Below, piece after piece: positions 1 through 64,000 of a DNA stretch of 64,000 nt. The notes beneath the pieces were generated by a model. The model had not been told where the DNA came from and searched no databases. It saw nothing but the letters and a program-made list of their open reading frames with translations. A program made the position numbers and the translations under genes. Each line of letters opens with the position of its first letter. Positions within the stretch are counted from its first letter, which is position 1. Source of the stretch: an uncultured delta proteobacterium (GTDB taxonomy: Bacteria > Myxococcota_A > Polyangia > Fen-1088); NCBI GenBank assembly GCA_963796685.1, contig CAWCMR010000013.1, positions 128,001-192,000 on the forward strand, read 5' to 3'.

Positions 1-1
1 G

Positions 2-1129
2 CGCATCGCCCACGATTTCAGCAGTCTGCTTGTCCCCATTCTCGGTAACGCCCTCTTGCTGGAAGAGGAGGCTACGCGCGGCGATCACCTGCTTCACCGC
101 TTGCAGGGCATCCGCGAGGCAACCGAGGCGGCGCGCGGTTTCGCCCAACGGTTGATGAGCATCGATCCCAGACGCAAATTCGCCCTCGAGGACGCAGACC
201 CGAGAGCGGTCGTACGGGCTTGCTTGCTCGTGGTGCGCGCCGCATTGCGCGAGGAGATCGTCATCGAGGAGGACCTCGACGCGAAGGTCGACCTCGTGCG
301 CGTGAACCGCAAACAAATCGAGCAAGCCCTCTTGCAACTCGCGCTCAACGCTCAGGACGCCATGCCCGTCGGAGGCACGCTGGTCGTCTCCCTCGATTTG
401 GTCGAGAGCACGGGGAGCGAGGTGCCGGCGGGGCGTTGGGTCAGGCTGCGCGTTCGTGACAATGGTCGCGGCATGGAGCCATCGCTGCTCGCACACGTCT
501 TCGAGCCATTCGTCTCCACCAAGGTCCCAGGGTGTGGTGCCGGCCTCGGCCTGGCGGCGGTGTCGGCCATCGTTCGCCAGCACGGAGGCATCGTCGTCGC
601 CCAATCGCACCCCGGGCAGGGGGCGACTTTTTCCATCTACTTGCCAAGCGTCGGGTTGCCCGCCACGGAGCTGACGAGCTTGTCTGCCGCCGATTTCGCG
701 CGCGCGCCCACGCCCCGCGAAGCCGCGGCCCCCGAGGCCACGTTGCTGCTGGTCGAGGATAACGCCATGGTGCGACGATCGGTCGAGAATATCCTGCGGG
801 GCATGGGGTACGGTGTGCTTGCCGTGGAGAGCGGCCAGCGCTGTCTCGAGGTCGTGCGCGATCCCTCCCGGCCGGTGGATCTTCTGATCACGGATATCGT
901 CATGCCGGAGATGAGCGGGAAGGAGCTCATCGAGCGCGTGCACGCCCTGCGGCCGGGCCTGCCGGTGTTGTTCATGTCCGGCTACGACCGGTCGACCTTG
1001 GCCACCCGCAAGCAACCCGTGGCGGCCGAGCACTTCCTTCAGAAGCCCTTCGATTCCGAGGATCTGGCCCGGGCGGTACGCAAGGCCATCGGTCGCGCAA
1101 GCGATTCGCCCGATTCCGGCAAGACGTGA
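2..1129 (+). CDS. Hybrid sensor histidine kinase/response regulator (5' partial, runs off window start)
   Basis: Frame from base 2 reads RIAHDFSSLL (H-box), then N-box LALNAQDAM, G1 VRDNGRGM, F-box FEPFVSTK, G2 GAGLGL and a C-terminal REC domain (LLVEDN...LITDIVMP...FMSGY...FLQKP). Confidence 0.92.
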   Translation, partial: RIAHDFSSLLVPILGNALLLEEEATRGDHLLHRLQGIREATEAARGFAQRLMSIDPRRKFALEDADPRAVVRACLLVVRAALREEIVIEEDLDAKVDLVRVNRKQIEQALLQLALNAQDAMPVGGTLVVSLDLVESTGSEVPAGRWVRLRVRDNGRGMEPSLLAHVFEPFVSTKVPGCGAGLGLAAVSAIVRQHGGIVVAQSHPGQGATFSIYLPSVGLPATELTSLSAADFARAPTPREAAAPEATLLLVEDNAMVRRSVENILRGMGYGVLAVESGQRCLEVVRDPSRPVDLLITDIVMPEMSGKELIERVHALRPGLPVLFMSGYDRSTLATRKQPVAAEHFLQKPFDSEDLARAVRKAIGRASDSPDSGKT

Positions 1130-1161
1130 TGGCAGGCGGTCCAGTGAGGCAAGTTTTCCCA

Positions 1162-3411
1162 ATGAAGAAGCTCGCGCGCACGGTCGTTTGGATTCTGGTC
1201 TCGCTCTTCGGGGCAACCGCCTACGCGGTCATCGCCACGCGCCGGGGCGAACCGCTCAATGCCGCCTGGCTGATCGTCGCCGCCCTGTGCACCTACGCCA
1301 TCGGCATTCGCTTCTATTCCAAATGGATCGCGGCCAAGGTGCTGGTGCTCGACGACTTGCGTGCCCCGCCCGCCGAGGTTCACGAAGACGGGCGCGATTT
1401 CGTCAAGACCAACAAGTACGTCCTCTTCGGCCATCACTTCGCCTCGATCAGCGGGCCGGGGCCTCTCGTGGGGCCGGTGCTGGCGGCCCAGTTCGGCTAC
1501 TTGCCCGGCACGCTGTGGATTCTCATCGGTGCGCTCCTCGGCGGCGCCGTGCAGGACTTCGTGATCCTGTTCGCCTCTGTCCGCCGCGACGGCAAGTCCC
1601 TGGCCGAGATGGTGCGCGAAGAGGTCGGCGGGCTGGCCGGCACCATCGCCATGGCGGCCATCCTGGGCATCCTGGTGATCTTGGTCGCCAGTCTCGGCCT
1701 GGTGGTCGACAACGCGCTCGCGGAAAGCCCGTGGGGCCTGGTGACCACGGCCATGACCATGCCGCTCGCCATGCTCATGGGGCTGTACCTGCGCTACGTC
1801 CGCGTGGGCAAGGTCCTGGAGATGACCGGCATCGGGGTGGTGTTCCTGGCCGGCGCGCTTCTGGCCGGCTTCGTCGTGAACTACCATCCCACCCTGGCGC
1901 CCATGTTCACGGTCGGCAAGGAGAAGCTCGCGCTCTGTCTCATCGTCTACGGTTTCGTCGCCAGCGTGTTGCCGGTTTGGCTGTTGCTGGCGCCGCGCGA
2001 CTACCTGGTCACGTTCTTGAAGATCGGCGTGGTCATTCTTCTCGCGGCCGGCATCGTGCTGGTCCTGCCGCCCATCCAGATGCCGTGGCTGACCAACCCG
2101 GAAAGCTTCACGGGCGGCATGCACCCCGTGGTTGCGGGCAGCCTGTTCCCCTTCTGCTTCATCACCATCGCCTGCGGAGCTATCAGTGGTTTCCATTCCC
2201 TGGTGTCGAGCGGGACCACGCCCAAGATGCTGACCCGCGAGCGCACCATTCGACACGTGGGCTACGGCGCCATGTGCCTGGAGAGCTTCGTGGCCATCAT
2301 GGCCCTGATTGCCGCGTGCGTTCTTCCGCCCGGCCTGTATTTCGCGGTGAACGCCCCGGCGGGATTGGTGGGTGGCACGTCCGGCGCGGTCGCCCACGCC
2401 GTATCGGCCTGGGGATTTCCGGTCGGGGCCGACCAGATCGACGCCCTGGCAAGTGCCATCGGCGAAAAGAGCGTGCTGGCGCGTACGGGTGGCGCGCCGA
2501 CGCTGGCCATCGGCATGGCCAGTATCTTCCGCGCCATCATCGGCGGCGATGCGGCGATGAAGGTTTGGTACCACTTCGCCCTCATGTTCGAGGCGCTGTT
2601 CATCCTGACCACCGTGGACGTGGCCACGCGGATCGGCCGGTTTCTGATCCAGGAATTGGGCGGTCGGATCTGGAAGCGCGCCGGCGATACCAAATTCTAT
2701 CCCGCCAACATCGGCGCCAGCCTGCTCTTCGCGGTGGCCTGGGGGTACTTTCTGTACTCCGGTGTCAAGGATCCCCTGGGCGGCGTGAACTCCCTGTGGC
2801 CGCTCTTCGGCATCGCCAACCAACTGCTCGCCTGCGTGGCGCTTTGCCTGGCCACCACCATCTTGATCAAGGCGGGCAAGGCCCGCCTGTCCTGGGTGGT
2901 CCTGGTCCCCTTGCTCGGCCTCGGCACCGTGACGTTTACCGCGGGCATCGAGAAGATCGTGCATTCCAATCCGCGCATCGGTTTCCTGGCCATGGCCGGC
3001 AAGCTGTCGGCCGATCTGGCCGCCGGCAGGGTACCCGCGGCCAAGATCGCGGCGACCAGGGCGCTCATCTTCAACTGTCGTCTCGATGCCGCAGTGGCAG
3101 GCCTTTTCCTCGCGCTCGTGGTGGCTATCCTGGTGGTTTCGGCGCGCGAATGGGCGTTGGTGCTGGCGGGAAGGAAGCCGGCAGCGTTGCGGGAGACCTC
3201 GCCCGTGTGGTTGCCCAGAACGGTCGTCGAATCCGAGCTGCGGCGGCCCTGGTGGCAACTCGGCCCGGCGCTGGTCATCCTGGGCTCGCTCGTGCGCGAG
3301 CTTTCCGGCGAGGCCGCAGCGGCGCGTTCGCATCTCCCGCCCGCTCAGTCCCTGGCCCAAACCCTGGCTGACAAGTACGACAACCCGGATCGCCCGACCC
3401 GATGTTGTTAG
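1162..3411 (+). CDS. cstA: Carbon starvation protein A (CstA/BtsT-family peptide/pyruvate transporter) with fused YbdD/YjiX-like C-terminal tail
   Basis: CstA motifs DGRDFV, FGHHFASISGPGPLVGP, FITIACGAISGFH, LWPLFGIANQLL; many TM segments; ends ...RPTRCC. ATG at 1162 preferred over 1126. Confidence 0.93.
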   Translation: MKKLARTVVWILVSLFGATAYAVIATRRGEPLNAAWLIVAALCTYAIGIRFYSKWIAAKVLVLDDLRAPPAEVHEDGRDFVKTNKYVLFGHHFASISGPGPLVGPVLAAQFGYLPGTLWILIGALLGGAVQDFVILFASVRRDGKSLAEMVREEVGGLAGTIAMAAILGILVILVASLGLVVDNALAESPWGLVTTAMTMPLAMLMGLYLRYVRVGKVLEMTGIGVVFLAGALLAGFVVNYHPTLAPMFTVGKEKLALCLIVYGFVASVLPVWLLLAPRDYLVTFLKIGVVILLAAGIVLVLPPIQMPWLTNPESFTGGMHPVVAGSLFPFCFITIACGAISGFHSLVSSGTTPKMLTRERTIRHVGYGAMCLESFVAIMALIAACVLPPGLYFAVNAPAGLVGGTSGAVAHAVSAWGFPVGADQIDALASAIGEKSVLARTGGAPTLAIGMASIFRAIIGGDAAMKVWYHFALMFEALFILTTVDVATRIGRFLIQELGGRIWKRAGDTKFYPANIGASLLFAVAWGYFLYSGVKDPLGGVNSLWPLFGIANQLLACVALCLATTILIKAGKARLSWVVLVPLLGLGTVTFTAGIEKIVHSNPRIGFLAMAGKLSADLAAGRVPAAKIAATRALIFNCRLDAAVAGLFLALVVAILVVSAREWALVLAGRKPAALRETSPVWLPRTVVESELRRPWWQLGPALVILGSLVRELSGEAAAARSHLPPAQSLAQTLADKYDNPDRPTRCC

Positions 3412-4550
3412 TCGCTCCTTAGGACGCAATGTCCGGGCCCGCCGGATGTCGCACACGCTCCGGTTGGCGACTTGCAGTCGCTGTCCCTGTTGCAGGGCGC
3501 GGGCGCGCAGTAGCTCGACGCCGCACCCGCATTGGTAGGGTTGACCAGCTGGTATCCGAGATCTCCCGGTCCCGGAACCACGCAGGTGAGGAGAGGGTCC
3601 TGGGAGCAAGGGAAGTTGGTGCACGGGCGGAGGCAGAGTTTTCTGCCGTCGCCGAGCACGGCGCAATCCGAGCCAGGCGGGCACGAGGCAACCCCACAGG
3701 TCATGGTGCACAGACCGTCTGCGCCCAGATCGGCGCACTGACCGCTGGCGCACAGGTCGTTGCGCAGGTTTCCCTGGTCATCGCGACAAGGACTTCCAAC
3801 GTCGCCCGGAACGCCGGCGAAGCAGCCATGAATCCAGGCGCTACCCAATTTTCCCGGGGGCAGGGTTCGGCAAGTCAGGCCCGCTGCGCAATCTGCCTCC
3901 TTCGCGCATTCGCGCAGGCAGGTTGGCGCTTGCCAATCCGATGCCATCCCGGCAGGGGGCGTGGCGGTAAGAAGCCCCGCGCACACGCCCGTGTCGTCGC
4001 AGATGCCGCTCTGGCACGAAGCCGCGCACAATCCATGCGCCGGGCCGGTGCCGCACGGCGCGGTCGCCGGACACAGGCAGAACAAGCCCTGATCGCACTG
4101 CGCGCTCGCATCGCAAGGATCGCCGATAGCGTTGGGCTGCGCGACGATGAATGCGGCGTGAGTCTTGGTCACCGGGCCCCCACTCGCTCCGGTGGCCACC
4201 ACCCTGACCGGGTATACGCCAGGCGTGGCATAGATGTGGTTTGGCGCGAGGTCATTGGCGAAGGCGTTGTCGCCGAAGTCCCAAATATACTGGGTCACGG
4301 TGGTCGTGGTCAGGGGGACGAAGCGAACCGAGAAGGGTACCTTGCCCGTGCAGCTCGGCGCCTGGACATCGAAGGTGGGACAGTTCTCGACGGAAAAGTC
4401 CACGGCCAGCGAGATCTGCGCGTCGACCACGGGGCCCTCCGCGTCGAGCGAACCCAGCTCGGTCCCTGCGTCGCGCAGGTCAGAGGTGGCCTTGCTGCAG
4501 GCCAGGGCCGCGAAGGTGATAATCAGGACGCGTTTCATCCAGACACGCAT
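3408..4550 (-). CDS. Cys-rich lipoprotein with PKD domain
   Basis: Signal peptide with lipobox FAALAC; PKD motif YIWDFGD...PNHIYATPGVYPVRV; C-terminal Cys-rich repeats. Start is 4550 or 4538. Confidence 0.75.
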   Translation of the reverse strand: MRVWMKRVLIITFAALACSKATSDLRDAGTELGSLDAEGPVVDAQISLAVDFSVENCPTFDVQAPSCTGKVPFSVRFVPLTTTTVTQYIWDFGDNAFANDLAPNHIYATPGVYPVRVVATGASGGPVTKTHAAFIVAQPNAIGDPCDASAQCDQGLFCLCPATAPCGTGPAHGLCAASCQSGICDDTGVCAGLLTATPPAGMASDWQAPTCLRECAKEADCAAGLTCRTLPPGKLGSAWIHGCFAGVPGDVGSPCRDDQGNLRNDLCASGQCADLGADGLCTMTCGVASCPPGSDCAVLGDGRKLCLRPCTNFPCSQDPLLTCVVPGPGDLGYQLVNPTNAGAASSYCAPAPCNRDSDCKSPTGACATSGGPGHCVLRSD

Positions 4551-4551
4551 G

Positions 4552-5748
4552 TTACCCGCTTGCGACGAAGACTTGGCAGATTTCCAGGTAACGCGACTCG
4601 GGCCAGCCGGGTGGGGTGGGAAAGTCGGGCGGCAAGCCACCCATCTCGAGGACAGCTCCATGGCGTCCCGAGAGGCGGATGCCTTCCTCGATGTGGCGGA
4701 GCACGGAAGGCCCGCGACGCGTGTTGGCCGACACCCACAGGATTCCGCCCGACCGAGGCAGTAGCTTGGTGGCCAGGGCCAGCAGCTGCGGGTAGTCGCG
4801 TTTCATGGACCACTGCGAAGCGCGGGCCGCCGACACGGTCGGCGGGTCCAGCATGATCGTGTCATAAAGGCTGCCGCGCTCGACTTCCTTCTGCATGAAG
4901 CGTTTGACGTCGGAGACCTCGAAACGAAACCGCTCATCGTTTGCGGGGAAGCCGGATAGACGAAAGTTTTCGCGCGCCCAGGCCAGCACGCCGGACGAAA
5001 GATCCACGCTGGTCACGCTTGCCGCACCGGCGCGCGCGGCGGCGATGGACAGCGCCCCCGTGTAGGCGAAGGTGTTGAGCACGCGTCGGCCGGTCACGAA
5101 TCGACCCATCTGTCGTCGCTGTTCGCGCATGTCCGGAAACAAGCCGACATTGAGCGCGCCGAGCAGGTGAACCTCGTAGGGCACACCGAGCTCGTGGACC
5201 ACGTACTTTGCCGGTGGTGCTTCGCCCAGAACCTCGTCCTTGTGCGAGCGATCCTGGGGATCCTTGCCGCGCACCTTGATCACCGTGCCTCGCAGGCCTG
5301 GCGTGCATTCTGCCTTCAGCGCTGCCTCGGCCAGAAGGCGTGCGTAGGGCAGAAGCGGCCGGCTGGGCGCGCAGACCACGGCGTATTCGCCGAAGCGGTC
5401 GACGGAGAAACCGGGCAGTCGGTCGCCCTCGGCGTTGACCAGGCGATAGGTCGACTCGTCGGCGAAGCCGAGCGCGTGCCTCAGGCTCAGGCTGCGGTCG
5501 AGACGCTCCGCGAAGAACGCGGCGTCGAAACCACGCACGGCCTCCAAGGCCATGACCTGGATGACCGCATTTTCCGGATCCGCGATGCCGCAGGCGACAA
5601 GCTCGCCGTGAGGATCCATCAGCTTGACCTGCCGACCGGGTTCGCAGGCGCTGGCGCCAGGCAGGCCGCCGAGTGGAAGCACGGGCAAGCCTGCGCGTAG
5701 CCGCGCGTCGACCCCGTCGGGGAGGGTCATTCCGAAGAAACCGGACAC
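4552..5748 (-). CDS. Class I SAM-dependent rRNA methyltransferase (RlmI/RlmK-like)
   Basis: YRLVNAEGDRLPG, GLFPDMREQR, VLNTFAYTG, VDLS and IMLDPP motifs. Start is GTG 5748 or ATG 5730. Confidence 0.85.
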   Translation of the reverse strand: MSGFFGMTLPDGVDARLRAGLPVLPLGGLPGASACEPGRQVKLMDPHGELVACGIADPENAVIQVMALEAVRGFDAAFFAERLDRSLSLRHALGFADESTYRLVNAEGDRLPGFSVDRFGEYAVVCAPSRPLLPYARLLAEAALKAECTPGLRGTVIKVRGKDPQDRSHKDEVLGEAPPAKYVVHELGVPYEVHLLGALNVGLFPDMREQRRQMGRFVTGRRVLNTFAYTGALSIAAARAGAASVTSVDLSSGVLAWARENFRLSGFPANDERFRFEVSDVKRFMQKEVERGSLYDTIMLDPPTVSAARASQWSMKRDYPQLLALATKLLPRSGGILWVSANTRRGPSVLRHIEEGIRLSGRHGAVLEMGGLPPDFPTPPGWPESRYLEICQVFVASG

Positions 5749-5781
5749 GTCAGCGCTGCCTGAGCACGATCATTTTTCTAG

Positions 5782-5854
5782 GGTGAGCGAGGGGTATCGA
5801 ACCCCCAACCCTCGGATCCACAATCCGATGCTCTACCATTGAGCTACGCCCACC
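5782..5854 (-). tRNA. tRNA-His (GUG)
   Basis: Minus strand folds into a cloverleaf: G-1, acceptor GTGGGCG/CGCTCAC, D-arm TAGCTCAATGGTAGAGC, anticodon stem TCGGA/TCCGA with loop TTGTGGA, T-loop GTTCGAT, discriminator C. Followed by CTA, not CCA. Confidence 0.95.
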
Positions 5855-6026
5855 GTTTCCCCTTGCGGGGAGGGAAAGGTATGCCGTGAGCGTGGTGCCC
5901 GAGTCAAGGGGTCAATCGGAGAGAACCGAAGTCGCTCGCGATCCGCACCGCGCCGGCTTTTTCAGGTTGACGAGGCGAGCGTCTAGCCGCGAACATAGCT
6001 CTGCAGCGCAACCAGGCGAGGAAAAC

Positions 6027-6446
6027 ATGACTAGATACGCGACCGTGTTCCTGTTCCTGGCCTTTTTCGCCGTGCCGATGATGGCAAGGGCGGGAGAGGC
6101 CGACGATTTGCAGCGGCAGATCGATTACCTCAAGCAAACCACCACCGATCTCGAACGGCAGGACGACCAGAAGGCCGTGTCCAGCGACATCATGATGATG
6201 CGCTCGTGGCTGGACAACGCTTGGACCCTGCGTTCGCAGGAGAAGTACGACGAGGTCCGCATCGTCCTCGATCGGTGCGAAGCTCAGGCCAACATGGTCC
6301 GCCAGAGGCTGACGGCGGCGAAGCTGTCGGCCCAGGCCGCCGCCAAGGAGGACGAGCTCAAGCGCGCGCGCAGCCAACTCGCACGCACCAAGAAGGCCCT
6401 CGAAAACGCCAAGCTGCAGAAGGCGCGATTGGAGGGCAAGGTATGA
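6027..6446 (+). CDS. Secreted coiled-coil protein (DUF4398-like), partner of downstream OmpA protein
   Basis: GAGG-type RBS, signal peptide ending ARA, helical charged mature region; stop overlaps the next ATG (ATGA). Confidence 0.7.
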   Translation: MTRYATVFLFLAFFAVPMMARAGEADDLQRQIDYLKQTTTDLERQDDQKAVSSDIMMMRSWLDNAWTLRSQEKYDEVRIVLDRCEAQANMVRQRLTAAKLSAQAAAKEDELKRARSQLARTKKALENAKLQKARLEGKV

Positions 6447-7665
6447 AAACCGTTGTCGTCGGGAGATCCGCAATGACCCCAGTGTTCCGAGCTTCCCTCT
6501 TGTTCGTCTTCGTGGCTTCGATGCTTTCGGCGGGCTGCGCGACGCCGCCCAAGCCGCGCGAGCTCGACGCCCTCGAGAAGCTGCGCGTGGATCCGGATAT
6601 GCCGGCTGCGCGCAAGAAGGCGCCCGATCTGTGCAAGAAGGCCGACAAGGCATTCGTCGCCGCCACCGACAAGTGGCACAGCAACGATCTGAACGAGTCG
6701 GTCAACAACGCGCTGCTTGGTCAGATCTACTACCGGCACGCGCTTGCCCTGTCCGACCAGGACAAGTCCAATGCCCGGATCGCCGCGGCCGAGGACGCGC
6801 TTTCCACCACCGCAGAAGAGCAGGACAAGGTCCAGAAGGATCTGGACGACACCAACGAGAAGATCGTCCTTTTGCAGAAGAGCGTTCACAAGGACGAGGA
6901 GATGAAGGCGCTGGAAGCCCAAATGGCGGCCGAGAAGAAAGCCAACGAGGAAAAGCTCGGGCAGGAGAAGATGCGTGCGGAGACCGCGGACAAGGTCTCG
7001 GACGCCGAGCTTTCGCTCAAGACCGCCGAGACCGTGAATGCGGCGAAGTACGCGCCCAGCTCTACCAATCGGCGAAGGAGATCCTGGCCAAGGCCCAGTC
7101 CGAGCTGCAAGCAGGGCAGATGCAACAGGCCCAGTCCAGCGCCGCCATCGCCAAGAAGACGGCCGACGACGCGGCGGCCGCTGCCAAGCCCAGTTATACG
7201 CGCGACTCGCAGACCGAAGCGAACCGAAAGAAGGCGGACGACCTGTTCGCCGAGGCGGGTAGAATCCCAGGGGTCAATGTTCGCCGCGACGTTCGCGGGT
7301 CGCTCCAGCGCATCATCGTCAGCATCCCGGCCGAGATGTTGTTCATCAAGAAGCAGACCGTGATTGCACCCGGCCGGGACAGTGTGTTGAATCCGATTGC
7401 GGATCTCATCAAGAAGAAGGAGTACCAGGACTTCCCGGTGCAGGTCATCGGGCACACGGACAGCAGGGGGGGAAGGCAGTCGTCCTTGTTGGCGCTGTCG
7501 GGTGCGCGGGCTCAATCGGTGTTCAACGCCCTGGTTACCCGCGGCGTCGACGTGAGACGCATGATGGCCAGCGGGCAAGGCGGCGCCGAGCCTATCGCCG
7601 ACGGCCGTAGCGCCGCCGGCCGCGCCAGCAACTACCGGGTCGAGGTCGTGTTCCTGTACCAGTAG
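6443..7665 (+). CDS. OmpA/MotB-family peptidoglycan-binding lipoprotein with coiled-coil N-terminus (apparent frameshift near 7057)
   Basis: Lipobox LSAGC; C-terminal OmpA motifs VIGHTDSRG, LSGARAQSV, RASNYRVEV. The N half lies in the 6206 frame and the C half in the 6631 frame; one extra C in GCGCCCAGC joins them (KYAP-QLYQ). Confidence 0.8.
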
Positions 7666-7720
7666 CGGGGAGGAGAGGTCGCGAGGAGAGGGCCCAGAGG
7701 CGGGAGGAGAGGTCGCAGAG
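7666..7720 (+). repeat. Purine-rich short direct repeats (GGGAGGAGAGGTCGC x2, interleaved AGGAGAGGGCCCAGAGGCGG)
   Basis: Read directly after the OmpA stop codon; 19/20 match to 20515-20534. Confidence 0.7.
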
Positions 7721-7728
7721 CGCGAAAG

Positions 7729-7761
7729 AAGGGGCTTGGATCCACGGTCCGAGCCCCTTTT
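7729..7761 (+). terminator. Rho-independent terminator of the DUF4398/OmpA operon
   Basis: Stem GGGGCTTGGA / TCCGAGCCCC (one G-U pair), 7-nt loop, followed by TTTT. Confidence 0.7.
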
Positions 7762-7867
7762 GCTATTCGGGTCGATCTGGCTCGCGGGCCGCGGAACCCG
7801 GGAGAGTGCACCAGGAAGAGGACACCTTTCCACGACGGATGCACGCACCCAATCGGAGCGATGACCG

Positions 7868-7920
7868 GTGGCCGTGGCCGTGGCCGTGGCCGGCTTACCG
7901 TGGCCGTGGCCGTAGGCCGT
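7868..7920. repeat. Hexamer tandem repeat (GTGGCC)4 plus (GTGGCC)2
   Basis: Directly visible in the intergenic sequence between convergent genes. Confidence 0.85.
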
Positions 7921-8002
7921 CCTCACCGTCGAGGCCGACGGCAATGACGACCGACCACGACCTTCTGGGGCTAGGCGCCGCCCTTGGCGGTTCTTGCGTC
8001 GG

Positions 8003-9049
8003 CTATTTCCGGCCTTTGTGTCCGCCGCGCCCTTTGTGGTGAGAATCTCCCCCTCCGCCAGTCACCCACTTGAGCTTGGGCGAGATCATGACCTGCTCCT
8101 TGGGTAGCTCAGCCAGAGCATCCTTGTAGGTCTTGCTCTTGAACTGCTCCTGCTCCTTCTCGGCCGCCTCGCTGGTCTTGGCGCCCATGCCGATGGTCTG
8201 GAAGGTGATGGCGGCGTGGGACGCAATGGTCTCTTGCAGGCGCGAGAGCGAGGCGTCGTACTGCTGGCGCGAGATGGAGATCTTGATGACCGGCTCGTCC
8301 TTCCAGATTCCGATGAAGGTCAGCGACTTCAGCTGCTGGGCGTTGCTGAACATGCTGGTCATGTACTCGGCCCATGCGGCCATGGCCAGGTTGATCTTGA
8401 GATCGGGTAGGAACTCGTCCTTCCCCATCTCGAGGAAGGGATAGGAGATTTCCACCGCCTGGTTGCCGGCGTCCAGCTTGTAGGTGGTCTTGTGGACGAA
8501 CTTCTCGTCGTAGCGGGCCTGCTTCTTCTTCTCGCCGATGTGGCAGGTATCGTTGAGGTCCTCCTGCAGCTCCTGCTCGCCGCGCGTGCTGCGGATGAAG
8601 GCGCGGTCGACTTGCTCGGCGAAGTCGTACTTCACGTTGTTCTCGCACTTGGGTGCCCGGTCGGTCTGCTCACGGACGATCTTGGCGATGACGTTGCTCT
8701 CGCTACCGGCCTTGGCGTCCGCCTCGTTGGCGTAGAACCAGCCCTCGAAATGGGTGGGCTCGAAGGCCGTGCGCTTCATGGCGTAGGCGTAGAGCACCTT
8801 CATGGGCGCGTACATCTGGTCGCGCTTGACCGGCTGGAGCATGGCGAGCTTCATCATGACCTTCTGGCCATCGGACGGGCCGGTCACATCGTCGGCGACG
8901 ACGGCGAACTTGGCCACGCCAGGCGGGATATCGACCTGCGCGCAGCACGGCTTGGGGCCTTCGTCTTTCTTCTCGCAGCCCGCCGTCGCGAACATCGTCG
9001 AAAGGATCAGCAAGGCGGTACTTGTCTTCCCAGTCATCCCTGTCTTCAT
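8003..9049 (-). CDS. Hypothetical lipoprotein
   Basis: GGAGG RBS, signal peptide with lipobox ATAGC, Lys/Glu-rich natural-looking composition, strong GC3 codon bias. Confidence 0.8.
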   Translation of the reverse strand: MKTGMTGKTSTALLILSTMFATAGCEKKDEGPKPCCAQVDIPPGVAKFAVVADDVTGPSDGQKVMMKLAMLQPVKRDQMYAPMKVLYAYAMKRTAFEPTHFEGWFYANEADAKAGSESNVIAKIVREQTDRAPKCENNVKYDFAEQVDRAFIRSTRGEQELQEDLNDTCHIGEKKKQARYDEKFVHKTTYKLDAGNQAVEISYPFLEMGKDEFLPDLKINLAMAAWAEYMTSMFSNAQQLKSLTFIGIWKDEPVIKISISRQQYDASLSRLQETIASHAAITFQTIGMGAKTSEAAEKEQEQFKSKTYKDALAELPKEQVMISPKLKWVTGGGGDSHHKGRGGHKGRK

Positions 9050-9273
9050 GGTGGGGCCTCCGGTTCGGGGAAATGAAGCAGGGGGCAGCATACACACAGG
9101 ACGGCCAACCGGGAACCTCGAAAGGTCGGATTCGGTTGGTCGGGCGGGTGCCGCCCCGGCGGAAAAAAGCGCTTTCGGCGCTTGGGTTTCCCGATTCCAG
9201 CGGCGTGTTCGGAGCTATAGTCGGGGGCCTGGCAAAAGGTTACCCGACAGGCGCGGAGGCTTGGATTTCCGAC

Positions 9274-12200
9274 ATGACCAACGACATTTCCACTGCCCTA
9301 AAAACCTTGCGACTTTATCCGGAGGATGCCAAGGCGCTGGAGGCCCTCTCCGGTCTCGAGCTTCCCGAGCCCGAAACGGCCGACGCCGAGGAATTGGCCA
9401 AGGCGCTGGCCACGGAACGGGCCTTCCACGCGGACTGCAACAGTCCCGATTTGGTCGTTCGGCTCCTCGATCTCGAAGTCGCTTTGGCTCGCGACCCCGC
9501 GGTGCGCGCGGGGCTTCTCGTCGACAAGGCACGTATCCTATGGGGCGAGCTGTGGCAGTTCGAGCCCGCGCGCGCGGTGCTACGGCAGGCTCTCGAGTTG
9601 CTTCCGGAGCAGCCTGCCGCGGCGGCGATGCAGCGCGAGCTCGACGCCGAAGACTCGTCGTGGCAGGAGCAAGCAGAAGCCCTCTCGGCCCAGGCGGCCG
9701 ACGCGGGCGAACGGCCGGCGGCCTCGCCCTTGTTCGCGGCCGAGGGCGAGCTTTTGTTGCGTCATCGCTCCGTCACCGAGGAGGCCGAGGCCATGATTCG
9801 GCGCAGCTTGGAGCTCGATGCCAAAAATAGACGAGCGGATTTCGCGCTCGAGCGCTTGTTGCGGCGGGCTGACCGATGGATGCGAGCTCCGTGAGCATCT
9901 CGCGCGTCGAAGCGCGAACGCGGCCACGCACGAGCTCAAGTGCGCCGCCGAGCTTCTCCGCCGGCCGGCTGGCCGAAAAGATGGGCGATGCCGACCAGGC
10001 GCGGGAGCACTATCGGCTGGCGCTGTTGGCCGCTCCCGCCGACGAACGGGCCACCTTCGCCCTGGAGAACCTCTTCGCGGCCGGCGGCGACCCGGGCGAT
10101 TGGATCAAGATCTACGAGGCGGCCTTGCGCGCCGCCAAGCGCGGCCAGGCCGAGGTTCCTGCCGCCCTGGCGCTTGGCGAGCTGTACTGGAAACGTCTGA
10201 ACAGACTGGACGAGGCCGAACAGAGCTTTCGTCGGGTCAAGAAGGCGCAGCCCACCCATCCCAAGATCATCGCGTTCTACCGCGAGTACTACCTGTCGCG
10301 CGACGAGATCCCGCAGTTGTTGGCCCTTCTCGGTCAGGCCCAGAAGACCGAGACCGACCCCGAGGCGCGCATTCGCTTCGGCATCGAAATGGCCACCGTG
10401 GCCGAGCGTCGACCCCAGTTGGTCGAAAAGGCCATCGACGCCTGGAAGTTGCTCCTGCGCATCCGCCCGGGCTTGCCCGAGGCAGTCGAGGCCCTGCGCC
10501 GCCTGTACTCGAAGGCGGAGAAGTGGAACGCCCTGCTCGAGTTGCTCAAGGACCAGTGCGAGGCGCTCTCCGCCGGGGAGGTCGACCAGAAGGTCCAGTG
10601 CTACCTCGACATGGTTCCCATCTACCGCGATCGCCTCAAGCTCGAAGTGATGGTGATCAACACCTACGCCGCCATCCTGGCCCTGCGGCCCGATCACGCC
10701 GAGGCACTGGCCGCGCTGGCCGAGCGTTACGAGGCGCAGAGCCGCTGGGGAGATCTGGCCGGCGTGCTCATGCGCCAGGCCCAGGCCGTGTCCGATCCGG
10801 CCCGGAAGGTGGTGCTCTACCACCGTATCGCCAAGCTGTGGATCGAGAAGTTCGGCAACCACCACAACGCCATCGCGGCGCTGGAGAAGATCCTCGAGAT
10901 CGATGCCAAGGACGGGCAGGCGCGGACCACCCTGCGCGAGATCTACACCCGCGGGCGCTCGTGGCGAGCCCTCCTGGAGCTCTTCCGGCGCGAGCTTGCT
11001 TTCCTCGATTCGGAGGCTCGGCGCGCGCACTTGGCGGAAATGGCCGTGCTGGCCGCCGAGCGCCTGGCCGATTTGCGCCAAGCTATCGCTCTGTGGAACG
11101 AGGTGCTGGAGCTGGCCCCCGGCGACCGCGCCGCGGTGACCGCGCTGGCCGGGCTGTACGAACGCGAGAAGCGCTGGCCGGCCCTGGCCGAGATCCTCAT
11201 CCGACTCGCCGAATCCGCGGGCGGGGAGGGCAGCCCGGAGGGTTGTGCGCTGCTCGAACGCCGCGGTCTCATTCTGCTGGAAAAGCTGGGTGCGGGGCAG
11301 GCCGCGCTCGAAACCCTGCGCCGCGTGCACTCGGCCCAGCCCGAGAATCCGCGCGTCCTGCGCGCCCTGCGCGAAGCCTATTCGCAGACCGGCGACATCG
11401 AGGCGTTGGAATCGCTCTATTCCGTGCGCAACGCGTGGGACGACCTATGCGACGTGCTGTCGGGGCTCGCCGAACGCACCGCCGACATGCGCCTGCGCAC
11501 GCAGGCCTTCGAGCGCGTGGCCGACATCGCGCGCAACCGCCTGGGCCAGACCGAGCGGGTGATCAAGGCCTACGAAGGCATTCTGGCCACGGATCCGAGC
11601 AACCACGGCGTGGCCCGCCTGGCCGCCGAGCTGTACGAGAAGACCGAGCGATGGGGGCGCCTCATCGCCACGCTGGAGCTCCTGCTCGGCCCCGAGTCGG
11701 CACCCGCCCTCTCGCCCGAGGAAAGCTTGCCCATCCTAGAGCGGGCGCGCACCGTGTGCGAAACCAAGCTGCAGGCCAAGAGCCTGGCCTTCAAGTGGTG
11801 CGCTCGGGCCTACCGTCTGGCTCCGACCGACGCCCAGGTTCGGTCCGATTTGGAACGCCTCGGCGGCGAGGCCGAGGAATGGGACATGCTGCTCGCGCTC
11901 TTGATCGAGCGACAGGGCATGGGCGGAAAGACCGGTCCGAGCGCCGAGGAGCGTCTGTACCTTCTGCGCCGTTGTCTCCATCTGCTGGTGTCCCACGTGG
12001 ACAACCCGGTCGATCTGCAACGCTTCGCCGAGACCATCCTGGCCGAGTCCCCCGGCGATCCCGACGCCGAGCTCGCGCTCATCAAGCTCTTCACCGAGAA
12101 AGAGCGCTGGTCCGAGCTCGTGGCCTTGCAGCAAGCACGGCAGCGGCACGTGGCCGACCCCTCGCTGCGCTCCGAGGCCCTGCTGCGCATCGCCCGCATC

Positions 12201-15200
12201 GAGGAAGAGAAGCTCGGCGACCAGAAGGCCGCCACGCGCAGTCTGCAGGAGGCGGTGCAGGTCGAGCCCGAGAACCTGCGCGCCCTGCGCGAGCTGGCGC
12301 GTCTTCTCGAAGAACAGGGCGATTTTCGCAGCTTGACCGCGGTGCTCGGGCGCCAGGCAGCGCTCAGCAGCGACAACCAGCGCGCCGCCGCTCTGCTTCG
12401 TCTCGGCAGGGTCTACGAACGCGAGCTCGGCGAGCACAAGGAAGCGACCCAGGCCTATCTCGAAGCCCTCGAGATCGACAACATCGCCAGCGGGGCGGTG
12501 GAGGGCTTGGAGCGTTTGTTCGCCGCCAACGCGATTCGCAGCGAAGACATCGCGGCCGTGGCAGGGCGCCTCGCGCCTTACTACGAGCTGACCGAGGATT
12601 ACACCAAATGGGCGGAGACCCTGGAATCCCTGGTCCGCGTCGCCAAGAGCGAAGCCGAACGCAGGGGCCACCTCGAAATGTTGGCCGACCTTTACGCCGG
12701 CCCGCTCGGCGATGCCACGGCCGCCTACAGTGCGGTCCAGCGCATCTTCGAGATCGAGCCCGCCAACCACGCCACCCGGGAGCGACTGGTCCAGTTGGCC
12801 GAGCTGGTGGGCAAGTTGCCCGAAATCGCGGAGAGCGCCCGTCGCGTCTTGGCGACCGCCAGCGAGCCGACCCTGCGCCAGGAGCTGCTCATGCTGGTGG
12901 CGGATGTCGAGGAACGGCAGCCCGAACGACTGAGCGACGCCGAAGCGGCGCTGCGCGAGGTGCTGGAGATCGATCCCTTGCACCTCGGCGCGTATCGAAC
13001 CCTGTGCCGCATCTGCAAGGACTCCGAGCGCTGGAGCGCCTTGCGCGACATCATCTCCGAACGCGAGAAGCACATCCCGGACACCAAGCAGCGGGTCGAG
13101 CTGCTCTGGCAGATCATCGAAATCGACGAGGGGCTGCTCTACGACCGGCCCAATGCCACCGCCACCTTGATGCGCATCATCGAGCTCGATCACGGCGATC
13201 TCAAGGCGTACCGCATTCTCGAACGCCACTACACCGAGGCGCAGAAATGGCGGGAGCTCGACAACCTGTTGCAAACCGAAATCTCGTTGGTGTCCCGCAA
13301 CGATGTCGCCGACCTCAAGGCGCGTCGGGCGGAGCTGGCTCTGACCCGCTTCGAGGACGCCGCCGGGGCGCTGCACTTCGTGGCCGAGGTCCTCGACATG
13401 GTCCCCGCGCACGCACAGGCCGTCCCGCTGCTCGAGCGCGCGCTTCAGGTTCCGAGCGAGCGGCATCGTGCCGCGGACATGCTGGATGCGCTCTATGTCG
13501 CCAGCGGCAATTGGGCTCGGCTGGTCGAGATTCTGGATATCGAGAAGGAAGCCCTCGACGGAGCCGCCGCGATCTCCTTGCTCATGCGCAAGGCCGAGCT
13601 GCAGGAAAGCAAGCTCGATGCGCAGGCGCAGGCGCTCGACACTTGGCGCGCCGTCCTTGACCTCGACGCCCACGCCGAACGGGCGCTCTCCGAGGCGGAG
13701 CGGCTAGGTTTGGCGCTTGGCCGGCACGGCGACCTCATCGCCATGTACCAGGCCATGGCGGAGAAACGCGATCCCTCGGACGTGGCGGGCATCGCCGACC
13801 TGCTCACGCGCGCTGCCAGACTGTGCATGGCGCACGTCGCCGACCGCAAGGCCGCCATCGCGGCTTGGCGCCGCGTGCTCGATTTGGATCCGGGCAACGC
13901 CGACACGGGGGCCAAGGCGGCCGAGGCACTCAAGCTGCTCTACACCGAGGCCGACGACATGGCCGGGCTGGTTCACGTGCTCTCCACCCGGGCCGAGTGG
14001 ACGAACGATGCCGGCGTGCGTGGGCGGATCCTTCTGCGCGTCGCCGATCTGCAAGAGAACCGCCTGGACCAGATCGCCGCGGCCGTGGAAACGTATCGCG
14101 GCTTGTCCGACGGCGAGGGCGAGGTTGCCACCCAGGCCTTCGACAACCTGGACCGTATTTTCCAAAAGACCAAGCAGGCGCGCGAGCGCGTCGACCTGCT
14201 CAAGCGGCGACTCGATCACCTGGATGCCACCGCCCGCCGGGCCATGCGCTTCCAGATCGCCACGATTTTGGAAAAGGAGCTTGCGGATCTCGACGAAGCC
14301 GTGGCCGCGATTCGCCCCATCCTCGACGATTTGCCCGAGGATCGCGAGGCCCTTACCACGCTCGCGCGCCTGTACCAGACGGCGGGCGTGCCGGCCGAGC
14401 ACCTGGAAGTGCTCGAACGGTTGTTGGCCGTGGCGACCGGCGACGGTGAACGCATCGATCTGCTGCGCCAGATCGCGGGCCTTTTGCAAGGACCGCTCGG
14501 CCGCCAGGCCGAGGCGCTCGACAGATGGCGCGAGATCCTGCGCCTGGCCCCGAAGGATCCGAACGCCATGGCCGAGATGGAAGGCCTGCTCGCTGGCGAC
14601 GATGTGAGCTTGCGTTTCGCCGCCGCCGAGACGCTGGAGCCCATCTACGCCAAAGCCGGCGATCACGCGCGTCTGGCGGAGATCCTGCGCGTGTTCATCG
14701 CGCTGGCCGAGGATGGGACCACCCGCGCCACCTATCGTGCACGCCTGGCCGGAATCGAGGAGGTCCAACTCGGCGACAAGAAGGCCGCGTTCAAGACCTG
14801 GGCCGCGGCCATCAAGGACGCCACCAACGACCCCGAGCTGGACCGACTGCTCGACGCCTACGAACGCCTGGCCGGGGCGCTCGGTCCGGACACCATTCTC
14901 GACATCGTGGATCTCTACCGCGCCATCGAGCCCGACATCCTGGCCGACACCACCCGCATGCGCGTCCAGCAGACCATCGCCCAGTACGCCATCAAGCTCG
15001 GCGATCTGCCGGTGGCGACGGATTACTACAACCGCATCGTCGAGCGTCGACCCGACGACGACAACGCGCTCGCGGCGCTGGAAAGCATCTACGAAGAGCG
15101 CTCCGAAAACGAACAGCTCTACGAGGTGGTGTTGCGACGTGCCGACCTGGCCCGGAGCGCAAAGGCCGAACAGGCCTTGCGTCGTCGGGCCGCGGTTCTG

Positions 15201-18200
15201 GCCCAGAAACTGGAGCGTCACGAGGACGCCATCTCGGCTTGGGAGCGCGTGTGGTCGATGAACAGCGGTAATGCCGAGGCGGTGGCCGCGCTCGACGGGC
15301 TGTACACGACGCTGGGCCGCTGGGACGACCTGACCAATCTCATCGAGCGTTGTCTCGAGCACGGCGTGCCGGCCGGGGTGGCCATCGACCTGCGCTTCCG
15401 GCTGGCCGAGATCCAGCGCGTGCAATTGGCCAACCGTCCCCGCGCCATCGACTACCTGGGCATGGTGCTGGCAAGCGAGCCCGATCACGCCAAGGCCATC
15501 GAGATTCTGCAGGAGATGCTTTCCGATCCCGAGGTCTGCGTCGACGCGGCCAATCTGCTCGAGCCGGTCTACATCCGCCGCAACGCCTGGAAGGATCTGG
15601 TCGGCATCGACAGCTTGCGACTCAAGTTCAGCGAGGATCCCGAGCTGCGCCTGGCCTGGACGCAACGGATCGCGCAAGTCTACGAAGAGCAGATCGAGGA
15701 TCTGGACGAGGCCTTCAACTGGTACAGCCGCGTCTTCCAGGAGCGGCCCACGGACGTGGCGGCGCAAGAACAGCTTCTACGTCTGGCGCCCAAGCAGAAT
15801 CGCTGGCGCGATCTGGGCCGGCTGCTCGACGAATACCTCGACAACGAGCTGGCGAATTCGGACGAGGTGCTGGCCCTGGTCCGCATCGCCATCCGGGTCT
15901 ACGACCTCAAGCTCGGCGACCGCGACAGCGCGCGACGGCACTACCGCCGCAACCTCCAAGCCCTGCCGGGCGACCGCGAGGCGAGCCGGCTCTACGAGGA
16001 AGCCCTCGAGCGCTGGGAAGCGTGGGGCGAGCTGCGCGATCTGCTCGACGAGCAGGCACGCCTGGTCGAGACGGCCAAGGACAAGGTGGCGCTTCTTCAT
16101 CGCAGCGCCGCTCTCAGCGACGAGAAGCTCGGCGAGCAGTCGGCGGCCATCGATGCCTTGCGTGCGATTCTGGAAATCGCGCCGGACGACCAACGGGCGG
16201 CCCTCGACCTCGGTCGCTTGCTCGGCCGCGAGGAGCGCTGGGAGGATTTGCGCGATCACTTGGTGTGGATGCTGGCGCGCGCCGACGAGGCGCACGCCAA
16301 GGACGCGCTGACGCTGGAATTGGCCAAGGTCGAGAGCGAGCATCTCGCCAGTTCTTCCATGGCCGTGGACCACTATGGCGAGGTGCTGGCGCGCACGCCG
16401 GCCAATCTCGACGCCATCGCCGCGCTCGAAACCTTGCTGGGCGAAAGCGAGCTGCGCGCGCGCGTGGCCGAGCTGCTGGAGCCGGCCTTTCGCACCATTC
16501 GTGACCTGCGCAAGCTGGCCGATACCTTGGAGATCCGCCTGGAGACGCTGGACGACCCTGGGCGGCGCATCGCGGCCCTGCGCGAGATCGCGACCATCGA
16601 GATGCACCTCGGCCGTCCGGTCGAGGCCATGGCCGCGCGCGGGCGGGCCTGGCTGGAAGACGTGACCAACGCCGAGACCCTGGTCGAGGTCGAGGCCCAG
16701 GCCGCCGCGCTCAATGCCTTCGAGCGCCTGGTCGAGGTCCTGGACAAGGGCGTTGAAATGACCATGGATCCCGATCTGCGCGGCGATCTGTGCGCCTTCA
16801 AGGCCAACATTCTCGACGCGCGACTGGCCTCGCCCGAGCGGGCCATCGAGGCCTGGCGGCAGGCGTTGGTGGCGCGGCCGGATCACCAGGATGCCTTCGT
16901 CGCGCTCGAACGCCTGCTGGGCGACGCGAACCGCATCGCCGAGCTTTGCGAAACCCTGGAGAAGCACGCCGAGGTCGTGGTCGAGGCTCCGCAGCGCGAA
17001 GCCCTGATCAAGCGTGTCGCTTCCCTTTACGAAACACCGCTCGGCGATCTGGCCAAGGCCATCTCGGCGTGGCGCTCGGTCCTGGATCTGGACCAGGAAA
17101 ACCTGGACGCGCTGGATGCGCTGTCGCGCCTTTACGCAGCCACCGAGGATTGGCAGAACCTGGTCGAGATCTTGCAGCACAAGATCGATTGCACCAAGGA
17201 CACGCAACTCCTGCGTGCCCTGCACTACCAGGCGGCCGAATTGCTCGACACCAAGCTGGAGCAGATCTCCGAGGCCGCGGAGCACTTGCGGCGCATCCTC
17301 GAGGTCACGCCCGACGACGCCGACGCTCTCGACATGCTGGCCAGCATCTTCGTGCGCGAAAAGCAGCACGCCGAGCTGGTCGATGTTCTCGACCGACGCG
17401 CCCGCATGATGAAGGTCGAGCATGAGCGCGACACCCTGCTTTACCAGGCGGCCCATGTCACCGAGCACGAGCTGCTCGATCTGCCCGAGGCCATTGCGCG
17501 TTACCGCCGCATCCTCGAAGGCAATCCGGTACACGCCGAATCCCGCGCGGCGCTGTGGGCCCTGGCGCGCGGCGAAGACAGCCGCCTGCTGGCCATCGAC
17601 GCGCTCGAACCCTTGCTTCGCTTGGGCCAAGAGTGGCAACCTTTGTGCGAGATCCTCGAGCTCCGGCTCTCGGTCACGGACGCGCCGGGCGAGCGGCAGG
17701 ATATCTTGGCCGACATAGCCCAGGTGCAGGAGGCCGCGCTCGGCGATACCGCAGCAACCTTCGCGACCTGGGCTCGCGCGCTGGCCGACGATCCAAGCAG
17801 CCAGCATGCGCGCGCGGCTCTCGCACGGCTTGCCGAGGCGGCTTCGAACATGGCCGGGCTCGCGCAGGTCTACGAGGAGCGGCTCAAGGCGGTCTACGAC
17901 AGCGAATTGCAGCGCTGGTACGGCAGTCGATTGGCCGACCTCTACGAGACCAAGCTGGGCAATCCCGAGCGCGCGGTCGAGCTGTGGCGCGAGATCGAGA
18001 TGTTGCCAGGCTCCGAGGCCATGGCCTTGGCCAGACAGGAAACCATTCTGCGCAGCCTGGGCAGAATGCAGGACCTGGCCGACGTGCTGACACGCGAGGC
18101 GGAGGTCGCCCCCGATCCCAACGTTCAAGGGGAATTCTGGGCCACCCTGGGCGAGCTGCGCCTGGGCGCGCTCGCCGATCGCGACGGTGCCATCGCCGCC

Positions 18201-20511
18201 TTCCACTCGGCCCTGGACTGCGCGCCCAAGCAGGCGCGGGCGATTGCGGCTCTGCGCACCTTGGTCCTCGGCCCCGAGCCGCCGGTGGAGGCGCTCGACA
18301 TCCTCGAACCCTTGGCGGAAGAGCAAAACCAATTCACGGAGCTGGTGGCCCTGCTCGAAGCGCGTCTCACCATCGTGGACGATGCAGGCGACCAGGCGAG
18401 CCTGCTCGGGCGGATCGCCGAGATCTGCGAAGTCAGGTTGAACGATCTGCCCCGGGCGCTGGACTTCCTTGGTCGCGCCCTGGTGGCGGAGCCCGCCTCG
18501 CCCATGACGGTGGAACGCCTCGAACGCGTGGCCGAGCAGGCCGGCACGCCGGTGGAGGCCGCCAAGCGTATCGAGGCGGTCCTCGACGCCGTCGACCCGC
18601 TGCTCTTTGCCGACATGGCGTCCAGGGCCGCCCGATTGTATTTGCGCGGGGCCGAGGTTACGCCCGCCAGTGAGGACGCCGCCCTGCAACTCTACACGCG
18701 TATTCTCGAGGCCGAGCCCGAGAACACGACGGCCCTGGAAGCCCTGGACGCGCTTTACCGCCGACGCGGCGACAACCTGCGACTGGCCGAGATCATCGAG
18801 AGACGGGGCGCCGTGGAGCTCGAATCCCTCGCGTCGGTTGGCGCTTTACGCGGAGGCCGCCAGCTTGCACGAGGGCATCGGCAATCTCGCCGCCGCCATC
18901 GCGGCCTGGCGAGCGGGCCATGAGGGCGACGAAGCCAACCAGACCGCGATGGACGAGCTGTCCCGACTCTACGAAGCGGCAGGGGAGCGCGAGAACCAGG
19001 TCGAGATTCTGCGCGAGAAGGCAAGAATGCTCGACGACAACGGACAGCGTTGCGCGGTGCTCATGAAGGTGGCCTCGATCAAGTCCGGACCACTCGGCGA
19101 CGTAGAAGGTGCCGCTGAAGCCGTAAGAGACGCGCTCGATGCCGATCCCCAGGATTTGTCGGCCCTGGCGGCCCTGGTAGAGCTCGAAGAGCGGCGTGGG
19201 GACTTCGCGGCCTTGGAAGAGGCGCTCCTGCGCCAGTCCTCGGTGCTGGGTGGCCCCGAGCTGATTTCGGTTCTGGCGAAGCTGGCCCAAAACGCCGCCG
19301 AACGCTTGGCGGATTCGGATCGCGCGCTGGTGTATCTGCAGCAGATCCTGGCCGCGGATCCGGGGAATCGCGCTGCCTTCGACGAGACCGCGCGACTGCT
19401 CACCGCACTCGAGCGTTGGCACGAGCTCATCGAGCTGCTCGAACGCGGAGCCGATGCCGAGGCCCGGCAAGGCAACCGTGCCGCGGAGCTCGGTTATCGC
19501 GTGCAAGTGGCCGCCATCTGGGGCGAGAAGCTCGGCGCCGAGGACAGCGCCCTCGAGGCGTTGCAGGCGGTCCTGGCCAGCGATCCGGAGCATGTTCCTT
19601 CATTGATGGCGGTGGCGCGTATTCACGAGAACCGGGAGAATTGGCAAGAGGCGAGCCAGGCCCTGGAAAAGGCGGCCAAGGCAGCGTCGTCACCGCGGGA
19701 CAAGGCCGACGTGCTTTGCCGACGGGCGGCGATTCTGGCCGCGACCGGGGCCAAGCCCGAAGAGCTCGTGGCGATGTACCAGGCGGCCGTTTCCAACGAT
19801 CCGACGTGGCTGCCAGCCATCGCGGCCCTCGAGGCCCTGGCGCGCAAGACCACCAACCACGCGCTGCTGGTCGCGCAGCTCTTGGCCCGGCTCGAGCTGG
19901 AAAAGGACGAGGCCAAGCAGAAGACGATCCTGTCCGAAGTGGCTTCGCTGTACCTCGGCCCCCTCGGCAAGCCCGGCGAGGCCGTCGCGCCCATCGAGCG
20001 CCTGGCCAAGATGTCCCCGGGCGATCTCTCGGTGGAAGAGAGCCTGGGACGTGCCCTGATTGCCTCCGGTCGCGTGGACGAGGGCGAGTTCACCCTCGGT
20101 CAACTCGTCGAGAAGCTGGGCAAGGCCAGACGACAAAAGGACGTGGCCCGGCTGCAGTTCATGCTGGGCGGCTTCGCCGAGACGCGCGGGGATTGGGCGA
20201 CCGCCAAACAGCGCTACGTCGCGGCCTACCAGATCGACCCGACCCAGGCCGGGGTGCTCGGGGCACTGTCGCGCCTGTCGATTCGGCAACGCGACGGCGA
20301 ATCCGCCCGCCGCTACCTGCGCACGCTCTTGCTGCAGAGCTTCGACGAGAAGGCCGCAGGGATTACCAAGGCCGAGGTCTACCTTGCCCTGGGCAACCTG
20401 CACCGCGAAGCCGGCGAGAACCCGAAGGCACGCAACATGTTCGAGCGCGGCCTCGAAACCGATCCGAGGAGCGAAGCCCTGAAGCAAGCCCTGGCCTCGA
20501 CGCCGAAGTAG
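9274..20511 (+). CDS. Giant (~3,740 aa) TPR-repeat protein, AgmK-like; split by three apparent frameshifts (~9880, ~9955, ~18823)
   Basis: Continuous TPR-like helical repeats (A...L..LY...RW..L) across ORFs 9022, 9818 (short piece), 9876 and 18607. At ~18823 removing one A restores ELD-PSRRLALY. Size and repeat style resemble myxobacterial AgmK-type proteins. Confidence 0.8.
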
Positions 20512-20514
20512 GAA

Positions 20515-20549
20515 AGGAGAGGGCACAGAGGCGGAAGAGGGCACAGAGG
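20515..20549 (+). repeat. Direct repeat AGAGGGCACAGAGG x2 just after the TPR-gene stop
   Basis: Copies at 20518-20531 and 20536-20549; same motif family as 7684-7703. Confidence 0.75.
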
Positions 20550-20565
20550 TCGGAGGTGCAGGTTC

Positions 20566-21792
20566 CTACCCGGACGGCGTTGGCCGTGTAGCCACTGCCT
20601 CTATCCGCGCCAGCACGGCGCGGGCATTCATGGTTCGGGCGTAGACGTAGAGGGCGGCGGCGGTGTCGTCGGCGAGGACTTCTTCGCTCACGCGCAGGTG
20701 TTTGCCGACCGCGAAGACGATGGGCTGGGGCAAGCCGGCGGTGGCCATCTCGACGCGTTTCCAGACCGCGTCCCGGCTCCAGAAGCCGAGCACTTCCAGA
20801 TAGACCCGCTGGCCGGTTTCGCGATGGATGAATTCCAGGTCGGGCACGCACAGGCCGATGCCCGGCAGATCGAGAATGGCGTCGGCGGTCGATGCTTGCC
20901 AGGGCGATTCCTGGGCTTGCAGGTCGGCCAGCAGCCTTTGGACTTCATCGGGTAGCTCGGCGCGGGCGTCCACGGTTGAACCACCGGAATCACCGCGCGC
21001 GTGGTAGCGCAATGGCCGGCGGTCTTTGCCCCAGCGTAGCTCGGCGTTCACATCCCAGGTGTCGCAGGCCATGAGCACGGGCAGGGCCAGTGCGAGCTTG
21101 AGGCCGTATTTCGTCGTTTGCTCGAAGAGACTGAAGGGACCGTCGATATCGATGGCGTAGCCGGCCTCGCGTTCGAGCCTTTGCGTGGTGTAGAGCAGGC
21201 GGTGGAACTTGAGGGAGCGGAACAGCGTTCGGTAGCCGGTCGGCCTAGCACAGTGCACGCGCGCGTGCAGCCGCACGGCCCGCAAGAGCACGGCCTGGTG
21301 CTGCGCCAGATCGTAGACGGAAAGCAGCCCGTCCGGGGAGGGCAGGTCGGCCTTGCGCAAGATATGGGCGGTGGGCAGATCGGCGTAGAGCGCCTCTTCG
21401 ATGACCTCTGTCTCCAGGCCCCGGGCCTTCGCGATTTCCTCCACCAAATCGGCGCGCACGAAAGCGCCCGCGGCGCCCCGACGCACGCTGGCGGCCCGGC
21501 TGAAGATTTCGCGACGCAATTCGACCGGATCGACGGCGGTGCCTTCGTCGAATTCGCACCGGTCGAGGGCAAGCTTGAACAGGGCGCGGGCCAGGCGCAT
21601 CTCCGCCGGCTCGACCGCGATCTGGGCCCAGGCTTCGAGCAGAGCACCGCGTGGCAGTCCGACATGCGCGCGCACCACGGCGAGCGCGCTGGTGGCGAGC
21701 GCGCGGGCGCGCGGGCGCTCGGGGTCGGTCAACGCGACGACGTGCAGGCGATCGCCGCGCCTTCGGACATGGACGAGATCAGCGGTAAGCAA
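20566..21792 (-). CDS. DUF790 family protein (Bax1-like endonuclease)
   Basis: N-terminal MLTADL, ALYADL, YDLAQHQAVL, IDGPFSLF..TTKYG and VPDLEF...YLEVLGFW nuclease-like motifs; overlaps the upstream helicase gene. Confidence 0.8.
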   Translation of the reverse strand: MLTADLVHVRRRGDRLHVVALTDPERPRARALATSALAVVRAHVGLPRGALLEAWAQIAVEPAEMRLARALFKLALDRCEFDEGTAVDPVELRREIFSRAASVRRGAAGAFVRADLVEEIAKARGLETEVIEEALYADLPTAHILRKADLPSPDGLLSVYDLAQHQAVLLRAVRLHARVHCARPTGYRTLFRSLKFHRLLYTTQRLEREAGYAIDIDGPFSLFEQTTKYGLKLALALPVLMACDTWDVNAELRWGKDRRPLRYHARGDSGGSTVDARAELPDEVQRLLADLQAQESPWQASTADAILDLPGIGLCVPDLEFIHRETGQRVYLEVLGFWSRDAVWKRVEMATAGLPQPIVFAVGKHLRVSEEVLADDTAAALYVYARTMNARAVLARIEAVATRPTPSG

Positions 21793-23182
21793 CGTGGTCG
21801 CGCCGCCTCATGCTGGTCATGGATTCGCTGGTGCCTCCGGTAACGAGCTCGTAGAGCACGGCGCGTTTGCCTTCCCCTTTGCGCAGGATACGGCCGAGGC
21901 GCTGCACGTGCTCGCGCACCGAACCGCTGCCCGACATCACGATGGCCACGTTGGCCTCCGGGATATCGACGCCCTCGTTGAGCACCTTCGACGTGGCGAT
22001 GGCGGCATAGACGCCCTGGGAGAAGGCCTGCAAGATCGCACTGCGCTCGCTGACCCGGGTGTGGTGGGTGATGGCCGGAATGAGGAACCTGCGCGACAGG
22101 AGATAGACGGTGGCGTTGTCCTGGGTGAAGACGATGGTTCTGTCCTCGCGGTGCTGGTGCAATAGCCGCTCCACGTAATCGAGCTTGGCCGGTGCCGTGA
22201 AGGCGATTTCGCGCTGGCGGCGGTAGGCGGCGAAGGCTCGCTGTCCCTCGGGGGTGCGCGAAGAACGAATGATGAAATCGGAAAAGCCGCGCGGGCTGGC
22301 CATGGAAATGCCGTGGTCGGCGAGGAATTGGCGGTAGAGGGCGCGTTCCCGGTCGTATTCGGCACGCTCCGCGGCGGACAGATCGATGGCCACGCGCACG
22401 GTCTCGTAGCTCGACAGATATTCCCCCGCCAGCTCGACGATGTCCTTGCGGTACACGATGGGGCCCACGAGCTCGTCCAAGACGGGATCGCGGCCGTCGG
22501 TGCGTTCGGGCGTCGCGGTCAGACCCAGGCGAAAGGGCGCCAGGCAGAAGCGCGCGCCAAGGGCGTAGCTTTCGCCGGGCAGGTGATGGCACTCGTCGAA
22601 TACCACCAGACCGAATCGGCAGCCGAGGTGCTCCATGTGCAGGTACGCCGAATCGTAGGTCGTGACCGTGAGCGCCTGCACGTCGTAGTCGCCGCCGCCG
22701 ACGATGCCGATCTTCGACGCGAAGGTGGCGCGCAGCCCGTCATGCCACTGGCGAACCAGATCCAGGGTCGGCGTGACGACGAGGGTGCTACGCTGACGGT
22801 CGTCGATGGCCATGTGCGCGACAAGGGTTTTGCCCGCCCCGGTCGGCAGGACCACGACGCCCCGAAAGCCGGCGGCCTTCCAGGCCGACAGCGCGCCGGT
22901 TTGATAGGGGCGCGGTTCGCGATGCACGAGCGCGGGTGTGGCAAGGGTCTCGTAGCGTCGAGCCTCATCGCGGTACGGGACCTTCATCGTCCGCAAGGCG
23001 CGTACGATCTCCGCGTAACGGCAGGCCGGCGCACGCAGACAAGCGCTGCGCTCGTCCCACGCGCAATCTCTTGCCAGTCCGGCCGCCTGCGCAGGCAGGC
23101 CGGCAATCTCGACCGTGCCGGCCACGAAACGCAAGGATACCCCCGAGCTTGGGGTCTGCGCTGAACTATCCGTGGCCGTCAC
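21779..23182 (-). CDS. XPB/Rad25-like superfamily 2 DNA helicase
   Basis: PRPYQ Q-motif, Walker A LPTGAGKT, motif II FDECHH, motif III LTAT, VLNEGVDIP, QRLGRILR. Confidence 0.9.
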   Translation of the reverse strand: MTATDSSAQTPSSGVSLRFVAGTVEIAGLPAQAAGLARDCAWDERSACLRAPACRYAEIVRALRTMKVPYRDEARRYETLATPALVHREPRPYQTGALSAWKAAGFRGVVVLPTGAGKTLVAHMAIDDRQRSTLVVTPTLDLVRQWHDGLRATFASKIGIVGGGDYDVQALTVTTYDSAYLHMEHLGCRFGLVVFDECHHLPGESYALGARFCLAPFRLGLTATPERTDGRDPVLDELVGPIVYRKDIVELAGEYLSSYETVRVAIDLSAAERAEYDRERALYRQFLADHGISMASPRGFSDFIIRSSRTPEGQRAFAAYRRQREIAFTAPAKLDYVERLLHQHREDRTIVFTQDNATVYLLSRRFLIPAITHHTRVSERSAILQAFSQGVYAAIATSKVLNEGVDIPEANVAIVMSGSGSVREHVQRLGRILRKGEGKRAVLYELVTGGTSESMTSMRRRDHVAYR

Positions 23183-23221
23183 GCGCGCGAGTCTGTCACA
23201 GCCCGGCGCTTTCGTGCGCCC

Positions 23222-23256
23222 AAGTTGGGTAGGTCGCGAAGTTGGGTAGGGTCGCG
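23222..23256. repeat. Tandem duplication AAGTTGGGTAG(G)GTCGCG x2
   Basis: Directly visible between the YceI stop and the helicase promoter region. Confidence 0.75.
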
Positions 23257-23263
23257 CTCGGAG

Positions 23264-23833
23264 CTACGGATTGGCCGTGATGTCTGCCTTGCCTACGATG
23301 GTGATGAGGTCATCCACGGGGATGAACAGCAGGCTCGGCCTTTCGATCTTGTGCGCGGTCAGGCTCTCGGGGAACTCGAAGCTGACGTGGAAATGCGTGC
23401 CGTCGTTGGTCTGCAGGGTGATGTCGATGGGATGGCTTACCGCCACGCCGTGCAGCTCGACGGACGCCTGAACCGCGATCTTGGTGGTGCCGTGGGTCGG
23501 CAGCTTGAAACCGGGCAGGGCCGCACGCACCGACACCCACGGGTACTTCTCGCCATCGACGGTTTCCATCATATGGGCGTCGCGGTTGGCGTTGTCACTG
23601 TCGAAGGTCCCCACCTGGGCGCGCGCCATGACCTTGAGCCCGGAGGCATCCACGGTTCCGCGCACCTCCATCGCCTTGCTGACCCCCGCGATCTTGTGAA
23701 ATTTGTGCACCATGTGGTACTCGACCGTTCCCATCCCGGACAGATGAACGGTCTGCGCGTAGCCGACGCCGGAGCCGGCAAGGAAGGCCGCAGCCAGTGC
23801 CACGAACGGGATGATGATGCGCCTGTAAATCAT
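23264..23833 (-). CDS. YceI family periplasmic lipid/polyisoprenoid-binding protein
   Basis: Signal peptide, FDSDNANRDAHM, KYP and VELHGV motifs typical of YceI. Confidence 0.8.
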   Translation of the reverse strand: MIYRRIIIPFVALAAAFLAGSGVGYAQTVHLSGMGTVEYHMVHKFHKIAGVSKAMEVRGTVDASGLKVMARAQVGTFDSDNANRDAHMMETVDGEKYPWVSVRAALPGFKLPTHGTTKIAVQASVELHGVAVSHPIDITLQTNDGTHFHVSFEFPESLTAHKIERPSLLFIPVDDLITIVGKADITANP

Positions 23834-24067
23834 GGGTCGGTATCCTTTCGTCGCGTTTCGGAGGTTCGTGTACGGACTCGCTTCTGTGCCGCCGCCCATG
23901 CTTCCCTTGGAACTCAGTACCCCGCGCTCGGTCGGATCAGGCAGGACGTGCGCTAGGGCGATTCGCATGACCAGAATAAGATGTCCAAGCGTGCCTCGAC
24001 GTTTCATGCGAGCTTCGCCTTCGACGTTCAAGTTCTCGATTTTGGAGCGCATATTCCGCATTTGTCC

Positions 24068-25552
24068 ATGAAGCGTCCCGTCCAGGTTTTCGCCTTCGCC
24101 CTGTTGGTCTTCGCGGTGGCGTGGAATTTTGCGGTGGCAACGACTTTTCTGGGCGACGACTATCTCTTTCGCGCTTTCGCTCGCCTGGAGGTCAACCCTT
24201 TGCTTGCCTTCGTCGCCGACAAGCACGGGGGCGAATACTACCGGCCGCTACCCATGCTCCTGTGGTGGCTGCTCGAACGGGCTTCGGGCGGACGGGCTTG
24301 GGTATTCGCGCTCGCCGCATTTCTGCAACACGCCTCGTGCGCCCTGCTGGTGGTTTTGGTGGGGCGCAGGATCGGGCTCACTGCCAAAGGCGCACCACTG
24401 GCTGGCTGTCTGTTCTTCGTTGCGCCCGCCGAACGCGAGGCTGCCCTGTGGTTCTCGGCCAGCACCGATCTTCTCGCGACCATGGCGATGCTGGGGACAC
24501 TCGTGTGCTTTCTTTCGCCTCGACCCTGGTTGCGCCGGCTTTCGATCGCGGCGGCGGCGGCGGCTTTTCTCTGCAAGGAAAGCGCGCTGGTATTGCCCGC
24601 GTTGCTCGCCGGAGCCTGCTGGTTCACTGCACGGCGCCACGGTCGTCCGCACTCCGTTGCGCGATGCCTGAGGTCGGTCTTGCCCCACGGGGTGGTGGCT
24701 GCCTTGTTTCTCGTTGCGCGCACGCTGGTCTTGCACGGGGTCGGCGGGACCAACGATCCGCTGGCGCCGGGGTGGGGCCGAGCGGTGCAACTTGCCGCGG
24801 GTTTGCTTCATGCAACGACGGGCTACGCTCCCTTGCCGGAATGGGTGGCCTTGCTGGCGGGAGCGTGTCTGCTGGCTTGGGCCACGGTGGTAGCGTTGCG
24901 CCAGAGAGCCTTGGCCGGGTTCGCGCTGTTGTGGGTCGTGATTGCGCTTGCGCCCTTGCCCGCGGCAGGCTGGGTCGTGGGTGCAAGGTATTTCTACGCT
25001 GCGGCGGTCGGGCTCATGCTGCTCCTCGCCCTGGCGCTGGAGAAGGCCGGCGGCCTTGCCTCGGCCTTCGCGATCGTCCTGTTCCTCGGCCTCGGCGCTC
25101 TGTCGGGTCAGCAACGGGCCACCGAGATCACGCTCTATCGGCGGGCCGTCGCGGCTGCCAGCACCGGGGTCGCCGAAGGCGTTTTGCGCGGGCAGCGAAT
25201 CTTCTTGGTGACCGGCGGCGTGAAGGATTTGGACCTCGCCATCAAGCTGGATCGCGATGCCCCGGCCGCCGTTCGCAGCGCCGTGGTGATTCCGGACGTG
25301 CCCGCGTCCTTCCTATGGTTGCCTCCCGAGCTGGCCGGTCGCCTCGACTTCCTGCTCGCGCGGCCGCCGTTGCCGCCCTCCGGAGCCTACCGTTTCGGCA
25401 GCGCCAGGCTGGTAGGGCTGGCGCGTCGGGAGGACGCCCCCGACCTCGACGAGGTGCTGACTCGTCTCCCCGAGCTCAGAATGCTGCGCCTTGTCTACAA
25501 GGGCAGGGAAGTTTCCGTCGAGGATCGGACCGAGCAGTACAGGCGCGAGTAG
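24068..25552 (+). CDS. Polytopic membrane protein, GT-C (ArnT/PMT-like) glycosyltransferase-like
   Basis: About 10 TM helices, FLGDDY after the first TM, YYRPL, LCKESA and ARYFY motifs. Confidence 0.6.
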   Translation: MKRPVQVFAFALLVFAVAWNFAVATTFLGDDYLFRAFARLEVNPLLAFVADKHGGEYYRPLPMLLWWLLERASGGRAWVFALAAFLQHASCALLVVLVGRRIGLTAKGAPLAGCLFFVAPAEREAALWFSASTDLLATMAMLGTLVCFLSPRPWLRRLSIAAAAAAFLCKESALVLPALLAGACWFTARRHGRPHSVARCLRSVLPHGVVAALFLVARTLVLHGVGGTNDPLAPGWGRAVQLAAGLLHATTGYAPLPEWVALLAGACLLAWATVVALRQRALAGFALLWVVIALAPLPAAGWVVGARYFYAAAVGLMLLLALALEKAGGLASAFAIVLFLGLGALSGQQRATEITLYRRAVAAASTGVAEGVLRGQRIFLVTGGVKDLDLAIKLDRDAPAAVRSAVVIPDVPASFLWLPPELAGRLDFLLARPPLPPSGAYRFGSARLVGLARREDAPDLDEVLTRLPELRMLRLVYKGREVSVEDRTEQYRRE

Positions 25553-25607
25553 TTTGCGTGCTTCTCGACCGCCAAGGCATCGCGTACCATGAAGCACGGC
25601 GGTCACC

Positions 25608-26489
25608 ATGGCAAAATCCCAGGCAACCCATCTCGAGCTGATCAAGTCGGCGGTCGCGCTCGCGTCCAAGCGGACGTTCGACCATTTGCTGTACGTCGGA
25701 GATCTCCTCCTGCCCGAAGACGTCTTTCGCGGCAAGTCGGGGGCGCGCAAGAAGCTGGTGCAGGCCGTGGTCAGCGAAGCCCAGCGTGCCGTGGTCGAGG
25801 CTTCGGGCGTGCGGGTCATCCCCCTGCCCCAGTACGATCTCGGGCGTGCGGAAAAGTTGAAGCTTGCCCTGGTCAGCGGCATCGCCCGCGGCATCTACGC
25901 CGAGGGCGACGTCGTGGTGGCGTTGCTTTCGGCGCGCCCGGTGGGCAAACCAGACTCGATTCTGGTGGTGAACGTCGGTCCGGATGATCAGGATGTGGGC
26001 TTCGGCTTTTTGCGCAGCGAGGGGGTATCGCCCGAGATTCTCGAAGCCCTCATCGACCTGGCGGTAACCATCGGCGTCGAGGGCTGGGAAGGCCGGCCCG
26101 TGGGCTCGCTGTTCGTCATCGGCGACTCGAACAAGGTCATGGAGCAGTCGCGGCCCCTCAGCCTGAATCCGTTCCAGGGTTATTCCGAGGACGAGCGCAA
26201 CATGCTGAATCCCGAGGTCAAGCGGGCGCTGCGCGCCTTCGCGGTGCTGGATGGAGCCTTCGTCTTGCGCGAGGACGGCGTGGTCCTGGCCGCCGGGCGC
26301 TATCTCAATTTCGAAGAGAAAGAGGTGCGCATCCCGCTCGGCCTCGGCTCGCGCCACATGGCCGCCGCCGGAATCACCCACGAGACGGATGCCATCGCCG
26401 TGGTCATTTCCCAGACCTCCGGTACCGTCCGCGTCTTTCGCCACGGCCGGGCCGTGCTCGAGCTGGCGTCGCGCGTGCGTCGCTCGTAA
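25608..26489 (+). CDS. Diadenylate cyclase (DisA_N/DAC domain, DacZ-like cytoplasmic architecture)
   Basis: EGWEGRPVGSLFVIGD, NPFQGY, catalytic DGA, GLGSRHMAA, VVISQTSGTVRVF; soluble N-terminal domain with no TM. Confidence 0.85.
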   Translation: MAKSQATHLELIKSAVALASKRTFDHLLYVGDLLLPEDVFRGKSGARKKLVQAVVSEAQRAVVEASGVRVIPLPQYDLGRAEKLKLALVSGIARGIYAEGDVVVALLSARPVGKPDSILVVNVGPDDQDVGFGFLRSEGVSPEILEALIDLAVTIGVEGWEGRPVGSLFVIGDSNKVMEQSRPLSLNPFQGYSEDERNMLNPEVKRALRAFAVLDGAFVLREDGVVLAAGRYLNFEEKEVRIPLGLGSRHMAAAGITHETDAIAVVISQTSGTVRVFRHGRAVLELASRVRRS

Positions 26490-26547
26490 ACCAGGACCTT
26501 CAAGTAGCCCTCGGGGGCTCCGCGGCATCCAATGCCCCGGAGGAACC

Positions 26548-28077
26548 ATGCTTGAAACACCACCCCTCAAAGGTCCGGACCTCGCCCAGGGCATGGAGCT
26601 CGACGCGCTTTCGGACGGCGTTGCGGTCGAAGGGCACTTCCACGGCGAGCCGGTATTGCTGGTGCGTCGTGGTGACGAAATCTTCGCCGTGGCCGCTCGC
26701 TGTTCTCACTATGGGGCGCCACTCGAGGATGGTCTGGTGGTCGGGGAGAGCGTGCGCTGCCCGTGGCACCACGCGTGCTTCTCGCTCCGTAGCGGGGAGG
26801 CGCTACGCCCGCCGGCACTGAATGCCTTGGATTGCTACACGGTCGAGCGCGTGGCGAACCGTGTCCGCATTGTCGGGAAGCGCGGGTTCAGGCTGGTTCG
26901 CACGCCCGTTTCGGCGCCGTCTTCCATCGTCATCGTCGGAACCGGCGCCGCAGGCAGCGCGGCCGCCGAGACGCTGCGCCGCGAGGGATACCGCGGAACC
27001 ATCACCTTGCTCGGTGCCGACGCCGAAGCTCCCTACGACCGGCCCAATCTGTCCAAGGACTACCTCGCCGGAACCGCGCCCGAAGAATGGATCCCGCTCA
27101 GGTCCCGCGATTACTACCAGGAACAGGGCATCGTCCTGCGCACGGGTACGCGCGTGGCGAGCATCGACGTCAAGGCGCGGACGGTCGTGCTCGAAGGAGC
27201 CGAGGCGATTCCCTTCGGTGCCCTTCTGCTGGCGACCGGCGCTCGGCCGCGTCGCCTGGACATTGTCGGCGCCGAGCTTCCCCACGTCCTGACCTTGCGC
27301 AGCCTGGCCGACAGCCGCGCCCTGATCGAACGAGCCAAGGCCGCCAGCCGCGCGGTCGTCATCGGCGCCGGCTTCATTGGTCTGGAGGTCGCCGCTTCCC
27401 TGCGTACCCGGGGCATCGAGGTCCACCTCGTGGCGCCGGATGCCCGGCCGCTCGAACGCGTTCTCGGTGCCGAGCTCGCGGACATGATCCGGGATATTCA
27501 CGAATCCCATGGCGTGGTCTTTCACCTGGGCACCCAACCCACGGCTATTCGCGAGGGGCACGTCGTGCTGGCGACCGGCGAATCCCTGGCCGCCGATCTG
27601 GTCGTGGTGGGGGTGGGGGTCACGCCGGAGACGGAGCTGGCGGCGCGGGCGGGCCTGACTGTGGATCGCGGTGTGAACGTGAACGCCTATCTCCAGACCA
27701 GCGACCCCGGAATCTTTGCCGCGGGCGACCTCGCCCGCTGGCCCGATCCGCACACCGGCGCCCTCATTCGTGTCGAGCACTGGACCGTGGCCCAGCGCCA
27801 AGGCCAGACCGCTGCACGCAACATGCTGGGGGCGCGCGAGCCCTTCGACGCCGTGCCATTCTTCTGGAGCGCCCATTTCGACGTCACGGTTTCCTATGTC
27901 GGCCACGCCGAATCTTGGGACCGCATCGCGATCGACGGAGACGTCAAAGCCCACGACTGCCGCGTGGAGTATTGGCGGGGGACAAAGCGACTTGCCGTCG
28001 CGACGGTCAACCGCGACCGCGCCAGCCTGCAGGCGGAGGTCGAGCTGGAGACGGCGGAGCGACGACCGCGGTCCTAG
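26548..28077 (+). CDS. Rieske [2Fe-2S] plus FAD/NAD-dependent ferredoxin reductase fusion (AIF3-like)
   Basis: CSHYG...CPWHHACF Rieske motifs, GTGAAG FAD motif, YDRPNLSK, GAGFIG, FAAGD, RVEHW, VPFFWS; GGAGG RBS. Confidence 0.9.
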   Translation: MLETPPLKGPDLAQGMELDALSDGVAVEGHFHGEPVLLVRRGDEIFAVAARCSHYGAPLEDGLVVGESVRCPWHHACFSLRSGEALRPPALNALDCYTVERVANRVRIVGKRGFRLVRTPVSAPSSIVIVGTGAAGSAAAETLRREGYRGTITLLGADAEAPYDRPNLSKDYLAGTAPEEWIPLRSRDYYQEQGIVLRTGTRVASIDVKARTVVLEGAEAIPFGALLLATGARPRRLDIVGAELPHVLTLRSLADSRALIERAKAASRAVVIGAGFIGLEVAASLRTRGIEVHLVAPDARPLERVLGAELADMIRDIHESHGVVFHLGTQPTAIREGHVVLATGESLAADLVVVGVGVTPETELAARAGLTVDRGVNVNAYLQTSDPGIFAAGDLARWPDPHTGALIRVEHWTVAQRQGQTAARNMLGAREPFDAVPFFWSAHFDVTVSYVGHAESWDRIAIDGDVKAHDCRVEYWRGTKRLAVATVNRDRASLQAEVELETAERRPRS

Positions 28078-28787
28078 TTTTGGCCGCCGTCCATCGTGCC
28101 GCCGTCCATCGTGCCGCCATCCATGGTGCTGCCATCCGTCGCGCCGCTATCCAGCTCCGGACCCGTGGGGCCCCTGGCGCCACCGTCAGGTGCCTGGCAG
28201 ACGGAGAGACAAGGTCGGTCGATGCAGAGAAGCTGCAGGTGCCCCCGCAGATCGAGATCGACGAGGGGAACACCCGAGTCCCAGGTCTCCACGTGCAGGG
28301 TGGCCGTGGCCGACGTGAGCGGCATGGTGAATCGGGCATGACCATGCCTTGTCGCGCCGGCATCGGGCCAAGCCACGCGCGGATCCGCGAACACGAAGCT
28401 CGACTGCACAGTTCCATCGACAGCCACGAGCTTGGCCAAGAAATAGCCGGCAGCTCCTGTCGTGCCTTTGGCAGGAGGGTTGGCGGACACGCTCACGCCG
28501 GCCTCATCTTGGCGGACCAGATCGACGTCGAGGTCGCTCAGTGCGCCCTTGTCATCCAGCGCAAGGGAGACGGCAAGCACGTAGGGTCGGTCGACACAGG
28601 CGCACCCGTAGGCGCCCTGTCCGGAGCCTGCACACGCCCCGCCATCCGGACGACCACCCGGTGGGTAGTAGTAGCGGCCGCGGAGATCTCCTCCACAACC
28701 CGCTGCCATGATGATCAGCGCCACGCCCAACTCGAACGCTGTCGAGGGCCAGGCGCCAAGAAGGACAGATACGCCTGAGGTTTTCAT
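28074..28787 (-). CDS. Hypothetical lipoprotein with C-terminal MDGGT repeats
   Basis: Hydrophobic stretch ending MAAGC; 15-nt tandem repeats encoding (T)MDGG at the C-terminus. Start is uncertain. Confidence 0.55.
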   Translation of the reverse strand: MKTSGVSVLLGAWPSTAFELGVALIIMAAGCGGDLRGRYYYPPGGRPDGGACAGSGQGAYGCACVDRPYVLAVSLALDDKGALSDLDVDLVRQDEAGVSVSANPPAKGTTGAAGYFLAKLVAVDGTVQSSFVFADPRVAWPDAGATRHGHARFTMPLTSATATLHVETWDSGVPLVDLDLRGHLQLLCIDRPCLSVCQAPDGGARGPTGPELDSGATDGSTMDGGTMDGGTMDGGQN

Positions 28788-28978
28788 AAGTCCGAAATCT
28801 ACCACCGGCCATCATGCATGCATCCCTGGGTTGCACGCGGTTCTCGCATGGATGCACGGCAGCGACCTGAAATCGTGCCGATGGCGCGGGGTGCTCAGGC
28901 TCCGAAAGCCTACGCGTCGACATGCGGCGCCGCCGTCGTGCTCTTGCGTCCTCAAACCGATCCACAGACCAGATTGGG

Positions 28979-30254
28979 TTAATCCATCGCCTGCCGCACG
29001 CGCGCTTCCAGCTCGTCGACGGCGATCTCCGACTGCTGGCGCGTGGTCAGGTCGCGCAGGATGAGCTTGCCCGAGAGGATCTCGTTGTCGCCCACGATGA
29101 GGGCCAGACGCGCGCGCAGGGCGTCCGCGCGCTTGAGCTGCGCCTTGAGGCCGGCGTCGCGGTGCTCGATCTCGGTGCGGATGCCGGCAAGGCGCAAGCG
29201 GTGGGCGACGGGCAGGGCGAAGGTACGCGCCTTGTCGCCCAGGGCCGCGATGTAGAGGGTGAGGCCGGAGTCGAAGCTTTCCGCGGGCGCGGTCATGGCG
29301 AGGAGCAGCCGCTCCACGCCCAGGCCGAAGCCCATGGCCGGGACCTCGGGGCCGCCCAGGGACGACACCAGGCGATCGTAGCGGCCGCCACCGCACACGG
29401 TGTTCTGCGCACCCAGGTCGCCGACCTTGGCTTTGAGCTCGAAGATCGTGCCGGTGTAATAGTCGAGCCCACGCACGAGTCGCGGATCCAGGCGGCTCTC
29501 CACGCCCAGCGAGGCGAGGTGGCTTTGCACGGCCTCGAAGTGTTGCTTGGATGCGTCGCCGAGCACGTCGAGCAGGATGGGGGCCTGGGCGGCCAGGGCC
29601 TGTACGTCGGGATCCTTCGAATCGAGAATGCGCAGCGGGTTGGTGTCGAGCCGCTTGCGCGAAAACTCGTCGAGCTTGTCGGCGTGGGTCGTGAAGAAGG
29701 TACGCAAGGTCTCGCGGTAGGCCGTGCGCTCGTCGGGCGAGCCCAGGCTGTTGACCGCGACCTCAAGGTCGGAGGTCTTGATGCCGAGGTCGGCGAGCAG
29801 GGCGACGAGCATGGCGATCATTTCGGCGTCGATGGCCGGGCCAGGCAGCCCGAAGACCTCGGCGCCAATCTGGTGGAACTGGCGCAGTCGCCCGCGCTGG
29901 GCGCGCTCGTGGCGGAACATCGGGCCCATGTAGTACCAGCGCGTGACCGGCTCGCGGTTCCACTGCGAGCGCGAGATGTAGGCGCGGACCGCCGAGGCCG
30001 TCCCTTCGGGCCGCATGCTGACGCTGCTGCCGTCGCGGTCATCGAAGGTGTACATCTGCTTTTCCACCACCTCGGTGGCTTCGCCGACCGAGCGGGTGAA
30101 GAGCGGCGTGTACTCGAGGATGGGCGTGCGCAACTCGCGGTAGGCGAAGGCGTCGAGAAGGGTGCGCGCCTTCTCCTCGACGAATTGCCACTTCGCCACC
30201 TCGGGGGGCAGCACGTCGTTCATTCCTTTGACGTTCGGCGGGGAGCTCGTTCAC
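28979..30254 (-). CDS. hisS: Histidyl-tRNA synthetase (probable start GTG 30254 with an apparent +1 indel near 30243)
   Basis: KGMNDVLP, MRPEGTAS, MFRHERAQRGRLRQFHQ, LVRGLDYY, GGGRYD, GFGLGVERL. Confidence 0.95.
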
Positions 30255-30275
30255 GGCGGCTTTATAGCATCTCCT

Positions 30276-31025
30276 CTATTCCACGCGAACCACGGCGGCG
30301 CCAAGGCCAGCGACGACTTGTTCGCAGGCCCGAAGGACCGTGGCTTCGCCGCGACCGTCCAGGGTGATGAGCACCTTGTGGTCGACGGCATCGATGTGCG
30401 GGTAGGAACCGATGGCGACGTCAGGGAAGTCGGCCGCGGCTCGGTCGAGAACGTGGGCGATGGCGCCCTCGCCCTCGCGCGAATAGATGGCGCGACTGAA
30501 GAAGGGCGGGGCGGCGAAGCGATCGCGAATCATGGCGAACTTGCGCTGCATGATCGATGGCACACCGGGCAGGACGTAGACATTGCGATAGGCAACCACG
30601 GGCCAGCACGAATGGGAGACGCCTTCGCCGTAGATGAGGTTGGCGCCTTCGGGCACGTCGGCCATGCGCAGATCGCGCTCGAAGAAATGCTCCCCGCTGT
30701 AGGCGCGAATCATTTCGGCCAGGGCCGGGTCACGCACCACCGGCACCGAGAAGGCCGCGGCGATGGAGGCGATGGTCACGTCGTCGTGCGTGGGGCCGAT
30801 GCCCCCCGTGGTGAAGACCAAGTCGTAGGTTGCGGACAAGGCACGCACCGTGGCCGCGATTTCCGCCGGAACATCGGGAACGACCTCGATCCGGCGCACG
30901 GCCACGCCCAGCTTGCGCAGCTCGCGCACCAGAAACCGCGCGTTCTGCTCCTCGACTTTGCCGGAAAGAACCTCGTCGCCAATCACGACGATGGCGGCGG
31001 TGGGGCCTTGTCTGCTTTCACCCAT
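30276..31025 (-). CDS. CinA-like / molybdopterin-binding (MoCF-biosynthesis-fold) protein
   Basis: IGDEVLSG, TTGGIGPTHDDVT, LPGVP and IGSYP motifs. Confidence 0.85.
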   Translation of the reverse strand: MGESRQGPTAAIVVIGDEVLSGKVEEQNARFLVRELRKLGVAVRRIEVVPDVPAEIAATVRALSATYDLVFTTGGIGPTHDDVTIASIAAAFSVPVVRDPALAEMIRAYSGEHFFERDLRMADVPEGANLIYGEGVSHSCWPVVAYRNVYVLPGVPSIMQRKFAMIRDRFAAPPFFSRAIYSREGEGAIAHVLDRAAADFPDVAIGSYPHIDAVDHKVLITLDGRGEATVLRACEQVVAGLGAAVVRVE

Positions 31026-31061
31026 GGTTTGGGCGCAACCATACCGGGATTTGCGTGTCGT

Positions 31062-34000
31062 TCAAAACACCTCGGTCCAGGAAAAGCGGGTGAAGGCACC
31101 AGTGCCTCCATTGGGCGGGATGGCCCGTCCGGCCGTGACAGAATCCGGCACCAGGTTGGTAATCTCGATGGCCCCGCTTGAGCCGAACAGGTAGATGCGG
31201 CCTCCTAGAATTACCGGGGATGTGACGGGTTCGCTTGCCACGTCGGCACCTAACCGCTGCGTTACGCTACCAGTGGCCGACATTTGGTGGATAGTGAAAT
31301 AGGTCTGCCCTCTCGTGCAGCCGTCTACCGCAGGCACGTACCACATGGTCATGACCTGGAACCCGGACGCGTCCGCCAAGAGCACTCCGAGCGGGGTCGA
31401 TGTTGGTCGCGCATTCAGGGGCATGGAGGTCTGACACGTCACGTGGCCGTTCGAGTCGGTCTGCGTGACGCCACAGATCTCGCTGTCATTGCCCACGGTG
31501 AGCGTGATCATCCCGCCATTGCCCCAGGTCGTGTCCTTGACGATGCTAATAAATTTGCCGTTTGCGTCGGTTTGGGCGGTCTCTTTCCAGAAGATCATCT
31601 TGGACGGTGGCAACGCAGTGGTGTCGAGGTCGAGGTTGGAATTGGTCACTTGCACGGGGAAGATTTGGTGTCCGAACGCGGTGGTTGTCGAGTCTCGGTC
31701 AAGTTGAACGATGGTCGGGGAGAAGTGCAGGGGATGGTTGCAGGTTAGATTCTGGTCGAGGGTGAGTCCGGCGCCGAAGGCATAGCGGAAAAGCTGCCCC
31801 GACGTGTCGCCGAAATAGCCGGCCACGAGCTTGTCGTCCTGGCCCGTGGCGAAATCGCGGGCGGTGGCGACGTCGGTGAGCGCGGTGTACTCTTGCGTGC
31901 AGGTGGCGGTGGGAGCGATTGGGTCGGTCGTCAGAAGATTGCCTGAGGCGGCCGAGGCGGTCACCAGCGCTCGTCCTTGCGTGGTGCTGCCGCTTGTCAC
32001 CGGATAACCGGAGGCAAAGGTGACGCGATAGTCGTCCAGGCTGCTCGTCCTGTTGAGGAAGAAGGCGGGAAGGGAGATGGTGTTGCCGAGCGCGTTGCCG
32101 TAGGCGGAGGCACTGGCTCCATATCCGGTGTGCCACTGTACGGTGACAGGTGGGTCTGCGACGCCGGTGGGGCTGAATGGCGCCGACACGTCGAGCATGA
32201 AGGTGTTGGCGCCCCCATAGCCCTCGGGCATGATGAGCAGGGTCTTCCACACGGCGTTGGCAGCATCGCTGCAGTTCGTTACACACAGGGTCTTTGCCTT
32301 GGGTGAGTCTGCGAGGCCGAAAATGTGACTGTATGGGTCGGGTTTTTGTCCGCCCTGCGAGTACTGTTGGCGCACGATGGGCATCATGTCCGGTGGCAGA
32401 AAAGCGAAGGCTTCGCTCCCGGCCTGGTACAGCGTCGACCCGATGGTCGTGTCTTGCAGGAAGAACGCATGCAGGAGTCCGTCCGACGAACCCACATAGA
32501 TGAGGTGGGGGCGATTCTCGTATTTCAAGAAGTACTCATGTCCACCGGGTTCCGGCACGTCGCCCGGGCTCGCGATGTCGATGGGCGTCGAGTTGATGAT
32601 TGCCCCCAGGATGGACGGATTCTTGTAGGTTGGATCGCCTAGCAACCAGCGTGCGACGGATTCGGCCTCGATGTCCGACGCACCGAGGCCCATGGCGGCC
32701 AGCGTGGTCTTGTTGGTCACGGCATGGGTCGTGGGATCCACCGCGATCTTCACCATGTTTGTGCCATCCCACGTGTAGATCTTGCGCTGCCACCAATTCA
32801 TGGCCGTGAGCTTCTGGTAGGCGTCCCAAGACAGGACTGGCGAGGCGCCACTCAAATCGTAGGCCAAGAGATGGCCTTTCCATTCCGGAAAGTCCATACG
32901 CGAGTCGAGGGCATACTTGCCTTCGGCGACCGTGGTGGCCTGTTGCGTACCGGCCGAGGTGCTGGTGGGCGCGGTCGAGTAGCTGCCCTTGACCGCGTTG
33001 TAGATCACAAGCTGCAGGGCGGTGTTGAGGTCGTTCTCATTCTGGGCGAGGTAGGCGAAGGGGGCGACGCCGTCGTTGCCGGCATCCGTCCCCCCCGCCC
33101 GTGCGATATTGTCGTTGGTGGTCTTCGCCGTTCCCGAGCTGGTGTCGCCCGAAAAGCCCACCACGAAGGTCTTGACGCCGAGGTTTTGGCGCAGGTTGTA
33201 CGCGGCCAGGACCGCCCGGCAGGTACAACCTGCGGCGGCCGGATTCGTGGCCGCGCAGCCCGACGCGGAGCAGTTGCCGTCTCCTGGGCCATTGGCTTCG
33301 CCATCGGTGATGAGCAGAACATAGTTGTCGCGGCAAGCGAGGTGATCCTGCGGGACTCCCGCGCTCGAGTTGCCATTCTTCACCGCGTTCATGTAATCGT
33401 AGGCACTGGTGTTGATGGTTGGGGCCTTATCGTTCTGCAGCGTGCACCCGGTTGGCGTGCCCCAGTAGAAGATCAACCCGCCGTTGGCGGCTGGGGCCAT
33501 CGCTTGCGTGATGGCGGCGGCTGCAGTCTGCGAAACCGTCAGGTCGTCCGTCGTGCTGAGAAATGGAGCGAGCTGCGCATCCCAGCGCCCGCCACAGTCC
33601 GCGTCGCACGTGTTGCCACAGCCTGGAAAATCGAGTGGAGGTGCTTTGCCGCCGTTGTAGTAGTTGTTGAGCGGCTGGTAGTAACTGTAGTTCTTTCCGC
33701 CCACCGTGATGTTCTGCCCGCCATAGGTGGGTTGCGTGATCATGGTCGTCGAGTTGCTGCCGACGGTGCCCGTGTACTGATAGTAGGCGCCTTCGAATTG
33801 TCCCAACCCCACGGCGCCGGGCATGTCGCAGGTGCTTCCGCACCAATTGGCGTCGACTTCGATCCATGCGTTGGAATTGGAGCGTACGCGGTAGCGGCTG
33901 TTCGTCGAATCCTGCAGGGTCATGCTGATGCCGTTGAACGTACAGGCTTGAGCAGGTCCCGTGGCCTTGTCGAAGCAGTGCGCGGAGACGATCTTGTCTC

Positions 34001-36059
34001 CGGATTCGTAGACCGTGATGACCCCGGTGGAGCCCGATGTGCTCAGGTAGTAGGGGAAGTAGCCATTCTGGTAATAGGTCATCAGGCCAAAGTTCAAGAG
34101 CTTGTAGTTGTTGTTCACGACCCCACTGATCGCACGCTTGGCGATGACTGCGCGCGAGGTCGCCGGCCCACAGGCATCTCCGGCGGAGGTGCAGTCCGAG
34201 TCCTTCTTGCACACGGTCTGCGCAATCAGACACATGCGGATGGGGCCTGGCGTACCGTTGCTGCTTGGAACACAGGTGTCCGTGCTGCTCACGGGAAGGA
34301 CGCAAGGATTGGGTGGCGGGATGACGCAGATGTTCGTCGGCGCGCTACAGGTGTTCGTCACCGCCGTGCAGCTGTTGTCGGTCTTGGTCACGCACGTGTC
34401 TTGCGCCAGGTTGCAGATGTTGGCGGTGCCGTTGCACGTCTGGGCTGCGAAGACACAGGTTTGTGGACTGGAACACTTCATATAGCTGTTGTTGCACTTG
34501 TTGCCATTGCCGGAACAGGTACCGTAGGACGGTACAGGGCAGTCGGTGTCGATGCGGCAAGTTTCGCCTGTGGCGCTGCAGGTCATGTAGCTGGGGCAAT
34601 CGGTGCTTCCGGTGCAGCCATTCCTCGGGGTGCCCCCCAAACTACAGGTTCCGGTGGTCGCCGCCGGCGGGCAATCCGATGGCGATGAACAGGGCGTGGA
34701 GGTCGAGTGAGCGCACACATTGGCAGTCGGGCAGTTTCCGCCCGGGTTGGTGCAGGACATTTGGTTGTTGTATTTGCACTGTCCCAGCGAGGGACATGGG
34801 GTGTGGTCGTCGCAGGCCACGCCGGTGGTCGAGCAGCGGCTGGATTGTGACGGGCAATCCGAGTCCTTCGAGCAGTTGGTCTTGGAAGAAGCGCAAATCG
34901 TGTCGAGCGATGTCTGGGTACCGGTTCCGCTCTGGGTGTCGGTAGCCGTTTGGGTTCTGGTCGAGGTCTGGGTCCTGGTCGAGGTTTGGGTGCCGGTCGA
35001 GGTCTGGGTGGCAGTGGAAGTCTTGGTGGAGGTCGAGGTCTGGGCGCCCGAGAAGGTCCAGGTCTCGATGCGCGTGCCGGTGGCCGTGCCTGACTTGGTG
35101 GCAGTGGCGGGGACGATGTTCCACCAGACCAAGGAGTTGGTGGTCGTCCGAGCACGACTGGGCATGTAGACCGTGGCAATCCCGGTGGAGATGGCCGTGC
35201 CACTGACGGTCCCGGTCGCGGCGGAGAAGGTTTTCGTAACCGAGCCATTGTAGGTGGCGGTCACGTTGCTGGTGGCGATGGCACTCGCCCCGCCTGCGAT
35301 GTAGTCGGTCGTGGTGTATGTGTTCGTATACCACTCGGTATCCTCGGTATCGGAGGCCGTGTTCGTGCTGGTGATGGTGCCTGTGAGCGTCACGGTCGCT
35401 GTGGCCGTCGCTCTTTGAGTCGACGTGCCGGTATTGGTCACCGTCTGGGTGTTGGTCACGGTTTGGGTGTTGGTTACGGTCTGGGTGTTGGTCAGGGTCT
35501 GGGTGTCGGTCACGGTCTGCGTGTTGCTGATGGTCTGCGTACTCGTCGTGGTCTGCGTATTGGTCGTGGTCTGCGTGCAGCTCATGATGGGGACGGAGCA
35601 GACGCCGGGATCCTGCGGACAATCGTTGATGGACGCGCACTGGGTGGCACCATCCTCCTGGCAATAACCGTGGCGGCAGTCGTCATCCGATTGACAAGTT
35701 CTGCCCCACGCCTTGCACACCCCGAGCACCCCTCCGTTGCGGCAGTTGGAACCATTGTCGCAGTCCACCCCCACCTCGGTCGAGTTGGCGAACTGACCGC
35801 CGGGCACGCCGGTCATCGACCCGGAAGTGTCGAGCACGATGAGCATGTTGGCCTTGTGCAGTTGCCGCTCGATCACGACCAACGGGTTCACGCGGGCGAA
35901 GGAAGGGCGCGACGCCATGCAAGACCAGCTCACCAGCGCGACCACCATGGACGCAGCTGACAGGCGAGGTCGGCGCACCCCACGCAGCGTGCGTCTGCCG
36001 ACCCTGTTGCCTTGAGACTGTTTCACCCTTGTGTTCATCGACCGAAACCCGCTTCTCAT
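31062..36059 (-). CDS. pilY1: PilY1-like type IV pilus tip adhesin: split vWA domain with nested Cys-rich and Thr-rich insertion, plus C-terminal PilY1 beta-propeller
   Basis: Signal peptide; MIDAS IVLDTSGSM, later FGLMTY, GTPT, LLITDG, KTFVVGF; propeller motifs WKGHLLAY, LGAIINSTP, YVGSSDGLLHAF, EAFAFLP, GDTSGQLFR. The start may be a downstream Met. Confidence 0.75.
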   Translation of the reverse strand: MRSGFRSMNTRVKQSQGNRVGRRTLRGVRRPRLSAASMVVALVSWSCMASRPSFARVNPLVVIERQLHKANMLIVLDTSGSMTGVPGGQFANSTEVGVDCDNGSNCRNGGVLGVCKAWGRTCQSDDDCRHGYCQEDGATQCASINDCPQDPGVCSVPIMSCTQTTTNTQTTTSTQTISNTQTVTDTQTLTNTQTVTNTQTVTNTQTVTNTGTSTQRATATATVTLTGTITSTNTASDTEDTEWYTNTYTTTDYIAGGASAIATSNVTATYNGSVTKTFSAATGTVSGTAISTGIATVYMPSRARTTTNSLVWWNIVPATATKSGTATGTRIETWTFSGAQTSTSTKTSTATQTSTGTQTSTRTQTSTRTQTATDTQSGTGTQTSLDTICASSKTNCSKDSDCPSQSSRCSTTGVACDDHTPCPSLGQCKYNNQMSCTNPGGNCPTANVCAHSTSTPCSSPSDCPPAATTGTCSLGGTPRNGCTGSTDCPSYMTCSATGETCRIDTDCPVPSYGTCSGNGNKCNNSYMKCSSPQTCVFAAQTCNGTANICNLAQDTCVTKTDNSCTAVTNTCSAPTNICVIPPPNPCVLPVSSTDTCVPSSNGTPGPIRMCLIAQTVCKKDSDCTSAGDACGPATSRAVIAKRAISGVVNNNYKLLNFGLMTYYQNGYFPYYLSTSGSTGVITVYESGDKIVSAHCFDKATGPAQACTFNGISMTLQDSTNSRYRVRSNSNAWIEVDANWCGSTCDMPGAVGLGQFEGAYYQYTGTVGSNSTTMITQPTYGGQNITVGGKNYSYYQPLNNYYNGGKAPPLDFPGCGNTCDADCGGRWDAQLAPFLSTTDDLTVSQTAAAAITQAMAPAANGGLIFYWGTPTGCTLQNDKAPTINTSAYDYMNAVKNGNSSAGVPQDHLACRDNYVLLITDGEANGPGDGNCSASGCAATNPAAAGCTCRAVLAAYNLRQNLGVKTFVVGFSGDTSSGTAKTTNDNIARAGGTDAGNDGVAPFAYLAQNENDLNTALQLVIYNAVKGSYSTAPTSTSAGTQQATTVAEGKYALDSRMDFPEWKGHLLAYDLSGASPVLSWDAYQKLTAMNWWQRKIYTWDGTNMVKIAVDPTTHAVTNKTTLAAMGLGASDIEAESVARWLLGDPTYKNPSILGAIINSTPIDIASPGDVPEPGGHEYFLKYENRPHLIYVGSSDGLLHAFFLQDTTIGSTLYQAGSEAFAFLPPDMMPIVRQQYSQGGQKPDPYSHIFGLADSPKAKTLCVTNCSDAANAVWKTLLIMPEGYGGANTFMLDVSAPFSPTGVADPPVTVQWHTGYGASASAYGNALGNTISLPAFFLNRTSSLDDYRVTFASGYPVTSGSTTQGRALVTASAASGNLLTTDPIAPTATCTQEYTALTDVATARDFATGQDDKLVAGYFGDTSGQLFRYAFGAGLTLDQNLTCNHPLHFSPTIVQLDRDSTTTAFGHQIFPVQVTNSNLDLDTTALPPSKMIFWKETAQTDANGKFISIVKDTTWGNGGMITLTVGNDSEICGVTQTDSNGHVTCQTSMPLNARPTSTPLGVLLADASGFQVMTMWYVPAVDGCTRGQTYFTIHQMSATGSVTQRLGADVASEPVTSPVILGGRIYLFGSSGAIEITNLVPDSVTAGRAIPPNGGTGAFTRFSWTEVF
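34893..35579 (-). repeat. Intragenic 18-nt repeats encoding two arms of eight TQTxTx hexapeptides around a ~130-aa spacer
   Basis: TQTTTN TQTTTS TQTISN TQTVTD TQTLTN TQTVTN x3 ... AQTSTS TKTSTA TQTSTG TQTSTR x2 TQTATD TQSGTG TQTSLD, bracketed by Cys. Confidence 0.9.
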
Positions 36060-36106
36060 TGACGGCTTCGCCCGCTCGCTAAACCGGCTACTTTCTGCAA
36101 CCTGCG

Positions 36107-36170
36107 ATGAATAGTTTACACTATATAATATGTATTCTATATTACAATATAATGAGTACTATAAAGTCAT
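36107..36170. promoter_or_regulatory. Very AT-rich segment upstream of pilY1-like gene (putative promoter/regulator-binding region)
   Basis: 12 G+C in 64 nt (~19%) in a strongly GC-rich context; contains TATAAT twice on the + strand and repeated TATA(T/A) words. Confidence 0.55.
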
Positions 36171-36230
36171 GCCGGGAAATCGCGGCCTTGGCGAAGGGGA
36201 CCCGGACGGTTCCAGGCCCCACGGGTCTAT

Positions 36231-36262
36231 CCAAGCAACCTTCGCGCCAAGCAACCTTCGCG
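36231..36262. repeat. Perfect 16-nt tandem duplication CCAAGCAACCTTCGCG x2
   Basis: Directly visible just downstream of the ACT-protein stop. Confidence 0.85.
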
Positions 36263-36283
36263 CCCAGCTCGGCGCGGGCCGGG

Positions 36284-36835
36284 CTACGCCTTGTGAGGCT
36301 TGGTTTCCAGCGAGGTCTCGACCAGGCGAATCTCGACCATGAGATCGCTGGCCAGGCGTTCGAGAGCGGTGCGCAGGGTAGGGAGGTCGGCGTTGCTCGG
36401 CAGGCGCACGCGCGCCTTGGCCTGGAAGAGCATCTCGCCCGACATCGGAGCGCTGGTGCGATCGGTGGACAGCTCCTCCACATTGGCGCCGCTATTGGCC
36501 AGAAGCTGCGAGATCTCGCGCACGATGCCCGGCCGATCGAGCCCGACCAGCTCGAGGGCGAGGGCGCGTCCGGACGTTGTCCCGCCAGTCTCGCCGCTCG
36601 GCTCGCCCACCACCTTGAGGCCGCGAGCGTCGAGATCGGCCAGGGCGGCCTGAAGCGACGCCGCCTTGTTGCTCGGGACCTCGATGCGTAGGATGCCGGC
36701 GAACTTCCCCGCCAGCCGGGCCATGCGGCTTTCGAGCCAGTTGCCTTCGTGCGCGGCGACGACGGCGGCCACGGCCTCGACCAGGCCGGGGCGATCGGGG
36801 CCGATCAGGGTCAGAACCAAGTCAGTCATGGCCAT
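36284..36835 (-). CDS. Double ACT-domain protein (GcvR-like)
   Basis: Two ACT motifs GPDRPGLV and GLDRPGIV, GNWLESRMARLAGKFAG, SAPMSGEMLF. Confidence 0.85.
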   Translation of the reverse strand: MAMTDLVLTLIGPDRPGLVEAVAAVVAAHEGNWLESRMARLAGKFAGILRIEVPSNKAASLQAALADLDARGLKVVGEPSGETGGTTSGRALALELVGLDRPGIVREISQLLANSGANVEELSTDRTSAPMSGEMLFQAKARVRLPSNADLPTLRTALERLASDLMVEIRLVETSLETKPHKA

Positions 36836-36839
36836 GGTC

Positions 36840-37316
36840 TCAGACACGCAAGTGGAGGGGATAGTTCTTCTCGATGGATTCGCTGCAGGCGTCGGTGACG
36901 AGCTGCCAGATGTTGCGCATCTGCGCCTCGATCACGCTGCCCTCGTCGATTTCCTCGGCGTCCTCGTCCTCGTCCTCGTCTTCGTCCTCGAATTCCTCGT
37001 CCTCGATAGCCAGCTCTTCTTTCATTTCTTCGAGTGTCTCCTGCAAGGCGTAGGCGGATGCCACCCGAAACTCGCCCACCGTCAGGGGGCCCTCGAATTC
37101 CAGTGGCAAGTAGATGTCTGCGGCCACATCGTGGGCGTCGAGCCTGTCGAGAAACTCCGTCATGGCTTCCTCGCTGAGGCGTTTGGCGAAGGTGTGCGTG
37201 GTGTGGTCATCCTGGGCCGGCAGCTTGGCGCCAGCTTGCTCGAGCAGCCGCCCAAGCGACTTCACTTCTTCATCGTCCAGTCGATCCGAGAGCGGGGCGA
37301 GTTCGATTGCCGACAT
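36840..37316 (-). CDS. Acidic hypothetical protein
   Basis: Natural-looking helical sequence with a poly-D/E tract; abuts the ACT gene. Confidence 0.7.
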   Translation of the reverse strand: MSAIELAPLSDRLDDEEVKSLGRLLEQAGAKLPAQDDHTTHTFAKRLSEEAMTEFLDRLDAHDVAADIYLPLEFEGPLTVGEFRVASAYALQETLEEMKEELAIEDEEFEDEDEDEDEDAEEIDEGSVIEAQMRNIWQLVTDACSESIEKNYPLHLRV

Positions 37317-37441
37317 GACCCATACGGTGCCGCAGCCCGGGCGCGCCGTCAACGTTGCGCGGTCTTTTTCTCCCCGCAATGGCAACGTGGTCGCCGGATT
37401 CGACATCTCATGCCTGACCAGGTATGGATGCCAGAGCGCAA

Positions 37442-40135
37442 ATGACAACGAGCTCAGGACCGGACGCGGCTTGGATACTATCACGCATGCAGTCGGCTCG
37501 CGACGCGGCCAGGCGTGGGCTTGACGAGGGCAAATCCGGGCTCGAAATCGTGGGCACCCTGACCGCGGCCGTCGAGGCCGCGATCCGTGAGGTTCTTGCC
37601 CACCATATCTTCCAGGCCGACATCGGTCCTGCCTCGGGCGTGGCGGTTCTGGCCACCGGGAGCTTCGGCCGTCGCGAGCTTGCGCCTTATTCGGACCTGG
37701 ACCTGCTCTTCTTGTGCGAGAAAGCCCCCGACAGCAAGATGGAGGCCCTGGCGCGTTCCATCCTGCTGCCGCTTTGGGATGCCAAGGTCGACGCCGGCCA
37801 TGCCGTGCGCTCCGTGGCCGATGGTCTGGGCTTGCCCGACAAGGATCTGGCCGCCGCGACGGCGTTGCTCGATGCCCGCTTCCTGGTCGGCGACGAGAGC
37901 CTTGCCCTCGACTTTCTTTCCCGCTACCAGGCTCGCGTGGCGGGGTCCAGGCCGGACGGTCTGGTGGCGCGTCTGCGCGAGGAACAAGAGTCGCGGCACT
38001 CGCGCTTCGGCGACACGATCTTCATGCTCGAACCCGACCTCAAGAGCGGGCCGGGCGGCATTCGCGATCTGTGCGTCGGACGATGGGCGGCTCAGGCACG
38101 TTTTCACGCGTCTACCCCCGCCCGACTGGAGCAGCTCGGCGAAATGTCGAGTCGCCAGGCCGAGGCCTGGGCGCAGGCCATCGACTTCATCTCGAAGTTG
38201 CGCCTGGCCTTGCACCTCGTCGCGGGGCGGAGACAGGACCAGTTGCGCTTCGACCTGCAGGAGCGGATAGCGCCCCTCTTCCATGCCGAGGGCACTTGGG
38301 CGGACGACGACAGTCGGCCGGCTGTGACCCCGGCGGTCGAGGCGTTGATGCACGACTTTCAAACCCACGCGCGGACCATCGCGCGCACCACCGAACGCCT
38401 CATGCAACGCGTGTGCGCCCAGCCCAACGAGCGTTTGGCGACTCGCCCGGTGGTGCTCTCCAAGAGCGCCCCGGGCGATCCCAGCTTCGTCCGGCGCAAG
38501 GGCAAGCTCGAAGTAAAGAGTAGCTTGATATTCGAGAAGCAGCCTTCTGAAATGATTAGGCTATTCGGCGTATCTCAGCAGGTCGATATGGGTGTCGGAC
38601 TGGCCACCTTGGACCTGATCTCCGAGCTGGCGGCAAGCCATGCCCAGGCCCTGCGCGAGGATCCGCAATCGGCCAAGCATTTCCTCGAGGTGCTGACCAA
38701 CGTGAAGGACGCCGGCACCCCCTCGCGCCTGGAGCAGATGCACGACCACGGGCTGCTCTCGGCGCTGCTGCCCGAGTGGGGACCGGTATCGGGGCGCGTG
38801 CAGCACGACATCTACCACGTGTACACGGTGGACCAGCACTCGCTCTACGCGGTGGCCACCCTGAAAGCCGTCGCGCGGGGAGAGCTTCAGAAGGACTATC
38901 CGGAGGTCTGCGAGGCGTATCCCGATGTGGTTCGGACCCGGGCGCTGTTCGTCGGCCTGCTTCTTCACGACGTGGGCAAGCCCCTGGGCTCGAACCACGC
39001 CGAGAAGGGGGCGACGATGTCCAAGCGAATCGCTGCCCAGCTGGGGCTTTCGCCCGAGGACGTCGACCTGGTCGAGTTCCTGGTCCGGGCGCACCTCGAA
39101 ATGGGGCACAACTCACAGCGGCGCGATCTGCAGGATCCGAGCTTGCTTGATTTCTTCGCTCGCACCTGTGGCGATGAAGAGAGACTGCGTCAGCTCTTCA
39201 TCTTGACCTTCTGCGATCTGACCTCGACCGGGCCGAAGACCATGACACGGTGGAAGTACGAGCTCCTGTACGAGCTCTTCGACCGCACGCTCAAGTACAT
39301 GCGCCGCGGCCCCGATCTGCTGGCCGCCGAACGCGCCGAGCTGGTGGAAGAGCGCCAGCGCCAGGCGGCGGCGCTGCTCGAGGAAGATTCGCACTCCGCG
39401 TCAGCCGTGGTGGCCTTCACCGGTTTGCCCGACCGCTATTTCGCCGAGCAGGAGGCTGACAAGATCGCCGACCACGTGCGCCTCATGCGCGGTCGAAAAT
39501 CGTGCTGCGCCTTGGAGGTCTCCCATTCCGAGCGTGGAACCTTTTCGGAATTGGTCTTGGCCGCCGATGACGTGCCCGGGCTTCTGGCCAAGGTTGCGGG
39601 CGTGCTCTACGCCAACCGCATCGATATCTTGGATGCAGCCATCTACTCGCGCGAGCCGGTCTTCCCCCTGCGCAAGCAGGGTGAGGCGCTCGACGTCTTC
39701 CGCATCCGCAAGGAGCCGGACGGCGCTCTGACCGACGAGAGCCGCATCGCGGGCATTCGGCGAGACCTGGAGGAGGTTCTGTCCGGGCGTGTTACGGTGG
39801 AATCGCTGGTGGCCAGGCGGCCGCCTCCGTCCTCGCTCTACCAACGGGCCAAGCCCAAGGTTCCGCCCACGCAGGTCAACGTCGACAACGATTCGAGCCG
39901 GACGTTCACCGTGGTCGAGGTCTTCACCGAGGACAAGCCGGGCGTGCTCTACACCATCACGCACACCCTGGCCGTGCAGGGGCTGGACATTCACCGCTCG
40001 CGTGTCGGGGTCGCCGCCGACCGGGTGGCCGACATCTTCTACGTGCGCGACACGGCCTCGGGCGAGAAGATCGAGGACGAAGAGCGTATCGAAGCCATCT
40101 CCGACGCGCTCAAGCTGGCGCTGAAGGCTAGCTAG
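37442..40135 (+). CDS. glnD: [Protein-PII] uridylyltransferase/uridylyl-removing enzyme
   Basis: NTase GSFGRRELAPYSDLDL, EPDLKSGPGGIRD, QHDIYHVYTVDQHS, HD motif LLHDVGK, two C-terminal ACT domains. Confidence 0.95.
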   Translation: MTTSSGPDAAWILSRMQSARDAARRGLDEGKSGLEIVGTLTAAVEAAIREVLAHHIFQADIGPASGVAVLATGSFGRRELAPYSDLDLLFLCEKAPDSKMEALARSILLPLWDAKVDAGHAVRSVADGLGLPDKDLAAATALLDARFLVGDESLALDFLSRYQARVAGSRPDGLVARLREEQESRHSRFGDTIFMLEPDLKSGPGGIRDLCVGRWAAQARFHASTPARLEQLGEMSSRQAEAWAQAIDFISKLRLALHLVAGRRQDQLRFDLQERIAPLFHAEGTWADDDSRPAVTPAVEALMHDFQTHARTIARTTERLMQRVCAQPNERLATRPVVLSKSAPGDPSFVRRKGKLEVKSSLIFEKQPSEMIRLFGVSQQVDMGVGLATLDLISELAASHAQALREDPQSAKHFLEVLTNVKDAGTPSRLEQMHDHGLLSALLPEWGPVSGRVQHDIYHVYTVDQHSLYAVATLKAVARGELQKDYPEVCEAYPDVVRTRALFVGLLLHDVGKPLGSNHAEKGATMSKRIAAQLGLSPEDVDLVEFLVRAHLEMGHNSQRRDLQDPSLLDFFARTCGDEERLRQLFILTFCDLTSTGPKTMTRWKYELLYELFDRTLKYMRRGPDLLAAERAELVEERQRQAAALLEEDSHSASAVVAFTGLPDRYFAEQEADKIADHVRLMRGRKSCCALEVSHSERGTFSELVLAADDVPGLLAKVAGVLYANRIDILDAAIYSREPVFPLRKQGEALDVFRIRKEPDGALTDESRIAGIRRDLEEVLSGRVTVESLVARRPPPSSLYQRAKPKVPPTQVNVDNDSSRTFTVVEVFTEDKPGVLYTITHTLAVQGLDIHRSRVGVAADRVADIFYVRDTASGEKIEDEERIEAISDALKLALKAS

Positions 40136-40230
40136 ACCGAAGCTGACTTTCGCGTGCTTCGATTCCCGCGTCATGCTTGCCCCGTCGGTAGGACTTGACG
40201 GGGCGAGCGTGTCCATCGGAACCTCATGCC

Positions 40231-41343
40231 ATGCTGGCTATTCAAGGGGTTTGCCAAGTCGTTCTCGCTTTTCTTCTTGCCGTAGGGGCTGCCCCCGGCG
40301 GCGGCGCCAAGCGTGGCGCGACCGAGCTTGAGCGCGGGCAAGCACTGTTCAAGGCCGGCGATCTCACGGGCGCCTTGCAAGCCTTCGACAACGCGGCCAA
40401 GGCCGACGTGAAGGATCCACGCGCGCCCTATCTGCGCGGCGTGGTCCTCGAAAAGAAGAACGACGTGGCGGGCGCCGAAAAGGCGTATCGCGAGGCCATT
40501 GCCCGCGACGGACACTTCGCCCCGGCTCACAACAACCTGGGTGCCATCTTGCTCGGCAAGAACGAGCTTCCCGCCGCGGAGAAGGAGCTCCTGGCTGCGA
40601 CGGCCAGCGATCCTAGGAACGCCGGCGCCGCGTTCAACCTGGGGCTTCTGCGCGAGGCCGAGAAGCAGCCCCGCGAAGCCGCGACCGCGTATCGCAAGGC
40701 CTTGCAGCTCAACCCCAACGATGGCACCTGCCACGCCAATCTGTGTTCCGTCCTGCGCAAGGTGGGCGACGTGGATGGCGCCATCGCCGAGTGTCGCCAG
40801 GCCGCTCGCCTCATGCCGGAGAGCGCGGTGGTGCTGACCAACCTGGGGCTGTTGCTGTCCGACAAGAAACAGCTCGACGAGGCACGGGAACAGTTGCGCC
40901 TGGCCACGCAGAAGGACGCCAAGTTCGCGCCGGCGTGGACTGGCCTTGGCCGGGTGGAGATGCGGCGCAAGCAGGCCGCGGCAGCCGTGGAGGCGTTGAC
41001 CAAAGCGGCCAAGCTCGAGCCCAAGGATGGCGGCGTGGCGGCCGACCTTTGCCGAGCGCTGGTCCAGAAGGACATGCGCGCCCGACTCGCCGAGGAGGAA
41101 TGCCGGCGGGCCGTTACCCTAGATGCGAAGAACGGACTGGCCCACTACGAGCTGGTCAAGATCCTCGTCGCTCGCGGTGACTGCAAAGGAGCCAAGGCCG
41201 AGGTGAGCAAGCTGGGGACGATCGACCTGGCGAAGGGGCAGGCCCAGGCCCAAGCCGAGGAGATCCTCAAGACCTGTGTGCCCGGCAAAGCCGTCAAGCC
41301 CGCAGCCGGTGCCAAGGGGGGCGAGCGACGAAAATTGAATTAA
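40231..41343 (+). CDS. Secreted TPR-repeat protein
   Basis: N-terminal signal-like stretch; canonical TPRs (AHNNLG, AFNLG, TNLG, WTGLG). Confidence 0.8.
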   Translation: MLAIQGVCQVVLAFLLAVGAAPGGGAKRGATELERGQALFKAGDLTGALQAFDNAAKADVKDPRAPYLRGVVLEKKNDVAGAEKAYREAIARDGHFAPAHNNLGAILLGKNELPAAEKELLAATASDPRNAGAAFNLGLLREAEKQPREAATAYRKALQLNPNDGTCHANLCSVLRKVGDVDGAIAECRQAARLMPESAVVLTNLGLLLSDKKQLDEAREQLRLATQKDAKFAPAWTGLGRVEMRRKQAAAAVEALTKAAKLEPKDGGVAADLCRALVQKDMRARLAEEECRRAVTLDAKNGLAHYELVKILVARGDCKGAKAEVSKLGTIDLAKGQAQAQAEEILKTCVPGKAVKPAAGAKGGERRKLN

Positions 41344-41400
41344 AACCTTAACGTTAAAGCTTGTTAGCAAGACATTGTTCTAATTGAGTAAATCGTTTGA
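41335..41400 (+). promoter_or_regulatory. AT-rich putative promoter of the redox operon with palindrome TTAACGTTAA
   Basis: Perfect 10-bp palindrome at 41348-41357 and near-palindrome TTGTTAGCAA at 41361-41370, just upstream of the cytochrome gene. Confidence 0.4.
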
Positions 41401-41410
41401 GATCTTCGTC

Positions 41411-41908
41411 GTGAGTTTTCGTCGCATCGTCACCGTAGCGGCGGCGTTTCTCGTGCTGATCGCGAACCCGGGTTGCCGTCGGCAGGTGCCGGTCAAGCAG
41501 CCGTTGTCGATCAGCCACAAGCGGCACATGGAAGCGGATATGAAGTGCGTGAGCTGTCATCCGGGCGCCGAGGATCAGGCGGTGGCCGGCTTTCCCGTCG
41601 TGGCGGACTGCATGGACTGCCACGACAAGGCGCGCGGGAACAGCCCCGACGAACCGAAGGTGCGGGACTACGCCAAGCGGGGCCAGGAGATCCCCTGGGT
41701 GCGCGTCGACAAGCTGCCGGGCCACGTCTATTTTTCGCACGCCGCCCACGTGACCCTGGCCAAGATGAAGTGCGAGGATTGCCACGCGGGCATCTTGTCG
41801 GCTACGCAATCGCTGACCTTGCCCGACGTTCACCAGACCATGGAAGACTGCATGCGCTGCCACCAAGAGCGCAAAGCCAGCAACCAGTGCAAAACGTGTC
41901 ACAAGTGA
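41411..41908 (+). CDS. Pentaheme c-type cytochrome (QrcA/ActA-like)
   Basis: Five CxxCH motifs (CVSCH, CMDCH, CEDCH, CMRCH, CKTCH), IPWVRV..LPGHVYFSH..H typical of ActA/QrcA, N-terminal anchor ending NPGC. Confidence 0.9.
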   Translation: MSFRRIVTVAAAFLVLIANPGCRRQVPVKQPLSISHKRHMEADMKCVSCHPGAEDQAVAGFPVVADCMDCHDKARGNSPDEPKVRDYAKRGQEIPWVRVDKLPGHVYFSHAAHVTLAKMKCEDCHAGILSATQSLTLPDVHQTMEDCMRCHQERKASNQCKTCHK

Positions 41909-41911
41909 GCC

Positions 41912-44137
41912 ATGCCTGACATCGGACGACGTGGATTCCTGGGCGGCGCGGGCCTCTTGGCCTCGGTGGTCGCGGGTTGTCGGCCGGGCCGGGATCCCTA
42001 CACGGCGCAAAAACCGTCCGTACCTGTCGAGCCCGGGCTGCGCCCGGGCAGCGAGAAATTCGTCTCCACCACCTGCGGACTGTGCCAGGCCGGCTGCGGC
42101 TTGCGCGTACGCGTCGTGGACGGTCGCGCGGTCAAGGTTGAGGGCAGCCCGGAATCCTCGGTGAATCGCGGCGGCTTGTGCGTGCGCGGGCAGGCCGGGC
42201 TGGAGGTGCTCTACCATCCCGACCGCATTCGTGGTCCCAGGCGCAGGGTCGGCGAGCGAGGGCAGAATCGCTGGCAGGAGCTCTCTTGGGACGAGGCCAT
42301 CGCAGAGCTGGCGGCCGAGCTGAACAAGCTGCGCGCCGCGGGCGCGCCACAATCCCTCGTGGTGTTGGACGGGGAGCGCACGGGCACCACGCACGCGTTG
42401 TGGGCGCGCCTTCTCGAGACGTTCGGCAGCCCCAACCACATCGGGCACGGCGCCACCGGGGTCGGGGCCATGGCACGGGCCGTGCGCCGTCTGACCCGCA
42501 AGACCTCCCTGCCGGCCTACGATTTCGAGAGTGCGCGATGCGTGCTTTTGGTGGGAACCGGGACGCTCGAATCCTCGCCCCATTTCATTCACCTGGCGCG
42601 CGCGCTGGCGGGCGAGGCGCGCCCACGCCTGCTTTGCGCGGCGTCGCGTCTGCCGCCCATGGCAAGCGTGGTGGACGAGTGGCTTTCCCTCGCTCCCGGC
42701 GGTTCGGCGCCCTTGCTGCTCGGACTGCTGCACGTCCTCCTGCGCGAGCAACTGGGCGACGAGTCCGTTCTCGAGGGGGCCAGCGGGTTTCTGCCCTGGG
42801 CCGACCGCGCCGGCACCCGACACGGCGGTCTGCGCGAACAGGTGTTGTCCGACTTCTCGCCCGACAGGGTCGAGGCGTGGACCGGGATTCCGGCGGCGCG
42901 GATCGCGGAGCTCGCCCGGGAGCTGGTCGCCGTTCGGCAGTCGGTGGTGGTGGTCGACGAGGGGACGTGCGACCCGGCCACCGCCTTCGCGGCGCTGCTG
43001 GTCAACGCCCTTGTCGGCGCCCTCGACGTGCCCGGCGGGATGCGCCTCGATCCTGCAGTGCCGCTCGCCGATTTCGGCGCGACCGACCTCGATGAGGTCG
43101 CCCGCATGGGCCTGCGCTCGCCCCCCGTCGACGGCCGTGCTCCAGGCCAGAGCGATTTCCAAGCTTCGCGGCTCCTTGGGCTACCCGAGGCGATTCTGTC
43201 GGGCAAGCCCTACGCGACCAAGGTCCTGCTGCTGAGCTACTCCAATCCCGCGTACTCGAAGCCCGACCCGCAACGCTGGCACGAGGCCATCGCCAACGTT
43301 CCTTTCGTCGTGTCCTTTTCTCCCGTGCTCGACGAATCGGTGCTGTCCGCCGACCTGTTGCTGCCCGATCACACCTTCTTCGAGCGCTGGGATGTGGTCG
43401 TGCCCGAGGGCAGCGCGGGGGTGCTGTCGCTGCGCCAGCCTGTCGTGCGCCCGCTTGCGAACACGCTGCAGACCGGCGAGGTCCTGCTGCGCTTGGCCCG
43501 TGCCCTCGGTCCGACCGTCGCCAGGGCTTTCCCCTGGCCCGACTACCAGGGGGCCGTGCAAGCCGGGCTCGGAAACGTGGAGGGGGGCGCCGAGGCCGTG
43601 CTGAGCGCGCTCGAATCCGCGGGCCAGTGGGGGCTCGACCCGGCGAAGCCAGAGGGCTCGGATCCCGACGGCGAGCGCCCGCTTACCCGACTCTTCGACG
43701 TGCGGGAGACGCTGTCGTCCGTGCCGGCGCCCACGGTAGGCGATCCGGTGCGGTTCCCATTCGTGTTGTTGCCGGTTCGCGGTCCGGGGTACGCCGAGGG
43801 GGGAAGGCGGTACCTTCCTTGGCTGTGCGAGCTGCCCACGCGGTCCGGAGATCCGCGCAAGGAGCGTGTGGAGATTTCGCTGGAGGATGCGCGAAGGCTC
43901 GGCATCGAGGATGGCGATGCCGTCATCGTGGAATCACCCGCGGCCCAGATCGAGATGTGGGCCGAGGTTCGCGCCGATATCCGGCCGGGCGCGCTGGCCG
44001 TGCCCTTGGGGGGCGGCCCAGGGCCCGCCTATGCCGCCGCGCCAGGCGCCGCCAGCTTGCTCGTCGGACTCGCCGACGCGACCTCGGGGCACTGGTTCGC
44101 GTACGCCACCCGCGCGCAAGTGAGGAAGGGCGCATGA
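41912..44137 (+). CDS. Molybdopterin-oxidoreductase-fold subunit (QrcB/ActB-like), Tat-exported
   Basis: GRRGFL Tat motif then VAGC; FS0 motif CGLCQAGC...LC; YHPDRI, ADLLLPDHTFFERW and a C-terminal molydop-binding-like region. Confidence 0.85.
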   Translation: MPDIGRRGFLGGAGLLASVVAGCRPGRDPYTAQKPSVPVEPGLRPGSEKFVSTTCGLCQAGCGLRVRVVDGRAVKVEGSPESSVNRGGLCVRGQAGLEVLYHPDRIRGPRRRVGERGQNRWQELSWDEAIAELAAELNKLRAAGAPQSLVVLDGERTGTTHALWARLLETFGSPNHIGHGATGVGAMARAVRRLTRKTSLPAYDFESARCVLLVGTGTLESSPHFIHLARALAGEARPRLLCAASRLPPMASVVDEWLSLAPGGSAPLLLGLLHVLLREQLGDESVLEGASGFLPWADRAGTRHGGLREQVLSDFSPDRVEAWTGIPAARIAELARELVAVRQSVVVVDEGTCDPATAFAALLVNALVGALDVPGGMRLDPAVPLADFGATDLDEVARMGLRSPPVDGRAPGQSDFQASRLLGLPEAILSGKPYATKVLLLSYSNPAYSKPDPQRWHEAIANVPFVVSFSPVLDESVLSADLLLPDHTFFERWDVVVPEGSAGVLSLRQPVVRPLANTLQTGEVLLRLARALGPTVARAFPWPDYQGAVQAGLGNVEGGAEAVLSALESAGQWGLDPAKPEGSDPDGERPLTRLFDVRETLSSVPAPTVGDPVRFPFVLLPVRGPGYAEGGRRYLPWLCELPTRSGDPRKERVEISLEDARRLGIEDGDAVIVESPAAQIEMWAEVRADIRPGALAVPLGGGPGPAYAAAPGAASLLVGLADATSGHWFAYATRAQVRKGA

Positions 44138-44970
44138 GCGGGAACGGCCGCAAGGTCGTCACGCGCCGCGAGGTCTTGACCTTGGCCGCGGCCACGGCGG
44201 GTGCGACGTTGGCCAAGACGGCAAGTGGATCGAGCCAAACATCCGTGGCGCCCTCCGCTGCCGCGACGCAAGCGGGCCGGAGACACCGTTTCGGCATGGC
44301 CATCGATCTCGACCGATGCACCCGCTGCCAGGCTTGCGTGGTGGCCTGCGCGGCGGAGAACAATGTACCCCCGCTCGGCCCCGAGCGTGCGGCGCTCACC
44401 CGCCCCATTCATTGGATGGATATGCTGATCCCGGAGGTCGGCGTGGACTCGGAGCTGGGCCGGGGGGCCGCGCCCATTCCGTGCATGCACTGCGAGCAGC
44501 CCGAGTGCGTGCAGGTTTGTCCCGTGGGCGCGACCTACAAGGCGGACGACGGGGTGGTGGTTCAGATCTGGGATCGCTGCATCGGTTGCCGCTACTGCAT
44601 GGCCGCGTGCCCTTACGGACGTCGCTACTACAACTGGACCGAACCTGCTTGGCCCGGCGGCGACCCCTCGAGCGCAAATCCCGACGTCGCCCTTCGCCCC
44701 GCCGGTGTGGTGGAGAAGTGCACCTTGTGCGAGCACCGCATCCGGACCGTCCTCGAACGCGCCCGAATCGACGACGAGCCCGTGACCGATGAAGTGCTGC
44801 AGCGGCTTCCGGCCTGCGCCTCCTCGTGCCCGGCGCGCGCGATTACCTTCGGCGACCTGGCCGATCCGGGCTCCGCACTCTCCAGGCTGGCCAAGGATCC
44901 GCGCGCCGTGCGGCTTTTGGCGCGGTTTGGGACCGGACCCAAGGTGTTCTACTTGCGAGGCGGACGATGA
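44134..44970 (+). CDS. 4Fe-4S dicluster electron-transfer subunit (QrcC/NrfC/PsrB-like)
   Basis: TRREVL Tat-like leader; CTRCQACVVAC, CMHCEQPECVQVCP, CIGCRYCMAACP, KCTLC...PACASSCP. Confidence 0.92.
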   Translation: MSGNGRKVVTRREVLTLAAATAGATLAKTASGSSQTSVAPSAAATQAGRRHRFGMAIDLDRCTRCQACVVACAAENNVPPLGPERAALTRPIHWMDMLIPEVGVDSELGRGAAPIPCMHCEQPECVQVCPVGATYKADDGVVVQIWDRCIGCRYCMAACPYGRRYYNWTEPAWPGGDPSSANPDVALRPAGVVEKCTLCEHRIRTVLERARIDDEPVTDEVLQRLPACASSCPARAITFGDLADPGSALSRLAKDPRAVRLLARFGTGPKVFYLRGGR

Positions 44971-46454
44971 AGCCTCGTCCACCGGCCGCGTTCATCGCGT
45001 TCATCGCGTTGCTCTTGGCTCTGCTGGGACTCGGCGGCTACGCTTTCCTTCAGCAAATCGTGCGCGGCGATGTCGTCACGGGCATGCGCACGGTGGGGGC
45101 GGGCGGCGCGGTTTGGGGGCTCTATGTGGTGATGGACGGATTTCTCCTGGGTGTGGGGGTGGCGCTCATGGCCTGCGCGTGTGGGGCTCGCTTGTCACGC
45201 GATCGCAACCTGGAGGCCGCCGCACGCATCGCCATGCCCGTGGCCATCGCGTGTTTCCTCGGCGCCGCGCTTTGCGTACTGGCCGATCAGGGACGTCCAC
45301 TGGCCGCGCTGCGCAGCCTTTCACTTTTCGCTCGGCCACGGTCGCCCATGTTCGTGACCTTCAGCTCGGTCGCCGCGGTCTGCCTGTTCGCCAGCCTGGT
45401 CCACTGCGTGCTCTCGCGCAGGGCCGACCTGGCCGAATACGCGAAGCGTCCGTCCCGATGGCAGCCCCTGCAACGCCTGCTTTCCGCCGGGTACCGCGGC
45501 AGCGCGGGCGAGCGCTACCGTCGCCAAAAGGCCGGGTTCTGGATGTCGCTGCTCATGCTGCCCGCGCTGCTGGCGCCGCTCACGGCCTTGGCCATCATCT
45601 TCGTGGTCAGGCCGGCGCGGCCCCTTGCCCTGACCTTGCTCGAAGTGGCCGGCTTTCTCCTCCTCTCGGGCGCGGGGGGGGTGGCTGCCCTGCTTGGGGC
45701 CGCCGCCTTGGTTGGGCGCCTGGCAGGCCGCCACGCCGGGCTCGAGCCGCGCGGTTTCGCCCGGCTGGGCGAGGCCTTGCTGCTCATGGTCTCGCTGTCG
45801 CTTCCGTGCGTGGTGTCGGCCGAGATTGTCGGGCTCTTTTCCCACGAACCAGCGGTTTCGGCCTACGCGCGGGCGTTGCTCGGCAATGCCTACGGTGCTC
45901 TCTTCTGGTGCGAGCTCGCCTGTCTATTCGTCTCGGCCGCGCTGCTATGGCACGGGATCCGGCGCGGACAGCTTGGCTCCCGGTCGGCCGTGGGCGCCGG
46001 GGTGCTGGTGCTGGTGGCGACCTTCTTACACCACCATCTTCTTCTCGTGGCCTGGCAGACGCATGGCCTCTCCTTGCCTTATCGGGCGGGCGTCTACGCT
46101 CCGACCTGGATCGAGTGCGCGGTGGTCGTCGGTATCGTCGCCCTTTGTCTGCTGTTGCTGCTACCTTCGGTCCGCCTCATTCCATTCGCACCGCTCGCCT
46201 TCGAGGGCAAGCCCGTGAAGGGCAGGGCGGTCGATCACCGCCGCTCCCTGGTGACGGCCCTGTGGTTTGTGGGTGGGCTGGTCATCGCGGGGCTTGGTTT
46301 CGCGCTTTCGGCGCGCGTGGGGACCGAGTCCTTTCTCGATCCCGTTTTTGTCGCCAGTCCGGTTGTGTTCATTGTCGGCCTGGTCGTGCTGGCCACGACC
46401 GGGGCGGTCTACGAGCTTCTACCCGAACGCAAGTCGAGACGCCCCGTCGAGTGA
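44967..46454 (+). CDS. NrfD/PsrC-family quinone-interacting membrane subunit (QrcD/ActC-like)
   Basis: VTGM...WGLYV, ADQGRP, RSPM and YAPTWIE motifs; about 12 TM helices including a two-TM C-terminal extension. Confidence 0.82.
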   Translation: MKPRPPAAFIAFIALLLALLGLGGYAFLQQIVRGDVVTGMRTVGAGGAVWGLYVVMDGFLLGVGVALMACACGARLSRDRNLEAAARIAMPVAIACFLGAALCVLADQGRPLAALRSLSLFARPRSPMFVTFSSVAAVCLFASLVHCVLSRRADLAEYAKRPSRWQPLQRLLSAGYRGSAGERYRRQKAGFWMSLLMLPALLAPLTALAIIFVVRPARPLALTLLEVAGFLLLSGAGGVAALLGAAALVGRLAGRHAGLEPRGFARLGEALLLMVSLSLPCVVSAEIVGLFSHEPAVSAYARALLGNAYGALFWCELACLFVSAALLWHGIRRGQLGSRSAVGAGVLVLVATFLHHHLLLVAWQTHGLSLPYRAGVYAPTWIECAVVVGIVALCLLLLLPSVRLIPFAPLAFEGKPVKGRAVDHRRSLVTALWFVGGLVIAGLGFALSARVGTESFLDPVFVASPVVFIVGLVVLATTGAVYELLPERKSRRPVE

Positions 46455-46620
46455 CTAGGAGGCTGGTGTTAAATGGCGGACCGAGCTCTGGCGGAGCGAG
46501 GAGCCCTGGCCGCGAGGCGCGAGGAGGGCGAATACTGGACGTATTGAACCGACGAGCAACGAAGCGGGCGGGGCCCGCAGCCCGCCAAGCGACGGGAGCC
46601 GTTTGACACCAGCCTCCTAG
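46455..46620. mobile_element. MITE (non-autonomous, 166 bp) with 23-bp terminal inverted repeats including CTAG ends
   Basis: CTAGGAGGCTGGTGTTAAATGGC ... GCCGTTTGACACCAGCCTCCTAG (2 mismatches); internal hairpin AATAC-TGGAC-GTATT; no ORF; fills the convergent intergenic space. Confidence 0.8.
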
Positions 46621-49600
46621 GTCTTCTTCCGTCGCGTGCGCCGCTTCAGCAGGGCCGCGCCGACGAGAAGGAATGGGGCGGACCAGCCCAGTCGTCCGGT
46701 CCGGCTCGGGCGTCCGAGCTCGCAGCTGCATCCCGAGCGGTGCAGTCTCGCCTCGGTGATGGCGTCGATGCCTCCGCCATCGCGGATGGTGCCCCCCGAG
46801 CTGCCGCCCAAGGCGCCACCGCCATCGGCCTTGCCACCGGCGCCACCTGGCCCGACAGCGCCGCCCGATCCGAGGACGGTCCCACCTACGCCGGCCGAGC
46901 CGTCTCTGCCGCCGTAGCTGGCGGTGCCACCGCCGCCGCCGTAGCTGGTGGCGTAGCCACCGCTGCCGCCGCGGCTGGTGACGTAACCGCCGCTGCCGCC
47001 ACCGCCGCTGTAGACAGTGGTGTAGCCGCCGCTGCCGCCACGGCTGGTGGTGTAACCGCCGCTGCCCCCGCGGTTGGTGGTGTAACCGCCGCTACCGCCG
47101 CCACCGCTGTAAATGGTGCCGCCGCTGCCGCCGCGGCTGGTGGTATAGCCCCCGGTGCCACCGTAAGAGCCGCCGTATCCGCCGCCTGTTCCACCCGTGT
47201 ACGCGCAGGTTGGGTCGTACAGGCTGCACGAGCCATACCCGTCGCAGGTCGTGCAAGACGCGCAGGGGACCGCAGCTTGGGGGTACGCACAGTTGCCCAC
47301 GCCGTCGCAGGTGGACTTGCAGACCCCGGTGCCTTTCCCGCACTCGTTCTGCGGATCCGTGCCCGCCGGATAGGGGCTGCACTTGCCGGCCTGGCCGGCC
47401 AGGTTGCAGGAAGTGCAGGTCCCGGTGCAGGCATTGTTGCAGCATACGCCGTCCGCGCAGAGGCCCGAGGCGCAGGTCGAACCATCGGCGCACGGCAGTC
47501 CGTTGCTGCTCTTGCAGCTGCCGCTGCCGTCGCAGGCTTGCCCGTTCGTGCAGCTACCGGCCACTTCGCTTCCGGCCGTGGCATTCACGCAGGTTCCCTC
47601 GGACCCGGTGACATTGCACGACTTGCACGGCCCCGTGCAAGTCGCGGATTCGCAGCAAACACCATCGACGCAGTTGCCCGACGCGCAGGACGAGGCGAAC
47701 GCGGCCGTGCAGCCTTCGCCGTTGCCCCAGCCGGTGACCTTGTACTCCCAGGTCTCGTTGCTGTACCCGGTGTTGATGGAGCCGCCGAAGAGCACCGCCA
47801 CGCCGCGCGCGCTGTCGAAGGCCATCGTGGCGCTGTAGCGCGAGGATGGGGTGCTCGGCAAGGCGCGCACGTAGAAGGTCGGGCCCTTGGCGTCGATTTC
47901 CCAGGTCTCGTTGTAGCCCGTGGCGTAGTCGTAGGCGTCGCTGAGCAGGACCTCGCGTTTGCGGATGGAGTCGTAGACGACGTAGATCGCGTAGCCGTAG
48001 TCGAGGGAGTCGCCGGGATCGCGCAAGGCCCAACCCGCCGAAACCGGATCCCATTCCCAAAACGCGCTGAGCGAGGCCGGATAGCCCGAATTGTATTGGG
48101 GTCCGTCGAACAGGAACATCTTCTGTCGCCCCTCATCGTAGGCCATGCTCGGGTATTGCCGAGCCATGGGCGTCGCGGTGGACGCGGCCGGGGTTCGGTT
48201 GGTCCACGTGACCTTGGCTCCGTCCCACTCCCAGACTTCGTTGCTGGGCCCGTAGTTGTACGGAGGATACGGAGCACCTGGTCCGAACATGTAGTTGTTC
48301 ATGCCACCGAAGAGGAGGATCTTGAATCTCGTCGTGTCCGTCACCATGCCGTGTCCGTACAGACCATCCGGGCTGGTCGTGGGCTGAAGCTGCGACCACG
48401 TTCTCGAGGCACTGTTCCATTCCCAGGTGTCGTTGTAGACGGTCTGTCCGTAATAGCTGGTACCGCCGAAGAGGATGAGCGACTTTCTTTGCGGATCGTA
48501 AGCCATGGCGGCGTCCGCGCGGGCAGGCGGCCGTACGTCCGCGGCAACCTGCGCCCAGATGGTGCCGTCCCACTCCCAGAGATCGTCGAGGGTTTGCCCC
48601 GTTATGTCATAACCGCCATAGACGTAGGTCTTGCCGGTCGCCGGGTTGTAGGCCATGCAGTGGTCGGTGCGGGCTGACGGCACATCGAGCGCTGCCGAGC
48701 GATCGCTGAACGCGGGAGTCACCGGGTCGAGCTTCCCAGACCTCGTTGGAAGGGCTGGTGCCGTAGTAGCCGGTGCCCGGGTAGTAGGTCGTTCCGCCGG
48801 CGCCGCCCTTGCCGTAGGGATTGTAAGCCGTGGCGCCGTCGATGACCTCCAGACGCGCCCGCGCATCGTCGGATACCATGGAAGCGTACATGCGCGGGCT
48901 CGGCAGGTTGGCCTCGGCTCCGGTCAGCCGCTGGGTCCAAGCACCCGTCGTCGTATCCCAGTCCCACAAGTCGTTCAGACTGCCGCCCGTGGTCATGTTC
49001 GAGCCGCCGAACACGACGACCTTACCGCGGCTGCCGTCGAAGGCCATGGCATGGGCATAGCGCTCGCTCGGCTTGCTTCCGGCCGCGGTTCGCTCGGTCC
49101 AGGTGCCGGTCGCGGGATCCCATTGCCAGGTGTCGTGCTTCGGGACCCCCGCACCCGAGCTGTCCATCTGCAGGCCACCGAAGAGCACCGCGACGTTGTG
49201 GATGGAATCCCAGACCAGGCCGAGATCGTGGCGCGCGCTGGGGCTGGCCGCGGGGGCCAGCTGCGTCCACGTGTACGTCGTCGGATCCAGCTCCCACGTG
49301 TCCCCGAGCGAGGCGGTCATCCCCGTGCCGTCGTACGAGCTCTGGTCGCTGCGCCCGCCTCCGAAGAGGAGGATCTTGCCCGTAGATTTTTCGTAGACCA
49401 TGCCCTGCTGGGCGCGCGCTGCGGGATGGTTGCCGGCGCTCGTCATGTCGGTCCACACGCCGGTGGCGGGATCCCATTCCCAGGTGTCCTCGTAGTCGTA
49501 GTTGCTGCCGGCGCGACCGCCGAAGAGCACGAGCTTGGCACGCGCGGAGTCGTAGACCATGGTCGCGCCCGAGCGCGCCTGCGGAGCAAGCCCGGTTCCG

Positions 49601-49920
49601 GTCCGGTTCGTCCACTTGCCGGTGGCGGGGCTCCACTCCCAGGTTTCTTGGGTCGGGCCGCCCGTGCCCGTCATCATGTTGAAGAGGGTGCCGCCGAACA
49701 TCACGACGACCTTGCGGCTTTCGTCGAAGGCAGCGGCTTGCAAATAGCGACCGTCGGGGATGGTGCTGGAACCGACCTTCTGCCAGGTGGCAACCTCGGA
49801 GGAGGGCAGTTTGCCCAGCGCCACGCGGGCGGACTCGGTGGGCGAAACCGCCCCTTGGTTTTCCTCGTTGCAGGTGGCGAGCAGAAGCAGAGCTATGACT
49901 GCGCCGTTTCTGGGCTTCAT
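46617..49920 (-). CDS. ~1,100-aa surface protein: lipoprotein signal, 12 Kelch-like repeats, Cys-rich region, Gly/Tyr-rich linker and MYXO-CTERM tail (apparent +1 frameshift near 48733)
   Basis: LLLATC lipobox; repeats of the form P..R...MAYD..R..VLFGG...DTWEWD; removing one base gives EVWE-LDPVT; C-terminal GCSC-hydrophobic-KRRTRRKK. Confidence 0.8.
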
Positions 49921-50063
49921 CGGGGCCTCCTTGGAAGTTTAAGCGAACGCGCGTCGGATTCTGACACGAGTAGAAATCGCTGAGAAGTGGGTGCGATCAC
50001 TGCGCGACCAAGGAACAGTGTCGCAAGACACCGATTCCTTACAGATCCCGCGTTTCTCGGGCA

Positions 50064-50079
50064 AGCAAGATGCACGCCA
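50064..50079 (-). promoter_or_regulatory. Putative sigma-54 (-24/-12) promoter for the Kelch/MYXO-CTERM gene
   Basis: Minus strand TGGCGTGCATCTTGCT matches TGGCACG-N4-TTGC(A/T) with exact GG-N10-GC spacing, about 145 nt upstream of the ATG. Confidence 0.5.
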
Positions 50080-50135
50080 TGCGGATCCCAATCAAAGGAG
50101 GCGAAAGGTAGCCCAGGTATTGGAGAAAAGCGAAA

Positions 50136-50930
50136 CTAGCCTGACATCCGTGTCCGGCTCGTGTCGTCGCCCTCGGCTTCGTGATCGAGGAACCACAGCA
50201 AGCGCGAGCTGGAGGCTGGGACGACGCCGACGACCGGCAAGGCGTGGAAATCCGACGGACGCTGTGCCGCCTCCCTCAGCGCCGCTTGCTTGCTCGCCCC
50301 CGTCACCAACAGGGCTATCCAGTGCGAATCATTCAGAAGCGGATAGGTCATGGTCATGCGCGGGCGTGGAGGCGTCACGTGCTCGCCATCATTCAAGGTC
50401 ACCCATCGCTTCCGTTCGTCGAGTGCCGCCGATTCGGGGAAGAGACTGGCCGTGTGGCCATCCGGGCCCATGCCCAAGACCACGGCATCGAGGCGCCGAT
50501 CGTCGTCGCGGCGCTCAGCCATGGCGGCTCGCAGCTCGGCTTCGTAGCGGGCGGCTCCGTCCGTCTGCAGCACGGGCATGGGGTGGAAATTCGCCACGGG
50601 CATGGCGGTGCTCGCGATGACGGCATCCCGGATCAGGTTTGCGTTCAACCTGGGATCGTCGAGAGCGACGCAGCGTTCGTCCACCATCCACACGTGGATG
50701 CGCGACCACTCGGAAGCGGAGAGAGGGGCGAGCTCGGCAAGGGCCGACCCGAGCAACCTCGCCGACGAGCCGCCCGAGAGGGCGAGGTGCGCGGACGCAA
50801 CCACGGCCAACCGTTGCCTCAAGTGGTCGGCCAAGCGAGCCGTCAGTCGTCGGCCGGCCTGGTCGGCGGATACGCTCACGACCGATTCGCCGCGTAGCCG
50901 CGGTCTCTCTTCGGATCGGCCATCAGCCAT
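50136..50930 (-). CDS. pgl: 6-phosphogluconolactonase
   Basis: ALSGGSS, VDERCV, LGMGPDGHTASLFP, PRMTMT, VTGASK; directly downstream of zwf. Confidence 0.9.
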   Translation of the reverse strand: MADGRSEERPRLRGESVVSVSADQAGRRLTARLADHLRQRLAVVASAHLALSGGSSARLLGSALAELAPLSASEWSRIHVWMVDERCVALDDPRLNANLIRDAVIASTAMPVANFHPMPVLQTDGAARYEAELRAAMAERRDDDRRLDAVVLGMGPDGHTASLFPESAALDERKRWVTLNDGEHVTPPRPRMTMTYPLLNDSHWIALLVTGASKQAALREAAQRPSDFHALPVVGVVPASSSRLLWFLDHEAEGDDTSRTRMSG

Positions 50931-50933
50931 GGG

Positions 50934-52514
50934 CTAGGCTCCACTCTCGGTGGCTTCGGCGTCCATGGGGCGAGGCGGCTCGGCCCGCGAGCCGTCGGTC
51001 TCGGGGTTGCGCCACTTGCCGAACGGTTTGATGAGCGCGTCCGCGGCCGCCGGTCCCCAACCCCCCGAGGGGTAGAGCTCGAGCCCCGCCTCCGGATGAT
51101 CGCGCCAATGGTCGAGCACAGGCATGACGATGCGCCAGGCCGCCTCGACCTCGTGGCGATCCTTGAAGTGCGTCTGATCGCCCTGGATGGCTTCGAGAAG
51201 GAGCGTGGCATACGCCTCGAAGGGGACCGCCTGGAACTGGTCTTGGTAGTCGAAGTCGAGCAGGGCCGACTCGAGGTGAAGCCCATGGCCGGGCACCTTG
51301 CCCTCGAAGCGCAGGCTGATGCCCTCGTCCGGCTGCACGTTCACGACCAGCTGGTTGTGGCGAGGTCGCACGTGCCCGTTGCCAAGATTGCGAAACAAGT
51401 GCGGCGCGGGCTTGAAGTTGATCACGAACTGGGTCAGCTTGCGCCGCATGCGCTTGCCTGTGCGCAGGAAGAAGGGCACGCCTTCCCAGCGCCAGTTGTC
51501 GATGGACAGCTTGAGGGCGCTGAAGGTGTCGCAGTCCGAACCGGGCCTGACCCCGGGCTCTTCGCGGTAGCCGGCCAGCATCTTGCCGGCGACCTCGCCG
51601 CGCGCGTATTGCCCGCGCACGGCGACCTCGGGCACTTCTTCGTAGGCGATGGGGCGCACGGCCTCGAGCACCTGGCGCTGCTCGCTGCGCAGGTCCGCGG
51701 CGCGAAAGGAGCTCGGCGGCTCCATGGCGACGACAGCCATGAGCTGGAGCAGATGGCTCTGGATCATGTCGCGCATGGAGCCGATGCCGTCGTAGTAGCC
51801 GGCGCGGCCCTCGAGCCCGACAGTCTCGGCCGCGGTGATTTGAACATTGTCGACGTAGCGGCGGTTCCACAGCGGCTCGAAGAGCAAGTTGGCGAAGCGA
51901 AACACCAGCAAGTTCTGAACCGTCTCCTTGCCCAGGTAGTGGTCGATGCGAAAGACATCCTCGTCGTCGAAGACGCGGCCGAGGGCGCGGTTGAGCTCCT
52001 CGGCCGAGGCCAGGTCCGACCCGAATGGCTTCTCCACGATGATGCGCTGGCGGGGCGAGGCCTCCGACGGCGCCTGGCACCACAGCTTGCCGCCTTTGAC
52101 CAGGCCCGAGCTGCCCAGGTTGGCGATGATGGGCTGGTAGAGCTCGGGCGCGACCGAAAGATAGAACAAGGTGTTGCCGCCGGTTCCATAGCGGTCGCAC
52201 TCGAGTTGCAGTGCCTGCACGATGGCCGGCCATTCGGAAGGGCTGGCTGCGTCCGCGGCGTGGTAGCGCAGGCGCTGCGAGAAGGTGTTCCAAGCACTCT
52301 CGCTGAATCCCCGCCGGGCGGCACAGCCGGGCTTGCACCGCTGGCGGAAGCCCTCATCCCCGAGGCGGCTCCTGCTGATGCCGAGGACGCCCAGCCCATT
52401 GGGCAGGATGCCCGCGAGAAACAGCTCGAACAGCGCGGGGACGAGCTTGCGCCGGGTGAGATCGCCGGAGGCGCCGAAAATGACGATCAAGCAAGGAAGC
52501 TCTTGGTTGGTCAT
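50934..52514 (-). CDS. zwf: Glucose-6-phosphate 1-dehydrogenase
   Basis: [44 protein letters not shown]. Confidence 0.96.
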
Positions 52515-52885
52515 GCCGATTAGCATAGCGCGTGCCGGCGGTAGTGAAAGGTGCTAACCAATGAGACATGGCGCCCAAAGTGGGCAAGAGATGGGGAAGA
52601 GCCCGTGCCCGAGAATCCGTGAGCGGCTCCTTCTGGCTCCGTGCGCCGCGGGCCTTCCGGTGAAAGGAAGAGAGAACAAGAGAGGACGGAAAAGGAGAAA
52701 AAGGACCGCAAAAGTCATGATTTACGAAACCCTGTGTTTCCGGTCCTTTGAGCTTGTAGGACTGGGGACTACGGATTGCCGGGCCGCCAGCCGACAGGAA
52801 TATCGGCAGGGGCGCGACTCAAAGCGAGACGAAATCCGCCGTACACTCATCCTAAAGAAGAAGAGAGCACACTCTCGAGGGGACG

Positions 52886-53767
52886 ATGGAAGATTCAAGA
52901 CCCGTGATTGGCCAGGTGGAGATTCGGCGGACCAAAACGCGGGCTGTGCGAGCGTCTTCGACGACCTCTGGTGACAGTTGGCTCGCCCGTGGCAGGTATG
53001 TGGCGTTCGGGGTGTCCTGGGAAGTGCGCGCCGATGATGTCTCGGCCTACCATCTGTTGCTCGACCGGCTGCCCCCGGTCGCCTCACCGACCAGCAGCAA
53101 GAGCACGATGCGCTGCTATGCCTTTCGCACCTTGCCCTCCAAGATCTCGGACGGCGAAGTGAGCTATCTGCTGACCGCCGATGGTCGACCGCTGGTGCGA
53201 TCTTCCGAGCCGACCGATATCGCCGAGGCATTCGAGGAAGATCTCAAGTGGTTCGTGGCCGAGCGTTCGCCGCGCAGGGTGTTTCTGAACGCGGGGGTGG
53301 TGGGGTGGCGCGATCGCGCGATCCTGATTCCGGGCGGTCCACATTCTGGCAAGAGCACGCTCGTGCGGGCCCTGGTCGGGTGTGGAGCGACCTACTTCTC
53401 CGACGAGTATGCCGTCCTGGAGGGCAACATGGTCCAACCTTTCCCGGCGAGGCTGCCGAATTGGTCGGCCCCCGGCACGTCGTTGTCCTATTGGCTGGAC
53501 GAGTTCAACAGCACCCGTGCTCCCGCGCCTGTGCCGGTCGGCTTGGTGCTGTTCGCCCCTCATCAGGCGGGGGCCGTATTCAAACCGCGACTGCTGTCGC
53601 GCGGCAAGTCCCTGCTCGGCATGTTCAAGCACGCTGTGGCGGCGCAGCGTCATCCCGAGAGGGTGCTGAAGACGCTTGAAACCATCACCCGTCGCTGCAA
53701 CGCCCTTGAGGGGGTGCGCGGAGATGCCCAAGCCGCCGCGACCTATTTGCTCGAACGGCTAGTCTAG
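52886..53767 (+). CDS. HPr-kinase-like P-loop kinase (HprK-related family)
   Basis: FLNAGVV, GGPHSGKSTL Walker A, YFSDEYA, PFP motifs of HprK-related kinases. Confidence 0.7.
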   Translation: MEDSRPVIGQVEIRRTKTRAVRASSTTSGDSWLARGRYVAFGVSWEVRADDVSAYHLLLDRLPPVASPTSSKSTMRCYAFRTLPSKISDGEVSYLLTADGRPLVRSSEPTDIAEAFEEDLKWFVAERSPRRVFLNAGVVGWRDRAILIPGGPHSGKSTLVRALVGCGATYFSDEYAVLEGNMVQPFPARLPNWSAPGTSLSYWLDEFNSTRAPAPVPVGLVLFAPHQAGAVFKPRLLSRGKSLLGMFKHAVAAQRHPERVLKTLETITRRCNALEGVRGDAQAAATYLLERLV

Positions 53768-53782
53768 AGACGGAGGTTCCTG

Positions 53783-53875
53783 CAAGACCGACAAAGAACG
53801 CAGAGAAAGACCCCCCATAGCACTCCTCCCCGGTCCCGTTCCCCAAGTCTTTCTCTGTGTTCTCTGTTGGTTTTG
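53783..53875. repeat. 29-bp imperfect inverted repeat (REP-like hairpin / possible bidirectional terminator)
   Basis: CAAGACCGACAAAGAACGCAGAGAAAGAC vs GTCTTTCTCTGTGTTCTCTGTTGGTTTTG; 4 mismatches, 3 of them G-U on the + strand; lies between convergent genes. Confidence 0.75.
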
Positions 53876-53898
53876 AAAAGGACCTGACTCTGGGCGTA

Positions 53899-55971
53899 TC
53901 AGGTTCCTTGCGATGCCAGGCGGGCCAAGCGCCGAAGCAGATCGGGCAGGGATTGCACCCGCGCGCGCTCTGGGGGCGTCAGGAGGGCGAGCGCATCTTC
54001 CTGTGACTCGGCCTTGAGAATCTTCAGCTCGGCCGTGGCCTGGACCGCGTCGGCTGCATGATCCGTCGTCGCGGTCTCCGGGCAATCGGTCAGGGCCAGG
54101 TGGCGCTGCAGAAGCGCGGAGTCCCGGACAATCGCGCCCAGGTCGGGGGTCCGGGCCAGGGCTTCTCGATAGGCGGGATAGGCTTCGTGGGCGCGCCGGC
54201 AAACCGGGGGCGGCTCGGCCTCGTGGGGCGTACGCAAAAGCCCGGCGCGCTGGCACCATCGGCCGGCCATGGAGGAGGAGGCCAGGCGCGAGAGCGGAAT
54301 GGAGAGCACCATGCCGACGACGGCGGGCGACAGCCAGGCCAGCATCTGCCACGAGATGGCGAGACCGCCCGCGGCGAGGGTCGCGCCAATCAGGGTATGC
54401 CAGCGATGGTAGCGCCCCGCCTGTGACCAGGGCAAGGAGTCTCCCTCCCGCTGCTGCGGACGCCATCCGGAATCGTGTCCGAGCAGCACCGACGCCACCA
54501 CGCCGCAGTGGATGAGCATCAGCACCGGGGCGACGAGCGCCGACGCCACGACCTCGAACAGGAAGCTCAAGGGCAACATCCAGCCGCTGCCGCGCAGGCG
54601 CCGCCAGCGACAGACGAATGCCAGCAGCCCGAGCAGCTTGGGGCCGAGCACGATGGCCATGGTCATCACGAACAGGCGCAAGGCGCGTGCCGGATCGAGA
54701 TGCGGCCACAGCGGAAAGAGCGTGTGACCGCGAACGAAGTAGGCGTGTCGTGCGAATTCGTACTGCACCCCGAGGCCGAACGCCGCGAGAAGGAAGATGA
54801 GCCAGACCGGTGACGAGAGATAAGAGAAGATGCCGATGAGGAGATGCAGCCGGCTCACCCAGTGCAGTCCCTTGCCGGTGAGCACACGCACGTGCTGGAG
54901 ATTGCCTTGACACCAGCGCCGGTCGCGCACCGCCATCTCGACCAGGGAGGACGGGCATTCCTCGAACGAGCCCGGCAAGTCGTCGGCGATCACCACCTTC
55001 CAGCCGGCGCGCCGGATGAGCGCTGCTTCCACGAAGTCGTGGCTCAGGATGGCCCCGCCGAGGGGAGGCTTGCCCGACAGCTCGGGCAAGCCCGCGGACT
55101 GCATGAAGGCCTGCGTGCGCAGGACGGCGTTGTGCCCCCAGAAGGTGCCTTCGTTTCCCGTCCACCAGGCGAGGCCCGCGCTCAGCACCGGACCATAGAG
55201 GGTGGCCGCGAGCTGCTGCACGCGCGCGAGCAGGCTCTTGCCGTCGTGCAACTGCGGCACGGTCTGGATGAGGCCGGCATCCGGATCATTCTCCATCCTG
55301 CGCACGAGATCGATCATGGTCTGCCCGGCCATGAGGCTGTCTGCGTCGAGCGGCAGGAGATGGTCGTAGGCGGCCCCCCAGCGCAGGCAGAATTCCCGGA
55401 TGTTGCCCGGTTTTCGTGCCGTGTTGTGCAGGCGCCGCCGATAATACACGTGGATGCCGTCACGCAAGCGGCGGCGCAACGCCCATACCATCTCTTGTTC
55501 GGCGAGCGCGAGCTCGGCATCGGTCGTGTCGCTGAGGACGAACAGGTCGAAGGCATGGCCCTGGCCCAGGGCGACGAGCTCGGCCCCCATCGCCTCCAGG
55601 CCGGCGCCCACCCGTGCCGCATTCTCGTGGTGGATGGGCATGAGGACCGCGGTGTGCGTGCCGAGCGGCGCTTGCCTTTCGCTGGCGCTCTGCCTGCGCA
55701 GCACGATGCGGGCCAGTCCGACGATGGCGGCCACGAGCGGCAACGAGATCCAAAGAATGTTGATGACGAACAGCACCAGCACCACGATTTCGAGCGGAGT
55801 CAGCCCATCCACGTCGAGCACCAGGCGCATCTGGTTGCCGGCGAGGCCGCTCACCAGCGCCGCGCCGCCGAGCACGAGCAGCCGGCGCGCCGTCCGCGAG
55901 CGCAAGGCACGATTGCCTGCGGGTTGCCGACGTTGCGTCCGGTCGAAGCGGGCGAACGTCTGAACCGGCAT
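53899..55971 (-). CDS. opgH: Periplasmic glucan biosynthesis glucosyltransferase H
   Basis: VLMPIHHE, FVLSDT, YYRRR..N..RKPGNI, LDADSLM, FWGHNA, LSHDFVEA, RDRRWCQGN. Start uncertain (55971-56058). Confidence 0.93.
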   Translation of the reverse strand: MPVQTFARFDRTQRRQPAGNRALRSRTARRLLVLGGAALVSGLAGNQMRLVLDVDGLTPLEIVVLVLFVINILWISLPLVAAIVGLARIVLRRQSASERQAPLGTHTAVLMPIHHENAARVGAGLEAMGAELVALGQGHAFDLFVLSDTTDAELALAEQEMVWALRRRLRDGIHVYYRRRLHNTARKPGNIREFCLRWGAAYDHLLPLDADSLMAGQTMIDLVRRMENDPDAGLIQTVPQLHDGKSLLARVQQLAATLYGPVLSAGLAWWTGNEGTFWGHNAVLRTQAFMQSAGLPELSGKPPLGGAILSHDFVEAALIRRAGWKVVIADDLPGSFEECPSSLVEMAVRDRRWCQGNLQHVRVLTGKGLHWVSRLHLLIGIFSYLSSPVWLIFLLAAFGLGVQYEFARHAYFVRGHTLFPLWPHLDPARALRLFVMTMAIVLGPKLLGLLAFVCRWRRLRGSGWMLPLSFLFEVVASALVAPVLMLIHCGVVASVLLGHDSGWRPQQREGDSLPWSQAGRYHRWHTLIGATLAAGGLAISWQMLAWLSPAVVGMVLSIPLSRLASSSMAGRWCQRAGLLRTPHEAEPPPVCRRAHEAYPAYREALARTPDLGAIVRDSALLQRHLALTDCPETATTDHAADAVQATAELKILKAESQEDALALLTPPERARVQSLPDLLRRLARLASQGT

Positions 55972-56326
55972 GGTGCCAGGTGCCTCGGGCGGCATCCCCT
56001 TGTCCGCGGAGACCAGCGCTCCCGCGCAACCGCCGATGGAGCCTATGCCTTCGGCCATCGTGCCAGCTCCATCTCGGTGTCGTGGGCCTGCCACGCTCGT
56101 TGCAAGGGCGACATCCTCCTTCCTTCCCCTCAATGAGGGACCTATCGGACAGATGTCTTGCAAGGGCGCCAGGTCGCACACCGAGTTGCGAGAATCGTTC
56201 GCTGTAGACGGTCGAAGTCGGCCACGGAATCGGACAGCACGCGTGGCGGACGCGCGGTACGCGTGCCAGGCTCACGACTCATGGGTGCGACGGCGGTGTG
56301 GCCGGCGGGCGCACAGGTGCATTGGC

Positions 56327-57922
56327 ATGGGTATCGCTTGGACGCGTCGGAAGCTTCTGCAGGCCTCGCTCGCGGCGGGGCTGTCGGCCAGGAACGTCCG
56401 GGCGTGGGCGCGCGCGGCCGCCCGAAACGTCGGGGACGAATACCTAGGCCCACCGCAGAAGTTCGACTTCGCATCGCTTCGCGAACGGGCGAGGCAGCTC
56501 GCGGCTCGACCTTTTCGGCCCGCGCAGATCCGGGACGCATCGGTCATCGAGAAGATCACCTTCGACGTCTCCCAGCACATCCGCTTCCGCCCCGAACACG
56601 CCCTGCATTGGCCCAAGGGCGCATTCCCGGTCGAGCTCTTCCACCTCGACCGCGACGTTCCCCTGCCGGTAGATATCCACGTGGTGCAGGACAATCAGGC
56701 TCGCCGTGTGCTCTATGCGCCGTCCTGCTTCGATTACGACGCTACCGGGCTCGCCACACGTCTTCCGCGCGACCTCGGCTTCTCCGGATTCCGCGCGATG
56801 ACCCCCCCGGGGTTGCAAGGCGACTGGCTGGCCTTCCAGGGCGCGTCCTACTTTCGCAGCGCCGGGCCCTTGAATCAGTACGGCCAGTCCGCGCGCGGCA
56901 TCGCGGTCGACACCACGGTGCCGGGGCGCAAGGAGGAATTTCCCCGCTTCGTCGCCTTCTGGCTCGCCGAGGTTCCGGGCGAGCCGCGTCTCACGGTCTA
57001 TGCGCTCTTGGACGGTCCCAGCCTGGCTGGCGCCTACCGTTTCGACTGCAGCGATCGCGGGGTCGTCGTGATGGACGTGCACGCCGAGCTGTTCCAGCGT
57101 GCGGCCATCGAGCAACTCGGCATCGCCCCCTTGACCAGCATGTACTGGTACAGCGAGACCAACCAGCGCCTGGGCCCTGACTGGAGGCCCGAGATTCACG
57201 ACTCCGACGGCTTGGCCATGTGGACCGGCAGGGGTGAACGCATCTGGCGCCCGCTCAACAATCCACCTGTGCCACGAACCAACACGTTCCTCGACCACGA
57301 TCCGAAGGGGTTCGGGCTGCTGCAGCGCGATCGCAACTTCGACCACTATCTCGACGACGGCGCGTACTACGATCGCCGACCCTCCGTCTGGGTCGAGCCG
57401 AAGGGCTCGTGGGGCGGCGGCGCGATCACCCTGCTCGAGCTGCCCACCGACACGGAGATCGAGGACAACATCGTCGCCTTCTGGCACCCCGACCGCCACG
57501 CGGGTGCGGGCATGCAGTGGGTGTTGGATTATCGCCTGCACTGGGTCGCGGAGGAGCCTTTCCCTTCCCCGCTCGCCCGGGTCGTCGCGACGCGCCTTGG
57601 CCGGCCGGGAAGACCCGGACCCCTGCGAGCGGAAGAGCAGCGGGGGCGCAAGCTGGTGGTGGAGTTTTCCGGCGGGCCGCTGGCCGGCATGGCCCAGCGC
57701 TTCGACCTGACCCTGGTGGCGACGGCATCCCGGGGGACGGTGGCGAACACCCATGTCCTCAAGATCCTGGGCACCGATCGCTGGCGGGCCGAGCTCGACC
57801 TCACGGTTTCCGGCCCGGAGCCCGTGGACCTTCGCTGCTATCTGCGCTTGGGCGCAACCACGCTGAGCGAGACGTGGCTCTATCAATACCTTCCAGGGCA
57901 CTACGGCTTCGACTGCCGGTAG
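56327..57922 (+). CDS. opgD: Periplasmic glucan biosynthesis protein OpgD/OpgG family, Tat-exported
   Basis: TRRKLL Tat leader, FQGASYFR, YGQSARGIA, EEFP.F..FW, APLTSMY, DWRPEIHDSDGL, GFGLLQRDR, DNIVAFW, SETWLYQ. Confidence 0.85.
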   Translation: MGIAWTRRKLLQASLAAGLSARNVRAWARAAARNVGDEYLGPPQKFDFASLRERARQLAARPFRPAQIRDASVIEKITFDVSQHIRFRPEHALHWPKGAFPVELFHLDRDVPLPVDIHVVQDNQARRVLYAPSCFDYDATGLATRLPRDLGFSGFRAMTPPGLQGDWLAFQGASYFRSAGPLNQYGQSARGIAVDTTVPGRKEEFPRFVAFWLAEVPGEPRLTVYALLDGPSLAGAYRFDCSDRGVVVMDVHAELFQRAAIEQLGIAPLTSMYWYSETNQRLGPDWRPEIHDSDGLAMWTGRGERIWRPLNNPPVPRTNTFLDHDPKGFGLLQRDRNFDHYLDDGAYYDRRPSVWVEPKGSWGGGAITLLELPTDTEIEDNIVAFWHPDRHAGAGMQWVLDYRLHWVAEEPFPSPLARVVATRLGRPGRPGPLRAEEQRGRKLVVEFSGGPLAGMAQRFDLTLVATASRGTVANTHVLKILGTDRWRAELDLTVSGPEPVDLRCYLRLGATTLSETWLYQYLPGHYGFDCR

Positions 57923-58004
57923 GTTCTGCCGCCCCAGAACAAAAGGAGATCTCTAAGGAAGCCAGGAAGCCAGGAATGGGAGTACGGCTTGTTCGCGACT
58001 AGAA

Positions 58005-59412
58005 CTAGAGTCGGAGCCTCTCGCCGGGGGCAGGCGCCGTGACGGTCGGGAACCCAAGCTCCGCCAGCTTGCTCATGAGCGTCGCTTGAGCCGGAGGCTC
58101 GCCGTGGACCAGGAGCACCTGGCGCAGCTTGCCCTGCTCGCGCACGGCCTCGGCGAACTCGAGCAGAATCCTTCTGGTCGGCGTGGGCAGAGAAGCCGTT
58201 GAGCGCGACCACCTCCGCAGCCAGTCGGCGCATGACCCCGAAGACCCGGACCTCGCGCTGATGTTCGAGGATGCGCCGGCCGAGGGTGTGCTGGGCCTGG
58301 AAGCCCACGATGAGGATGGTGTTGCGCTGGTCTTCGACGCCTTCGCGCAGGTGGTGCAGGATGCGGCCGGCTTCGCACATCCCGCTGGCAGCGATGATGA
58401 TGCATGGGCCGGGCTGGGCCGCGATGGCTTTGGACTCTTCCTTGTCCGAAACATAGTGAAGACCGTCGAACTCGAAGGGCGGATCGCCCCCGACCAGCCG
58501 GGCGTAGGTCTGCTTATCGTAACACTCGGGGTGCATCTTGAAGACGTCGGTCAGCTTCACCGTGAGCGGCGAGTCCACGTACACCGGAATGCTCGGCACC
58601 TTCTGGGCGGCGCGCAGCCGCTTGAGCGCGTAGACGACCTCCTGCGCGCGCTCGAGGGCGAAGGCCGGAATCAGGATCTTGCCGCCGCGTCGGACCGTGC
58701 GGTTCACGGCCTCGGCCAAGGCGTTGTCGACTTCTTCGATGGGCGCATGCCTGCGGTCGCCGTAGGTGCTCTCGCTGATGAGGCAGTTGATGCCAGTGGG
58801 GATCTCGGGCTCGCGCAGGATGGGCAGCCCCTTGCGGCCCAGGTCCACGGCGTAGGCGACGCGCACATGCGTGCCGTCGTCTTCCACGTCGAGCACGACG
58901 ATCGAGCTACCTAGCACGTGGCCGGCGTCGAGGAGCTTGAGCACGATGCCGGGGGCGATGGTGTGCGCGCGCCGGTAGGGCAGGCCGATGATCTGCCCGA
59001 GCAGGCCGGTGACGTCGTCATGGTTGTAAAGCGGCTCCACCGGCTCCATGTCGAGCCGATCGCGCTCGATCAGTTTCTGGATGTGATGCGCGTCCGCTTC
59101 CTGAATCATGGCCGCGTCGAGCAGCATGGGCGTGCACAGATCGCGCGTCGCCGGGGTCGCGTAGACCGGTCCACGGTAGCCCCGTTTGTGCAGCAAGGGA
59201 AGGAGCCCCGCGTGATCGATGTGGGCGTGCGAGAGCACGACGGCGTCGATTTCATCCACGGGAACTTGCAGCGCGCGGTTGCGCTCGTTCGATTCCTTTC
59301 GGCGCCCCTGGAACATTCCGCAGTCGAGCAAGACCGCGGCTTTCGAGGTGCGAAGGATGTGTTTTGACCCGGTGACGCCGCGCGCGGCGCCGATGAATTC
59401 AAGTTCTATCAA
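58005..59412 (-). CDS. Metallo-beta-lactamase / beta-CASP RNA-processing nuclease (apparent +1 frameshift near 58167)
   Basis: GAARGVTGS, LSHAHIDH, AGHVLGS, ESTYG, AASGMCEAGR, FSAHAD; removing one base joins QKD-LLEF...LVHGE. Confidence 0.88.
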
Positions 59413-60233
59413 TCGCCGCTCCTTTGGTAGAGGTACGTGGATCCGTGCTGTGCGTTGCGGGTCTTCGCGAAGGCTGGCGTGCCGGGTTGCATCTCGGGCG
59501 AAATGCCTCGCTGGAGCAACTCCTGCGCTTCGGCTGGCGTGCTCGCGAAACTAAAGAGGTCGAGGTCGTCCTTGCCGATCATGCCGTGCTTGACCAGGGC
59601 ATCGAAGTTGATGACTTCGGTCCAGTACTCCTTGCCGTACAGGATGACGGTCATTTTGCCCTCGAGCTTGCGCGTCTGCGACAGGGTCAGGATCTCCGAC
59701 ATCTCGTCGATGGTGCCGAAACCACCCGGAAAAACCACCACCGCGCGGGCCAGGTGCGCGAACCACAGCTTGCGCATGAAGAAGTAGTGGAACTCGAACG
59801 AGAGATCCGGGGTGATGTAGCAGTTCGCGCTCTGTTCCTCGGGTAGGCTGATGTTGAGGCCGATGGTGCGGCCACCCGCCTCGGCGGCGCCGCGGTTGGC
59901 GGCTTCCATGATGCCGTGCCCGCCACCCGAGCAAACGAGGAAGCGGGGAGTACCGGGAGGTAGCGCGTTTGTCCACGCGGTGTACAGCCGCGCCAGCTCG
60001 CGGGCGTCGGCGTAGTAGCGGCCGAGCGGTCCGTGCTCGGCCAAGCGGGCGGAACCGAAGAAGACCACGGTTCCATGCACTTTCTCCTGCTCGAAGCGGT
60101 GCAGGGGTTCGAGATACTCGGCTAGGATGCGCAGGGTGCGGGCTTCGTCGCTGTCGAGGAATGCTTCGTTCTTGTAGGCGAGAGGGTGGTGGGCCATGGC
60201 TTTCGGTTTGGATTCGTTCATCGATTGCTCCAT
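59409..60233 (-). CDS. LOG family nucleotide monophosphate nucleosidase (TIGR00730-like)
   Basis: FFGSAR, SGGGHGIMEAANRGA, HYFFMRK, FPGGFGTIDE; stop overlaps the nuclease TTG start. Confidence 0.9.
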   Translation of the reverse strand: MEQSMNESKPKAMAHHPLAYKNEAFLDSDEARTLRILAEYLEPLHRFEQEKVHGTVVFFGSARLAEHGPLGRYYADARELARLYTAWTNALPPGTPRFLVCSGGGHGIMEAANRGAAEAGGRTIGLNISLPEEQSANCYITPDLSFEFHYFFMRKLWFAHLARAVVVFPGGFGTIDEMSEILTLSQTRKLEGKMTVILYGKEYWTEVINFDALVKHGMIGKDDLDLFSFASTPAEAQELLQRGISPEMQPGTPAFAKTRNAQHGSTYLYQRSGD

Positions 60234-60237
60234 CGCA

Positions 60238-60603
60238 TCAAAAGATGTATCGGTCGACCAGCCACGACAGGACCGTACCCGTCGCGGCGCCCACCACGTC
60301 CCAGGTGAGATCGCGCAGGGAAGCGTCGCCGCCAGCGTAGCGATCGTACACTTCCTTGGCGCCGCCCGCGGCAAGTGCAAGCCCAGCCCCTGCGCTCGCA
60401 CGAACGCCTTCCCGCTGGCTGAACAATCCCGCCCCCGCGTAACCGTCGCCCGCGATCATGAAACAAGCGGAGAAGTGAAGGGCCTTGTCCTGTCCCCACC
60501 ACGGATCGCGGTCCGTGGCATGGCACGGCGCGGACAAAAGGCAGAAGGAAAGAGCTGCAAGCGCGATTATTCCAAATCTTTCTGGTTCCGAGGCTTCGCG
60601 CAC
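60238..60603 (-). CDS. YfiM-like (DUF2279-type) small membrane/secreted protein
   Basis: DPWWGQDKALHF, GGAKEVYD, ASLRDLTWDVVG motifs. Confidence 0.7.
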   Translation of the reverse strand: MREASEPERFGIIALAALSFCLLSAPCHATDRDPWWGQDKALHFSACFMIAGDGYAGAGLFSQREGVRASAGAGLALAAGGAKEVYDRYAGGDASLRDLTWDVVGAATGTVLSWLVDRYIF

Positions 60604-60757
60604 TACAGGGTCATGATAACCGGCTTTTCGCGCTTTCGCCTATTCCTCGCCGCGAAAACGCCTCTTCGCCGCCCGAGGGTCGATTTTTACGCAAACTTGG
60701 CGCTGCGCGGAATTGACCCATTTTGCCCCCCATGTTATCGAAGGTAGACACTGGGTA

Positions 60758-62101
60758 ATGATGGGCAAGCGCATCCTGGTCGCGGACGACAGTCGTACGA
60801 TTCAACAGGCTTTCGCCATGGTGATGGACGGCTCGGGCTACGAGCTCTCCTTTGCCAAGTCGGTGGACGAGGCTCTGGCCATGGCCAGGCGGGACGGCAA
60901 GCCCGACCTCGTCGTGTCCGACGTCGCCCTTGGCAGTGGCAGCGGCTACGATCTTTGTGCGGGCCTCAAGGCCGACGCCGCCCTGCGGGAGGTGCCGGTC
61001 TATCTTCTGGCGTCCAGTCACAATCCTTACGACGACGCCCGCGGGCGCAAGGTGGGCGCCGACGGTCATCTTGCCAAGCCCTTCGAAAGCCAGGCCCTGC
61101 TCGATGCCGTGGCCTCGGTCTTGACGGCTCCTACCAGGTCGGTTGCGGGGGTGATGCCGGAGTTTTCGGCTGACTACGACGACAACACCGCGCGCATTTC
61201 CGCCAAGGATCTTCCGGTCGAGGACGACGACAGCTACGGCGAGATCACGATCGAGCGCGGCGCCCCTCCCGCACCTGCTGCCCCAGCTCAGCCTTTGCGG
61301 GTCGGGAAGCCGCCGAGCCGGCCGTCTGGCGCGCGCCCGATCCCTGCGCCCGGGGCCGCCGCGCCTGCTCCATTCGTCCCGCCATCGCCACGGCCGTCCC
61401 TGATTCCGGGCGCACGCCCGTCGGCTGCCATGCCGGTGGCCCGAACGGGCATGACCCCGCAGCCGACTCCTTCCATCCCCGCGCCCGGCGGGGGACGCAC
61501 TCCGCTCAATCGAACCATGATGGGGTTCCCCTCGGTCAAGCCGCCGGTCGTGAACAAGCCGGCCGCCTCCGTGACACCTGTTGCCCCGGCCGCGCCGATT
61601 CCGGCGCGGGCCACGCCGCCGGCTCCAGCGTCGGTCGCGTCGCGACCGCTGGTGATTGCGACGCCTCCCGCCCCCGCGGCGCCTTTGGCCAGGGCGGTTC
61701 TCCCGCTACCTTCGAGCGCAAGCCCCGCCGTGGCTTCGTCGCTACGTCCACCGGTCCCGCGCCTTTCGCCGCCGCCGCCCACGGTTCCCATGCCGGTAAC
61801 GCCACCGGACGATGCCCCGGTTACGCGCAAGGTGTCCACGCCCTTGCCGCCCGACGCGAGCGCTCCGAGCTCCGTGCTTCCATCGCAAGGCGGCCCGGAA
61901 TCTTCGCCAGGGTTTGCCGCAGCGGTGTCCGCGGCCGTGGATCACAAGGTCGCGCTGCTGGCCGCGCGCGGTCCCGAATACGAAGCCATCGCCAAGCTGT
62001 CTCGCGAGATCATCGAGCAGGTCGTGTGGGAAGTCGTACCCGAGCTCGCCGAGACGATCATTCGGCAAGAAATCGATCGTCTGGCGAGCGCGAAGAAGTA
62101 G
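60758..62101 (+). CDS. romR: RomR-like polarity response regulator (REC, Pro-rich linker, Glu-rich C-terminal helix)
   Basis: ILVADDS...VSDV...KPF REC domain, long Pro/Ala linker, SREIIEQVVWEVVPELAETIIRQEI tail; immediately upstream of valS as in myxobacteria. Confidence 0.82.
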   Translation: MMGKRILVADDSRTIQQAFAMVMDGSGYELSFAKSVDEALAMARRDGKPDLVVSDVALGSGSGYDLCAGLKADAALREVPVYLLASSHNPYDDARGRKVGADGHLAKPFESQALLDAVASVLTAPTRSVAGVMPEFSADYDDNTARISAKDLPVEDDDSYGEITIERGAPPAPAAPAQPLRVGKPPSRPSGARPIPAPGAAAPAPFVPPSPRPSLIPGARPSAAMPVARTGMTPQPTPSIPAPGGGRTPLNRTMMGFPSVKPPVVNKPAASVTPVAPAAPIPARATPPAPASVASRPLVIATPPAPAAPLARAVLPLPSSASPAVASSLRPPVPRLSPPPPTVPMPVTPPDDAPVTRKVSTPLPPDASAPSSVLPSQGGPESSPGFAAAVSAAVDHKVALLAARGPEYEAIAKLSREIIEQVVWEVVPELAETIIRQEIDRLASAKK

Positions 62102-62146
62102 CTTTCCGACTTCGATTTTTCCACTTTCCTCCGACAGGTTTTCGTC

Positions 62147-64000
<1,854 letters not shown>

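Follow-up and report, generated by a model that had tools for sequence, protein, structure and literature searches.

A Cys-rich insertion behind the MIDAS motif of a PilY1-like protein, probably an out-and-back hairpin stalk

The window, a 64,000-nucleotide stretch of DNA, carries the gene for a 1665-aa PilY1-like protein, P0001 (Table 1). Its N-terminus, judged by eye, resembles a Sec signal peptide. The MIDAS-type motif DTSGS, whose five residues show no variation across 91 sequences, is followed by a long Cys-rich insertion, after which the vWA-like motif order resumes: the SRAVIAKRA helix, LNFGLMTY, VLLITDGEANG and FVVGFSG. Pfam matches to vWA domains are weak (VWA_CoxE, E=0.041, 13.8 bits, in P0001; VWA_2, E=0.042, in the relative P0223), and no vWA chain was matched when family profiles A1 and A2 were run against the PDB. 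The same two profiles match PilY1 structure 3HX6 (E=1.1e-13 for A1 and 3.6e-24 for A2). The homologue set contains 165 proteins, many with a precomputed PF05567 match, and relatives exceed the T4P_PilY1 cut-off of 28.1 bits (P0124, 35.1; P0141, 40.5; P0133, 28.7). P0001 alone, searched whole and in parts, gave no T4P_PilY1 match in Pfam or NCBIfam, and its membership is therefore drawn from the profiles and the relatives; on that footing the PilY1-like identity proposed in the earlier note stands. Two other hits were set aside as noise: WS_DGAT_cat in Pfam/NCBIfam (E=8.2), and myotilin, the sole PDB match of the C-terminal 1035 aa (E=0.021).

Table 1. Features of the P0001 gene (window positions)
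Feature	Position	Strand	Basis or remark
Whole gene, 1665-aa PilY1-like protein P0001	31062..36059	-	ORF and homologue search
DTSGS, MIDAS-type DxSxS (residues 77-81), end of first vWA-like strand	35817..35831	-	
Cys pair C100/C106, foot of the putative stalk	35742..35762	-	also in stalk-less relatives, e.g. P0141
Putative outward strand: modules 1, 2 and start of module 3 (C154, C161); residues 113-161	35577..35723	-	
N-arm, Thr-rich insert (residues 162-220), T-x-T-x repeats	35400..35576	-	
Conserved ~116-aa domain at end of Thr-rich arms (residues 221-336)	35052..35399	-	
C-arm, Thr-rich insert (residues 337-388)	34896..35051	-	
Putative outward strand, later part: C389, rest of module 3, modules 4-9; residues 389-529	34473..34895	-	
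Putative return strand: nine single Cys, x4-N-x-C heptads; residues 530-596	34272..34472	-	
Linker and self-contained base unit C610-x6-C617-x5-C623-x6-C630	34170..34271	-	kept at all stalk lengths, n=0 among them
Remaining vWA-like domain and second large conserved insertion	33030..34169 (limits approximate)	-	motif order
C-terminal PilY1-type beta-propeller region	31065..32762 (limits approximate)	-	profile match to PDB 3HX6

Positions 34170-35723 correspond to residues 113-630, and the Cys quoted from this region in the earlier note are all present: nine 3-Cys modules, nine single Cys and one intact 4-Cys unit. The modules lie at C115/122/128, 133/141/147, 154/.../396/402, 409/416/422, 428/436/443, 449/457/463, 472/482/488, 494/501/507 and 515/522/529, with the consensus G-x-C-x6-C-x2-D-x-D-C-P. 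The single Cys, here called returns, are C535, 542, 549, 556, 564, 571, 578, 586 and 596, with gaps of 7, 7, 7, 8, 7, 7, 8 and 10, and their strand contains a 21-bp tandem repeat (34326-34376). The terminal unit C610/617/623/630 (C-x6-C-x5-C-x6-C with D-x-C) resembles a module extended by a single return heptad (x4-N-x-C), which bears out its reading as a complete 4-Cys module. Two pairs had been omitted: i) C161 and C389, which flank a 227-aa Thr-rich insert (residues 162-388), give module 3 five Cys rather than three and by alignment form an extra pair in its C1-C2 loop, as in 29/100 relatives; and ii) C100/C106, a conserved pair ahead of module 1. The pattern is not due to chance, since the stretch 100-630 holds 44 Cys against 20 in the other 1035 residues, and, of 100 aligned relatives, at least 95% have Cys at each of the 42 framework columns, except at the first Cys of module 9, whose position in the P0078 clade was divided between two columns by the aligner. 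This 42-Cys framework is kept in the 100 relatives down to ~40% stalk identity. Residues 389-630 have no match in the window's own genome beyond the gene itself, and residues 389-640 no usable match in the ESM Atlas.

Dense Cys with the regular spacing C-x6-C-x5-C could also be ligands of Zn or Fe-S rather than partners in disulfides. This is very improbable, as conserved His are absent, most members have an even number of Cys, and the Cys are surrounded by conserved Asp/Asn, Gly and Pro, as is usual in small disulfide knots. The signal peptide-like N-terminus and the extracellular location of PilY1 proteins, stated in the main text of PMC13190605, also speak against metal ligands.

The earlier note took each module to be bonded to one return of a chain that runs out and comes back, and expected the two counts to be equal in homologues of any length. 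The counts by hand are 0/0 in P0141, 1/1 in P0133 and P0085, 2/2 in P0142 and P0146, 7/7 in P0125 and P0126, and 9/9 in 100 sequences; with the 6/6 proteins described below, modules equal returns at five stalk lengths (1/1, 2/2, 6/6, 7/7 and 9/9). A position-weight grammar trained on the 9/9 set only gave equal numbers as its best parse in 8/9 clean-case proteins run (P0133, P0085, P0142, P0146, P0124, P0136, P0144 and P0145); P0275 (6/7), the misfits and P0141, which offers nothing to parse, are not in this count. P0132 was parsed as 7/3, narrowly ahead of 6/6. Grammar outputs were not used for P0125, P0126, P0001 and P0012, in which extra Cys in the frame upset the rigid parse, or for the 2-module clade that bears tip units (P0128, P0131, P0137, P0139, P0140 and P0154). 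P0075, P0134 and P0130 do not fit the equality cleanly. In P0075 the grammar prefers 10 modules and 26 singles (score 152.9) to 14+14 (138.5), so the four distal triplets are atypical; the 14/14 reading is based on gap periodicity and a total of 56, and a search with this stalk returned 74 proteins but no second long-stalk member. P0134 reads as 12 modules and 11 returns, with 3 Cys left over and no lengthened gap in the return strand facing the extra unit. The giant P0130, with 198 Cys between the anchors and long tandem arrays, yielded no parse. L030 is also a misfit, because its extra Cys lie at the tip and at the foot and could not meet in a rod. P0147 has an odd Cys count (11), and a Cys without partner precedes C100 in 21 sequences of the P set (22-26 in the merged 123-sequence alignment). 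Divisibility of the total Cys by four was dropped as proof, since the same parity would result from plain rungs or from local pairs.

Growth by nested rather than tandem duplication, as the earlier note proposed, holds in part. The extra units of P0075 are gathered in a single central block at the tip. P0128, P0131, P0137, P0139 and P0140, however, add tandem, self-contained 4-Cys or 2-Cys units at the tip with no added returns, and P0130 has its arrays. The tip unit of P0128 has C2- and C3-like Cys only and no extra return, which fits local C2-C3 pairing together with C1-return pairing. P0032 and P0041 gained two Cys, one in the module 5 loop and the other between returns 4 and 5; these gains support rungs, because the model puts both new Cys face to face.

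In one clade foreign, lectin-like domains occupy precisely the predicted turn, after module 6 and before return 1. Exactly 18 Cys lie before and 6 after the insertion zone in 5/6 tip-domain proteins (19/6 in P0275). The gap lists of L066, L067, L070 and L071 likewise have 6 modules and 6 returns, and that of L069 one Cys more. As all the 6/6 proteins belong to this clade, they count as one event. The tip insert of P0124 is a Laminin_G_3 domain (residues 270-427, E=1.9e-15), and that of P0132 has three Laminin_G_3 stretches.

Covariation was scored by MI-APC, as the mean for each block of module x return. In the 100 sequences the antidiagonal sum is 0.131 against a random-assignment mean of 0.003 (sd 0.038; p=0.0006), with p=0.0006-0.003 across five parameter settings. 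With 123 sequences p is 6e-5, and 0.0057 when the four turn-nearest blocks are removed; removal of the turn-proximal blocks from the 100-sequence set gives p=0.03-0.1. Mean-field DCA gave p=0.00075 and 0.046. The band is antiparallel, linking module k with return 10-k or 11-k, and its blocks are about as strong as those between sequence-adjacent modules. These values come from related sequences, in which symmetric segment exchange could yield the same band.

The chain might instead run out and back with bonds shared by neighbouring modules, in the manner of eukaryotic Cys-rich rods such as TNFR or EGFR, and the returns paired among themselves or free; there would be no rungs, and the insert might be compact. 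Parity allows this, as 27+9, 18+6 and 6+2 Cys can all be paired locally. Tandem 3-Cys arrays without matching returns occur in P0139 and P0130, where neighbouring modules must pair since the return Cys are too few; the 4-Cys tip units of P0131, P0137 and P0140 are self-contained; and the opposite-end Cys of L030 would pair more easily in a compact fold. However, under local pairing nothing would call for one return Cys per module at five lengths, and both the antidiagonal band and the coupled gain in module 5 and between returns 4 and 5 are left unexplained. We regard it as distinctly unlikely.

The arm behind the MIDAS motif is best read as an out-and-back, disulfide-runged hairpin stalk, a display mast on a secreted PilY1-type adhesin (probability about 0.7); its bonds, rod form, length and adhesive function are all inferred from the sequence. 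The antiparallel course claimed in the earlier note is partly supported, by the counts, the tip-domain position and the antiparallel covariation (p=6e-5), with P0075, P0134, P0130 and L030 as misfits; no observation points to the telescopic rod of that note. In such a protein, with a vWA-like domain and then the PilY1 propeller, the loop directly past the DxSxS would have expanded into the stalk, whose two ends must meet because the insert occupies a loop of a folded domain. The outward chain would form nine small 3-Cys knobs and then turn; the homeward chain, rich in Pro and Asn, would be an extended strand with a Cys in each heptad (x4-N-x-C). Each rung would join the Cys of return k to the opposite knob, module 10-k, while the other two knob Cys, most likely C2-C3, would close a local loop. 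The 4-Cys unit and the C100/C106 pair would make up the foot. The outcome would be a stiff mast, resistant to protease and force, at the ligand-binding face of the vWA-like domain, with a predicted reach of ~20 nm if the return strand (62 residues) is fully extended. The mast may serve as a display platform, as suggested by the Laminin-G lectin-like domains at the tip in the sister clade.

In the window's clade a side branch would leave module 3, with two Thr-rich arms presumably closed by C161-C389 and the ~116-aa domain at their end. An 18-bp array underlies each arm, with 8.2 copies in the N-arm (35430-35577) and 7.8 in the C-arm (34908-35048). The two arms are matched in length in 8/8 sequences measured, from 46 to 164 residues; this match is a new observation, and since it always holds, the arms may zip together. 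The ~116-aa domain has no match in Pfam or the PDB; a ciliary protein, the sole PDB match of a ~126-aa stretch around it (E=0.64), was discarded as noise. Tentatively, and at slightly under even odds, the whole may be a two-tier, evolvable display mast of uncultured Polyangia-type myxobacteria, in which a hairpin (knobs equal to heptads, 0 to 9 and perhaps at least 14) and zipped Thr-rich arms grow by a mirror-image rule and carry lectin-like or unknown domains tens of nm past the pilus tip.

The pilus-tip location given in the earlier note holds for the family alone; the window gene has no pilin genes beside it. Nearby are a CinA-like gene, HisRS, an ACT-domain gene and GlnD, and the 15 N_methyl matches of the genome include none on the window's contig. 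Prepilin motifs within 4 kb are likewise absent (0/29) from the parsed loci listed without a pilin motif, close relatives included. P0001 might then be a free-standing surface or secreted adhesin that shares only ancestry with PilY1, a reading consistent also with its missing T4P_PilY1 match. We consider this rather unlikely. Unlinked pilY1 genes are common in Myxococcota according to the main text of PMC13190605, so minor pilin linkage (fimU/pilV/pilW/pilX) is not strictly defining. That linkage fails for the window gene and holds for distant members with the same stalk: prepilin motifs lie within 4 kb at 12 loci with a 42-44-Cys stalk, and at L050 a 9/9 stalk gene is directly downstream of pilin-like genes, which in Pfam match N_methyl (three times), PilW (40 bits) and PilX_N (24.6 bits, just below its cut-off). 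The question bears on the site of the protein and not on the architecture of the stalk. All 55 loci found (55/55) are from uncultured MAGs.

PilY1 decides what the type IV pilus sticks to and how force is sensed, and its N-terminal parts are poorly understood. If the hairpin reading is correct, an adjustable mast on the MIDAS face with exchangeable lectin-like domains would let adhesins diversify in reach and specificity, and the stalk would be an unusually large natural case of nested (concentric) disulfide topology that could inspire stable protein scaffolds. The two-tier form would be a natural length-tunable scaffold for placing binding domains. The count-matching and arm-length rules are directly testable by structure prediction, disulfide mapping and EM.

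P0001 shares with the PilY1/PilC tip adhesins (PF05567; P. aeruginosa PilY1 C-terminal domain, PDB 3HX6) a C-terminal region homologous by profile and an N-terminal vWA-like part with DxSxS, and some family members lie in pilW/pilX-type operons. It differs in the 518-residue Cys-rich and Thr-rich insertion past the MIDAS loop, in falling below Pfam detection on its own and in being unlinked to pilin genes. The main text of PMC13190605 (Front Microbiol 2026) describes Cys-rich myxobacterial PilY1 clades (1.3, 1.5-1.7) with vWFA and propeller, median counts of 30-41 Cys and 5-20 predicted disulfides, which are suggested there to stabilise extended domains outside the cell. These counts would fit 1- to 3-module forms (10-18 stalk and ~20 body Cys); the clade medians in its 67 genomes reach at most 41, versus 65 Cys in P0001, and the terms stalk, insertion, hairpin, rod, elongated and protru- are absent from its main text.

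Theta-defensins and HAP2 (PMC6327110) have two antiparallel strands with parallel disulfide cross-braces, as is proposed here; in Chlamydomonas HAP2 the cystine-ladder-like motif, too, is inserted in a loop of a larger domain. Those ladders have three rungs in 18-37 residues on plain strands (PMC6327110). Unlike them, the stalk would have 9 or perhaps as many as 14 rungs, one strand of 3-Cys knobs, a variable number of units and foreign domains as cargo. Nor is it a small (18-residue) cyclic peptide as theta-defensins are, being a ~290-residue insertion in a 1665-aa protein. In TNFR CRDs and the Cys-rich regions of EGFR and the insulin receptor, small disulfide modules are stacked in a stiff one-way rod with sequential local pairing, whereas the stalk must end where it began and would have a strand devoted to the way back. 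Integrin beta likewise has a vWA-type domain with MIDAS and domains nested in loops, its beta-I domain lying within the hybrid domain and the latter within PSI; there the vWA-type domain is the inserted part, while in P0001 it is the host.

A single long open reading frame on the minus strand of the window encodes the PilY1-like protein P0001, the query, to which all residue numbers refer. Its region carrying the motifs DTSGS (residues 77-81), LITDGEANG and FVVGFSG is likely a vWA-like domain, as judged only from this motif order and weak Pfam hits. The MIDAS-type DTSGS is followed by a Cys-rich insertion, the stalk. The part of it described in the earlier note maps to residues 113-630, and each peptide quoted there for nine 3-Cys modules, nine single Cys and one 4-Cys unit was found in the translation. 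The modules have the form C-x6-10-C-x5-6-C, the single Cys, or returns, are spaced by 7, 7, 7, 8, 7, 7, 8 and 10 residues, and the terminal base unit is C610-x6-C617-x5-C623-x6-C630. Absent from that note were: i) a conserved pair, C100/C106, upstream of module 1; and ii) two extra Cys in module 3, which has five (C154, C161, C389, C396, C402) with a 227-aa Thr-rich insert between C161 and C389. Residues 100-630 contain 44 Cys versus 20 in the other 1035 residues. With a probability of roughly 0.7, the stalk is a hairpin mast with disulfide rungs, of inferred bonds and shape, that projects from the vWA-like domain at its MIDAS face.

Coordinates of features of the query gene and its paralogue
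Feature	Position	Strand	Details
Query open reading frame	window 31062-36059	-	1665 aa
Thr-rich insert	window 34896-35576	-	N-arm of T-x-T-x repeats, conserved ~116-aa domain, C-arm of similar repeats
21-bp tandem repeat in return strand	window 34326-34376		2.4 copies, 73% matches; unit equals one Cys heptad
Second large conserved insertion in vWA-like domain	window ~33300-34080	-	residues ~660-920, between LNFGLMTY and LITDGEANG
Raised GC skew	window 30001-36000		up to 0.153; AT skew negative over gene
Paralogue (locus L002, same genome)	contig 25, 1014339-1017104	-	36% identical over the body

Further conserved Cys lie within the second insertion, among them C-x3-C and C-x3-C-x3-C. The skews fit a gene on the minus strand with abundant ACC/ACG Thr codons.

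The query itself was assigned to no family by Pfam or NCBIfam. A search with residues 631-1665 returned 165 homologues, many with a precomputed PF05567 hit and some annotated as PilC/PilY family proteins of Polyangia. A 91-member family profile matches the C-terminal domain of P. aeruginosa PilY1 (PDB 3HX6) with E=1.1e-13, and one built from 15 short-loop members hits the same entry with E=3.6e-24; T4P_PilY1 is above the Pfam cut-off in the homologues P0124, P0141 and P0133. The window gene lies among a CinA-like gene, HisRS, an ACT-domain gene and GlnD, and none of the 15 N_methyl matches of its genome is on its contig. The paralogue, a 2042-aa open frame with Thr-rich stretches and a different Cys pattern in the loop that holds the stalk, has two pilin-like N_methyl matches ~10 kb away. 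Of 55 related loci, each from an uncultured MAG, 17 have a prepilin motif in their 4-kb flanks, and 12 of the 17 have a 42-44-Cys stalk. Genes upstream of one such locus, L050, match N_methyl (three stretches), PilW (40 bits) and PilX_N (24.6 bits, slightly below cut-off). The family thus includes true pilus-operon PilY1 genes, from which the window's own copy differs in being unlinked to pilin genes.

The Cys framework is widely conserved. Both anchors could be located in 135 proteins of 900 aa or more, and 94 of these contain 42-46 Cys from one anchor to the other. A nine-module filter was passed by 102 sequences including later hits, and after removal of the irregular P0159 and P0160 the remaining 100 align over 42 Cys columns. 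Of the 100, 29 have an additional pair in the loop between C1 and C2 of module 3 (C161 and C389 in the query). P0059 has a local pair in module 7, and P0032 and P0041 each add one Cys in the module 5 loop and one between returns 4 and 5. An unpartnered Cys four residues upstream of the position of C100 gives 21 relatives (e.g. P0028, P0030, P0033) an odd number of stalk Cys; since the body count is 20 whether or not it is present, this Cys appears to be a free thiol or to form an intermolecular bond. Six of the nine return heptads (x4-N-x-C) have a conserved Asn/Asp two residues before the Cys (N547, N562, N569, N576, N584, D594), and the base unit ends in the same D-x-C.

Module and return numbers were compared by hand parsing of loop-length variants drawn from a library of 50%-identity representatives. 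P0141 has none of either; P0133 and P0085 have 1/1 (modules/returns), P0142 and P0146 2/2, P0125 and P0126 7/7 with a foreign domain after module 1, and the main group 9/9. That foreign domain, some 200-250 aa long and placed between modules 1 and 2, occupies a lateral position near the foot; in P0125 it has no Pfam family. In one clade a large insert separates six modules from six returns, with exactly 18 Cys ahead of the insert zone and 6 behind it in five of six proteins (19/6 in P0275); gap lists of loci L066, L067, L070 and L071 also read six and six, and that of L069 shows one additional Cys. P0124 has Laminin_G_3 as its insert, and P0132 has three such stretches. That a foreign domain lies precisely where the turn is predicted gives the clearest indication of an out-and-back chain. 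A grammar with position weights and gap lengths trained on the 9/9 set, the module number left free, chose equal numbers in eight of nine clean cases (1/1 twice, 2/2 twice, 6/6 four times); the ninth, P0132, was a near tie with 7/3 ahead of 6/6. The clean cases leave out P0275 (6/7) and P0141, which offers nothing to parse.

The register was examined by APC-corrected mutual information in the nine-module alignment, averaged over module-by-return blocks. In the 100-sequence alignment (effective number 64), the antidiagonal pairing module k with return 10-k sums to 0.131 versus 0.003 ± 0.038 for random one-to-one assignments (p=0.0006; 0.0006-0.003 over five parameter settings). The Spearman rho against distance from the antidiagonal is -0.61 (permutation p=0.0003), offsets 0 and +1 tie for height, and the antidiagonal blocks are about as strong as those between sequence-adjacent modules. 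Removal of modules 8-9 and returns 1-2 weakens the signal (p=0.03-0.1). With 123 sequences (effective number 79), p is 6e-5, or 0.0057 in the reduced test; mean-field DCA gives 0.00075 and 0.046. Permuting the assignments largely controls for common descent among the sequences. A similar band could arise from symmetric exchange of central segments, but the exchange would have to be mirror-symmetric, which itself presupposes the nested layout.

Several proteins depart from equal counts. P0130 (3021 aa) has 198 Cys between the anchors, a stretch with two large inserted domains, a tandem array of ~30 C-x2-3-C-x7-C-x5 units and ~19 single Cys repeating every 6 residues; the single Cys are too few for its 3-Cys arrays, and it does not fit a simple rule of equal modules and returns. 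P0134 parses as 12 modules with 11 returns and 3 extra Cys; P0147 has 11 Cys; and locus L030 has one extra Cys at the tip and another at the foot. Tips of the two-module clade (P0128, P0131, P0137, P0140) extend by self-contained 4- or 2-Cys units without added returns, and P0139 of this clade mixes 3- and 4-Cys units. Thus, 3-Cys units can also be satisfied locally, and Cys parity alone is no proof. The laddered out-and-back rod proposed in the earlier note is partly supported, by the matched counts, the turn-sited domain and the antidiagonal covariation; P0075, P0130, P0134, P0147 and L030 weigh against it.

The stalk likely grows at the turn. In P0075, modules 1-7 and the foot-proximal returns align with nine-module relatives, and the extra material is one central block that includes a second copy of the G-T-P-x-x-G-C module. 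Gap periodicity suggests 14+14 for this protein versus 10 modules and 26 singles by the grammar, so its four distal triplets are atypical. The 21-bp repeat hints at local duplication as a route of return-strand growth. Taken together with the tandem tip units of the two-module clade, this makes the nested rather than tandem growth first suggested only partly right.

The Thr-rich arms, in the window 18-bp arrays of 8.2 and 7.8 copies, are nearly equal in all eight sequences measured (N/C): 59/52 in the query, 61/58 in P0271, 111/111 in P0016, 122/121 in P0011, 128/125 in both P0012 and P0015, and 164/160 and 52/46 in same-genus orthologues from genomes G010 and G002. The G008 orthologue (110/111) was not counted separately as its insert matches that of P0016. 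Such matching over a threefold range suggests that the arms pair, forming a second out-and-back element closed by C161-C389. The ~116-aa domain between them has no match in Pfam or PDB. The shortest same-genus orthologue, which lacks the insert, has 1447 aa and the longest 1890 aa. Loci L014, L015 and L016 are among the sequences with length-matched arms. In P0162, P0174 and P0177 (34-37% identity), the stalk loop holds one or two domains set between long Thr-rich linkers; P0162 has no Pfam match.

In the disulfide-runged hairpin, each knob would contribute one rung, C2-C3 probably being a local bond and C1 the rung, as hinted by the P0128 tip unit and the base unit. The mast, perhaps up to ~20 nm long, would act as a stiff spacer and display platform with an adhesive role. 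The adhesin family is known; the modular nested-disulfide insertion itself is undescribed, no account of a stalk like this having turned up in literature searches. In a 2026 survey of PilY1 proteins from myxobacteria, median Cys numbers per clade reach 41, with 5-20 predicted disulfides that are proposed there to stabilize extended domains (PMC13190605); the main text contains none of the terms stalk, insertion, hairpin, rod, elongated or protru-. Cystine ladders of three rungs are found in theta-defensins and algal HAP2 (PMC6327110).

Follow-up and report, generated by a model that had tools for sequence, protein, structure and literature searches.

A threonine-rich arm-knob-arm insert with co-varying arm lengths in a PilY1-family protein

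The window, by which we mean the whole stretch of 64,000 nucleotides that was analyzed, comes from a soil myxobacterium. It carries on its minus strand, as do all features described below, a gene for a protein of 1665 aa (31062..36059). This protein comprises a signal-peptide-like N-terminus, a MIDAS-type motif (DTSGS, of the form DxSxS; residues 77-81, 35817..35831), a Cys-rich region (residues ~100-630, 34170..35762) and a C-terminal PilY1-type beta-propeller region, whose core lies at residues ~1150-1440 (31740..32612). The limits of this core are approximate, as they were transferred from the PF05567 match of a homologue, P0018 (residues 892-1180, 35 bits), and from a profile match to 3hx6 (profile positions 895-1179). 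The protein has 65 Cys in total, with one Cys per 6-8 residues across the Cys-rich region. Within this region resides an insert made of two Thr-rich arms on either side of a knob.

By its C-terminal homology, we assign the host protein to the PilY1/PilC family of type IV pilus tip adhesins. It has 176 homologues at E<=0.001, many of them with PF05567, and a profile of 11 family members, window protein included, had a sole match in the PDB, the PilY1 C-terminal domain (3hx6, E=2.7e-9). Six homologues were scanned for PF05567, which scored above cut-off in three (P0018, 35.0 bits; P0071, 34.6; P0085, 39.7), below it in P0019 (24.3 bits) and P0033 (26.4), and was absent from P0007. Over residues 640-1665, identity of the window protein with P0020 is 70%, with P0018 71% and with P0007 81%. 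PilY1 docks on PilX at the pilus tip through a C-terminal strand, and a C-terminal F/Y-x-R-x-x-W-x-E-V/L is conserved in most homologues examined. Pfam and NCBIfam scans of the window protein itself (whole, insert and four pieces) gave no significant match, PF05567 included, nor did phmmer against the PDB give a meaningful one. The DxSxS motif is kept in 7/7 homologues examined, and the Pfam VWA match of the window protein is marginal (VWA_CoxE, 12.7 bits for a cut-off of 26.4, E=0.088). The EF-hand-like calcium-site motif of PilY1, quoted as Dx(D/N)xDGxxD in PMC13190605, was found in neither strict nor relaxed form in the window protein and seven homologues; because some family members lack this motif, its absence weakens the assignment without excluding it.

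Around the host gene, no minor-pilin operon (fimU-pilV-pilW-pilX) was found; its neighbours code for HisRS, a CinA-like protein and GlnD, and the 15 N_methyl ORFs and the one PilX_N match of the genome all lie on other contigs. For Myxococcota, the PilY1 survey of PMC13190605 reports pilY1 genes unlinked to minor pilins, as well as clades of long Cys-rich proteins that combine a vWFA domain with a beta-propeller. The window protein resembles these in its N-terminal DxSxS, its many Cys and its lack of minor-pilin linkage, and its 65 Cys exceed the highest clade median given there, 41. As the N-terminal part is reported to form the outermost pilus tip in PilY1 proteins (PMC13190605), membership in the family suggests that the host protein, and the insert with it, may be displayed at a pilus tip. 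Speaking against such display are the lack of linkage to minor pilins and the missing calcium-site motif. The words 'threonine', 'Thr-rich' and 'repeat' have no occurrence in the main text of that survey, where a Thr-rich arm-knob-arm insert goes unmentioned.

The insert extends from Cys161 (35577..35579) to Cys389 (34893..34895), over 229 aa (34893..35579). A first-pass annotation of these letters had described a Cys pair bracketing a Cys-free stretch with the aromatic clusters EWY, VWW and TWTF, all of which are present in the minus-strand translation; it named neither the strand nor the PilY1-family identity of the host. The plus-strand reading of 34893-35579 was rejected, being a Gly/Arg-rich frame that contains a stop. 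The N-arm (residues 162-222, 61 aa, 35394..35576; Thr fraction 0.51) and the C-arm (residues 337-388, 52 aa, 34896..35051; Thr fraction 0.42) have no Pro and no switch in Thr phase, and they flank a knob of 114 aa (residues 223-336, 35052..35393). The first 48 residues of the N-arm (35433-35576) are eight TQTxT[N/S/D] hexads: TQTTTN, TQTTTS, TQTISN, TQTVTD, TQTLTN and three times TQTVTN. Eight hexads likewise occupy residues 339-386 of the C-arm (34902-35045): AQTSTS, TKTSTA, TQTSTG, TQTSTR twice, TQTATD, TQSGTG and TQTSLD. The two blocks of eight announced by the annotation are therefore there, separated by 129 aa where it had estimated about 130, except that the regular pattern fails in the first, second and seventh C-terminal hexads, which are degenerate. 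At the DNA level, Tandem Repeats Finder detected an 18-nt array for each arm, at 35430-35577 (N-arm, 8.2 copies, 82% matches) and at 34908-35048 (C-arm, 7.8 copies, 69% matches). Thr makes up 86/229 residues of the insert (38%) vs 10.8% of the remaining protein, and the number of T(i)/T(i+2) pairs, 62, was reached in none of 5000 composition-preserving shuffles of the insert (31.9 +/- 3.5).

What had been called an aromatic knob proved to be a conserved domain, with a Thr-rich strand framework, that carries two hypervariable aromatic loops. A knob HMM matched the window knob at E=2.9e-44, and in an alignment of 19 distinct knobs, loop 1 (residues 236-248, with EWY; 35316..35354) and loop 2 (residues 302-316, with VWW; 35112..35156) stand out by high column entropy, indels and an enrichment in Trp and Tyr. 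These loops are likely to form the ligand-binding surface of the knob. Among the ORFs of the window genome, the knob HMM matched the window gene only; the paralogues described below came from a wider genome search. An exhaustive phmmer search of the knob against 1.84 billion representatives, in which composition filters and clustering at 50% may hide relatives, returned one protein at E<=0.001, a 103-aa fragment.

Homologous loci were gathered using the conserved segment upstream of the insert as query. In 22 insert-free homologues, the stretch delimited by two conserved landmarks holds 6 Cys, with spacing [6,5,6,6,5,5]; in 17 insert-bearing homologues it holds 8, with spacing [6,insert,6,5,6,6,5,5]. 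Four further insert-bearing homologues have extra stray Cys within the insert, and four other rows have odd counts, owing to a broken ORF or landmark misfires. The Cys pair thus deserves the name of extra, as proposed: genes with the insert have exactly two Cys more than genes without it. Cys161 and Cys389 may be joined by a disulfide. On the gene tree, the insert is missing from insert-free homologues such as P0007 and is kept in 18/18 members of its clade, a distribution that indicates a single gain in a subclade of these PilY1 genes.

One outcome named beforehand as refuting the hairpin reading was a lack of correlation between arm lengths among homologues; these lengths were found to co-vary tightly. 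Among 18 distinct insert sequences, 11 distinct N/C arm-length pairs occur, from 61/52 to 197/172 residues, and N- and C-arm lengths are correlated with a Pearson r of 0.989 and a slope of 0.96. Independent contrasts, for which the trees were built from flanks only, give the same value (r=0.989); 11 of the 17 contrasts are non-zero, and in 10 of these 11 the two arms change with the same sign, in line with the claim that length changes only in both arms together. When the largest contrast is removed, r is 0.97, and 0/20000 permutations reach the observed r. The window (61/52) adjoins L014 and L016 (155/148) on the gene tree, so that a short branch saw a change of 94-96 residues in both arms. 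The window differs from L001 by exactly 18 residues in the N-arm and exactly 18 in the C-arm. The outlier is L017, with arms of 197/172 and a mismatch of 25 residues. Its N-arm is a 90-nt higher-order repeat (30-aa units, 5.9 copies, 73% matches), a structure that does not show a recent uncompensated expansion to be the cause of the mismatch.

Arms of matched length can be read as the two strands of a beta-ribbon, which is the reading that we favour, or as unpaired extended tethers, possibly O-glycosylated as in mucins, that are equal since both span the same two points and share load or reach. Thr accounts for 2322/4888 arm residues (47.5%), and O-glycosylation classically targets Thr tracts. 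Two tethers under the pull of a retracting pilus would do best with equal contour lengths, and the 25-residue mismatch of L017 shows that some slack is tolerated. Against such tethers, Pro is nearly lacking from the arms (18/4888 residues, 0.4%, vs 87/1436 in the remaining protein), unlike in Pro/Thr linkers. Moreover, in 33/36 arms the period-2 phase of Thr never switches, over lengths of up to 197 residues, even as the residues between (mostly Asn, Gln, Gly, Ser and Ala) change, and tethers have no need for such a phase. Both traits are strand-like. The closeness of the match, with N-arm minus C-arm at 2-9 residues in 17/18 sequences, likewise speaks against tethers. All considered, we regard unpaired tethers as unlikely, though they deserve to be kept in mind.

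Paralogous modules bear on the same question. Eight homologous arm-knob-arm modules, seven of them distinct, are N-terminal in other proteins of the same genus, namely lipoprotein-like, Rhs-type (toxin-like) and lectin-like proteins. Their knob model matches the window knob at E=5.9e-9, and they have no bracketing Cys. Their Thr tracts, measured by a density-based method validated on the PilY1 set, are 83/73, 92/91, 159/149, 155/143, 125/125, 42/37 (twice) and 43/39 residues long (r=0.996), so that length co-variation is observed in two protein contexts. In a linear spacer-head-spacer layout, equal lengths are not required; the lipoprotein-type paralogues are nevertheless matched, although their tracts, if unpaired, would lie in series, which again argues for pairing. 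A search of 76 further genomes from the family and 400 from the phylum turned up no arm-knob-arm module, and among the genomes searched the module appears restricted to one genus. It could be supposed that we are looking at a low-complexity expansion, selectively neutral and devoid of structural role, as repeat arrays grow easily and the module is limited to one genus. We hold this to be extremely improbable, since the arm-length match survives phylogenetic correction, the knob framework is conserved, no member of the clade has lost the insert, and the module recurs on other surface proteins.

The first-pass annotation had also given the ribbon one all-Thr face, and here it does not stand as worded. 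Counted from the boundary Cys, the Thr phase is opposite between the two arms in 18/18 sequences, and Thr-Thr cross-arm pairs number 189/2387 at offset 0 vs ~900 at odd offsets. If the boundary Cys sit exactly across from one another, the two arms therefore turn their Thr to opposite faces, and an all-Thr face needs a stagger of one residue; either the Cys clamp would be staggered, or there would be no all-Thr face. Two subclades differ in Thr parity, in both arms together, and a flip compensated in this manner between arms speaks against unpaired tethers. Also in favour of the ribbon, the arms are of two flavours, one of each per module, with Asn on the N-arm in 18/18 PilY1 inserts and the order reversed in 7/8 paralogues. 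Charge complementarity between arms, examined at 25 registers with two anchors, gave no signal, charged residues being too few.

These results also touch on the ice-binding idea of the first-pass annotation, in a wider form: the Thr array itself would do the binding, to ice, to ordered water or to a lattice of mineral or polysaccharide, with a secondary role for the knob. A staggered ribbon with Thr at i and i+2 would indeed offer a two-column ladder spaced like the TxT of beta-solenoid antifreeze proteins, and the insert shares with these and with ice-nucleation proteins the placement of Thr at i and i+2 on beta-strands. In TxT antifreeze solenoids, each coil repeat spans some 12 residues or more, and the fold has a disulfide or hydrophobic core and a flat face. 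In contrast, the insert has a period of 6, two separate arms and no coil repeat; AlphaFold2 draws it as a hairpin, and the window arms have neither Cys nor hydrophobic core, their Thr running along what would be two long strands and not across many short ones. The solenoids that carry known TxT faces are flat and rigid; a ribbon of two strands should twist, and the all-Thr face is lost if the Cys are directly opposite. A three-fold variation of arm length among close relatives suits a spacer better than a tuned face, and the conserved element, with its hypervariable loops, is the knob. A Thr surface as the main function thus seems to us very improbable.

Structure prediction is consistent with the two-stranded ribbon that had been proposed. 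With 18 sequences, AlphaFold2 draws continuous strands at insert residues 3-75 and 159-228 around the knob, and with 5 sequences insert residues 30-52 are already paired with 185-207; strand assignment by DSSP requires a hydrogen-bonded partner. Paired strands are thus predicted as proposed, with a pLDDT of 30-50 in the arms, and the proposed length of 48 hexad residues is probably too short: at 70-73 residues per strand in the model, the ribbon would run on into the knob. Confidence is 60-82 in most of the knob; the model as a whole has a mean of 53.5 and a pTM of 0.34, and the low values in the arms are also what unpaired tethers would give. When the N-arm and C-arm were submitted as separate chains, complex prediction scored 0.02 for a mark of 0.32, with controls that did not fold, so that the score speaks neither for nor against pairing. 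Fold searches of solved structures with the insert model gave matches to long hairpins that are too weak to name a fold, with Foldseek (best E=7.5e-3, TM<=0.18) as with VIA (Z 2.4-3.8), and the ESM Atlas returned no usable match for the insert and one paralogue module. The weak matches are barrel-forming hairpins: the anthrax protective antigen channel stem, lysenin and iota-Ib pores.

Such hairpins assemble into barrels, and amyloid-like clustering is reported for fungal Als adhesins, through their Thr-rich regions, two points that lend some credit to arms pairing between molecules, in cross-beta or amyloid-like zippers or a multi-hairpin barrel that would cluster the adhesin. However, pairing between molecules does not call for arms of equal length within each molecule, and PilY1 is regarded as single-copy per pilus tip. 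The insertion hairpins of pore formers (aerolysin, MACPF, binary-toxin stems) alternate hydrophobic and polar residues, whereas the non-Thr positions of the insert are polar and leave no membrane-facing stripe; the resemblance is limited to the weak fold matches above (Foldseek E>=7.5e-3). We give intermolecular pairing a slim chance.

We therefore return to pairing within one molecule, and consider that the insert is, on balance, probably a variable-length two-stranded beta-ribbon stalk presenting a binding head. In this model, a single event would have placed a copy of the genus-restricted module in the N-terminal, Cys-rich half of a PilY1-family protein. Its arms would be antiparallel strands with Thr at alternate positions, paired into a long ribbon that merges with the first and the last knob strand and is closed at its base by the two Cys brought in with the insert. 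The knob would be a small all-beta domain of ~115 aa, whose hypervariable Trp/Tyr-rich loops offer the ligand-binding surface. Slippage of the 18-nt and higher-order repeats would alter the length of one arm, and the other would then change to match, so that lineages would carry stalks of different length; at 3.3-3.4 Angstrom per residue, the reach would be ~17-20 nm in the window and up to ~57-66 nm across lineages. The complete picture, a free-standing, core-less, Thr-striped rod of 17-65 nm that would have no solved precedent, with compensated slippage in both legs, serving as a portable 'hairpin periscope' on a pilus-tip adhesin, lipoproteins and an Rhs-type protein, is more tentative, and we would put it just short of an even chance. 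Several points count against a ribbon: its residues are polar on both faces and form no hydrophobic core, and it may not be stable alone; the arms show no charge complementarity; L017 is mismatched; the paralogues do without the Cys clamp; pLDDT in the arms is low; and matched lengths could also arise from two unpaired, load-sharing tethers.

Known surface proteins offer partial analogues. In streptococcal antigen I/II, the A region is paired lengthwise with the P region, with the head at the apex. The stalk is made up of two repeat regions of different kind (A, P), which lie on either side of a variable head (V; PMC6586375), and this is the architecture of the insert. The likeness is architectural and there is no sequence relation: the antigen I/II arms are an Ala-rich alpha-helix and a Pro-rich polyproline-II helix, whereas those of the insert would be Thr-alternating, nearly Pro-free strands, and the insert, unlike antigen I/II, is inserted into another adhesin and also exists as a portable N-terminal unit. 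In periscope proteins, changes in repeat number set the projection of a binding domain, and the stalks are single-pass tandem arrays of folded domains (PMC8201768). The insert shares with them a repeat number that varies among close relatives (11 length pairs in 18 sequences; 61/52 vs 155/148), from which a varying projection may follow; its repeats are units of 6 aa (18 nt), or of 30 aa at the higher order in L017, instead of folded domains. As a two-legged stalk, unlike those of periscope proteins, it would need a match in the second arm for each change in length. Finally, glycosylated Ser/Thr-rich linkers (serine-rich repeat, mucin-like, Pro/Thr, Ser-Asp) are, like the insert, variable-length repeat spacers rich in hydroxy amino acids, and differ from it by its almost complete lack of Pro, its strict period-2 phase and its length-matched arms around a folded domain. 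In the part of the literature covered by our search, no structure of, or precedent for, a Thr-alternating two-stranded stalk was found.

It is already known that variable-length stalks set the reach of adhesins, and hairpin stalks are known from antigen I/II. If the model is true, building a stalk from a single beta-hairpin of great length would be structurally novel, and a type IV pilus tip adhesin could bear a long extension that is tunable and has a binding head of its own. The insert would also be a clean natural case of compensatory length evolution, with two repeat arrays in one gene, and lends itself to direct tests, since natural variants with arms of 52 to 197 residues are at hand. 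That Rhs-type and lectin-like proteins also bear the module suggests a common role in targeting or display in the genus, and protein design could make use of a rod with a length dictated by the number of hexapeptide copies. As a minor observation, a single sequencing run (0.16 share of words) yielded one contig of 209 nt, which is identical to the window and lies inside the knob.

The Thr-rich insert occupies window positions 34893-35579 and corresponds to residues 161-389 of an open reading frame (ORF) of 1665 aa on the minus strand (31062..36059), which belongs to the PilY1 family as detailed below. Its 229 residues begin and end with a Cys (Cys161 and Cys389) and contain none inside, in a protein that has 65 Cys in all; within them, a 129-aa core separates eight TQTxTx hexads from eight more, of which three are degenerate. 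The first-pass annotation had described a Cys-bracketed, Thr-rich stretch of 8 + 8 hexads here, and we confirm it, on the minus strand; the plus-strand reading of the same coordinates, a Gly/Arg-rich frame with a stop, was discarded as an artefact. Thr makes up 86 of the 229 residues, compared to 10.8% of the remainder of the protein, and Thr pairs at i/i+2 number 62 versus 31.9 +/- 3.5 in shuffled sequences, none of 5000 shuffles reaching 62. The DNA of the insert contains two arrays of 18-nt repeats, with 8.2 copies (82% matches) and 7.8 copies (69% matches). Across the PilY1 gene, in window 30001-36000, GC skew reaches 0.09-0.15 and GC content falls to about 0.62, consistent with a minus-strand gene rich in ACC codons for Thr.

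The insert was gained once in the history of this gene. Homologues are typically about 1400 aa long, and only 5 of the 120 listed (P0013, P0014, P0015, P0016 and P0017) have a Thr-rich region of at least 50 aa; one homologue, P0007, is 81% identical to the window protein over residues 640-1665, yet has no insert. Loci were then collected with a conserved stretch preceding the insert as anchor; species genomes supplied 13 and metagenomes 31. An anchored ORF was present in 39 of them: 18 have the domain between the two Thr-rich arms, hereafter the knob, 17 are not Thr-rich, 3 are Thr-rich but end before the knob, and 1 is too short. A tree built from the flanking regions places all 18 insert-bearing genes in a single clade (99% SH-aLRT), so that one change of state accounts for the distribution of the insert. 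Counted between two conserved landmarks, the Cys number 6 in 22 insert-free proteins, with spacing [6,5,6,6,5,5], and 8 in 17 insert-bearing proteins, with spacing [6,insert,6,5,6,6,5,5], showing that the insert came with exactly two Cys; four more insert-bearing proteins have stray Cys within the insert, and another four rows were uninformative. P0013 has two of these extra Cys in knob loop 1 and L001 has two in the knob; in the N-arm, L015 has two and L002 a single one. The paired ones suggest local disulfides. In two MAGs the PilY1 frame is broken, inside the knob in L013, where the genome search also gives one TGA, and a short way past the insert in L001, which may reflect assembly errors or pseudogenes.

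Natural variants reveal that the two arms change length together. Each arm was measured from its boundary Cys to the knob, as located by an HMM. The 24 knob-bearing ORFs were reduced to 20 complete and then 18 distinct sequences, leaving out P0015, which lacks its N-terminus, L024, whose boundary landmark was not found, L018, which is cut, and L013, whose frame is broken. These present 11 distinct pairs of N- and C-arm lengths, from 61/52 in the window through 79/70, 113/111, 124/121, 130/125 and 154/149 to 155/148, 165/160, 167/160, 190/187 and 197/172. The two lengths are correlated with a Pearson r of 0.989 and a slope of 0.96, and the N-arm exceeds the C-arm by 2-9 residues in 17 of the 18 sequences (by 25 in L017). 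Because related sequences are not independent, we computed independent contrasts on trees of the flanks only: r was again 0.989 through the origin (17 contrasts), 10 of the 11 non-zero contrasts had the same sign in both arms, r was still 0.97 without the largest contrast, and none of 20000 permutations reached the observed value. The closest relatives of the window, L014 and L016, have arms of 155/148, so that both arms shifted by 94-96 residues on a short branch. The window insert differs from that of L001 by exactly 18 residues per arm, equivalent to three hexads; the aligned DNA has a 54-nt gap at the Cys-proximal side of each arm, its placement being ambiguous within the repeats. The first-pass annotation had named uncorrelated arm lengths as the finding that would overturn its reading, and the opposite is observed.

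The same module exists outside PilY1. Genomes searched with the knob model gave matches in the window's own genome and in 7 of 12 others of the same genus, and in none of 76 genomes from 18 other genera of the family. Weaker matches were found in further large ORFs; they correspond to a paralogous knob positioned close to the N-terminus in proteins whose signal peptide is lipobox-like, also flanked by two alternating-Thr tracts. A model of this paralogue in turn recognizes the knob of the window (E=5.9e-9) and those of two other PilY1 inserts, indicating that the two knob types are homologous; it is restricted to the genus (own genome and 4 of 12 others), with no match in 400 other genomes sampled across the phylum. 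Paralogue tracts were measured by density, a method that reproduces the Cys-defined arms mostly to within 6 residues (16 at worst). Their lengths, 83/73, 92/91, 159/149, 155/143, 125/125, 42/37 (two orthologues) and 43/39, are correlated with r=0.996. The hosts vary, including a 3015-aa protein with SpvB, FG-GAP and RHS-repeat domains, proteins with receptor-L/LRR domains, and others with Cys-rich regions only. Arm matching thus belongs to the module, independently of PilY1 and of the Cys clamp; a linear spacer-head-spacer arrangement at an N-terminus would give no reason for equal tracts. That the arms must change together is supported by 18 + 8 natural variants.

Two such ORFs, and one more that may be related, were seen in the window's own genome. 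L063:797-9844 (-), on contig C5, encodes the 3015-aa protein, which opens with a short module (tracts 42/37) followed by a lectin-like region, 'WAFCDNFETGNG', Cys-rich repeats and the SpvB, FG-GAP and RHS-repeat domains; judged by its domains, this is an Rhs/Tc-like polymorphic-toxin architecture bearing the same module. A second paralogue on the same contig (L058:730-2199 (-), 270707-271054 region; tracts 43/39) has a frame of 490 aa with a lipobox-like signal and no Pfam domain. L064:155-2542 (-), on contig C9 (795 aa), has a long alternating-Thr N-terminal region with no detectable knob, perhaps the module in degenerate or variant form; further on come a Laminin_G_3 match (26.1 bits versus a cut-off of 27.6) and Cys-rich repeats.

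The best-supported reading, in which we place moderate confidence, is that the insert is a hairpin stalk. The two arms would pair antiparallel, the two added Cys would close the base of the stalk by a disulfide within the Cys-knotted PilY1 region, and the knob would sit at the far end; repeat slippage would alter one arm, and selection would then favour a matching change in the other. Its main rival is a double leash, unpaired and perhaps glycosylated, whose legs would match only through their common end points and load. The tightness of the length match and its recurrence in the N-terminal paralogues make the leash less likely, as do the strand-like composition and phase of the arms. Indeed, Pro is nearly missing from the arms (18 of 4888 residues, 0.4%, in 36 arms of 18 sequences, versus 87 of 1436, 6.1%, elsewhere in the window protein). 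Thr accounts for 2322 of the 4888 arm residues and stays in one period-2 phase along the whole length of 33 of the 36 arms, with varying residues in between; the 197-residue arm of L017, for example, has 97 Thr in one phase and 6 in the other. Neutral low complexity is a less likely account of these arms.

When residues are numbered from each boundary Cys, all 18 sequences have Thr in opposite phase in their two arms. Thr parity differs between two subclades, in both arms together, a compensated flip that represents just one or two independent events. The all-Thr face proposed in the first-pass annotation does not arise if the two Cys lie directly opposite, Thr-Thr pairing then occurring at only 189 of 2387 positions; odd offsets between the arms give about 900 such positions, so that the face needs a one-residue stagger at the clamp. 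The arms are also chemically distinct: the share of Asn among non-Thr sites is 0.08-0.45 in the N-arm versus 0-0.08 in the C-arm (18 of 18), and small residues are commoner in the C-arm (16 of 18). In 7 of 8 paralogues the Asn-type arm is the C-arm, opposite to the PilY1 inserts. A functional Thr lattice binding ice or mineral is less likely than the hairpin stalk. The module has Thr at i/i+2 in common with antifreeze TxT ladders, without their solenoid.

Structure prediction weakly supports the hairpin stalk. AF2 with five sequences (mean pLDDT 40) gave long strands at residues 30-52 and 185-207, and with 18 sequences (mean pLDDT 53.5, pTM 0.34) continuous strands at 3-75 and 159-228. Since DSSP strands need a hydrogen-bonded partner and only the other arm is available, the latter model is a two-stranded ribbon of about 70 residues running into the knob. 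The long ribbon anticipated in the first-pass annotation is thus drawn by AF2, with a pLDDT of just 30-50 in the arms; in the region between the strands, block means reach 60-82. Assembly between molecules is a less likely arrangement than pairing within one insert. No convincing fold relative was found by Foldseek (best E=7.5e-3, TM<=0.18, the weak matches being long-hairpin proteins) or by VIA (best Z=3.8, a toxin channel stem); for the knob, VIA scored small Ig-like sandwiches at about Z=3. The 19 distinct knobs have a common framework (VTITGTITSTNTA, TTTDY, VTATYNGTVTK-FTATGTVTGT, ATVY, PATVT...ETWTY) and two hypervariable, indel-rich loops enriched in Trp/Tyr, containing EWY and VWW, a pattern typical of a putative binding head.

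We regard the module as a probable variable-length adhesin stalk, more than a linker, and predict its structure with moderate confidence. With 3.3-3.4 Angstrom for each residue, the arms by themselves would give the window a stalk of about 17-20 nm, and the 70-73-residue strands of the model, if correct, one of about 24 nm; those of the longest relatives would measure about 57-66 nm. The repeat regions of antigen I/II adhesins pair along their whole length. Much as proposed here, the stalk described for these adhesins is built from two unlike repeat regions on either side of a variable head (PMC6586375), and Periscope proteins are described as having their projection distance set by repeat number (PMC8201768). 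The module is a member of neither group, as its arms are neither helical nor Pro-rich and its repeats are not folded domains. No Thr-alternating two-stranded stalk was found in the portion of the literature searched for one.

Pfam and NCBIfam searches of the window protein itself gave no match, and its family was recognized through its propeller. With residues 640-1665 as query, 176 of 8000 scored candidates matched at E<=0.001. PF05567 is present in many of the 120 matches listed, and the few that have names are either called PilY1/PilC or derive from MAGs of Polyangia or 'Deltaproteobacteria'. Six homologues were scanned for PF05567, with three above the cut-off, two below and one without. 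Among solved structures, a profile built on 11 family members, one of them the window protein, matched only 3hx6 (E=2.7e-9), the C-terminal propeller of P. aeruginosa PilY1. By this homology the host belongs to the PilY1 family, with the caveat of PilY1 features that it lacks, such as the calcium-site motif, absent in the window protein and seven homologues examined. A DTSGS (DxSxS) motif at residue 77, in the N-terminal part, is conserved. The neighbours of the gene are housekeeping (HisRS, a CinA-like protein and GlnD), and the genome's 15 prepilin-type ORFs and sole PilX_N match all lie on other contigs. A 2026 survey of myxobacteria describes unlinked pilY1 genes, long Cys-rich PilY1 clades with vWFA and propeller domains, and the N-terminal part of PilY1 as the outermost pilus tip (PMC13190605); its top clade has a median of 41 Cys, compared to 65 here, and 'threonine', 'Thr-rich' and 'repeat' are absent from its main text. 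In the hairpin reading the knob would be displayed at the pilus tip. With both legs loaded in parallel, the tether would have no slack to pay out as hidden length, a property that might suit a pilus under retraction.

The Cys-rich region of the window protein (34170-35762 (-)) has a near-regular Cys every 5-8 residues and recurring D-C-P motifs, and matched no repeat family in Pfam or NCBIfam. Two predicted ORFs of 194 and 259 aa, at 36107-37445 (+), are divergent from the PilY1 gene and have no Pfam match. The window's own genome has a second PilY1-like gene on contig C25 (L046:8328-14417 (-); 2029 aa, PF05567 at 31 bits), with no recognisable minor pilins adjoining and two N_methyl ORFs about 8 kb off.
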